64,000 nt of DNA, taken from the NCBI RefSeq assembly GCF_964204645.1, contig NW_027437454.1:1-64000 (forward strand). Direction: 5' to 3'. Both the position numbers and the translations under genes were made by a program. The notes beneath the pieces are model-generated. The model made no database searches. It was not told where the DNA came from and saw only the letters and a list, made by a program, of their open reading frames with translations. This stretch comes from Tubulanus polymorphus (lineage: Eukaryota > Animalia > Nemertea). Below, piece by piece: positions 1 to 64,000 of this stretch. The first letter of the stretch is position 1. Every line of letters begins with the position of its first letter.

Positions 1-427
1 CTCGCTTTTTGCAAATTCAAAAGATCAAAAACGAAATTCAGCGGGAAAGATTCAATAGAGGAAGCAGTTCGAATTGTATAAACTGATCCCTGTGTAGAAA
101 GCGGTGTAAACATTGCAATATGGTTTTTCTGTTGTCGGTCTACGTGTCGGCTTGTCGACCGGCGTCTTGTGCTTGTCGTCTGCGTTTTGATTGATATCGC
201 CGGTAGCGCCGAACTCCCGATTCCTGCCTGTCTGTCTGTCTGGTCTATCGGAAATCAAACATCCCTCAAGATTCAATAAACCTCGATTCTGTTGACAGAT
301 CTATTGTGTGCGCGCATCGATACATCGAACACTGTGTCACTATGTATAATACGCACTACTTTTTATTGGCAATATCCCCCGTTCATCAGAAATTGACAGC
401 TTTCACTCCTACTCGCCTCCTCCCCAA

Positions 428-695
428 TGATGATGTCATAGGGGGATTTATGGAGGCGGACATCTTTTCTGAACCTGTCTGTATATCAAATCACTAGTAG
501 ACAATTTGATGATGTCATAGGGGGATTTATGGAGGCGGGCATGTTTTCTGGAAGCGCCTATGAAATCGCTTGCGGATAATTTGATGATGTCATAGGGGGA
601 TTTCTACAGGAAGCCATCTTTTCTCGGAATGTCTATACATTTTACCACGACTAGGCGCTTAATGATGTCATAGGGGGATTTGCAGAAGCAGACAA
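428..695 (+). repeat. ~79-bp repeat family (GATGATGTCATAGGGGGATTTATGGAGGCAGACATC...) cluster
   Basis: 4 tandem units. Confidence 0.9.
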
Positions 696-1794
696 CATTG
701 ATATTATTGATATCTCATCATTTTTACTGGAGTGATTCTTGTCGATGTCCGATCATACTCATGACGTCACCGTACGGATGTGACCGTACCGTTTCTAAAC
801 GAGCGCCGAGCTTAGCTCCGTCGACGACAGCTCAACCGGGGCGCCGGAAATAGCGAATACTTTTCCTGAGTGTCCGATAAGTATTTTCTCTGATGTCTAA
901 CGCCATTTCGCCGTCTGCCGAGAGCGGTCATCCATCGCTCTGCGCGACGGAGGAAAAAAATCGCTAATAGCTTCGGGGGCCGAAATAGATTGCGAAGTAA
1001 TAATGAATTATTATCAGAGCTAAGTAGCTCTAGAGATGACTATAAATATGATGGATAATTAGAAATTGTTACTATTGGCGACTGGATCCGATGGGCCGAA
1101 CTGGCGATCGACGCCAGGATGAGAGCGCGAATGAAGCATCGTCGAGTTGTGGATGATAGAACTTCTGTCTTATCCGTTCAGTTCGATAGTCATTTAAGTA
1201 GTATTGAGGGGATGGGTCAAGAGCGATGCGTAGTTTGTAATGAAACGATAGTGACAGAGTTAAAAATATCAGCTTACCATGGCTGAAATGCCAGCAGCAT
1301 AGGCCATAAGTAATAATGCCATAGATGAAGATTCATGAACCAAAAATGCCATGTGAGTAAGTAAAAATGCTTTAAGTTCATTGTGAATCGCGACGGAGCC
1401 CACGAAATCACGTCACGAACACGTAGATTTAGTTTTTTATCATCGTCGTAAAAAGTATCGACCGTGAACAGGATATTTTGCCCTGTATATTTTGATCTGT
1501 TTAAGCGCAACAAAATGGCGAAATGTCAAACGGCTCTCGACACCACGCACCTGAAGTGTTGAGGCCATCGAGCGAACGGTTGTCGGAATTCTATATTCAT
1601 ATCGCGGAATGACGAATACAGCGAGAGACCTAGAGTTTCTTGGCGCGCGTTTTTGCGAAGGGTGAATTCTCTTCTAGGAATTCGTCGAAATTCGAGGAAT
1701 CATTGAATATCTGTTGGGGGTGGATGCGTAGACGCTATTGTTCAATTTGATTCTCGATTCAAAACCAGGTTTTTTTCATAGATCCACTGACTGG

Positions 1795-2276
1795 AACTTA
1801 TTAGACTCTTAACCCAGTTCTACAGTTGTGTGGGTTTAATTTGACTCTGGACTCAGTTCCACAGTTGTGTGGGTTTTATTTGACTCTGGACTCAGTTCCA
1901 CAGTTGTGTGGGTTTAATTTGACTCTGAACTCAGTTCCACAGTTGTGTAGGTTCAATTAGACTCTGAACCCAGTTCCACAGTTGTGTGAGTTCAATTTGA
2001 CTCTGAACCCAGTCCTATACGTGTGGGTTTAATTAGACTCTGGATCCAGTTCCACAGTTGTGTGTGTTTAATTGAACTCTGAACCCAGTTCCACAGTAGT
2101 GTGGGTTCAATTTGACTCTGAACCCAGTTCCACAGTTGTGTGTGTTCAATTTAAACTCTGAACCTAGTTCCACAGTTGTGTTGGGTTTAATTTGACTCTG
2201 AACCCAGTTCCACAGTTGTGTGTGTTCAATTTGACTCTTAAACCCTGTTCCACAGTTGTGTGTATTTAGTTTGACT
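1795..2276 (+). repeat. 39-bp minisatellite array (CCAGTTCCACAGTTGTGTGGGTTTAATTTGACTCTGAAC), ~12 copies
   Basis: Direct tandem periodicity of 39 bp. Confidence 0.95.
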
Positions 2277-3874
2277 TATTTGTTCTATACTTATGAAATG
2301 TTTCAATAGATTCTAAACCGCGTCAAATGAAAAAAAAACAAACGATGCACACGTGACCTAAATAACATTTCGACCCCGATGTTATACTTTTGATCAATTA
2401 CTAATGAGGTCTTTTTCAAAGAACCGCATCTTCCCCGGCTTCAACGACAACAAGAGATAGAACTCATCTTTCAAACCATTGCACTTTTCTTCTTCCCCTT
2501 AGTTTGCCAATCAAACAATCCCTCCTTTATTCGTTCCCTCTTTTATTTCTACGCGTTGTTCGTCCGTAGCCGCGGATTAGTGACGCCCGAATTTAAACCT
2601 CAACGGCTCTGATGTTTTAAATCCGGGCACTCGCCGGAACTACGTCATCTCGGCAGACGACGAATGACGTTATTTATCCCGGTGAAAAAAACCGATTTCT
2701 ACCTAAGCTGCACTGACAACCGACTTTGACCCAGAGACATTTTATATCGTTCTAAATCATCGTTTGCTATGATACCTAGTGTTTAGGGTGGATCGCATCG
2801 TTTTGTTTTCATTAGTTTTATCCACATGTGATCACAATAATGACGGCCCGTTATGAGATATTCAACAACAGAAATTCCTTTCTGCTACTCTTACCCACCC
2901 TCTCTCTCTCACTCCTTCTCTCTCCTCCATCTCTGCTCCCTAAAATTTCCCTCTTCTTTCTCTCTACCTCTGTCTTCATTCGTTCTCCCCTCTCTCTCTC
3001 TCACTGGCTGCCCCCCTCATTACTACACTCACAAACTCTCTCCTATCTTCCTCGTCTCCTTGTCTGCTTCACCCTCTTAACTAAAAAATCCTTCCTCCCT
3101 TCCTTCCTTCCTCCCTCCCTCCCTCCCTATCCCTCCCTCCATCCATCCATTTCTCCCTCCCTCCCTCTTTCCCTCCCTATCTCCCTCCCTTCCTCTCTGA
3201 CTATTTATCTTGCACCCACATTCCGTCTATATTTCGTACTCACTGACACTCTCCCTCCCTCTCCCCTTTCTCTCTCTCTCCCTCTCCCCTTTCTCTCTCC
3301 CTCTCCCCTTTCTCTCTCTCTCTCCCTCTCTTTTTAAATCAGCCTCTAGTGATTCCTCTTGACCGTCGTCATCATCTTCTCACTTCCGCATCGAACTTCA
3401 CTCATGAATCAGTACGAAGAGAAGAACCCGACGCCAGCGACGAAAGAGAGAGAGAATGAGGCGCTCTCTACTTTCAATGGCACCTTCAGAAAATCAGAGC
3501 CTTCAGCTAAAAGTCAACAAACGCCAGATAAAAACCATCTCTCAATTATTATCAGTATGATGTCACTGCGCCGCTCGCGCGAACCGTGTGAGCCTCAATC
3601 ATCGCGTAGGTACACGCTGTTGTTAATAATAACGGGTGTTGTTTGGCCCGAGGCGGTTGTCAAGTAGCGCGGCGTACTGATCTCCTAGTGAGAGAGAGAG
3701 AGAGGGATTGTTGGACTCGGATACGGCAGATGAAACTGTCGATTGTGATATCTGAAGAGATCGTTTTTTTCAGTGCCGCCAAGTCTCCCATCTCAACCGC
3801 TCAAGACTTTTCCATTGAAAAAACTTCGGAAAATCATTTTTCTTATCGTTCTCAAGAAAGCAGGCTTCACCAAG

Positions 3875-4052
3875 AGGTTGCCACTCTTGTCGCTAGAGGG
3901 CGTTGAATGTCGCCCTGCTGAATATTCATTTCTAGTCACTAGAGGGCACACGCTTCAAGTTGTCAATCCATGTCTCACTGTAAGTAATCAGTCACTAGGG
4001 GGCGCTAACATCGCGCTCCGAGTTGCCAATTCCAGTCACTAGGGGTCGCTAA
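3875..4052 (+). promoter_or_regulatory. Cluster of four co-oriented CTCF-like motifs
   Basis: TCGCTAGAGGGCGT (3890), TCACTAGAGGGCAC (3936), TCACTAGGGGGCGC (3992) and TCACTAGGGGTCGC (4036), compared with consensus CCASYAGRKGGCRS. Confidence 0.55.
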
Positions 4053-4978
4053 CTGTTGCAACAGTGAAAGAAGGTTTCACGCAGTCTTCAGTTGAGATCC
4101 GTAATGGCACAATCTACAGGCGCGCCTCCTGGTGACAGAATAGTCGGAATGAACAATTGAATAAGATCCATTAGGAACGATTGCCACCTCTCGACTTTCA
4201 TCGGCGCTGAATCGATGCAGCTGACACGTTTTTGACAGAACCTCGAATAAAAAAAAAAACATTGAAAAAACAGATGATGAGCCGAACAGAGCGTGGCGGC
4301 GGCGGTGGCCACAGGTGACGAATATCGCGTGACTCGAAACTCGTTACGTGGCCACCGTAACTGGCACCTGCAGCCCGCGTATCACGTGTCACGTATCGGT
4401 CAGCGGAACAATCGGCGCCGTTGAGAATACACAATATACGGATACTAATCAACATCAGACGGATCCGCTGTTCATTAGTTCCGTTGTTACTTAGCGAGAC
4501 TCGTAATTTATAAATCCCTGGCTATGAGAATGAACTCGGGCTATATGAGTTCGAGGTTTCGACTGTAAACGCAGTCTCAAATGTTTTGTGACTTTCTCAA
4601 AATGTATCAAAAATTTAACTAATTTTTAGTTCATAAGTCCTCAAATATTCATAAATGCACAGTTAAAAATTGTTGAAACATGTCGACTCTGCCGTAAAAT
4701 CAACCTATTAACAGTCCGCAATTTGGGAAAATATCGGGCTTTAGAGAACATAATGCCCCCGAGGTCTTCACATTTACAGAAAAGATTACGTAAGTGATTC
4801 ACGCGCAGCGCGCGATAGGCGCACAATAGAAATCTGAGCCGCGCGTTCTTTGAGTGTCACCAATTCGGGCTATATAAGTTCGAGGTTTCGACTGTTATCC
4901 GCATTTCCTAGTTTATGGTATCTAACATCGCATGAAGAGTCTGGATTGTGTACTATGTATCCCGGTTTTTCGTTAAAG

Positions 4979-5045
4979 AACTAGTAATTCTGAAGATCCG
5001 ACTGTCGGAATAAAGTCGAAACGTTAAATAAATAAACCACTTATT
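4979..5045 (+). repeat. Degenerate solo copy of the hammerhead repeat
   Basis: CTGAAGA(4990)..GACT..AGTC-GAAACGTT..AATAAACCACT; stem I is weak. Confidence 0.5.
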
Positions 5046-5379
5046 CGGGAACTGTAATAAACTCGAATAAATGTCATTATATCATTTGATGATTTTGTCA
5101 TTGTATATTCCTCTCTACTCTAATCTCAGGTCATACACAACCTAGTGCGTGTGCGTGGTGCGTGGTGCGTGAATATGTCAGACCGGCGCTAAATATATCT
5201 ATATCTAAATTTGCCATCTAAATCATGCACGTAGATATCTCGATACGATCTCAATTTGATCGCAGCCGGTTCCACGAAATTCTTATCTCCGAATCACCGT
5301 TATCATTAAGGCCTTGACCTCTGCCAGTCGCATGTTGACCTCATCGAACTTCCTACAAGTGATTTGAACTTCAAGATCC

Positions 5380-5760
5380 AAATCCCCTAATGACATCATC
5401 AATGTTTCTACTAGGATCTAAAAACCTTCCATAAATCTCCGGCATCATAAAGTTACTTACTATCTTTATCTAGACACTTCCAGATAATATGCCAGTATCC
5501 ACAAATCTCCTTATGACATCATCAAATTATCTAGCAGTGATTTGATCTATAGACACTTCTAGAAAACATGTCTGCCTCCATAAATCCCCCTATAACGTCA
5601 TCAAGTTGTCAACTAGTATTTTAATCCATTGACACTTCTAGAAACGATACTTCCACGAATCCACCTATGACATCATCTAAATCATCGATCAGTAATTCAA
5701 TATAAAAACCCTTCCAATGAAGTTGGCTATCTCTATCTAATGCCCCCTATGACATCACCA
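5380..5760 (-). repeat. ~79-bp repeat cluster
   Basis: CCCCTATGACATCATC cores. Confidence 0.85.
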
Positions 5761-6440
5761 TTCAGCGGCGCCTTGATTGGCCCGACACTACACGATCATT
5801 ATCAGAGACAGCGAGATGCAATTTAGTTTTGCGTCCAATTTAAATAATTAGCTGTATCAGATTGATTTGACCAGGTGACCGCTGCGACCGCTACATCATT
5901 ATAGACTAATAGATATCGGAATTTTATACCAGGGCGGACACGATTTGATATCCCAGTGTCTGAACTCACGATCGTCAGGCATAGATAATGTATTTCTAAC
6001 CTACGTGCGCACGGACTCCGGTACCGATCATTGTTGGAGTTAAACCTGTCATCGATTTGTAATGTCAACTCCTCGCTCTTATCATTTAGAAATGTTGCCT
6101 CCGTAGATCACCTTAGGACGATTGTCTGAAGGTTTGGTCAATCTGCAGATCTTTCGAGTAAAAAATATCCGCTCGCTTAGAATCTCGGTAACGCCGTTCC
6201 GGGGATAGGTAATTCCGCTTGTGGCAAGTGAAGATCCTCTAGGTGTCACTAGCGTGCGGTAGTAGGACATCGAAGTAAGGTTCAACCAGGTGTCGCTGGT
6301 CGTCATTCGGTCTTCCGCGTTCGATTTCTTTTCGATTTTAATCAAAATCGAATCAACTTTAAGTAAATCAATTATCGATGCAGATCCTGCCTAACACCGA
6401 AAGAAGAAATATTGTAACTGGTCATTAAATCGCGCAACGA

Positions 6441-6790
6441 ATGCGAATACTAATATTTATTACACTCCAACCATTCCCGTGGTATATGGAGGAAAAAAAA
6501 CAGTATTTACAATTATTTACAAAAACAGTAGATAAAAGCACTTTGAAACAAAACAAACGTTATTTACAACATACTATTTACACACACTAACGGATGGATC
6601 TATATACATCTAGACCTAATTTGTTAAATTTGGCAAGTTTAAAGGTTGGATTTATTAAAACATCAAGATTCCGAAAGGTATTAGAATTTAGGTAGCTTTC
6701 ACGGAATACGGTAAGTAATTTACAGTCAAAAATGAAATGTAGTTCGTCGCCTAAAACGTTACGGGTGGGACATAATCTATCGACTTTTAG
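6441..6790 (-). mobile_element. 5'-truncated LINE 3' end (ORF2 C-terminal Cys/His remnant plus 3' UTR)
   Basis: Minus-strand translation RLCPTRNVLGDELHFIFDC resembles the C-terminal CCHC motif of CR1/L2-group ORF2. It is followed by a UTR ending AATAAA plus a short-repeat tail. Near-identical copy at ~32175-32421. Confidence 0.7.
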
Positions 6791-7619
6791 TCGCGCCATC
6801 TGGCGACACATTCGATATTACGCACGTTTTCCCGAATACGTTTAATCAATATTTGCGTATATGCAAATTTCAAGAGATTGATGTATTTGTTTATGACCCC
6901 CGGTATTCCGCGACTGCCAATAAACTCTTCGCTATCTTTATCGCCGTTTCATCGGAAAACCAAACTCTCAACGCGTACTAATACACACGGGCACCGATAG
7001 GTTAAAGAGGCGATTTGTTTCACACGCGCGCAGAGCGCGTCTAAAGTAGTTCGAATTTTACGACGTTGATATACGCCGGTTTACGGCAGCTCGGTGGTCG
7101 TAACTATTGATTTAGTAACCGGATATTGGCGGGCGAGTAAGCGGCTGGCTAAATTGATTTGTTTATGCCCGAAAATACGTCGGTTAACCGGCGAATTTAT
7201 TTCATAGTGAAGGCCCGCACTAAATCAGTCAGGTACGACATAAAGCACGGCGGTTTTATATTCTCGCCGTTAACGCGATTTAACGAGTGTACGCGCGAGA
7301 TCTCTCGCCGATTCGGTTACGGGCGACGGTTGAATTTGAATTTTTGAATTTTATCCTCCGTTTTATAGAACGAAGTCGCGTTCCGGCTTCGGAAATTAAT
7401 TCTTTTCGCTTCGTTTACGACGACGATGACGTCGAGACGCGATTTAAATTTCGTAATTTACACGGTTTAACGGTTTTAACGGCTTTTCGCTGTTTCTTAT
7501 AGGGGAGTCGGAAAAAAGGCGCCGTATACTCCTAATTCGTCGAACGTGATTACAATGAATATCTCACACTAAAATCAGATTATTAGATAATTCGAAGGGG
7601 GATAGCGGGGTGGCCTGGT

Positions 7620-8127
7620 GGCGGGGAGCAGAGACAGGAAGGGGAGAGAGGGAGGTGGGGAGGTGAGAGACGGAGATTGGGAGGTGAGAGGGCAGAGAGT
7701 GGGAAGAGGAGGAGAGTGAAGGGAAGACGAGTAAGAGAGGGAAAGAGAGAGTGGATGGGGAGGTGAGTGGGGAGAGAGAGTGGATGGGGAGGTGAGAAGA
7801 GGGAGATTGGATGGGGAGGTGAGTGGGGAGAGAGAGTGGATAAGGGGATGTGAGGAGAGAGAGCGTGGATGGGGAGGTGAGAGGAGAGAGAGAGTGGGTG
7901 GGGAGGTGAGAGGAGGGAGAGTGGATGGGGAGGTGAGAGGAGGGAGAGTGGATGGGGAGGTGAGAGGAGGGAGAGTGGATGGGGAGGTGAGAGGAGAGAG
8001 AGAGTGGGTGGGGAGGTGAGAGGAGGGAGAGTGGATGGGGAGGTGAGAGGAGAGAGAGAGTGGGTGGGGAGGTGAGAGGAGGGAGAGTGGATGGGGAGGT
8101 GAGAGGAGGGAGAGTGGATGGGGAGAG
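7620..8127. repeat. G/A-rich minisatellite (~27-bp GGGAGAGTGGATGGGGAGGTGAGAGGA)
   Basis: Visible directly. Confidence 0.9.
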
Positions 8128-9297
8128 TTCAATCGGTTCTGTTTTTCTGTTTGCTGTTTCCTGATGTAATCACGTTTCATGTTTTGCGCACGGTTTCTGT
8201 TGTTTGAGGAAGTTTTCAATCGGAAATTGAATAAATCGACAGCAGACGCGTATAAACACCGTCATTATCGGAGAAACACTCGAACGGCTGGTTCCGAGTG
8301 GTTGGCTCCGAGTGTGAAAAATAATGAGCGGGAAGTTAGTTTTATTTCAGCGATTAAAAACCAAGACCATGCAGTATAAGTTCATTTGAAATAAAAACGA
8401 AGTAACCCTTTTGGATTCGCCGACTTAAAAAAGTTCGAAAATACGATCATCGATATTCTGACGAACCCGAATATTTGCATTATGTGAACTAGTAACCGAC
8501 GACGGTTTCGTTTTTGAAAATTTTCCTCAAAAACGAATTGTACAATAGGCTTTTCTCAGAAAATTGTTCGAATTCTGATCGATACATACTCGCAGCCTCC
8601 GAACTTCTACGTTTTCCGAGCGTCCGTTGTTAGATAGATCGATTTCCTCGTCGGAGCCATCCTCCTTTCGAACGGATGAAAAAGAAGCCATCCGATCGCA
8701 GACGAGACTCGCGCGAGCGCGCATGTGCGCGTAGAGAGAGAGAGAGATCGTGAAAATGGTATTTGAAAGGAAAAAATATGCGACGGAAAAATCTTTTCAT
8801 GTTTTGTCTGATGCGGGATGCGCACGGGGTGGATTGAAATACGAGACAAATTCGATGTAAAACAACTGAAGCCTTTTTATTGAGTTTGTTAGTAATAAGC
8901 TGGGGTTTCCTGCATGTCTGCGATGAATTATCGTGAATCTGGTATTATTGCGGTGTAGAAATGGAGAGAAGGGATTGCGGGAGAGAATGGGAGAGGGAGG
9001 GATGGACCTATAAGGGTAGCGAGGAGATGGACAGGGGAGAGGAGAGAGGAAGAGAGGGAGAGATAAGATCATAGAGAGAGAGGGGAGGGGGAGAGGGGAG
9101 GAGAAGGCGAGGGAGAGAAAGGGGCAGAGAGGAAGGAAAGGGCGAGGGAGAGAGATGGGGAGAGAGGAAAGGAGAGGGCGAGGGAGAGAAAGGGGGAGAG
9201 AGGAAGGAAAGGGCGAGGGAGAGAGAGGGGGAGAGAGGAAAGGAGAGGGCGAGGTAGAGAGAGGGGAGAGAGGGAAGGAGAAGGTGAGGGAGTGGTG

Positions 9298-9410
9298 GTT
9301 GTGAGTTAGAGTTAACTCTGAACTCAGGATCCAGTTCCACAGTTGTGAATTAGAGTTAACTGTGAACTCAGGATCCAGTTCCACAGTTGTGAATTAGAGT
9401 CAACTCTTGA
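9298..9410 (+). repeat. 44-bp variant repeat sharing the CCAGTTCCACAGTTGTG core
   Basis: 2.5 units; reverse copy at ~29930-30092. Confidence 0.8.
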
Positions 9411-9818
9411 GTCAGAATCAGCTCATCATCAATGAATTAGACTTGTAGCTCATATTGAACTTTAAATCAATAACTGAAATCAGAGCTAAACGTCATAGCA
9501 ACTATATGCATCCATTTCATCCTGAACTGCCTATCGTAAAACTGACCTTTTAAATGATTAACTATCCGATATTTCCTATGACATATGATCTCATTGTCTA
9601 CAGATAACAATGATGTTATACAACCGGTCGGTCCGTCAATCATAACGACATCGATGTCAGGTTAATTAGGGGACCGTATTCTCGGAATAATGGTCGTTTC
9701 ATTTAGTATTCATGCGTTTAGCGGCCGCCTGCGTTGCCGGGCAAATATACAGTAAACGTCAAATCAACATTGAACTCGAAATCTTTCCACGAAAAATATG
9801 CATAATGTATTATCCTGA

Positions 9819-10256
9819 GGGCTGGGTTTCATAGACGTGGAAGAAAAATAGTCCCTGGGAACATTTTGAAATTTGTCAATTATAACCATGGTTTCTCATT
9901 GTAACTATGGTGGTTATCACCCAGATTGAGGATTTACCCCTAGGGATAACTTTGATACCCAGTCTATGAAACCAGGTCCAGGTTAAGGATTTATCCCTAG
10001 GGATAACTTTGATACCCAGTCTATAAAACCAGGTCCAGGTTAAGGATTTACCCCTAGGGATAACTTTGATACCCAGTCTATAAAACCAGGTCCAGGTTAT
10101 TTACCCCTAGGGATAACTTTGATACCCAGTCTATGAAACCGGGCCCAGGTTAAGGATTTATCCCTAGGGATAACTTTGATACCCAGTCTATAAAACCAGG
10201 TCCAGGTTGTTTACCCCTAGGGATAACTTTGATACCCAGTCTATGAAACCGGGCCC
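9819..10256. mobile_element. Harbinger-like MITE with its right end tandemly amplified six times (57/53-bp units)
   Basis: Left TIR GGGCTGGGTTTCATAGAC; right TIR GTCTATRAAACCRGGYCC at 9962, 10019, 10076, 10129, 10186 and 10239. Confidence 0.7.
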
Positions 10257-10679
10257 AGGTGTCGCTGGTTCAAAGGAAACATTTTTAGACTAGATATTAT
10301 TTATCGTAATTATTGTGGGATACTCTATCTATTGAAAGGTTGAAGTATCAAATTAGTAGGTTTTTTAGATCTAGGAATATAGTATAGTAGATATTGTAGT
10401 CGCTGTTTCATCGTTAAATTCTCGTGTACAGAACTCGGCCCGCAGAGCCGCCGACACGTTATAACGTGACCTTTTGTCGTACGCGCCATAAACTGGTTTG
10501 TACCAGAACAATCAAAAACTGACCTATCCGGTCAATCTATAGATTGCGCATGAGTGACCCGTGAAAGGAGTATATCAGATCTTCTTGAGCTTGATACAAC
10601 AGAGGCTAGGGGCACATAAAATGATAACTTTACATTTTGGAGGTGCCACGACCATGATTTCCAGCCCAAACATAGACGT

Positions 10680-10885
10680 AGCTTAGACTGGTCTTAAGCT
10701 GTTAGGATTGGTTGTAGAACCAACATGAGCTCAGACTGGTCTTAAATTTTCAGATAGGCTGTAGAACCAACATGAGCTAAGACTGGCATAAAATTGTTAG
10801 ATAGGTTATTGAACTAAGATGAGCCTTGACTGATCTAAATTTGTTAGCTTGGTTACAGGACCAAAATGAGTTTAGACTGGTCGTA
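10680..10885 (-). repeat. 47-bp minisatellite (CTCATTTTGGTTCTATAACCAATCTAACAACTTAAGACCAGTCTAAG family)
   Basis: About 4.5 units. Confidence 0.85.
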
Positions 10886-10919
10886 TTTCACCAAACAGTG
10901 GTGCGGGTCAGGACGCTGC

Positions 10920-11200
10920 AATTTTTTTTTTTGATCTTAAAATAGGGATTGTCCCTGTTATTTATTTGGTTGTTAAATATCGTTTGTCCCTTACAGACCC
11001 ACCACACCTGCCGGGAGCGAAACAGGGGGTTTGATTTTGAAATCGGAAATCGAAGTACCGATATAGTTGTATGATCGGCGGTCGAGTTTACATTTTGTTT
11101 AAATCGAAGTACATAATTTGGAAATTGCGGTTCCGGTTCATTCAAACAATCTTCCAACCAGTCTGAACCGGCGAGCGACTGATTGGAATTTTTATTCAGC
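10920..11200 (+). repeat. Dispersed repeat (copies at ~20523-20710 + and ~41420-41590 -)
   Basis: Shared CACCTGCCGGGAGCGAAACAGGGGGTTTGATTTT..ATCGGAAATCGAA..GATCGGCGGT block. Confidence 0.8.
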
Positions 11201-12344
11201 GGCAGGTTCTTTTCGCTTAGAAGGTGATAAAAAGAGCTCGCATTTAGTCATAACCACCTCCTCCACTCCTAGCAGCTGAATTAATGTCATCCGACACCAG
11301 TTGAATTTTACCCAAAGGTACAGTTTTACCGGTCTGTGAAATGTGCGCGCATTTTTTTGTTTCTTAGCGATAACGGATCGGCCGGGGTGCGATGACGCAT
11401 TGCCATTTTATATACGTCGTCGAAAAAAAAAACTCTGGACCCTCGCGACCGCAAACTGCTTGAAAATTTGCCTTGTTAATTACCGCCACAGAAACTGAAT
11501 GATTTATGTTCTGAAATTCTGGCTTTCGAACAGCAGTTCGTAAATTCCACATTTCACGGAAAGTGGTGGTTACGCAGGATATAAGTTGAATGAGTGACTT
11601 ATTACGAAAGCCTCGCTGCTTGTACTTTGACCGCAATACGGGCCTGTTGTCAAGTTTATAATATTAATCTATTAGATTTTTGGACGCCTTAAAAACTTTT
11701 ACAACTGTGTTTATATACATCGATAACTAGCACGCGTTATATCAGGGGGTTATGCGTGGGTCGATGCGCACTACGTCATCGATATTGGCGTTTCGAAATA
11801 ACAATCAAAAATGTGATTTTCGGCGTTTTGTTTTGTGATTAAATATATATTTCATAATTCATATTTCAAATCCGATAAATAAATTTAGATAATTATTTAA
11901 AACAGGATGTGCACCGCGTTATCATTATATCGCGACTAGACTGGTTGCCGGTCAATTCAATTCAACCATCGATATATTGAAATCTAAATTAATTTTCATT
12001 GATTCTTGATGATATGTTATATATCGTCAAACATATAACGCAATGCATATGTGTTATTTTCCAAGGTGTAAATAAACATTCGAGTTAGGTGTCTTGTTAT
12101 ATAGAGGTTATTTATTGTATTATTTGACCTCCACGCCCTGGTGTACTGGGTTTATGGATGGATATCATGTAGTGTCGTGATTAGATTGGGCGTGTTTCGT
12201 TTATTTTGAAATCTATTATTAATTGCGAAAGACTTCAGAGAATTTGATCCGCAGTGCTCTCGACAGTCCACGTCGTTTCAAGCCTTTTAGGTGTAACCGC
12301 ACCCGAGGACGCGTGCCAGCTTTACGCAATTATTCAGAATAACT

Positions 12345-12710
12345 ATTCGATGATGTCATAGGTGGATTTATGGAGGCAGACATCGTTTTTGGAAGTGTCT
12401 ATAGATCAAATCACTAATAGACAATTCGACCATGTCATAGGGGGATTTATGGAGGCAGACATCGTTTATGGACGTTTCTATATATCAAATCACTAATAGA
12501 CAATATGATGATGTCATAGGGGGATTTATGGAGGCTGACATCTTTTCTGGAAGTGTGTATAGATCAAATCACTAGTAGACAATTTGATGATGTCATAGGG
12601 GGATTTATGGAGGCTGACATCTCTTCTAGAGGTGTTCATAGATCAAAACGCTTGCAATCTATTTGATACTAGGGGATTTATGAGCAGGTAGTTCGATGAT
12701 GTCATTAGGT
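12345..12710 (+). repeat. ~79-bp repeat cluster
   Basis: Period 79 (12507 to 12586). Confidence 0.9.
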
Positions 12711-12984
12711 GTTTTCCGTAAGGTTGTTTATAAACACTGCTCTGATGGGTATCATCTCCTCAGTGCGTGGTGTTACATATACTTGTCGTCAAACAACCGT
12801 TTAATCAGATTTCACGGTTAATCGATTCTCTTACAGGTGACTACGATTAACGAACAGTAAACACCATCCATCCGCATTCTGATCCGCATAGAATCCCTCA
12901 CAGTCATCAGTAACACATTACTGCCTCATTGGCTTCAAGTTCATTTTGGTTACGTTCTGAAATGACTTGTGGACAGTGGGCTTA

Positions 12985-13140
12985 TTTGAAAGTGTACTGA
13001 TAAAATGTCTAATGTCTGGTGTTTGTGGTACATTTTCAATAAAAAAAATATCTCAGGTGAAGCACTGAACACATGTGAAGTGTGGACGATCAGTTTTTGA
13101 AAGTGTGATGATGATACGTAAAATGTCTAATGTCTGGTGT
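12985..13140 (+). repeat. Dispersed repeat (second copy ~18590-18800)
   Basis: Shared GGTGAAGCACTGAACACA..GGACGATCAGTTTTTGAAAGTGTG block. Confidence 0.75.
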
Positions 13141-13149
13141 TAATTTTTA

Positions 13150-13400
13150 GATTGGTTAAAGAACAAAAATTAGCCAAAGACTGGTCTTAAGTTGTTGGAT
13201 TGGTAATAGAACCAGAATGAGTTTAGAATGGTCTTAAGTTGTTAGATCGGTTATAGAATCAAAATGAGCTTGGACTGGTCTTAAGTTGTTGGATTGGTTA
13301 TAAAACCAAAATGCGTTTAGACTGGTCTTAAGTTGTTGGATTGGTTATAGAACCAAAATGAGTTTAGACTGGTCTTTAATTGTTTAATACTGACCAAAGA
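13150..13400 (-). repeat. 47-bp minisatellite
   Basis: About 5 units. Confidence 0.88.
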
Positions 13401-13832
13401 CTTACAAGAAAATACCTCGAATGCTCGTCCGCTGTGTGTAATCAGTATCGTTTGTGCAAGACACAGAATCTACATGACGTAAAAACCTATAATCAACGTA
13501 GCCGGTTCCACGTAAAAAACCCCCTCCCTCCTCCTCTCTCATCCATTTATTTAATGATACCTTTCCACGTCGACTCTCTCCAATCCAGCCTCTTCTCAGC
13601 GAGCTAGTTATCTGTAATTAGAACGCGCAAAGCATTCAATATTGTTAATGTATTTGTCGTCACTGCCGGTTGACTGTGCGCTTGATACTCTATATCGTCA
13701 GTGACACGAATCGTTTTAAAAGTTGGATCGGAAAATGACTGAAACTCGATGACGTTGTAGAACAGGCGATATGATGCTGGTTTCCATAGACAAGTAGTGC
13801 TTTTACTACGAATCAGGCAATGCGCATTGTTG

Positions 13833-14260
13833 GACTGTGGTAATCGAGGACCCGCTAGGTGCCGCTGGTGTAAAGCCAGTTTCCAATGCGTCCTCGCAAT
13901 CTGTTGCGATCGAGGATCCGCTAGGTGGCACTAGTGGCTTCTACGCATACGATACTACTGTGGCAGTCGATGATTCGCTAGTGGCGCTAGTGTGAAGTCA
14001 GTATTCAGTATGTCACGCATGCTATTGTGGCATGCGAGGATCCGCTAGGGGCGCTAGTGTGAAGTTATTCGGCTGCAACTGCTGACAAGGCTACTGTGTA
14101 AAATCTAATGTAATATCCCATTGTGATTTTGTGCACCCTCTAATACCTCCCGCACCAAGGGTTTGAGAGTAAATAAAATCGAATCGAATCGAAATTGAAC
14201 TGAATCAACACAAAGTGAAAGTAACTATGGCAATCGGTAGTCCGCTAGGGGCGCTAGCGT
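13833..14260 (+). repeat. Cluster of a dispersed repeat carrying CTCF-like motifs
   Basis: CTGTGGCAATCGAGGATCCGCTAGGTGGCGCTAGTG-type units at ~13852, 13918, 13976, 14042 and 14242. Confidence 0.7.
14100..14205 (+). mobile_element. Retroposon 3'-end fragment, second family (copy 1)
   Basis: CCCTCTAATACCTCCCGCA..GGGTTTGAGAGTAAAT plus (AATCG)n tail; shared with 40325-40483. Confidence 0.45.
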
Positions 14261-14790
14261 ATAGTATATTACACGTATAGTATCACTATCTACGTGTGGA
14301 AGGTTTTCGGTTGATGAACCTTTTCTGTGACCGATTTGAACCACGGAAAGAAGCGAGACAAAACTGAAATTCGTGTTAATATTTCGCCTCGGCAGTTGCA
14401 TCGTGATAACGTGCGCAGAGCGCGCCTCGGCAGGTGCTTTTATAGAACGGATTTAGAGAAAGCGAAATTTAAAAAGAAAAAAACTTTCCAGCGCGACGTC
14501 GAATTTTTTCCGTAATGACATATTCTTTTGCAGTAGCGAGCATTCAATGATATCCGTACTGGCTGAATTATTAAAAACTCCACGGCCGTCGTAAGCGATC
14601 GACCGTTCGTGTTGGCAGTTTCCATTTTCTTGATTACCGGAATTCGACGACGCGCACGCGCGTGCACCGAGCTGGCTACTCACGTGACGTTGAAGTTTGT
14701 TTTCGTTGCACGGAAATGTCAAATTCGTGCAACGAAACGTCGTACGATGAATTATTGGTGACGCTGAGTAAAATTGATCGTGTAAAGGGA

Positions 14791-14834
<44 letters not shown>

Positions 14835-14854
14835 AGAGAGAGAGAGTGAGAGAG

Positions 14855-15118
14855 AAAGCCCAGTCTTTAAGATACCGTGGTACTGGGCTCAGATACTGGA
14901 AGCCCAGTCTTTAAGATATCGTGGTACTGGTGTCAGATACTGGAAGCCCAGTCTTTAAGATACCATGGTACTGGGCTCAGATACTGGAAGCCCAGTCTTT
15001 AAGATATCGTGGTACTGGTGTCAGATACTGGAAGCCCAGTCTTTAAGATATCGTGGTACTGGTGTCAGATACTGGAAGCCCAGTCTTTAAGATATCGTGG
15101 TACTGGGGTCAGATACTG
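14855..15118. repeat. 44-bp tandem repeat x6
   Basis: GAAGCCCAGTCTTTAAGATATCGTGGTACTGGTGTCAGATACTG. Confidence 0.95.
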
Positions 15119-15462
15119 AGATATTTTGAACTGGTTTCCTGGTGAACCGTGTAACTGAGGTTCGTGACAATGATTTCCAGGTGAACACAAATTATTAATG
15201 TACTGAATTAATTCACGGAGGTCGTTTATGCATCAACAGATCGTTAAATTAATCACCACGACCTTATAGATACACGATATATATTACAACAGCAGCAGCA
15301 GCAGCAGCAGCAGCAGTGTGAAACACATCGAGAAATCCAAAATGATTCATACATTTAAATTCGTCATCATTCAAGTATGCGCAGAAGGTCCTGCTGTCCC
15401 TAAATATCTTGATGACAATGATAAAAAAGCACCCTAAAGATGCAAGGGTGATGCAGCCACTT

Positions 15463-15782
15463 AATCCAGTTCCACAGTTGTGTGGGTTTGATTTGACTCT
15501 GGATCCAGTCCCACAGTTGTGTGGGTTTGATTTGACTCTGGATCCAGTTCCACAGTTGTGTGGGTTTGATTTTACTCTAAATCTTGTTCCACAGTTGTGT
15601 GGGTTTAATTTGACTCTGAACCCAGTTCCACAGTTGTGTGGGTTCGATTTGACTCTGAACCCAGTTTCAAAGTTGTATGGGTTTAATTCGACTCCGGACC
15701 CAGATACACAATGTTGTCCTCACAACTTGATAACCGTATCCAGAGTCGAATGAAATCCACACAACTGTGCAACTGGATCCGA
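15463..15782 (+). repeat. 39-bp minisatellite array with one inverted terminal unit
   Basis: About 6 direct units; reverse-oriented unit at ~15740-15782. Confidence 0.9.
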
Positions 15783-16550
15783 ATTCCCCATTCCACAGAA
15801 CTGAGCCTTTGCACCAAGAAAATCGAAAAGAAAAAACATTCTATTGAAAACCTGCCACGGAAGTGCGCGATTTGAATCAAACAGATGTATATTTGAACAG
15901 GACGTGCAGGTATTTGAGTGTACTGGCGGCGACCGGGGACACGGTAAACATTACCCCAGCGCGACACTGAATCGACAAATATATAACCCCCAATAACATT
16001 CACCGTGTGCAATCAAACACGTCAGCAAACTTCAATCAGCTGAAACCGCGTTAATTCGTGTAATTAAACGTTTTCCTGCAGTATTTAGTTTAAGTATTTG
16101 GACGCGGGCGACGCGATTTCGCGAGCAAGCTCCGCCGGGAAATGAATTTGTGTAAATACAGAACAAACTGACTGGTTACACACTCAGTGACGACGTAAAA
16201 TAAATATTATATCAAATCCCAATAGACCCAGGCGATAATACGCTGCCGTACCCGCTAGTGAAATTGTGACCGATTTTTTATTTGTTCGGTTGGTGAGGAG
16301 ACAACCCCCTCCGTAACGTCTGCGACCCGCCCCGAGCGACCGCTAGATGGCGCAGTACGAATGCTAATCGTATTTGGACACGGTAACTTATGGCAAACTG
16401 TGTAGGACCTCTACACAAGGCGAATTAAATAGATTATCCGTGAGCAACACTTTCAACATCCGAAATTAGAGAGGCGTATTAGTGAATTTAATGACGATTT
16501 AGTAAATAGTCAATTCGAATTCAAAATTGGGTCTTATCGTGTAACATGAG

Positions 16551-17240
16551 AACGATTCAGTAAAATTACGAGAAGTTACTAATGACGACCTTCTCATTCT
16601 CGATGACTTCAACGATTCAGTAAAATTATGATTAGTTACTAATGACGACCCTCTCATTCTCGACATCTTCAACGATTCAGTAAAATTATGATTAGTCACT
16701 TATGACGACCTTCTCATTCTCGATGACTTCAACGATTCAGTAAAATTATGATTAGTCACTTATGACGACCTTCTCATTCTCGATGACTTCAACGATTCAG
16801 TAAAATTATGATTAGTTACTAATGACGACCTTCTCATTCTCGATGACTTCAACGATTCAGTAAAATTATGATTAGTTACTAATGACGACCTTCTCATTCT
16901 CGATGACTTCAACGATTCAGTAAAACTATGATTAGTTACTAATGACGACCTTCTCATTCTCGATAACTTCAACGATTCAGTAAAATTATGATTAGTTACT
17001 AATGACGACCTTCTCATTCTCGATGACTTCAACGATTCAGTAAAACTATGATTAGTTACTAATGACGACCTTCTCATTCTCGATGACTTCAACGATTCAG
17101 TAAAATTATGATTAGTTACTAATGACGACCTTCTCATTCTCGATGACTTCAACGATTCAGTAAAACTATGATTAGTTACTAATGACGACCTTCTCATTCT
17201 CGATGACTTCAACGATTCAGTAAAATTATGATTAGTTACT
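16551..17240. repeat. 60-bp tandem repeat x11.5
   Basis: Successive 60-nt lines are nearly identical. Confidence 0.98.
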
Positions 17241-17854
17241 GAAAATGACATTCCGACTCAAGACTACAAAAGACTCAGTAAAATCATTATAGAAGTAATC
17301 ATTAAATGAACATTTGCATGAAAGGTTATTAAAAGTATTGCTTCTGGTTATAAACGCAAATATTTTACGCAAACGACCGTATTTTCTAATGAGCTTGTTT
17401 TAGAGTATAAGCACTAAGTACAATCATCACGTACCACAAAACGAACACATGTCGTTCTCAGTTTATGTACTATTATATTTTATCGTATCAATTGAAACGG
17501 CGCGTAATCCGTCGTATAAGTTTTCTATACTAAAGCATAAATATATACAACGTAACTTAATCCTGTATCGATATCGAATCAGCCACCTGCGAGCTCCGTA
17601 CCGAGTCTCGTGAGCTCGGGATTAACCCGCTACCGGCGCGCCGGGTGAAATGAAATCGGATTTTGGTCTTATGTTTTTAATCAACGACACGCGATATACG
17701 TCGTAAAAAAATTAATTAATAATTGTCACCTCGTGAATGTGATCCCTGTTAATGAAGGCCGCCCAGCTATATCCACCGTCGCGATATGTGTGATCTGTAT
17801 TCATCGTACGTGCCATTTTAGAAATTATGCTTAGATTTTTATTGAATCTCTGAG

Positions 17855-18180
17855 ACGCTAGGTGGACCCTCACTTGCCACGAGTGGAATCCGCTATTGTC
17901 ACAGTAGATAATGTCCTACTGCACACTAGCGACACCTGGTGGATCTTCACTTGCCACGAGTGGAATCCTCTATTGTCACAGTAGTTAATGTCCTACTGCA
18001 CACTAGCGACACCTGGTGGATCTTCACTTGCCACGAGTGGAATCCTCTATTGTCACAGTAGTTAATGTCCTACTGTACACTAGCGACACCTGGTGGATCC
18101 TCACTTGCTACAAGTAGAATCCTCTATTGCCGCAGTAGTTGATGCCCTACTTACTGTACACTAGCGACACTTCATCCTCA
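17855..18180 (-). repeat. 77-bp tandem repeat with a CCACCAGGTGTCGCTAG core
   Basis: CACTAGCGACACCTGGTGG at 17924, 18001 and 18078. Confidence 0.9.
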
Positions 18181-19305
18181 CTATAACTGGAAATGTAACA
18201 TGATCAAACAGTTCTTTGTTGTTGGAGTATCTTTTGTTTGTTTCATTATCAAATAAGCTCCGTTCACGATAAGTTAAAAATGAAAATAGCTGCGGTGAAT
18301 ATTTCATAACTGAATCGATATGCGTTCACACACAACTACTAAAACCGGATCCAATGTCATTGTGATTTTCGAATATTCAAATATTAATGTTACTAATACG
18401 CGAAACGGCAATATCTGTAATAGTCTGATATCGAATAGATATTCATATACAAATACAATAACTGTGGATAAAAGGTTTTCAATTTATGTTTCCTTTTTAG
18501 AACGGATTAATAAAGTTTAAGGGGGTTTAGGGGTACGTGCTAATCTGTAGCCTTGAACCAGGCTTATCGCATTGCCTGTCGTAACGTGAAAAGTGTGAAC
18601 GATCAGTTTATCGAAGTGTGCTGATCAAATATCTGGAGTTTGTAGTGTATTTTCAATTAGAAATGTACTAGGTGAAGCACTGAACACATTGTGTAGCGGG
18701 GACGATCAGTTTTTGAAAGTGTGCCGATAAATAGTCTAATGTTTGGTGTTTGTTGTTCGTTTTTCAATTAAAAATATCTCACGTGAAGCACCGAATATTT
18801 CTGGGTTGGGCTGCAGGGTGAAGACTTTAGGCTGACGCAGTGTTGGTTTGAAACGAACGTATCTCAAAATGCCGCGTGTCGCTGTGTTACGGAGCACAGC
18901 CACTGCTGCTGCTGCTGCTACTGTTGTTACCGATGTCGTACCGATGTCTCCGCTGTTAGCTGAGCGGCGCTGCGACACACGCGCTCGCGTCCTGATATCG
19001 TGGACGGCGCAACGACTGCCGTTTCATAGCGCGCATAGAACACACGCTAACACAACAGCCGCGGAACTAATAGCGAAAACACGCCGTCATCAGGACACGG
19101 CGCTGGTACGAACCGCGCGCGCTTATCAAAACAAACCCAGATCGAGAGAGAGAGAGCCAGAGAGAATGGGACAAAATACACGGAAAATTTACATTATTCC
19201 CTAAAAAAAAATGCGAGTGGATTTTTAAATATCAAATCGTCGAATGCCAGCGATTTTAATTGGATTAATTCATACTAAACGCTATCGGAACCCAGGTAAA
19301 TATAT

Positions 19306-19468
<163 letters not shown>

Positions 19469-21589
19469 ATGCGATATCGCAGATTTCTCTCATACGTGTC
19501 TATATTATTCTACGTAAAACTCAGAATTTTCTTTTTCTTGAAAGGAATTCGCAATATCTACGGAAACGTCCCGGGGACATTAGAAAAGAAATTCTATTTT
19601 TGAATAAGAGCTCATATTTTTGCGAAAAAACAAAAACCCTCTTCTTGCAAAGAAAATCCCATTTTTTGAATAATAAATCCTATTTTCGGATATACATTTT
19701 TTTCACAGTCCTCAGGTCGCTTCCGTGCATATCTGTAAGCTCCGGGAATTTCAGGGGTTTTGACCGTTTGTATTAGTTATACATTACAGGGGAGGCTCCG
19801 GGCATTTTTCCGTGAGATGTGATTCTTGAATAAAATGCGCGGGCAGCTGATATTGACAGCAATTTCAGAGCTTTTTCGCTATTGAAAATAACTAAGTTAT
19901 ATACTTTCATTAATCATTCATGCAAAAATCATGACACTCCAAAGACACTTACAAGTTTGAGAATTTCAGAGATTTTGCCGGTTTTTTTATCATCTATTTC
20001 TATTCATTTTCTCGACTGAATTTTCGTCGTGAATTTAACCAGGCACGAAGGCTTGCAATTCTGCATTTCTCCTCAACCGCTCTTTTTCTCTTTCAAAAAC
20101 GCGCGTCGAAGTTCTTCGTTAGTTCATATTTAACATCTATCGGAATTTGTTTCTTTGTTCGCGCAAATTCGATATTCTGCGCAAAATCGCATTTTTGCGA
20201 ATTTCGAAATTATTTGATTTTAACCACAATCGACGACGCTTCGCGTTTCGGTACAAAACGATTTCCGATTTCGTGCTGAAAATGCGATTTTCTGATCGAG
20301 GTCCTTGCAATATTTTTTCAAACCGAGAATTTCCTTCTCCACGGAAATCTCGGCCATCGTGAGCTTCCGTTCTTATCGGTCGAAAATGATTTTAATACCT
20401 TAAGATGCTAAGTTCGTTCCTAGAATTAGATCGCTTTATTTCCGAGGTTTCCCTCCTATCTATCTGATCGATTTATTTAATTTGATTTTATGCTCACTTT
20501 TCGCATGTCTTACCATACTCGTCACCTGCCGGGAGCGAAACAGGGGGTTTGATTTTTGAATCGGAAATCGAACTACGGATATATTTGTGTGATCGGCGGT
20601 TAGAATTTACGGAATTTTTCCGGTTTCAAAATGAGTATCGAAATGGAAATTTCGGCTCAGGTCTGTGAGCGATCGTCCTTCAAGTTTCATCCGGCAAGCG
20701 ACTGATTGGGGTCAAATTTTCTTGGTTGCCTAATTTAGTACATCGTAATATAAACTGGAATTTACCGAAAGGTTGTTTGGCTTCTAGGTTTCTGATGAAT
20801 CTCCCTTAACACCTTGAACCGGTGGCAAACGAATTGTATTTATAGTTTTTCTTCAAAAGCTTATATTCAACACCTGTCGCCTTCAAAAATCTCGAGACTC
20901 GAAAAATGAAACGAAAATGATACTTGGATCTAGTTTCTGCGATGTAAAAAAAGTGCGCGCAAAATCGTACGCGCCACAAGCGATCGAGCGATTCGAACGT
21001 AATCTTCCGGAAAACATTCGAAATATTTTCTAAACTATATAGAAAAAACCGCGTGTTCAACAAAACGTTGGAAATTGAAAAATTGCGAAGAGGATCTTTT
21101 CTTTTCGAGAAGGATATACTAAAAAGGATTGACGAATGCGGATCGAGTTTGACATCGGAAACGTTTTCGATAGATTTCGAAAAAAAATAAATATTTTTCA
21201 AGATTATATCGTGTTACCGTCGAAGTGTTAAGTCGTCGTTCTGAAACGTATTTCGCGTTTGCTTAATTTCGACGTAAATTCGATTTTCTTCAGGAAAGCG
21301 CTAGTTACTAGAGAGGGTACCTCACCGATACTGTGCCGCTACTGCGTCTGAAAGTGTTTAAATATCGGATTTTGGTTTCTAAATCAGACGCCGATTCCGA
21401 CACGAGTGACTGTAATTCTAAAATCCGTTTTCGGTTAAATTCTAAAAAGGAAATATCGCGCTTCCGTCTGATTTTTATTTGAGAAATTTCCATCCGGCGA
21501 ACGAGATTTAGTTCGACTTGAAATTGAAACGAGTTCTGGTCCTCTGGTGTTTTGTCAAATTTCATTCAACTTGGAAGCCATATTCCCAA

Positions 21590-21935
21590 AGATGTCAGCC
21601 TCCATAGATCTCCCTATGACATCATCAAATTACCAACTGATTTCATCCAGAAACTTCCACAAAAGATGTCCGCCATAATCCCCTTATGACATCATCAAAT
21701 TGGCTACTAGTGATTTGATCTGTAGGAACTTCAAGAAAAGATGTCTGCCTCCACAAATCCTCTTATATGACATCATCAAATTACCTTCGAGTGATTTGAT
21801 ATATAGACACTTCTAGAAAAGATGTATGCCTTCATAAACCCCCTATGACATCATCAAATTGTCTACTAGTGATTTGATCTATAGACACATCTAGAAAAGA
21901 TGTATGACTCCATAATCCCCCTATGACATCAATAT
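21590..21935 (-). repeat. ~79-bp repeat cluster
   Basis: 5 units. Confidence 0.9.
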
Positions 21936-22689
21936 CAATTAGTTAATTGATCTGTCGTTGTTTAATGATTTATAGAAGTGGATCCCCTGCGGTTAGAACT
22001 CACTGCGATACTTCGTATTTTCAGTTCGGTTAATTGAACTATAATGGCATCGATTTAAACGGTTTCTAATCATAGTTTACACCGGTTACGATCCGCCGGA
22101 GCCGGAGTGGCAGTGTGATCAACGCCACGCACTTCACAACCCGATATCTTTTCAACTGCTCTTGACTTCCGTTAACGAGCGTTTTCAATCTGAAATACCC
22201 GTTAGTAATGCAACCGACGGCGGAGAGGCTTAGACGACGGTAGAGCTGGAGAAAGAGAGGAGAGAGAGAGAGAGAGGGGGGGAGGGAGGGAGGGAGGAAA
22301 GCCGGGTCTGTTATTGTTAGCTTGATCATGATTTTCTTAATCTACAAGATAAGCTGCCGGCCGGGTCAGTTTTTGAGCTCAGCAAAAATGAGAAAAAGGT
22401 ATAAATTGTTTTAGCCTTGCTGATATTTCAGAAGATGGTCGTATGCATAAATTTTGTGGCTAGTCGCTACGCATTGTAAACTGTGACTGCGAATGACGTG
22501 TGTCACGTGGTAAAGGCTCCAGACTGAACGACCTGTTCATCGAACATTAAACCTGACAGTCGAACAAAGGATTTTTTTAAAAAGAATTGATCATTTCGAT
22601 AGAAATATACCAATGAGATATTCTACGATGAGCAAACAAAGGATTGAACAATAATTTCTATACATGAAGTACCTTTTTTAAATGATTTA

Positions 22690-22703
22690 ATAATATATAT
22701 ATA

Positions 22704-22782
<79 letters not shown>
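22690..22782. repeat. (TA)n microsatellite
   Basis: Visible directly. Confidence 0.97.
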
Positions 22783-22785
<3 letters not shown>

Positions 22786-23042
22786 AATGTGGATTTTACA
22801 GGTTAGACATATGTCATTTATGATCCACGTGTATCTGTGTCTATTGTTTAGACAGCTGTGGTTGGTCTCCACTTTCTATGATCTTTCACTCCATCTGTAT
22901 GCACACAATGCGCTGCTGTAATCGTTTATTTAATACGTTCATTTCGGCGCGATGCCACAGATTGTAAACCCTAGGTGTCGGATACCCGCCGTTGTGACGG
23001 TTCGGTGTCTCAACCTCGTCAGTGTCGTCGGCCTACTCAGCG

Positions 23043-23472
23043 GGGCAAACTCTGCGAGGCAAACTTTGTCAGGCAAACTCTGCGAGGCAAACTCTGTCAG
23101 GCAAACTCTGTCAGGCAAACTCTGCGAGGCAAACTCTTCGAGGCATACTCTGTCAGGCAAACTCTGTCAGGCAAACTCTGTCAGGCAAACTCTGCGAGGC
23201 AAACTCTTCGAGGCATACTCTGTCAGGCAAACTCTGTCAGGCAAACTCTGCGAGGCATACTCTGTCAGGCAAACTCTGTCAGGCAAACTCTGCGAGGCAA
23301 ACTCTGCGAGGCAAACTCCCTCTGGCAAACTCTGTCAGGCAAACTCTGCGAGGCAAACCCTACGAGGCATACTCTGTCAGGCAAACTCTGTCAGGCAAAC
23401 TCTGCCAGGCAAACTCTGCGAGGCAAACCCTACGAGACATACTCTGTCAGGCAAACTTTGTCAGGCAAACTC
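23043..23472. repeat. 14-bp tandem repeat x~30 (GGCAAACTCTGTCA / GGCAAACTCTGCGA)
   Basis: Direct periodicity; explains three overlapping ORFs. Confidence 0.95.
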
Positions 23473-23544
23473 ATTCCCGAAGATTGCCGATTGGAATCAT
23501 ACGGTTTTATATATCGAACTTATCCGATTCCACAAATAGTTTAG

Positions 23545-24140
23545 AGTCGAATTAAACAGTTACTGTTGAACTGGATCCAGACTGAAATTCAATCCATACA
23601 ACTGCGGAACTTGGTCCAGAGTCGAATTAAACTCAACCGTGGAAACATATAACATAAGTTTTGAAATGTTATTCGATTTGTAAGGTCACGTGTGGATCAT
23701 TTGTTATTCTTTATTTGACACAGTAAAATTAAACCCACACAACAGTGGAACTGGATCCAGAGTCAAACAAAACCCACACAACTGTGGAACTGGGTTCAGA
23801 GTCAAATTATTAAACTCACACAACTGTGGAACTGGGTTCAGAGTCTAATTAAACCCACACAACAGTGGAACTGGATCCAGAGTCAAACAAAACCCACACA
23901 ACTGCGGAACTGGGTTCAGAGTCAAATTATTAAACTCACACAACTGTGGAACTGGGTTCAGAGTCTAATTAAACCCACACAACTGTGGAACTGGATCCAG
24001 AGTCTAATTAAACCCACACAACTGTGGAACTGGGTCCAGAGTCTAATTAAACCCACACAACTGTGGAATTGGATCCAGAGTCTAATTAAACCCACACGTA
24101 TAGGACTGGGTCCAGAGTCATCGAACTAACGCAACTGCGG
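23545..24140 (-). repeat. 39-bp minisatellite array
   Basis: Reverse-complement units; main block 23725-24120. Confidence 0.9.
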
Positions 24141-24564
24141 AAGATGATTCTGAGTCCACTAATAATGTCGACTAATCAAGGCTTTGCCTTCAATGTCGAT
24201 TCTATATGGAATCTAACGCCGTGTTATGCATTATTTATATTCGATGTGGCGCACACTTCAATCTGGTAATATTACAAATCAGATACACGCAGAACTTTTG
24301 ATGATGTTAGTAACTGGATCCGTCTCCGTCCTCTCATCCGTCCACAGCCGTCGCCATGTTTTAACGTTTTGAGTTTCATGTTTGGTATGGATATTCGGGA
24401 TTCCGCACGTCATCAACACTTCAACACGTGTGTCATCGTAATATCGATGAACTTGACATAATATTCAGTATAAATGTTTTCAAACTATGAGATAAGAACG
24501 ATTCCCGCGCAGGTTGCGTTGATACGATTAAAACGTTGATTAATATTCGACCAGTTGATGAGCT

Positions 24565-24858
24565 TGGTCCAGCGTCAGATTGAACCCATTCAACTGTGGA
24601 ACTGGATTCAGAATTAAATTAAACCGACATAACTGTGGAACTGGGTCTAGAGTTAAATAAACCTACACAACTGTGAAACTGGGTTCAGAGACAGATTAAG
24701 CCAACCCGTCAAACTGGATTCAGAGTCAAATTAAACCCACACATACGGTGGTACTGGATCCACAGTCAAATGAAACCCATACAACTGTGGAACTGGATTC
24801 AGAGCCATATCAAACCCACACAACTGTGGAACTGCTTTACAACCAGATTAAAACCCAA
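24565..24858 (-). repeat. 39-bp minisatellite array (diverged)
   Basis: CAACTGTGGAACTGG cores at ~39-bp spacing. Confidence 0.85.
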
Positions 24859-25478
24859 TAAAATGTACATCTGAGCCTTTGTTATTTTTGTGAACAGTGA
24901 TGATACGTTGATTGTGGCAGCACAATAGTACAGTCTGCGATATACACATATAGGGGGTTCAGAGAACGGACGAATGATTTCAGCTCGTGATTCTAAGGGA
25001 CTGTCTCGTTGTTATTCCAGTTCCGCTTGTATTCGTCCAGTTTTCCTGTGTTGACTCGCTGCTCATTTCCGTTCGTTACCACTGTTCCCCGCTGCGCGTT
25101 GCGTCGGTCATCGAAAGCAATCCGACCAGGCGAACCAGGCGCTTTCAAAATCAGAACTTTACCCGAGATCTTTTCAGATTTATCTTCCAGTTACGGTAAA
25201 AACCTTATTGCTTGTATTTTTCCGTGTTTTTCTGCGCGGTATCGACCGAAACGACGACAAATCGATTTTTTTTCGGGATTGCTGAGTTCTGGAATGAAAT
25301 GAAGGGGAGAGGGGAGAGTAAGAGAGTAAAATGAATGAGACAGAAGAGAGGATTGGACGAAGAGAGAGTGGGGTAGAGGAGAAGGACAAGAGAGAACAGA
25401 GAGAGCAACGAAATGAGAAAATAAAGAGAAGCAAGAGAGGGGGGAAGTAGGGAAAGAGAGAGGAGAGAGGAGAGAGGA

Positions 25479-25700
25479 GTTCGTTCGTTCGTTCGTTCGT
25501 TCGTTCGTTCCGAGAACCGGTTGAATTCCTCGTCGGCCCGATAAACACACGCTCCGTCACGGAGAGGCCGAGAACCGGTTGAATTCCTCGTCGGCCCGAT
25601 AAACACACGCTTCGTCACGGAGAGGCCGAGAACCGGTTGAATTCCTCGTCGGTCCGATAAACACACGCTCTGTCACTGAGAGGCCGAGAACCGGTTGAAC
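25479..25700. repeat. (TTCG)n followed by a 58-bp tandem repeat x3.2
   Basis: CCGAGAACCGGTTGAATTCC at 25510, 25568 and 25626, partial at 25684. Confidence 0.92.
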
Positions 25701-25914
25701 ATGTGGTCGTGGAGAGGGCATAAACATGAACCGATTGATTTAAAACTAACCGAGGAAATATAAGAGAAACTCGAAATGATTTTATCCTGACAGCTGAATC
25801 GTCAAACACTCACACACGTATTGATACATATATAAGTGAATTACTATTCTAATATTACTTCAAGCGTGTGTATATCGAACTACGCGTATTGACCTTCATG
25901 AAAAAAAATACCAT

Positions 25915-26110
25915 GTTTACCTCCATATATCCCCCTATGACATCATCAAATTGCCCGCTAGGAATTTTGATCTATAAAAACTTCTAGAAAAGATGTCTGC
26001 CTCCACACCTCCTATGGCACCATCAAATTGTCTATTAGTGGTTTGAAACTCCTAGAAGTGATGTCTGCCTCCATAAATAAATCCCCTTATGACATCATGA
26101 AATTACCTAC
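25915..26110 (-). repeat. ~79-bp repeat cluster
   Basis: 3 units. Confidence 0.85.
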
Positions 26111-27344
26111 CAGTTACTCAGCGACCTAACTAGGTTTAGTTGAAGGCAACTCGCCGACGTCATCGGAGGATTCGCAGAGAAGGCCGTCTTGATTTGAAAT
26201 GTATTTTCCATATTTGGAATCGTGCCCGGATATTCGCGCGTACAAGCATCGACCGTGACGTCATCGCGCAGGAAATTTCTCAATTTAGTCTCCTAGACTG
26301 GAGAGGCGCGTGACTGTTGAATCAGTTCCGTGAGAGGAGGAGGCCGGGGACCATTTGAAATTAATTGCTGTCGTTTTCTCTGCTCAGGACTCAGGATATT
26401 GCGCGTGATTTTGCCGCCTCTGCGCAAGGCGTACTGCACGCGCTGGTGACACGTCGTATAAACACGTATAATGTTCACCGAGAACCTTAGTGCCTGATGT
26501 GAATGAATCTTTTTTTCTTTTTCTAATGTAACACTTTTTTGGGGGGGTGGTATATCCTACAAGCTACGCTTTTTTATATCTTCCCCTCTGATAAATTATG
26601 TCAATTTATACTGAATTTGTGCAAAAACATGATAATTTATAAATTGTATATTATTTGTTATAAATTGCTATAATTTTCAGAAAATAAATACATAATAAAT
26701 GTACCACAGAGGACACACGAACGACATTTTCTCAATACTTTTAAATCACTGTGACTTTAAACCACCAGCAATCCAGTTCCACTAAACCGATTGCGAAAAA
26801 TAAACTATATCATTACAAACCTCACACGTTCAGTTTTCTTATTATTATATTCATTCGTAGGTTCCTTCATCGTAGTCCGTGCTTGATGCGATATAAATAC
26901 AGAGATAGCAAAAAATGAAACCATTTTTTCGCTCTGAAACTAGGCATTGTAACACTATCGTCAAAATGATATAATGAACAAACGTAGGACGTCATAAGGG
27001 TTAGTGTAGATGGTGTCCTACTGCTGGCAAGCGACACCTGGCGGATCCTCACTTGCAACAGGTGGAATCTTCGATATCCGCAGTTTATAGTCCACATGGC
27101 ACTGTAGTTGTGCACACGGTGCGCGGCGGGTCACGTGCGCGTCAGTAGGCTTCACAAAAATGGAGAACGCGTTTTATTCCGCGCCGTTTGCGAAATGAAA
27201 CGAATCTGAATAAATCACGGACAGTAACGGTACTATAAACCTCGCGAGCTGAACGAAACGACTACTATGAATTTGATTTATTGATTTGGCGTGAGATCGA
27301 TGTTTGACAACCTGGCTGAATAAAACCTGACTAAATGAGTCCAC

Positions 27345-27487
27345 CACTGCTGCTGGTAATGGGGCTGCTGCTGCTGCTGCTGCTGGTGCTAATGTTGGTG
27401 CTTCTGCTGCTGCTGGTGCTGCTAGTGCTGCTGGTACTGGTGCTGCTGCTGGTGCTGCCTCTGCCGCCGCCGCTGCCGCTGCTGCTG
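27345..27487. repeat. Imperfect (CTG)n trinucleotide repeat
   Basis: Visible directly. Confidence 0.9.
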
Positions 27488-27814
27488 TGTTTGTTGTCGT
27501 TAAAAAGAGTCATTTTGTAAATTGAAACGCGACCATTGCAACAATAACTACACCGCCGCAATGATCCGTTAAAACAGCGTTATATAAACAACCGCGCCGT
27601 TTCATACGTCACTGACGACGTAATTCAAAATTTATTGCCCGTGAAATGGAGCACGTGTTCCCCGTGTATCCCGTTATCCTCCGAGCTGCCGCTTCCGCCG
27701 CGGATGCCACATCCGGCGCGTAGTCAATCTAATCAGGAATTTGAGTTTTAGAAAAACAGTACAAAAAAATCATCAAAATACCAACTAGAGATTTTACATG
27801 TAAACATTTCGAGA

Positions 27815-28190
27815 AAAAGATGTCTGCCTCCATAAACCCCCTATGACGTCATCAAATTACCTCTACTACAGTGATTTGATTTGACCCTTGATTTAATTAG
27901 AAAAGATGTCTGCCTCCATAAATCCCCCTATGACATCATTACTTTTCTTGTAGTGATTTGATCTATAGACACTTCTTGAAAAGATGTCTGCCTCCATAAA
28001 TCCCTCAATGACGTCATCAAATTACCTCTACTATAGTGATTTGATTTGACCCTTGATTTAGAAAAGATGTCAGCCTCCATAGATCCCCCTATGACATCAT
28101 CAATTGTCTACTAAGTGATTTGATCTATAGACACTTCTATAAAACATGTCTACCTCCATCAATCCCCCTATGACATCATCAAATTTACTC
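27815..28190 (-). repeat. ~79-bp repeat cluster
   Basis: 5 units. Confidence 0.9.
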
Positions 28191-28987
28191 GGCAATTTCA
28201 TCCATTAACGAACTCGAGTAAACTCGACACATTTTTTTCGCGCTGTCTCTTGTGTGTGACATATTAGTTGAGTAAATAAAATAAAATCGAAAAATATTCC
28301 GGCGACGCTAAAAGCAAAATCTGCAACGTTACGGGGAAGAGGTATATAGACGTTAGCCGTCGGTCTACGGCGCGGTGGTTCCATTAGCTAAAGTGTTGAT
28401 TTAGAAGCCGGTAATAAATGGACCGGTGGTAGAAAAAAAATTATATTTTGTAACCGACGCGGTTTCTGATGCTGCTGCTGCCGGTGCCGGTGTAGTGTAG
28501 TCTTCCCGCGTGGTGTGTATCGGTTTATCCTGGCGCTAAGTAAATTTTTACGCTAAAAGCCAACTCGACGGACAAATATTAGCCACGTTGGTATTTACGG
28601 CGTGAAAACAAAACCGTTCCTTTTTTGTCGGTGGATGCTGCGCGCAACTGTCTGTATCCGTCATTGGATAGCTCCTCGCGCGTTACCGTCACGGCGACAT
28701 TCCGCCAGGGTCGCCTGCCAGGGTCGGCTCGCCTGCGCCAGTAACCGAGCTTTTGTTACGCGCGCGCTCGCAAATAGAGAGGAGTAACGTCGTCGTCGTC
28801 GTCGCTACGGTTTCCCTGGGGGTGTATTACGTAGATAAATACCATAGTAACTGCCATTTTAGTAATGAGTACCAACAAATGATAGTGATTCCCCGAGGAG
28901 CCATTTTTTTATGATACTCGGATAGAACTGCGAGCGGATTTCAGATCTGAAGAGTTTGAGAAAAAAACTATTGATAGCCATCAGCTA

Positions 28988-29243
28988 TTGTGGGTTTAGT
29001 TTCACTCTGTACCCAGTTCCACAGTTGTGCGGGTTTAATTTGACTCTGTACCCAGTTCCACTGTTGTGTTAGTTTAAATTGACTCTGAATTAAGTTCCGC
29101 AGTTGTGCGGGTTTAATTTGACTGTGGATCCAGTTACACAGTTGTGTGAGTCTAATTTGACTATTAAGCCCGGGTCCACAGTTGTGTACTAGGTTTAGTT
29201 TTACTCTGAACCCAATTCCACAGTTGTGCGAGGCTGAATTTGA
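28988..29243 (+). repeat. 39-bp minisatellite array
   Basis: About 6.5 units. Confidence 0.9.
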
Positions 29244-29325
29244 CCCCTTCACATCCATTAACAGCGCATCAAATCACAATCGATTATATTCTCCAATCAT
29301 CATTCAAACACTGCACTCTCCTCCA

Positions 29326-29421
29326 CGCTCGGCTCGGCTCGACTCGACTCGGTTCGGTTCGGCTCGGCTCGGCTCGGCTCGGCTCGGCTCGGTTCGGTTC
29401 GGTTCGGCTCGGCTCGGCTCG
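29326..29421. repeat. (GGCTC/GGTTC)n pentanucleotide repeat
   Basis: Visible directly. Confidence 0.95.
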
Positions 29422-29929
29422 AATCATCCTCGACATGCACTAATTCGATTCACACGCGCAGTTTCACATTTCTTTTTCTTTGCAGAACCTTCGTAAAAAA
29501 ACACAATAAGGAATTATATATAATTATTTCGGCTCAAACGGAAGGATACAACGCCCGCGTCCGTTCTAAGATCACGACCGTCGCCGTCGCCGCCGCCGCC
29601 GCTACCGCCGCCTGACTTGTGACCGCCGCCGCCTGAAGGTAAGATATACATGTTTTATCGCGATGCTTTTAAGTAATTATTGCCGAGTCTTTGAAGCATT
29701 GTTTTCCGTAATGAAAACTAATAACGAATGAACACTGGCGGCCATTTTGTTTATTACCGACCAATCAGTGAGCTCGATTAGTTAACAGCGATATTTAGCA
29801 ATTTCCTATATGTTTTGGGTTCGAATCCCACAAATTTTGCAATATTTTTCTCATCATTGTCCCAGTATTAACTTTCTGTAAGACTAAAAAAAACCAGTGC
29901 TAACTATAACTCAGAACTCTGGCGAACTG

Positions 29930-30092
29930 GATTCTCAGTTCTGCAGAGTTAGCTCTAACTCATCAGAGTAAACTCTTACTCACATGCTGTGGAAATGGAT
30001 CCTGAGTTCAGAGTTAACTCCAACTCACAACTGTAGAACTGTATCCCGAGTTCAGAGTTAACTCTAACATACAACAGTAGAACTGGATCCTG
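29930..30092 (-). repeat. 44-bp variant repeat
   Basis: Reverse complement of the 9298-9410 unit. Confidence 0.75.
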
Positions 30093-30584
30093 ATATGAGT
30101 TTCATAAACAAAATTTTGTAGTCTTTTTTTGAATTTGTTAGTATTATGTATATGAATGTTTGTTGACACTTTCACAAGATCCAGACGTTTATATTTACAT
30201 TATTATAAGCTGCGCCGGAATCGTTTTTTTTCCTCTCTCGCTCTCTCTCTCTCCCTCTCTCTCACTCTGATTTCCCCCAGGTTTCACTCGGCGGTAAGAT
30301 CCTATGAATAATGTTAATATTCGCCTACTGCTTGCAGGGCTATCGCTCAGCGGTTCTGCTTTTTGTAAATGTCACCAGTAGTTTTCGTGTGAACGCGCTC
30401 GCTTTTTCTGACACACCAAACATCGAAGCATAAAAATGCTAAAACTGGAGATGTTGGGCGGTTCATTCTAGACCGGATAGTCGGGTAGTAACCGCATTAA
30501 GGAAACACTGTGAGTCGGTGTTGTAACTGTATCATAAAAATATATCACATTATAGAAATATATAACTGTAATTGCTCAAGATAT

Positions 30585-31205
30585 CATAGAAGATGACATT
30601 AGGACAAATTAGGACAAGGTCGAAACGTTGAATAAACTACACTAGCTCAAGGAATACAGCATTCCTGAAGATGACTATTAGGATATAGTCAAAACGTCGA
30701 ATAAACTACACTAGCTCAAGGAATACAGTATTCCTGAAGATGACTATTAGGATATAGTCAAAACGTTGAATAAACTACACTAGCTCAAGGAATACAGCAT
30801 TCCTGAAGATGACTATTAGGATATAGTCGAAACGTCGAATAAACTACACTAGTTCAAGGAATACAGTATTCCTGAAGATGACTATTAGGATATAGTCGAA
30901 ACGTTGAATATTAAACTACACTAGCTCAAGGAATACAGTATTCCTGAAGATGACTATTAGGATATAGTCGAAACGTTGAATAAACAACACTAGCTCAAGG
31001 AATACAGTATTCCTGAAGATGACTATTAGGATATAGTCGAAACGTCGAATAAACTACACTAGCTCAAGGAATACAGTATTCCTGAAGATGACTATTAGAA
31101 TAAAGTCGAAACATTGAATAAACTACACTAGCTCAAGGAATACAGTATTCCTGAAGATGACTATTAGGATATAGTCTAAACGTCGAATAAACTACACTAG
31201 CTCAT
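30585..31205 (+). ncRNA. 69-bp tandem array of minimal type I hammerhead ribozyme motifs (8 cores plus 1 degenerate)
   Basis: Unit contains TATTC-CTGAAGA-T-GACTAT(TAGGAT)ATAGTC-GAAA-CG-TY-GAATA: stem I, CUGANGA, stem II, GAAA, palindromic ACGT in place of stem III, UH. Cores start at 30665, 30734, 30803, 30872, 30944, 31013, 31082 and 31151. Confidence 0.8.
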
Positions 31206-31744
31206 GGAAACATTTCGTACTTTATCATTTATTCTATGATAGACGATCGGTAATGCGGAAAGAAATTGTGTTAAACAGTGGTGGCGTTGAGAAACCGTAG
31301 CGACTGCAGCGGCGATATTTACTGAAATGATAATTATTAATGAATAATGATTATAATGATTTACTGAGAAGAATTTCTTCCAACGCCACTGATTATAACG
31401 TTTGATGGTCATAGTGTGAAGGTCGGATTCGGTGTTAGTTCAAAAGGTTGCGCAGACGACAAAACCAAACACTTGTGACATGTGACAGCACGTGACCACG
31501 TGTTCGTCTGCCAATCTGTTGCTTTCGATGATTTCCTTTTTTATAGTGCTCCAATCACATCACGTGTTTCGATCTCTCACTGCGCGACCCCTCGAACAAA
31601 AAAAAACATCTGTCAACGTTTATTTAACGGTCGTTTAATCTGCGCCAGGCGCGATCGACAAATACACACTCAACACTAGAATGGTGGATCTCCGACGATA
31701 CTGTGGCAATCGAGGATCCCTTATCGAGACAAGCGATAGTCGCC

Positions 31745-32077
31745 AGGTGTCGCTAGTAGTTACAATATAACCCCACGTTTGTTGCTCCTAGTCCTTGTAT
31801 TCAAAATCATCACGAGCATAAATGTACACGGTACTCATCATTAGACCTCCGATGCTACTGTGGCAATCGAGGATTCTACTTATGGCAAGCAAGGTTCCAC
31901 CAGGTGCCGCTAGTAGTTACAATATAACCCCACGTTTGTTGCTCCTAGTCCTTGTTTTCAAAATCATCACGAGCATAAATGTACACGGTACTCATCATTA
32001 GACCTCCGATGCTACTGTGGCAATCGAGGATTCTACTTATGGCAAGCAAGGTTCCACCAGGTGCCGCTAGTAGTTAC
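31745..32077. repeat. 157-bp tandem duplication containing the CTCF-like repeat
   Basis: GCTAGTAGTTACAATATAACCCC at 31752 and 31909. Confidence 0.9.
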
Positions 32078-32174
32078 CAGAGTCTTTGGCATCCATTGTA
32101 CATTTCAGTAAAAAACCGAATGAAATTTTCTCAATGAATCAATGAAAATGTATTTAATGTAATATGCGTGATAA

Positions 32175-32421
32175 CAATTCAATTCGAATACGAATATTTA
32201 TTACACTCCAACCATTCCCATGGTATATGGAGGAGAAAACAGTATTTACAATTATATACAAAAACAGTAGATAAAAGCACTTTGAAACAAAACAAACGTT
32301 ATTTACAACTTACTATTTACACACACTACCGGTAGGATCTATATACATCTAGACCTAATTTGATAAATTTAGCCGGTTTAAAGGTTGGATTTATTGAAAC
32401 ATCAAGATTCCGAAACGTATT
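32175..32421 (-). mobile_element. LINE 3' end, same family as 6441-6790
   Basis: About 230 nt of close similarity to 6450-6680; tail of TTCGTA/TTCGAA/TTGAAT units. Confidence 0.7.
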
Positions 32422-32674
32422 TGAAAGTTGAAAATGCACCACGGCATCTGGCGGTATAGTAGATGCCACTACGAGCGGTCAACGTCAAACAGTCTATAGC
32501 TAATCGTTTCAATCTGTGACCCACTATTATTATACACTAGATCCCGGTTACTGGTCAATCTGTTACAGATATTGTTCTTATCTGTTAACCGTATTTTTGT
32601 CGCCATTCTGGCACCATCGTCAACTTCATTTACACGAGGCGTAAATTATAGACCGTTCTGAAATGTACGTTTGC

Positions 32675-33560
32675 TGCCATAAATCCCTCTATGACAAAAA
32701 TCAAATCGTCAGCAGTAGGCAAGCTGATGATGTCATAGGGGGATTTATGGAGGCAGACACCATTCTCCAGAAGTGTCAAATTATTAGTAGACGATTTGAT
32801 GATATCATAGGGGGATTTATGGAGGCAGATATCATTCTCCAGAAGCGTAAAATTATTTGATGATGTCATAGGGGGATTTACGGAGGCAGATATCATTCTC
32901 CAGAAGTGTCAAATTACTAGTAGACAATTTGATGATATCATAGGGGGATTTATGGAGGCTGACATCTGTTCTAGAAGTGTCTTTGCACACGGAATCAGTA
33001 GGTTGTTGGGGGTTATTGAGAAATCGCGTAGCGTTGAATCAACACGCGATTATGTAAGGGTCTCCGCAATTTAGGACAGAACCGGAAGTGATAAGCCGGG
33101 CGGAAGTTTACTACTGATGTTCGTTAGCGAGTATTCGTAATTAAACCCGAAATGAACAGCTGGTAATTAGCGACGTGATATAAATTACTTCCGATACATG
33201 AAATACCTACACATTTACAAAGCGAGATCCAATCGAGACGACGGCCATCTTTCCTATTGAGAGTATCTAGATTCAATCGGTAGTGACCATGTCGATGACG
33301 TCAAAGGGGGATTTATTTAAGTGGAAATATTTTCTAGAATAGTCTATAAAGATCGAATGATTAGTAGACAAGTTTCTGATGATGTCATAGGGAGATTTAT
33401 AGAAAGCTTTATAGATCTAATCACTAGTCGGTATTTAATGTCATGGGGTGAATTTCGTGTAGGCAACGAAATCGATGATGTCATAGGCGCATTTATTGAA
33501 GCCGCCATCTTTATGCGTAAGGTATGACTATCAAACCAACTCGATAACGTCATAGGGTGA
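32675..33560 (+). repeat. ~79-bp repeat clusters (32675-32985 and degenerate 33290-33560)
   Basis: GATGATGTCATAGGGGGATTTA cores. Confidence 0.8.
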
Positions 33561-34144
33561 TTTAATAGCGAGGCAATCGTCGTGCGCGTGCGTGCCTCTC
33601 TCTCTCCCTCTCCCTCTATCTCTCCCTCTCCCCTCCCTCTCCGCTCTACAATCTTGAAGATATTCCCTCTGCCACTGCCCCTGCCTCTCTCTCTCCCTCT
33701 CCCTCTCTCTCTCCCTCTCCCCTCCCTCTCCGCTCTACAATCTTGAAGATAAAATTGTTGAAAAATTCATTAACGAATGACTACATCGCCTCGAAACGAA
33801 TGTCTACATCGATATCCGGCTATTAAATCTAGACACGTGCCACCATTACAAAGGATTATAATAGCTTTATCGCACCTGTTACCGTAATACAAAAGATTGT
33901 GATTTATTTCGCGACGCTATCAGAAGTTCAGTTGGCTCACTCACTCTTACTCACTCTCACTCTTTCTAGCTCTCTTTCTCTCTTCAGCTCTCACTTGCTG
34001 TTGTTCGATTAATCACTGAACACGAGCAATTATCCCGCTATCACATATGTTACCGTCAAACATGGACGTTTTTATCGGTAGGAAATCTATTTCAAGATTT
34101 ACCGTTCCGGACTGTAGGTAACTGCTTGAAAAAATGTGGCTTTA

Positions 34145-34855
34145 TCCTCTGCCTCTGCCTCTCCCTCTCCATCAGCCTCTATCTGTCCCTCTCCCTCTCC
34201 CTCTCCCTCACTATCACCCTCTGCCTGTCCCTCTCCCTCCCCCTCTTCTCTCCCTCTCACTCCCCATCACCCTCTGCCTCTCCCTCTCTCTCCCTCTCCT
34301 TCTCCATCAGCCTATGCCTCTCCTCCCTCCCTCTCCCCTCCCTCTCACTCCCCATCACCCTCTGCCACTGCCACTGCCTCTCTCTCTCTCCCTCTGCCTC
34401 TGCCTCTGCCTCTCTCTCTCCCTCTCCCTCTCTCTCTCCCTCTCCCCTCCCTCTCACTCCCCATCACCCTCTGCCTCTGCCACTGCCTCTGCCTCTGCCT
34501 CTCCATCTCCCTTTCCCTCTCTCTCTCCCTCTCCCTCTCCCTCTCCCTCTCCCTCTCCCTCTCCCTCTCCCTCTCCCTCTCCCTCTCTCTCCGCCTCTGC
34601 CACTGCGTCTGCCTCTGCCTCTGCCTCTGCCTCTGCCTCTGCCTCTGCCTCTGCCTCCCTCTCTCTCTCTCTCCCTCTCTGCCTCTGCCTCTGCCTCTGC
34701 CTCTGCCTCTGCCTCTGCCTCCCTCTCTCTCTCTCTCCCTCTCTGCCTCTGCCTCTGCCTCTGCCTCTGCCTCTGCCTCTGCCTCTGCCTCTGCCTTCCT
34801 CTCTCTCTCTCTCCCTCTCTCCCTCTCTCCATCTCTCCTCTCTCCCCCTCTCTTT
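34145..34855. repeat. (CTCTGC)n / (CTCTCC)n compound microsatellite
   Basis: Visible directly. Confidence 0.96.
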
Positions 34856-35909
34856 CAAGGCTGAGCACGGCTTTGCCTTTACCGAACTACACGAATTATC
34901 CTGTGCGTCAAAGACCCGCGTCTAAACATCAACACGAAACGCTAAATCACATTAAAGGTTTGCATCTGGGACGCGCGGGTCGACGACATCTGATGATATA
35001 TCTTTATGATTTTCATGTCGGTGATAGTTAATTCTATTCCGCCGTCGCGCTTTCACGATTCGTGCGACACGATGTTTGGTTTTCGAACGTTCGTAAATTT
35101 GGTTATTTCTCGCGTGTGTGGATGGATTTCAGTAGCACGATATCAAAAAGCCGCCGCAGCAGCGGCAGCAGCGGCGGAGGCGTTTGCGTGGCAGTGTTTA
35201 ACCTCGCGTGACTAGCTCCGCACCGCCGCTCCTTACCGACCCTGACCGCTCGACATCATCCCTCATCCCTTTCGAACTGCTCCACACACCACCTCACCGA
35301 CCCTCATCACCCCTCAGCACTCCACACACCCTTCCATACACCACTCCGTGTCGCTAGTGTGCAGGACATCGCAAACTGCGGCAAAATAGGATTGCAATGT
35401 GTTTTAGCATGTTAAGATCCAACAGGTGTCGCTAGTGTGAAGTAGGACAGAGCTTGTGGAGTTCTCCTCGATTCAAATCTAGCTATAATTTCCTCGAATT
35501 GTATGATGAGTAAAAATGCTTCATTTAACCAATCTCACGTCAATGCCATCTAGCGGGATCTGGTGCAGCAAGGTCTTCTCGTGGTCACCGATCTCAAGGA
35601 CGCGGGTGATTTATTATCGGGTTTTGCGGACTTGTGTCGTCTGTTTTCGATCGAGGGAGATACTGCATTACCCGCGCGCGTGCGTGCTTCGTGGTAGTAA
35701 TCCATATGAAACAGTGTGCACCTCCACTCACTCGATCCAGACCCGAACCAACATGGCTCAGCGGACAAATATACTGGCGCTGTAGGCAATTCCATCGAAT
35801 GGACATCTCGATATTAATATGAGTGTTAATGCGCCCGTGGCACGCACACATTTTATGTTAGCCACAAACTGTTACAAAAAGTGGATTGTCGCCTAACAGT
35901 GAGCGAGAT

Positions 35910-36370
<461 letters not shown>

Positions 36371-37859
36371 AGTAGGCTATGTAAGGAACTCGCGTGGTGC
36401 ACTGACTTGACTTGTGTCCGTGTGTGAGTGTTTAATGTACGGGATGATGATGAATGATGAGGTCGTGTTTGAGGATTAATGAACATCCGTTTCTAACCGC
36501 AGTTTGAACTCAGCTGCTCAGTTTTTGCCTCCACTCGCATTTCCGATGAAATAAAATAAAGCCAAAGTGGAGGCATTGTCGAGAACGAATGTGCTTTCGT
36601 TTAATAGACTGGTTGCCTGTTGATTTCTGCGCCATGATCGGCATCCAGTTTAATCACTTAAATGAAACAGAAATGTAAAATAGAGTTAATTGGGGGGGGG
36701 GGGGGTTCCGGTCGTCTCTGGATTTGTAATAGAGTTCGCTCAGAGACTCCGACAATCTCTGACTCTCGCCGAGGTTCTCCGAATCTAACCGATCGAGGTT
36801 CTCCGAAACATACCGAGGTTCTCCGGATCTTACCGAGGTTCTCCGAAACTTACCGAGGTACTCCGACACTCGCAGACGCATCCCATTTATCCGAAAATAC
36901 CCGACGATCTTCGGCATTAAACGACCATTTCTTGCGGTGCCCTTTTTAAAAAATCTGGAGCAGACGAGATCGATTTTGGTCGTCTGCTCAGGCTGTCGGG
37001 GCAGACGTCGCCCGCAGCGGTTCGCGTGCGCATATATAACATTTATTCAGCGAATACTTTTTGCCCCTCAAGGAGGGAACTTCTCGATAAAAACTATATC
37101 GATCAATAATGATCGACTAGCGACGCGAATACTTTATTATCTTATAAACATATGCTTCAACGACGGTAGGGAGGGGGTCTATATCCCGGCGACACAGCCG
37201 TTCTCTGCCCCCGGGCATCGCAGTTATAAATTCAGTCGTTACTTCAGTCCAGAGCCAACAAATCTATTATATACATTTAATTCATATTTCTACTGAGTGT
37301 AGCTTTAATAAATGAAAACTTCATTCGGTTTTAGCTGAAAATGTAGAAGAAACACCGAATAACTACTAGCGACACCTGGTGGATCCTCACTTGCTGCAAG
37401 TGGAATCATCTATTGTCGAACTAGTTGGTGTCCTACTGCACACTAGCGACACCTGTTGATTTAGCGTTCCTTTTCTCGTAAAACTATTTTCCACATAATT
37501 TTCACTAACTTCAATAAAAAAAACTGCGTCATCAGATATTCATTGGAAATCTATCTACTTCTGTGAAGCTAGGCTGGGTCAATATTCTAGCGAACAGGAT
37601 TGCGTAACAACACACCTCATTTAGACATTAAATATGAATTGCAGCCAGTCTGTTGGATATTTCAGCAATAAAACTAGATATTGACAGCACTGCTGATATA
37701 TTGGCCAGAATTTACAAAAATATAGACCAACTTCCACAGGTCTGGATCCAGTTCCACAGGTCTGGATCCAGATCCAGGATCACGTGCAACTCTCGTTTAC
37801 GTCATATTGGCCGTGTAAATGGTTGACGCCCGTTGCTTTTTAGCTGGACTAACCAATTT

Positions 37860-38060
37860 TGATTTGAACCCAGTTGCGTGGGTTTAATTTGACTCTGAAC
37901 CCAGTTCCACAGTTGTGTGTGTTTAATTTAACTCTGAATCCAGTTCCACAGTTGTGTGGGTTTAATTTAACTCTGAACCCAGTTCCCAGTTGTGTGTGTT
38001 TAATTTAACTCTGAATCCAGTTCCACAGTTGTGTGGCTTTAATTCGACCGTGGATCTAGC
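37860..38060 (+). repeat. 39-bp minisatellite array
   Basis: About 5 units. Confidence 0.9.
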
Positions 38061-38434
38061 TCCACATCGCACACGACACGACAGACGGAAGCGCCCGGGA
38101 AACATGTCTGCATTTTCCGCGTTTCCGTAAGCGTTGCGGGCCTTATAGCACGAGTAAAATCCAACGCAACGAAACGGCTCACGACCAGAGAATCGCAGCG
38201 CGGACGTTCTACATGTAATACGTGGACGACCGCGCGGGGGCAAAGTGCACGTAACCTGCCATTGATTGGGTTATTAGCGATAATAACATCTCGCCGGAAT
38301 TGATGAATCCTTTGTCGTGCGGATTATACGTGGATGAAGCCAGAATCCCGTCCGAGCCTTTGATCGACGCCGCGTTCAGCACAGACGCACGTCGCGCACG
38401 TACTCGCAGATCAAATAGCGTATGTTGATTACGT

Positions 38435-38630
38435 ATGTCTGCTTCCACGAATCACCCTATGACGTCATCGGATTACCTACCGGACTGATGGCGTCTACGG
38501 GCATTTCGTTTAAAAGATGTCCGCCTCTGTAAATCCCGGTTATTGCGTCATCGAAATACCTACGACTTCCCCCTGAATACGCTTTCAGCAAAGATGTCTG
38601 ATTCCGTAGATCCTCCTATGACATCATCAG
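38435..38630 (-). repeat. ~79-bp repeat cluster (diverged)
   Basis: 3 degenerate units. Confidence 0.7.
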
Positions 38631-38929
38631 TTTCAAATAGAAACGTAAAACCCTAACTTACCTTTTGTAGAAAAAAAGCGATGAAGACTGAAGAACAAAA
38701 TATACAAAGCCGATTTCCAATGTCCAATTTCTAATCATCATGATGTAATCGGGTTCGAACCCACCAAATGGCGTGACGAGCACTCGGTCTTACGTTGTCA
38801 AAATTAGTTGATTTTCCTTCTATTCAGAGTAAGACCGAGTAACTACTAGCGACACCTGGTGGATCCTCACCTGCCAATGATTGAAATAAACGATTACATC
38901 CTTCAATGCAGAGTAAGACCGAATAACTA

Positions 38930-39956
38930 CTAGCGACACCTGTTGGATCCTCGCCTGCCGATGAGAGGAATCTTCGATTGCCACAGGAGGTCGTAGGTTC
39001 CCCGTTTAATTCGTCTTAACTCGTGAATTTTACCTGTTTTAAGCGAGTAGACAGAATTCGTCCAGGCGCCTCCGCACATTTCATCAGTGTTTCCTCGACA
39101 CGGACTCGAACATAACGACTCGTCTAACTGGTCGTGTTTTCCGTACGTGTCTCCGCAATGACATTCATCGCTATTCTGCAACCCGGCGTACGCGAAACCT
39201 TTAGATAAATTAAAACATTTCAATACCGGCTCAAACGAATGAAAATCGAATTTACCGAAAATCTCTCTCCATCTGCGCAAAAGTGAAAGGTTTCTTTGAA
39301 ATATCTTGGTATAAGTTTAGATAGTTTACGGATACAAACAAGGAGAAACATACGTGTAGTTAATGTTACCTGATTGGAGACATTTGGAGGCACATTTGAA
39401 TACAGTCTGATCATCGGAACGACTGTATTCACCATCAAGGTCCCTCTGTGAAGCATCCTTATAACAACCAATATACTCAACTGAAATAATACAATTCAAA
39501 GAATTGATCCATTTTCACAGTTGTGTGGGTTTAATTTGACTATGAACGCAGTTCCACAGTTGTGTGGGTTTGATTTGACTCTGAATCCAGTTACACAGTT
39601 GTGTGGGTTTGCTTTGACTCTGAACTCAGTTCCACAGTTGTGTGGGATTCATTTGACTATGAACGTAGTTCCACAGTTGTGTGGGTTTAATTCGACTCTG
39701 AATCCAGTTCCACAGTTGTGTGGGTTTAATTTGACTCTGGATCCAGTTCCACAGTTGTATAGGTTTAATTTGACCGTGGATCCAGTTCCACAGTGTAGTG
39801 AGGGTTTAATTTGATCCAGAAATTTGTTTTCTGAAATGTACACACCAGACATCTATCGACACTATTTGATGAATACTTACGTGCAAGTTGTGACGTCGAA
39901 TTCGCCGAAACTTCCAGAACGAAATAAACAATGGCACCGATTACAAAACTCCTCAT
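38930..39956 (-). CDS. Secreted single WSC-domain protein, paralog B (spliced gene; 3' end uncertain)
   Basis: Exons 39956-39881 (MRSFVIGAIVYFVLEVSANSTSQLA), 39480-39370 (LEYIGCYKDASQRDLDGEYSRSDDQTVFKCASKCLQS) and 39198-39034 (GFAYAGLQNSDECHCGDTYGKHDQLDESLCSSPCRGNTDEMCGGAWTNSVYSLKT). Same exon sizes (111, 165 nt) and phases as paralog A; eight Cys. Read-through stop is at 38930, but a downstream exon is possible. Confidence 0.88.
39034..39198 (-). CDS. WSC paralog B exon 3
   Basis: Acceptor CTAAAG|, 165 nt, FAYAGLQ..ECHCG..C...CRG....CGGAW. Confidence 0.9.
39370..39480 (-). CDS. WSC paralog B exon 2
   Basis: Acceptor ATTTCAG|, donor G|GTAAC, 111 nt, YIGCYKD motif. Confidence 0.9.
39515..39818 (+). 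repeat. 39-bp minisatellite array in intron 1 of WSC paralog B
   Basis: About 8 units. Confidence 0.9.
39881..39956 (-). CDS. WSC paralog B exon 1 (signal peptide)
   Basis: ATG at 39956, hydrophobic stretch, donor C|GTAAGT. Confidence 0.85.
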
Positions 39957-52245: not shown

Positions 52246-52927
52246 TGACGGTTGTCTATATTTAGTGATTTGAATCCATAAAAATGTCTGCCCAAAGAAA
52301 ACTTGAAAAGATAGTACTCCTTATTTTGGCAGCCGGAATATTCTTTACATAATCAACCTTTCATATTTCATATTCATATTCTGGTCTTCAATCTTTTCAA
52401 AATGGAATCTGGTCCATATTGTGTCGCCGGGTTTCCACAGTGGAACTGGGTCCACATTCAGCGATACACCCTATACACATATAGTCTATACACAGACAAA
52501 CATACTAACACTAAGGTACTCGTGACCTGGTTCTGATGCAGAAGCAAGTTTTAATAGATTATCTCAAACGTCGTCACACTGACTGCTGAGCGCAGACGAC
52601 ACACCGGTAACAACCTGGAATCCTAGCTATAATTCAATTCCAAACGCTCAGCTCCGAATTGCGGAACACGACGCGCGTTGAAGAAACTTAATTAGTTAGC
52701 AATTAACGACCACTACACAACGCAGCTTGTCGCGTGCGCGCAACCAACAGAAAACGTAAATTAGTTCGGGCGGGTTACGAAATTTACTTGAAAACATTTA
52801 TTTCTCGGCTTCCGCTGCTGTTCTATTTCGATTAGAATTGGGTCAGCGCTTGGAATTGTAACCCTGAGTCGTCGGTTCAAAAATGTCAAATTTCAGATTT
52901 ATTTACATTTGCACGAGAAGGACAATA

Positions 52928-53255
<328 letters not shown>

Positions 53256-53519
53256 AGGAGTCGGGGAGGAAAAAGAGGAGGTGCTAGTGTATGATTGATT
53301 GATGACGTCATAGTGTCTCGGCGGAAGTGGTTGTCGCATCTCGTATTGGTTTTAATTAAGAAGCGACTGGTGTAGTCGGAGCTAATATTTGAGTTGATCT
53401 CACAAAGCCGCTTCAAGTTTACCGGCTTTGCCAATTAGCTGTGCAAATATACTTTGAGGCAAATTAAAAACTCAACACCGGCCACACATCAACTTAGTCG
53501 TTTGACAACAGTTGTTAGT

Positions 53520-53793
53520 CTGAATTCAGTTCCACAGTTGTGCGTGTTTAATAAGACTCCAGTTCTACAGTTATGTGGGTTTAATTTGACTCTGGATCCA
53601 GTTCCACAGTTGTGTGGGTTTAATTTGACTCTGAATCCAGTTCCACAGTTGTGTGGGTTCAATTTGACTCTGAACCCAGTTCCACAGTTGTGTGTGTTTT
53701 ATTTGACTCTGGATCCAGTTCCACAGTTGTGTGGGTTTAATTTGACCCTAGATCCAGTTCCACAGTTGTGTGGTTTCAATTTGACTCTGGATC
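53520..53793 (+). repeat. 39-bp minisatellite array
   Basis: About 7 units. Confidence 0.9.
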
Positions 53794-54329
53794 AAATTTT
53801 GACGCATAAACAACTCGAAATCAACATGGATTCCGTTTATTCTATGAATACCAGTTTTTCATCTTTTTTTTTCTTAAACGGAAAGAATTCCACTGTCAAG
53901 TTATTCTATCAAAACAGCTACAGCTACCGAATCAACTCGTGTTGATCGCGTTCATCGTCTGAAAATGTCTTCACTTCGAGTACTGGATGTCGTCGAGATT
54001 AACACTGCATGGCGCCAAGGCTGGAAATTATTCGAAAGATTCAGATATATGTCTACGACATTTCATCAGCGCAGATTTAAAAAAGACCATCCACACTCTG
54101 AGACCATAATCATATCGTATACATTATCTGTATAGATGTGTAGGACGTCAGCGGTGAGTTCAACCCGTCCTTGGTTTAGTGTTACCGGTTAATTTAAGCG
54201 CGTCATTCTCGGAATTAACGAGATCTGCCGCTTATGACGAATGTATTTGATTCTTGTCCTCGAATCTATTTCCATATCTTAGTTTCAGCTAGGAGCAACG
54301 CCTAGATCGTGGTACTTGGTTTTAGATAC

Positions 54330-54703
54330 AGAATCTGAACCCATTTCCGCGGTGTTGTACGAATCTAATTTTGCTCTTGACCCAGTTTCACAATTGTTGG
54401 GGTTAAATTTGACTTAATTTGGTTAAATTCGAATCTGGGTCCAGGGTCCACAGTGGTGCGGGTTTGATTTTACCCTGGGCCCAGATCCACAGTTGTGCGG
54501 GTTCATTTCCACTCATACAGGACTCAGATCCACAGTTGTGTGGGTTCATTTCCACTCATACAGGACTCAGATCCACAGTTGTGTGGGTTCATTTCCACTC
54601 ATACAGGACTCAGATCCACAGTTGTGTGGATTTATTCCACTCATACGGGACTCAGATCCACAGTTGTGTGGGTTTATTCCACTCATACAGGACTCAGATC
54701 CAC
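54330..54703 (+). repeat. 39-bp family remnant grading into a 42-43-bp variant array
   Basis: Unit CTCAGATCCACAGTTGTGTGGGTTCATTTCCACTCATACAGGA x~5. Confidence 0.88.
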
Positions 54704-55384
54704 GGCGTTGTTAGTGTTGTTAGTACCAGTACAATTCAGTACATTTTCAGGATTAATTTGAACTCATGAGATGTCGAACAACTCAACGGAGGCAGTTCAA
54801 CCTCTTAAAGAGACTTTTTCATCCGTGAACGACATTAAAAACTTAATGCGCCGAATAAAAAAATTATCGCCTCGACTTCTGTAAGCGCTTGCGTGCTATA
54901 AACAAGAACATTTTATGTAAATTCGTCTCCGCCTGCGTCATGACCGTCATCGATTTTACTGTTGACCTCGCGCGATTTATTCAAGGTCGCGCGCGTCGAC
55001 AGGATTGGTTCGACGACGATTGGTTCGAGTGTCCTTCACTTTGCGCGTGTTAGAATCGTTGGAACGCGTCTGTTTTACCGGAAAATCACGTTTTCGTCAA
55101 AGTGCGAAAAGTGTCTACTTCGCGCCGGCGTTTATCCTCATTTCGGGCGCTTCAGACGTCGGAATGAGTTCATTTTAAACTTTTTAAATTGTTTTGTCGG
55201 TTGCGTAAAAAAGAACTCCGTCTGAGATATTGAAATCAGTTTCCGAGCCGATCGTCACGCGATCGTTATCATTTATCGTGCGAAATTAACACGATTATCG
55301 TGTCAAGAATAGCAGTCTGTTCGGTTCATAATAGACTTTACAATTTCGAGTGAATAACAGAAAATGTTTCATTTCAGCCGTTTT

Positions 55385-56488
55385 CAGAGTCAAATTAAAC
55401 TGACACAATTATTATTGTGGAACTGATTCAGAGCCAAATTAAACCCACACAACTGTGGAACTGGATACAGAGTCAAATTAAACTCACACAACTGTGGAAC
55501 TGGGTTCAGCGACAAATTAAACTCACACAACTGTGGAACTGGATTCAGAGTAATATTAAACTGACACAACTGTGGAACTGGATCCAGAGTCAAATTAAAC
55601 CCACACAACTGTGGAACTGGGTTCAGCGACAAATTAAACTCACACAACTGTGGAACTGGGTTCAGCGACAAATTAAACTCACACAACTGTGGAACTGGAT
55701 TCAGAGTAATATTAAACTGACACAACTGTGGAACTGGATCCAGAGTCAAATTAAACCCACACAACTGTGGAACTGTGTTCAGCGACAAATTAAGCTCACA
55801 CAACTGTGGAACTGGATTCAGAGTAATATTAAACTGACACAGCTGTGGAACTGGGTTCAGAATCGAATTAAACTGACACAATTGTGGAACTGGATTCAGA
55901 GTCAAATTATACTGACACGTCAACCTGTGGAACTGGATTCACAGCCAAATTTAACTGACACAGTTAATGGGGAACTAATTCACTGATTCAGAATCAAATT
56001 AACCCCACACAACTGTGGAACTGGGTTCTGGATCATATCAAACTCAAACTGTGGGTTCAGCCATAAATTAGACCCACACAACTGTTCAGAGACGGATAAA
56101 ACCTGAAGAAATTAGATTCAGAGTCATATCAAACTGATACAACTGTGTGGAACTGGATCCGGAGTCAAATTAAATCCACACAACTGTGGAACTGGATCCG
56201 GAGTCACATTAAATCCACACAACTGTGGAACTGGATTCAGAGTCACATTAAATCCACACAACTGTGGAACTGGATCCGGAGTCACATTAAATCCACACAA
56301 CTGTGGAACTGGATCCAGAGTCACATTAAATCCACACAACTGTGGAACTGGATCCGGAGTCACATTAAATCCACACAACTGTGGAACTGGATCCAGAGTC
56401 ACATTAAATCCACACAACTGTGGAACTGGATCCGGAGTCACATTAAATCCACACAACTGTGGAACTGGATCCGGATTCACATTAAATC
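55385..56488 (-). repeat. 39-bp minisatellite, largest array, two homogenised sub-blocks
   Basis: Over 25 reverse-complement units; 56150-56488 carries a distinct CCGGAGTCACATTAAATCC variant. Confidence 0.95.
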
Positions 56489-57159
56489 CTTACAATCAGT
56501 TTCTTTTTTACCCGTACTCGAAGTATACACAAATAAAAACGATTGAAAGGTCACGTGACGTCGTATCCAATTTGACATTTGCGCACAATAAATATTTTGA
56601 TGCGGTTGTCGGAGCCGGGAGCTAGCTGGGATCATACGAGGACGGTGTGTAGCCGATAGGGTATATAGCGGGAGAGAGGGAGGGAGAGAGAGAAGGTCGC
56701 GTCGCGTCACCTCTCAACCGCTATTAAACGTTATGAGTGACGTATGTGACGGTGCAGTAATCGAATGAACCACGTCCACCCTCACTATATATATATACAG
56801 TCAGTCCTGCAGCTATTGGTGTTCTGTCTCCCCGTCGCTGACCGTGTTTTTTAGAGAAAGTTCATACAAAGTGAACCACCTCGAGATCTGGTTGTGGTCG
56901 GAAATAGACGATAGACGAGAAAAGGAGATTGACGACACTGACGACAAGACTGAGCCGAAAAAATACTGTCTGACACAGAATTCACCGACTCGACAGAAGC
57001 GTGTAACTTGTTGTAACATTGGGTCAAAAACGCGTTTTTAAGACTAAAATGTCTCTAGATCGGTTATAGAACTCAAAGATTATCCCGACGCTAGCCTGGA
57101 ATCTTAGCCTTCATTGATAAAACCATCTATCTTTTCTAGATGGATCGAGTATCATAGAG

Positions 57160-57600
57160 TGATGTCATAAGGGGATTTATGGAGGCAGACATCTTTTCTA
57201 GAAGTGTCTATAGATCAAATCGCTAGTAAACAATTTGATGATGTCATAAGGGGATTTATGGAGGCAGACATCTTGTCTAGAAGTGTCTATAGATCAAATA
57301 ACTAGTAAACAATTTGATGATGTCATAAGGAAATTTATGGAGGCAGACATCTTTTCTAGAAGTGTCTATAGATCGCATCACTAGTAGACAACTTGATGAT
57401 GTCATAGGGAGACCTATAGAGGCAGACATCTTTTCTGAAGAAGTGTCGATATATAAAATCGCTAGTAGACATTTTGATGATGTCATAAGGAAGCTTTGTG
57501 AAGGCAGCCATCTTTTCAAGTGTTTAATCATCTCTCTTCCGTCTGCGTAGAATCGACCGACTCGCTAATAAACAATTTGATGACGTCATAGGGGGATTAA
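57160..57600 (+). repeat. ~79-bp repeat cluster
   Basis: 5-6 units. Confidence 0.9.
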
Positions 57601-58187
57601 CCGAGGCAATCGTTACTTCTTTACATACAAATTCATTCAGAACAATTTCCACAACTACACGCCGTCCTAATCTAGGCATTAAGGTCACTAATCCGGCGCT
57701 AGTTCGTATCTCATTAATCCCTGGTATGATCCGCGTAGTGATCGACCGCGCGGGCGAGGTCTCCCCGCGTCGGACGATGTTCCAAGTTATAATCCATATA
57801 CGGTATTTAGCGTGTATGGATTGTTGTAACCGAACAGTGCAGAGATCGATTCGGTATCGATCATTAAATGGTCATCGATTATTCAAATATGTTATATACC
57901 CTAAGAGAAAAGAGAGGGGAGTGCTCTTCCTCACCCCTCTCTCCCTCTTTCCACCTCTATCTCGACTGTCTTATGATTTTTGAAGACGCAGAAATTCACT
58001 GGTCGATTTTCTTGTATTTTTCAGATATTCTAGGATCGTTTAAATCGCCCGAAAACAAAACGGTAAGAAAGAAACGATAATCTAATAATCCGTGCATTGA
58101 AGATGGTTTTAACTGCTTAATATCTGGCTCGCGACGAAACGGTGACCCCTCGACGTAAATTGAAAACTGTTCGATGAAATTTGTCCC

Positions 58188-58320
58188 GGGCCCGGTTTCA
58201 CGAAAAAGTTTAAGCCTAAAACGGTTAAGTTTGAATTGTTGTCCTCATCAAAAACATGAAGTAACCAATGGCAATTATACCAGATATTTGATTTTGACTT
58301 TCTTGAGAGAAACTGGCACC
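58188..58320. mobile_element. Degenerate Harbinger-like MITE
   Basis: Left GGGCCCGGTTTCACGAAAAAG, right CTTTCTTGAGAGAAACTGGCACC; termini resemble the 9.8-kb element. Confidence 0.45.
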
Positions 58321-59384
58321 TGGAGTTTAAACCTAAATCTCGAAATCCTCTTTATTTACGCCCCGCATAAAATACGAACTACAAAGAAGCTTCGATCGTT
58401 ACAGAGTATGAGATTAAATGTCTTACAGACACTTCCGTCTCGCAAACGGACGTTGTGCCGTGCTCCGTATATTTTAGTTTCGCCGGAAAGATATTTTTTT
58501 TTGAAATAATAATCAGCAGATGAAATGAATGTAGATCGAATGAGTGGCGCGATCACCGGAAATGACGCAGTGGAGACACCGACCGAGCATTTCCGGTCGG
58601 GATAATTACGATTAAGCGAGTAATACGAGCTTTAATTGCGTTTACACGACCTGCATCTATATACATACTCCACTCTCCTCTCTCTCTCTCCCTCTCCCTC
58701 CCTCGCTCTCCGCTCTCCCCTCTCCCCTCTCCCCTCTCTCCTCTCCCTCCCTCGCTCTCCCCTCTCTCTCTCCCTCTCCCTCTCTCTCCTCTCCCTCTCT
58801 CTATCTTCCTCTCTCTCCTCTCCCTCTCTCTCTCTCCATTTCTCTCTCCATCCCTCTCCCTCACTCCCTCACTCTCTCTCTCTCTCCTCTCCTCTCTCTC
58901 CTCTCCCTCCCTCGCTCCCCCTCTCTCCCTCTCTCTCCCCTCTCCCCTTTCTCTCTCCCTCACTCCCTCTCCCTCTCTCTCTCTCCTTCTCTCTCCTCTC
59001 CCTCTCTCTATCTCCATTTCTCTCTCCATCCCTCTCCCTCGCTCCCTCTCTCTCTCTCTCCTTCTCTCTCCCTCTCCCTCTCCCTCTCCTGGCAGGTGTT
59101 TAATTTATTGAGGGTAGAGAAAGAGAAGGCCATCTATCATTTCATCAATTCATCGCTCGACAAGCTGCGCACAGTAGAGGTTATTATTATATTATAATAT
59201 AAACCTGCTGATCTATAAACCTACTGACAGTTATAATCCTTACACAACTCACTCGCAAGATTACCTCAGACAAGACAAATTGTAATCATTAAATTGCACT
59301 CAAGCGACTTTGGTAGAAGTTGAAAAGTACATTAAGTTTGTTTGTAGGCAGTCCTTGGTGTTTATCGGATGTTCTCGCTGTTCG

Positions 59385-59772
59385 TCGGGAGTTATCGGTG
59401 TTTGTCGTGAGTTATCGGTGTTTGTCGGGAGCTCTCGCGGTTTGCCGGGTGTTCTCGTTGTTTTTCGGAAGCTATCGCTGTTCCGTTGTTTGTCGGGAGC
59501 TCTCGGTGTTTGTCGGAAGCTATCGGTGTTTGTCGGAAGCTATCGGTGTTTGTCGGAAGCTATCGCTGTTCCGTTGTTTGTCGGGAGCTCTCGGTGTTTG
59601 TCGGAAGCTATCGGTGTTTGTTGGAAGCTATCTGTGTTTGTCGGAAGCTATCGCTGTTCCGTTGTTTGTCGGGAGCTCTCGGTGTTTGTCGGAAGCTCTC
59701 GGTGTTTGTCGGAAGCTATCGGTGTTTGTCGGAAGCTATCGGTGTTCGGGTGACCGGGGTGTTTGTCGGGTA
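59385..59772. repeat. 20-bp tandem repeat (TCGGTGTTTGTCGGAAGCTA) with higher-order units
   Basis: Direct periodicity; loosely similar reverse array at ~36740-36870. Confidence 0.9.
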
Positions 59773-60112
59773 TTTTCGAGTGTTCTCGTTATCCGCTCGG
59801 AAGTTGTGAACGTTTTCTCTATACACGGTCACCGAGGAGTTTAATCGGAGGCTGACTTGTTTTTGGACCACTATATCAGGCCGCGGTCGGCTTGACCATG
59901 TTTTCATTTGATAAGAGCCCACTTAGCAGCCGTTTATTTAACTAGAAAGTGGTCGCAAATGTGATTTGCGCCCGTGGTGATAGCCGCTAAACTGTTATAT
60001 ATATATAGCCTGAGTGGTCTGTTAATGCGGTGCTTTCTATGAGGCACATAGAGTCCTCCTTGACTGTCCCGGCAAATGCTGTTTTTGGTCGTTCAGTATT
60101 TCCCCTAATTGT

Positions 60113-61370
60113 CTTTGAAAATGGTTTACTGTCCCCTGATTGTCAGGAACAGTCTCTGAAAATGGTTTACTGTCCCCTGATTGACAGGAACAGTCTCTGA
60201 AAATGGTTTACTGTCTCCTGATTGTCAGGAACAGTCTCTGAAAATGGTTTACTGTCCCCTGATTGTCAGGAACAGTCTCTGAAAATGGTTTACTGTCCCC
60301 TGATTGTCAGGAACAGTCTCTGAAAATGGTTTACTGTCTCCTGATTGTCAGGGACAGTCTCTGAAAATGGTTTACTGTCTCCTGATTGTCAGGAACAGTC
60401 TCTGAAAATGGTTTACTGTCCCCTGATTGTCAGGAACAGTCTCTGAAAATGGTTTACTGTCCCCTGATTGTCAGGAACAGTCTCTGAAAATGGTTTACTG
60501 TCTCCTGATTGTCAGGGACAGTCTCTGAAAATGGTTTACTGTCTCCTGATTGTCAGGAACAGTCTCTGAAAATGGTTTACTGTCCCCTGATTGTCAGGAA
60601 CAGTCTCTGAAAATGGTTTACTGTCCCCTGATTGTCAGGAACAGTCTCTGAAAATGGTTTACTGTCCCCTGATTGTCAGGAACAGTCTCTGAAAATGGTT
60701 TACTGTCCCCTGATTGTTAGGAACAGTCTCTGAAAATGGTTTACTGTCTCCTGATTGTCAGGAACAGTCTCTGAAAATGGTTTACTGTCCCCTGATTGTC
60801 AGGAACAGTCTCTGAAAATGGTTTACTGTCCCCTGATTGTCAGGAACAGTCTCTGAAAATGGTTTACTGTCCCCTTATTGTCAGGAACAGTCTCTGAAAA
60901 TGGTTTACTGACCCCTGATTGTCAGGAACAGTCTCTGAAAATGGTTTACTGTCCCCTGATTGTCAGGAACAGTCTCTGAAAATGGTTTACTGTCCCCTGA
61001 TTGTCAGGAACAGTCTCTGAAAATGGTTTACTGTCCCCTGATTGTTAGGAACAGTCTCTGAAAATGGTTTACTGTCTCCTGATTGTCAGGAACAGTCTCT
61101 GAAAATGGTTTACTGTCCCCTGATTGTCAGGAACAGTCTCTGAAAATGGTTTACTGTCCCCTGATTGTCAGGAACAGTCTCTGAAAATGGTTTACTGTCC
61201 CCCGATTGTCAGGAACAGTCTCTGAAAATGGTTTACTGTCCCCTGGTTGTCGGGAACAGTCTCTAAAAATGGTTTGTTGTCCTTGAATATCCGGGACAGT
61301 CTCTGAAAATGGTATACTCTCCCCTGGTTTTCAGGAACAGTCTCTTAAATGGCGTTCTGTCCCCTGATTG
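60113..61370. repeat. 41-bp tandem repeat x~30
   Basis: CTGAAAATGGTTTACTGTCCCCTGATTGTCAGGAACAGTCT; highly homogeneous with degenerate edges. Confidence 0.98.
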
Positions 61371-62129
61371 TCGTCTCGTACAGATATACACAGAAATGAT
61401 ACCGAAAAAAGTGAGAACCGAAATGCCCGTGACGGTGCAGTTGCTCGCTTGGAACACCCATTCGCGTTATATAATCATCTTGTGGCGACGACGACGTATA
61501 TTACTACTATACGACTCTCGATACTGAGCGCTAGTAAGACCCCCTTATTAACATATAGATCGAACTGAGTGGGAACGCCAGAGCAGACTTTATAGCAGAT
61601 AAATCGAAAATTAGAATTCAATCACGATGACTTTAGATAATTGCCGTTCGACGTGTCGACATCGGCTGCCATCGCGCATGCGCATTTTAACGTTCGTCGG
61701 CAGACGACACAGTTCAAATCGAGTTTAACGGTCAATTTTATCGATTTCGACAATGGGTATAACGAGCCCGCTGCATGTTTGAATCGTTCCTTTAATTGGC
61801 TAAGCAATTTAAAACAGAGAAGTGACCTTGACCGTCGTTAACGGTTGTTTGCGCAGCCGACTCTCGTTACGCAGTGGTTTGTTAGAATAACTCAGTGAAT
61901 GGGAGAGTCCCTCAACGCTTCTGTGGCAATCGGGGATTCCATATGAGAGTGGGATAAATCAATTATAAATGTAAACTTTAGCCCATCACTGAGTAGACAG
62001 TATTCAATGTATGGCATATAATGGTGGATCTTGCGATACTTTATCGATTTTGGGAGCCTAGAATTCACGTTCAAAGTAGATCGATTTAAGGAACTATTTT
62101 CGACAACATTAGGATTATGATTAGGATGA

Positions 62130-62400
62130 GGAATTTATTTTCACACTCCGACCATTTCTATGGTATATCGGGGAGGGGGGACTTTGAAATATGATATACA
62201 CAATTATTCACAAAACAACTGGAATTTAAGACTTATAGAAAAGGGACTTTTCTTAATAAAATATAACAAAGTTTCTACAATACAGGGAATTGTTGTAGGG
62301 ATCTTTATAGCTCTAAGCTTATTTCGATGAGTTTATCAAACTGGGTTGTTTAATTTTTTTTAGAATATGGAGGGAAAGACCTATTTACAATTAATTACAT
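62130..62400 (-). mobile_element. Diverged LINE 3' fragment related to the 6441 family
   Basis: CACACTCCGACCATTTCTATGGTATAT and downstream AT-rich UTR similarity. Confidence 0.45.
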
Positions 62401-63027
62401 AAATGGTAATAAAAGCTTTTAAAAACTTGATAAACTGATTTTGGACACACGCTCATACTCAGATTACGATTACGATTACAAATATTTACAAAACAACACT
62501 GAGAAGTGATTAAAATTTAGAGAATGAAAACGTACTGGAGTGCTCGTCACGCCACCTGGCGGTATAGCTGTCGTAGCAGTTCTCGCAATCGGGTTGAGGT
62601 CGGTGCGCGCCGATTGAGTAGTATTCCATCCGTCTGCTCGACTGACACTGAAACACGGTGACCGCCGTCGAGAACTTGTTAATTAGAAAACGGCTCGAAT
62701 TCGGCGAAGTTTCACGGGTTTTCTAATCGCCTGAAAGTAACGCAACACCGGTGCTAGTTACCGCGAGCGCCGCGTCAAAAAAAAACTACCCGCATCGAAA
62801 TAATCAACCTCGCTTACCGCAGTCGACCCTGGTATTAGCAGCCGATCTCGTAGATATAATATCTATAATCGTGTTAGAATTCGTAGATTCTTTTTTTCTG
62901 TTAAAAAAAAACTGGGATTTAGATATTTTTGAAGATATTTTGAATTATCATTAACGTCGGTAAATTTGACAATAAGATTTTAGAAAAGTTGAATTATTTA
63001 TTGGCTATGGAGTAAAGGCCAAGCTTG

Positions 63028-63238
63028 TAACTGTGGAATATAGTCCACAACTGTGGAACTGAACACAGAACCGTGGAACTAGATCCTGAGCTGTTGAACT
63101 GAGTCCTGAGTTGCGGAACCTGATCCAGAACTGTGGCACTGGGTCCTGAACTGTGGAACTGGGTCCTGAACTGTGGAACTGGGTCCTGAACTGTGGAACT
63201 GGGTCCTGAACTGTGGAACTGGGTCCTGAACTGTGGAA
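63028..63238 (-). repeat. 20-bp tandem repeat (CTGTGGAACTGGGTCCTGAA on +) sharing the 39-bp family core
   Basis: About 10 units. Confidence 0.9.
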
Positions 63239-63654
63239 GTTGTACCGTGTATAAAGGCTCTATATGATGATTATTGTACCATTTTGAAAATTATTTCAAC
63301 TGAGACAAGTTTTTTTAAGTATAGAAATAACCGCTTTATTCTTCGCAGTAGTCTGTGCTACGTGCGTTCAGTTTCAAGCCGTGCACAGTCAATCAGTCTC
63401 ATCTCTCTCCCGCACCATGTTTCCTGCCGCCGCTGCCACAACCACCACCGCGGTGTCTCCCGCGTGGCAGTTTTAGCTAATTAATTATCAGATTTAATGA
63501 ACCTTCATCAGTTCAATCATGTTGGATTTGCGTTCGCAGATCATATACAAAATCTCTAATGACAAATAGCGAGTCTCTGTATATGTACATAGCATGTATG
63601 GACACATATGAATTTATGAAATACCGAAATAGCTAAAACCACGCCTTTACTCCG

Positions 63655-64000
63655 CTACCATAAATCCCCATGTGACGCAATCTAATCACCTACTAGGGAT
63701 TTGAACTAGAAAAACTTCCAAAAAGGATGTCTGCCTCCATGAATCCCCGTATGAAATCATAAAATTATCCCTATAGACACCTCATCAAAAGATGTCTGCC
63801 TCCATAAACCCCCCATGAAATCATCAAATTACTTAATACTGATTGGATCTATAGACACTTCCAAAAAAGGTGTCTGCCTCCATGAATCCCCCTATGACAT
63901 CACAAAATATCTAATGATTTTGTATAGATGCTTTTAAAACGGATATCTGCCTTCCTGGATCCCCCTATTACATCATCAACTTACCTATACTACAGATTGG
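63655..64000 (-). repeat. ~79-bp repeat cluster
   Basis: 5 units, runs to the window end. Confidence 0.85.

Follow-up and report, generated by a model that had tools for sequence, protein, structure and literature searches.

The 69-bp tandem repeat at positions 30608 to 31209 of the 64,000-nucleotide stretch of DNA analyzed here (the window) is built of units that each carry a minimal hammerhead ribozyme motif, and it very probably arose by tandem amplification of a segment from the 3' end (pseudo-LTR) of a Penelope-like element (PLE). Arrays of the unit, together with the tail that follows them, would be non-autonomous PLE derivatives, and the amplified piece would comprise the minimal type I hammerhead of the PLE itself (~42 nt) and the first ~27 nt of the PLE tail. 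The initial annotation of the window had read the unit as a minimal type I hammerhead of the Penelope type, and direct reading of the units, a descriptor scan, and the match to a PLE all agree with that assignment.

Tandem Repeats Finder (TRF) reported 8.7 copies of the repeat on the plus strand with a period of 69 bp and 93% matches. Read directly, the unit has the layout UAUUC / CUGAAGA / U / GACUAU-UAGGAU-AUAGUC / GAAA / CG / U-Y | GAAUA, that is, a helix I of 5 bp, the CUGAAGA box, a bulged U, a helix II of 6 bp, the GAAA box, an A-CG-U palindrome, and Y17. The descriptor scan found complete motifs with CUGAAGA starting at 30803, 30872, 30944, and 31013 and with H17 at 30836, 30905, 30977, and 31046, in agreement with the four intact cores reported initially and with predicted cuts that would give monomers of 69, 72, and 69 nt. 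The length of the unit equals the distance between predicted cut sites, and the 72-bp unit, as seen on direct reading, results from an ATT insertion at ~30910 to 30912. The four complete-core hammerheads, all on the plus strand, are located at 30798 to 30841 (predicted cut after 30836, GUC; covariance model, 57.7 bits), 30867 to 30910 (predicted cut after 30905, GUU; descriptor and covariance model), 30939 to 30982 (predicted cut after 30977, GUU; covariance model, 70.8 bits), and 31008 to 31051 (predicted cut after 31046, GUC; descriptor and covariance model). The third of these is identical to the hammerhead block of PLE family 1. The 5-bp helix I initially assigned to the repeat holds for the general unit but not for the unit at 30803, which has the variant CAUUC and a helix I of only 4 bp.

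Four other units have defects in G12 or in helix II or III, and here too the outer-unit mutations noticed at first sight were found on inspection. Two units with a G12-to-A change (GUCAAAAC; cores at 30665 and 30734) occupy 30660 to 30772 on the plus strand and are predicted to be inactive. Two more, at 31077 to 31189 on the plus strand, were recognized by sequence reading and the descriptor scan; the core at 31082 has an A.A mismatch in helix II and ACAU in place of ACGU, and the core at 31151 has a G12-to-U change. The array is preceded by a degenerate leading unit (30585 to 30633, plus strand) in which AGAAGA replaces CUGAAGA and helix II is disrupted, with GAAACGUU retained; the covariance model matches it weakly (30579 to 30639, 15 bits).

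Past the last unit, positions 31190 to 31235 (plus strand) contain a diverged remnant of the PLE 3' tail (…CUCAUGGAAACAUUUCGUACUUUAUCAUU…), identified by blastn against the tails of other arrays (81% to 86% over 36 to 46 nt). On the other side, a weak and short match on the minus strand at 30495 to 30524 (87% over 30 nt) to the inverted tail-extension hairpin found upstream of other arrays is a likely remnant of an inverted 5'-truncated copy. Inspection and blastn of the degenerate flanks of this old array revealed no recognizable target duplication, and the inverted-repeat search around it was dominated by the palindrome of the unit itself. The surrounding 4 kb form a repeat-rich patch with four unrelated tandem repeats (28992 to 29244, 29963 to 30093, 31690 to 32077, and 32725 to 32981, with periods of 39, 44, 157, and 72 bp, respectively).

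A second, inverted array of the unit is present on the minus strand at 45059 to 45290, with ~3.3 copies, two of which have a complete core; the covariance model matches it at 45227 to 45278, 45158 to 45209, and 45092 to 45140. This array (44985 to 45290) ends in the middle of a hammerhead, lacks the PLE tail, and abuts a (GAGAGG)n microsatellite; microsatellites have been reported as favored PLE targets (PMC8557442). A solo diverged hammerhead-like motif is located on the plus strand at 4982 to 5035 (AAUU CUGAAGA UCC GACU…AGUC GAAACGUU; covariance model, 33.9 bits, E value of 7e-6), and an inverted GUCGAAAC fragment lies ~100 nt upstream of it, at 4885 to 4900. Together, positions 4880 to 5035 look like the relic of a head-to-head PLE insertion that is unrelated to the arrays. 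The only match to Rfam at gathering score in the window is a tRNA gene on the minus strand (48777 to 48849, 65 bits).

A strict descriptor that required a palindromic helix III and minimum lengths of 4 bp for helix I and 5 bp for helix II gave six hits in the window, all within the 69-bp repeat, and none in 150 random 64-kb Markov-1 sequences searched on both strands (19 Mb); a chance resemblance is unlikely. The Rfam hammerhead models (Hammerhead_1, Hammerhead_3, Hammerhead_II, HH9, and HH10) gave no match at gathering score in the window and, for positions 30400 to 31400, none even at an E value of ≤10, which is to be expected for PLE variants devoid of helix III but is still a negative result. 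The conserved core, CUGANGA … GAAA … U16.1-H17 in type I order, is present, as are a palindromic mini helix III and, 5' of the long helix II, an unpaired nucleotide; helix I is short. Minimal hammerheads published for PLEs likewise combine a short helix I and a long helix II with one unpaired nucleotide on the 5' side of the latter and a palindromic 2-nt insert at helix III (PMC4209133), and given this match in architecture, the extra U is a hallmark of the PLE type and not a flaw.

Other PLEs of the genome have the same design in the same place. The hammerhead of PLE family 2 reads ACGC CUGAUGA U GGCUAA UAGUCU UUAGCC GAAA CG UU GCG, and that of family 3 reads AGA CUGAAGA A GGGUGGU AGUA ACCACCC GAAA UA UU. 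When the three PLE families and the satellite were aligned (four sequences chosen with a descriptor that demands pairing, which makes the selection partly circular), every pair of helix II was formed (100%) and four of the six had changed on both sides; helix I had double changes at three of five pairs. None of 500 shuffles reached the observed covariation score, and pairing dropped to ~40% in slid registers. Covariation of the helices, with the core, bulge, and palindrome kept, supports rather than proves the hammerhead.

The hammerhead block is identical at 40 of 40 positions in the satellite and the young PLE, whereas many positions differ in the adjoining sequence (14 nt on the 5' side and 32 nt on the 3' side). 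In two other organisms, contig matches are confined to ~30932 to 30985 and its counterparts in other units, with 286 matching contigs in run X6 (130 of them at ≥99%) and 11 in run X8. Beyond the match, these contigs (of up to 1 kb) run into unlike sequence in both directions. Judged by these alignments, the hammerhead block is a conserved island. Four independent lines (the architecture, the position in the PLE, the design shared with other families, and the conserved island) thus confirm at the sequence level that the motif of the 69-bp repeat is a real hammerhead ribozyme motif of the minimal PLE type, with predicted RNA activity.

At least 150 GIY-YIG matches were found in the genome, many of them within open frames of ~820 to 840 amino acids. 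The initial annotation had proposed a search for a Penelope element with the same motif, and such an element is present, with the identical block at its 3' end. In one copy (L055, minus strand), an ORF with RVT_1 and GIY-YIG domains has its stop at L055:1264. The descriptor scan placed the motif on the coding strand, and ~290 nt past the stop the element reads UAUUC CUGAAGA U GACUAU UAGGAU AUAGUC GAAA CG UU, followed by GAAAUAAACUACUAUCUCGAAGUUUCAUUUUCGGAC…AUUGUGGGAUUCUCUCCUCAU in a tail of ~77 nt. This PLE family comprises at least 40 copies with 98% to 99% identity, often arranged as head-to-head pairs; it is young and autonomous and appears to be active. The block was present in 10 of the 12 PLE copies read, and the 3' ends of the copies fall at two alternative points 36 nt apart.

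Two further settings of PLE copies were observed. In G000:C4:25,800-64,600, two copies, at 51.6 and 57.1 kb, have 820-amino-acid frames and match GIY-YIG more fully; they lie between (TTAGGG)n blocks at 25.8, 47.7, and 64.5 kb near the contig end, so that an endonuclease-bearing PLE is interleaved with telomeric repeats there. The PLE copy at L063 (G000:C1:16715046-16718816) has an internal 21-nt duplication in its hammerhead (AUUAGGAUAUAGUCGAAACGU twice) and sits in an ORF-like stretch with a "YGWAM"-type motif downstream of the PLE tail; the host ORF possibly encodes the protein-primed DNA polymerase of a Polinton-like element.

The 77 contigs of the assembly total 268 Mb, and (TTAGGG)n occurs at contig ends. 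A four-unit query picked out no fewer than 32 separate arrays, each with 4 to 41 units, on many contigs, and a covariance-model search of the genome found many more. On five contigs of known length, all arrays were located in the outer 22% of the contig; on contigs C6, C8, C9, C10, and C11, arrays occupied the outer fifth or so and full-length PLE copies were mostly interior. The arrays and the hammerhead-bearing PLE family thus appear to reside in different chromosomal compartments. The occurrence of TGTGGG in the tail prompted a search for a bdelloid-type TGTGGG telomere, which was absent; the telomeres are TTAGGG.

The 403 genomic units that were aligned are ~98% alike. Position H17 is U in 86% and C in 13% of them, and the full core is kept in 352 units (87%). 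Variable sites are mostly CpG, the top ones being three CpG dinucleotides at unit positions 61/62, 66/67, and 69/1 that change to TpG or CpA, which suggests that the arrays are, or formerly were, cytosine methylated. A T-to-A change, T57A, breaks a helix II pair in 25% of the units and is uncompensated. Conservation of the catalytic core and covariation of the stems across genomic copies had been put forward initially as a check on the hammerhead reading. Among the 403 satellite units, there was neither preferential conservation of the core (between arrays, 0.050 differences per site in the block versus 0.033 in the linker) nor covariation, so that the satellite copies fail this check, and single satellite copies appear to decay neutrally; both signals emerged solely when PLE families or species were compared with one another.

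Each array has its own variant pattern and its own local higher-order repeats, which indicates local turnover of arrays at the DNA level. No order of variants common to arrays, counted from the 3' tail, was found, as would mark 5'-truncated copies of a master. Units differed at 2.4 positions within arrays and at 3.0 positions between arrays. The boundaries of the unit are the same in all arrays, as is the linker, which differs from the tail of the young PLE at ~8 positions, and we therefore consider that the 69-bp unit arose once and spread afterwards.

Many arrays share a tail of ~80 to 115 nt downstream and have the tail plus one unit, inverted, upstream. For most arrays, the PLE tail can be aligned with the downstream flank (up to 99%) and also with the inverted upstream arm; at the C9:286600 array, the sequence upstream matches the PLE 3' untranslated region (83% over 267 nt). 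The arrays thus take the place that the hammerhead has in the 3' ends of PLEs. We had also considered the flanks as terminal inverted repeats (TIRs) with a subterminal hairpin, as in MITE, DINE-1, or Helentron-like elements, but the supposed TIRs are the PLE tail. Array elements are flanked by target duplications of 12 to 13 bp. Clean ends are seen in two short, young elements. The element at L041 (1993 to 2437) has a 13-bp duplication at 1980 to 1992 and 2438 to 2450, with AACTTCAATTAAG on either side, and that at L031 (1969 to 2636) has a 13-bp duplication at 1956 to 1968 and 2637 to 2649, with ATCGATATCTAGA on either side. In both, the left arm is an inverted hammerhead with a short tail, truncated just upstream of helix I, and the right arm has the long tail; at L050, the long form is on the left. 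The 36-nt extension that distinguishes the long form is found at one end only. An inverted 5'-truncated copy, a one-end tail, and a target duplication were thus encountered at L041, L031, and L050. These scars and the PLE tail support the earlier proposal that retrotransposition in trans disperses the repeat.

Some arrays have a tail 99% identical to the young PLE and units that are only ~96% alike, a combination that points to insertion as arrays. At L041, where the tails are 99% identical to the PLE and the four units differ from each other at 2 to 3 of 69 positions, the element seems to have been inserted as an array. Every well-defined insertion terminates within PLE tail sequence, 77 or 113 nt past the last predicted cut site, so its template appears to have been a linear, uncleaved array-plus-tail RNA.

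A tandem dimer could form a nested double hammerhead in which ACGU pairs with ACGU and each helix I is formed across units. In a nearest-neighbor model, which ignores tertiary contacts of the core, this fold has a free energy of −12.3 kcal/mol, compared with −25.1 kcal/mol for the minimum free energy (MFE) structure. The junction of units is predicted to create a palindrome, GGAAUAC-A-GUAUUCC, that sequesters the 5' strand of helix I, and the active fold is not thermodynamically favored because this hairpin ties up that strand. The autonomous PLE is devoid of the hairpin. A type III hammerhead with the hairpin as a closed helix I was ruled out, as position 17 would then be G. Published PLE hammerheads cleave poorly in vitro (PMC4209133), and in one PLE the hammerheads were dispensable for in vitro insertion (PMC11167929). 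In a 2014 contig set (59,567 contigs, 18.8 Mb, longest 9 kb; sizes transcriptome-like, kind unrecorded), the repeat is present and its unique flanks are absent.

We propose that in an older PLE subfamily a segment that starts just ahead of helix I and extends ~27 nt beyond the cut site was duplicated once. The reverse transcriptase/GIY-YIG endonuclease of the PLE would then insert linear array-plus-tail RNA at new sites, leaving the marks typical of a PLE, namely, a duplicated target site, an inverted copy truncated at its 5' end, and, optionally, a 36-nt extension at one of the two ends. Once inserted, arrays would grow, shrink, and homogenize locally by unequal exchange at the DNA level. In a multi-unit transcript, neighboring units could pair their ACGU palindromes as a shared helix III, cut after U/C17, and release 69-nt RNAs. 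We infer that mobilization occurs in trans by the PLE enzyme, possibly with template switching at the 40-nt hammerhead block common to the satellite and the PLE.

An alternative is that the repeat is an ultra-small retrozyme, whose transcripts would self-cleave to 69-nt RNAs that are ligated into circles and copied by the PLE reverse transcriptase in rolling-circle fashion, a process that would create and spread the arrays. The equality of unit length and cut-site distance, the presence of a young PLE partner, and the full core in 87% of the units speak for such a cycle, and for both PLE tandems and animal retrozymes, copying by rolling circle has been put forward in the literature (PMC4209133, discussion; PMC7229834). 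However, the ends of the insertions, 77 or 113 nt past the last cut site, call for a linear, uncut template, the array-specific higher-order repeats are typical of DNA-level exchange, the strand of helix I is predicted to be locked in a hairpin, and a 69-nt circle would be far smaller than known hammerhead circles, which have at least 220 nt (PMC7761336). We regard this origin as unlikely, and it is similarly doubtful that 69-nt RNA circles serve the PLE reverse transcriptase as templates or as template-switch partners. The history proposed above does without rolling-circle copying, and nothing points to the circular 69-nt intermediate envisaged by the initial annotation, as insertions end in the tail and not at a cut site. 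If true, 69-nt circles would be the smallest ribozyme-bearing circular RNAs known, and the locus would be a minimal retrozyme in direct sequence continuity with its autonomous helper.

It is less probable still that the arrays were never mobilized and arose only in situ, each from a single mini-PLE insertion of hammerhead plus tail expanded by slippage or unequal exchange. PLE copies truncated at the 5' end and starting just upstream of the hammerhead do exist, as this would require, and the array-specific variant patterns, the local higher-order repeats, and the slightly lower divergence within arrays (2.4 versus 3.0 differences per unit) are consistent with local expansion. Independent expansions are nevertheless difficult to reconcile with unit boundaries and a linker that are the same in all arrays and ~8 positions off the young PLE tail, and the unit diversity at L041 and L031 is older than their 99%-identical tails. 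A further reading, in which the repeat is a plain DNA satellite or forms the center of a MITE or Helentron-type element and the hammerhead string is due to chance, can be set aside as hardly credible and already contradicted. In its favor, inverted termini resembling TIRs with a subterminal hairpin surround many arrays, Rfam gives no hammerhead match, and copies decay neutrally. The termini, however, are the PLE tail in direct and inverted orientation and are asymmetric, with a single side bearing the 36-nt extension; the motif matches exactly that of an element with reverse transcriptase and GIY-YIG domains; the descriptor had no hits in 19 Mb of random sequence; and the helices covary across PLE families.

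Amplification of a PLE terminus, the reading that we prefer, would by itself make the repeat a clean but incremental case of the birth of a satellite from a retrotransposon end. One 40-nt ribozyme block is found here in three settings, namely, a young and abundant autonomous PLE, non-autonomous hammerhead-plus-tail elements flanked by target-site duplications, and a 69-bp satellite towards contig ends. They form a natural series for asking whether minimal hammerheads cleave as neighbors 69 nt apart, whether cleavage plays a part in the mobilization of PLEs, and how a transposon fragment becomes a satellite. The in vivo role of PLE hammerheads has been called a mystery (PMC7761336).

As far as the published accounts of minimal PLE hammerheads extend (Cervera and de la Peña 2014, PMC4209133; Lünse, Weinberg, and Breaker 2017, cited in PMC6765202), those ribozymes and the motif of the repeat have in common the CUGANGA/GAAA/UH core, a helix I of 4 to 5 bp, a helix II of 6 to 8 bp, the A-CG-U insert, and one unpaired nucleotide 5' of helix II. 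They also appear to share the pseudo-LTR site downstream of the reverse transcriptase-endonuclease ORF, the occurrence of head-to-head pairs on opposite strands, and an expected dependence on dimers. Here, the motif recurs with a spacing of 69 bp in arrays that range from 4 to more than 40 units, whereas in described PLEs it is present once per pseudo-LTR or in PLE-sized tandems. Minimal hammerheads "in tandem" inside PLEs are mentioned in the literature; a satellite in which a single minimal hammerhead makes up nearly the whole unit was not among the descriptions that we found.

Animal non-LTR retrozymes (Cervera and de la Peña 2020, PMC7229834) are, like the satellite, short, AT-rich, noncoding dispersed tandems with type I hammerheads that co-occur with autonomous PLEs and are homologous to PLE termini. 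The origin of animal retrozymes from PLE pseudo-LTRs has been argued mainly on vertebrate phylogenies (Li, Clavereau, and Pollet 2026, bioRxiv 10.64898/2026.07.22.740005). As the initial annotation had noted, the satellite monomer of 69 nt is far shorter than those of animal retrozymes, for which ~150 to 400 nt are given (PMC7229834, PMC7761336). The satellite hammerhead is minimal, with an open helix I and no loop 1, whereas the hammerheads of animal retrozymes are canonical, with contacts between loops 1 and 2. Unlike animal retrozymes, the satellite arrays end in a PLE tail and have PLE insertion scars. Abundant linear and circular monomer RNAs are characteristic of animal retrozymes; the 69-nt RNAs of the satellite are putative.

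Newt satellite 2 (~330 bp), Dolichopoda pDo500 (PMC2837043), and the Sm-alpha and W-elements of Schistosoma (PMC8490949) are likewise satellite-like tandem DNA with a hammerhead, and by analogy the design of the motif described here resembles their hammerheads, which have a weak helix III and are active as dimers. Their units are 5 to 7 times longer, however, their hammerheads are canonical and match Rfam, and no direct identity to a resident autonomous retrotransposon has been shown for them. The insertions share with those of published PLEs (Craig et al. 2021, PMC8557442; Frangieh et al. 2024, PMC11167929) the 5' truncation, the inverted 5'-truncated copy on the 5' side, the optional 30- to 40-bp "tail" at one end, which has been ascribed to two internal start sites of reverse transcription (PMC11167929), and the target duplications, but the cargo here is a hammerhead array and not an ORF. 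The satellite is a very small relative of the known PLE and retrozyme repeats rather than a new kind of repeat.
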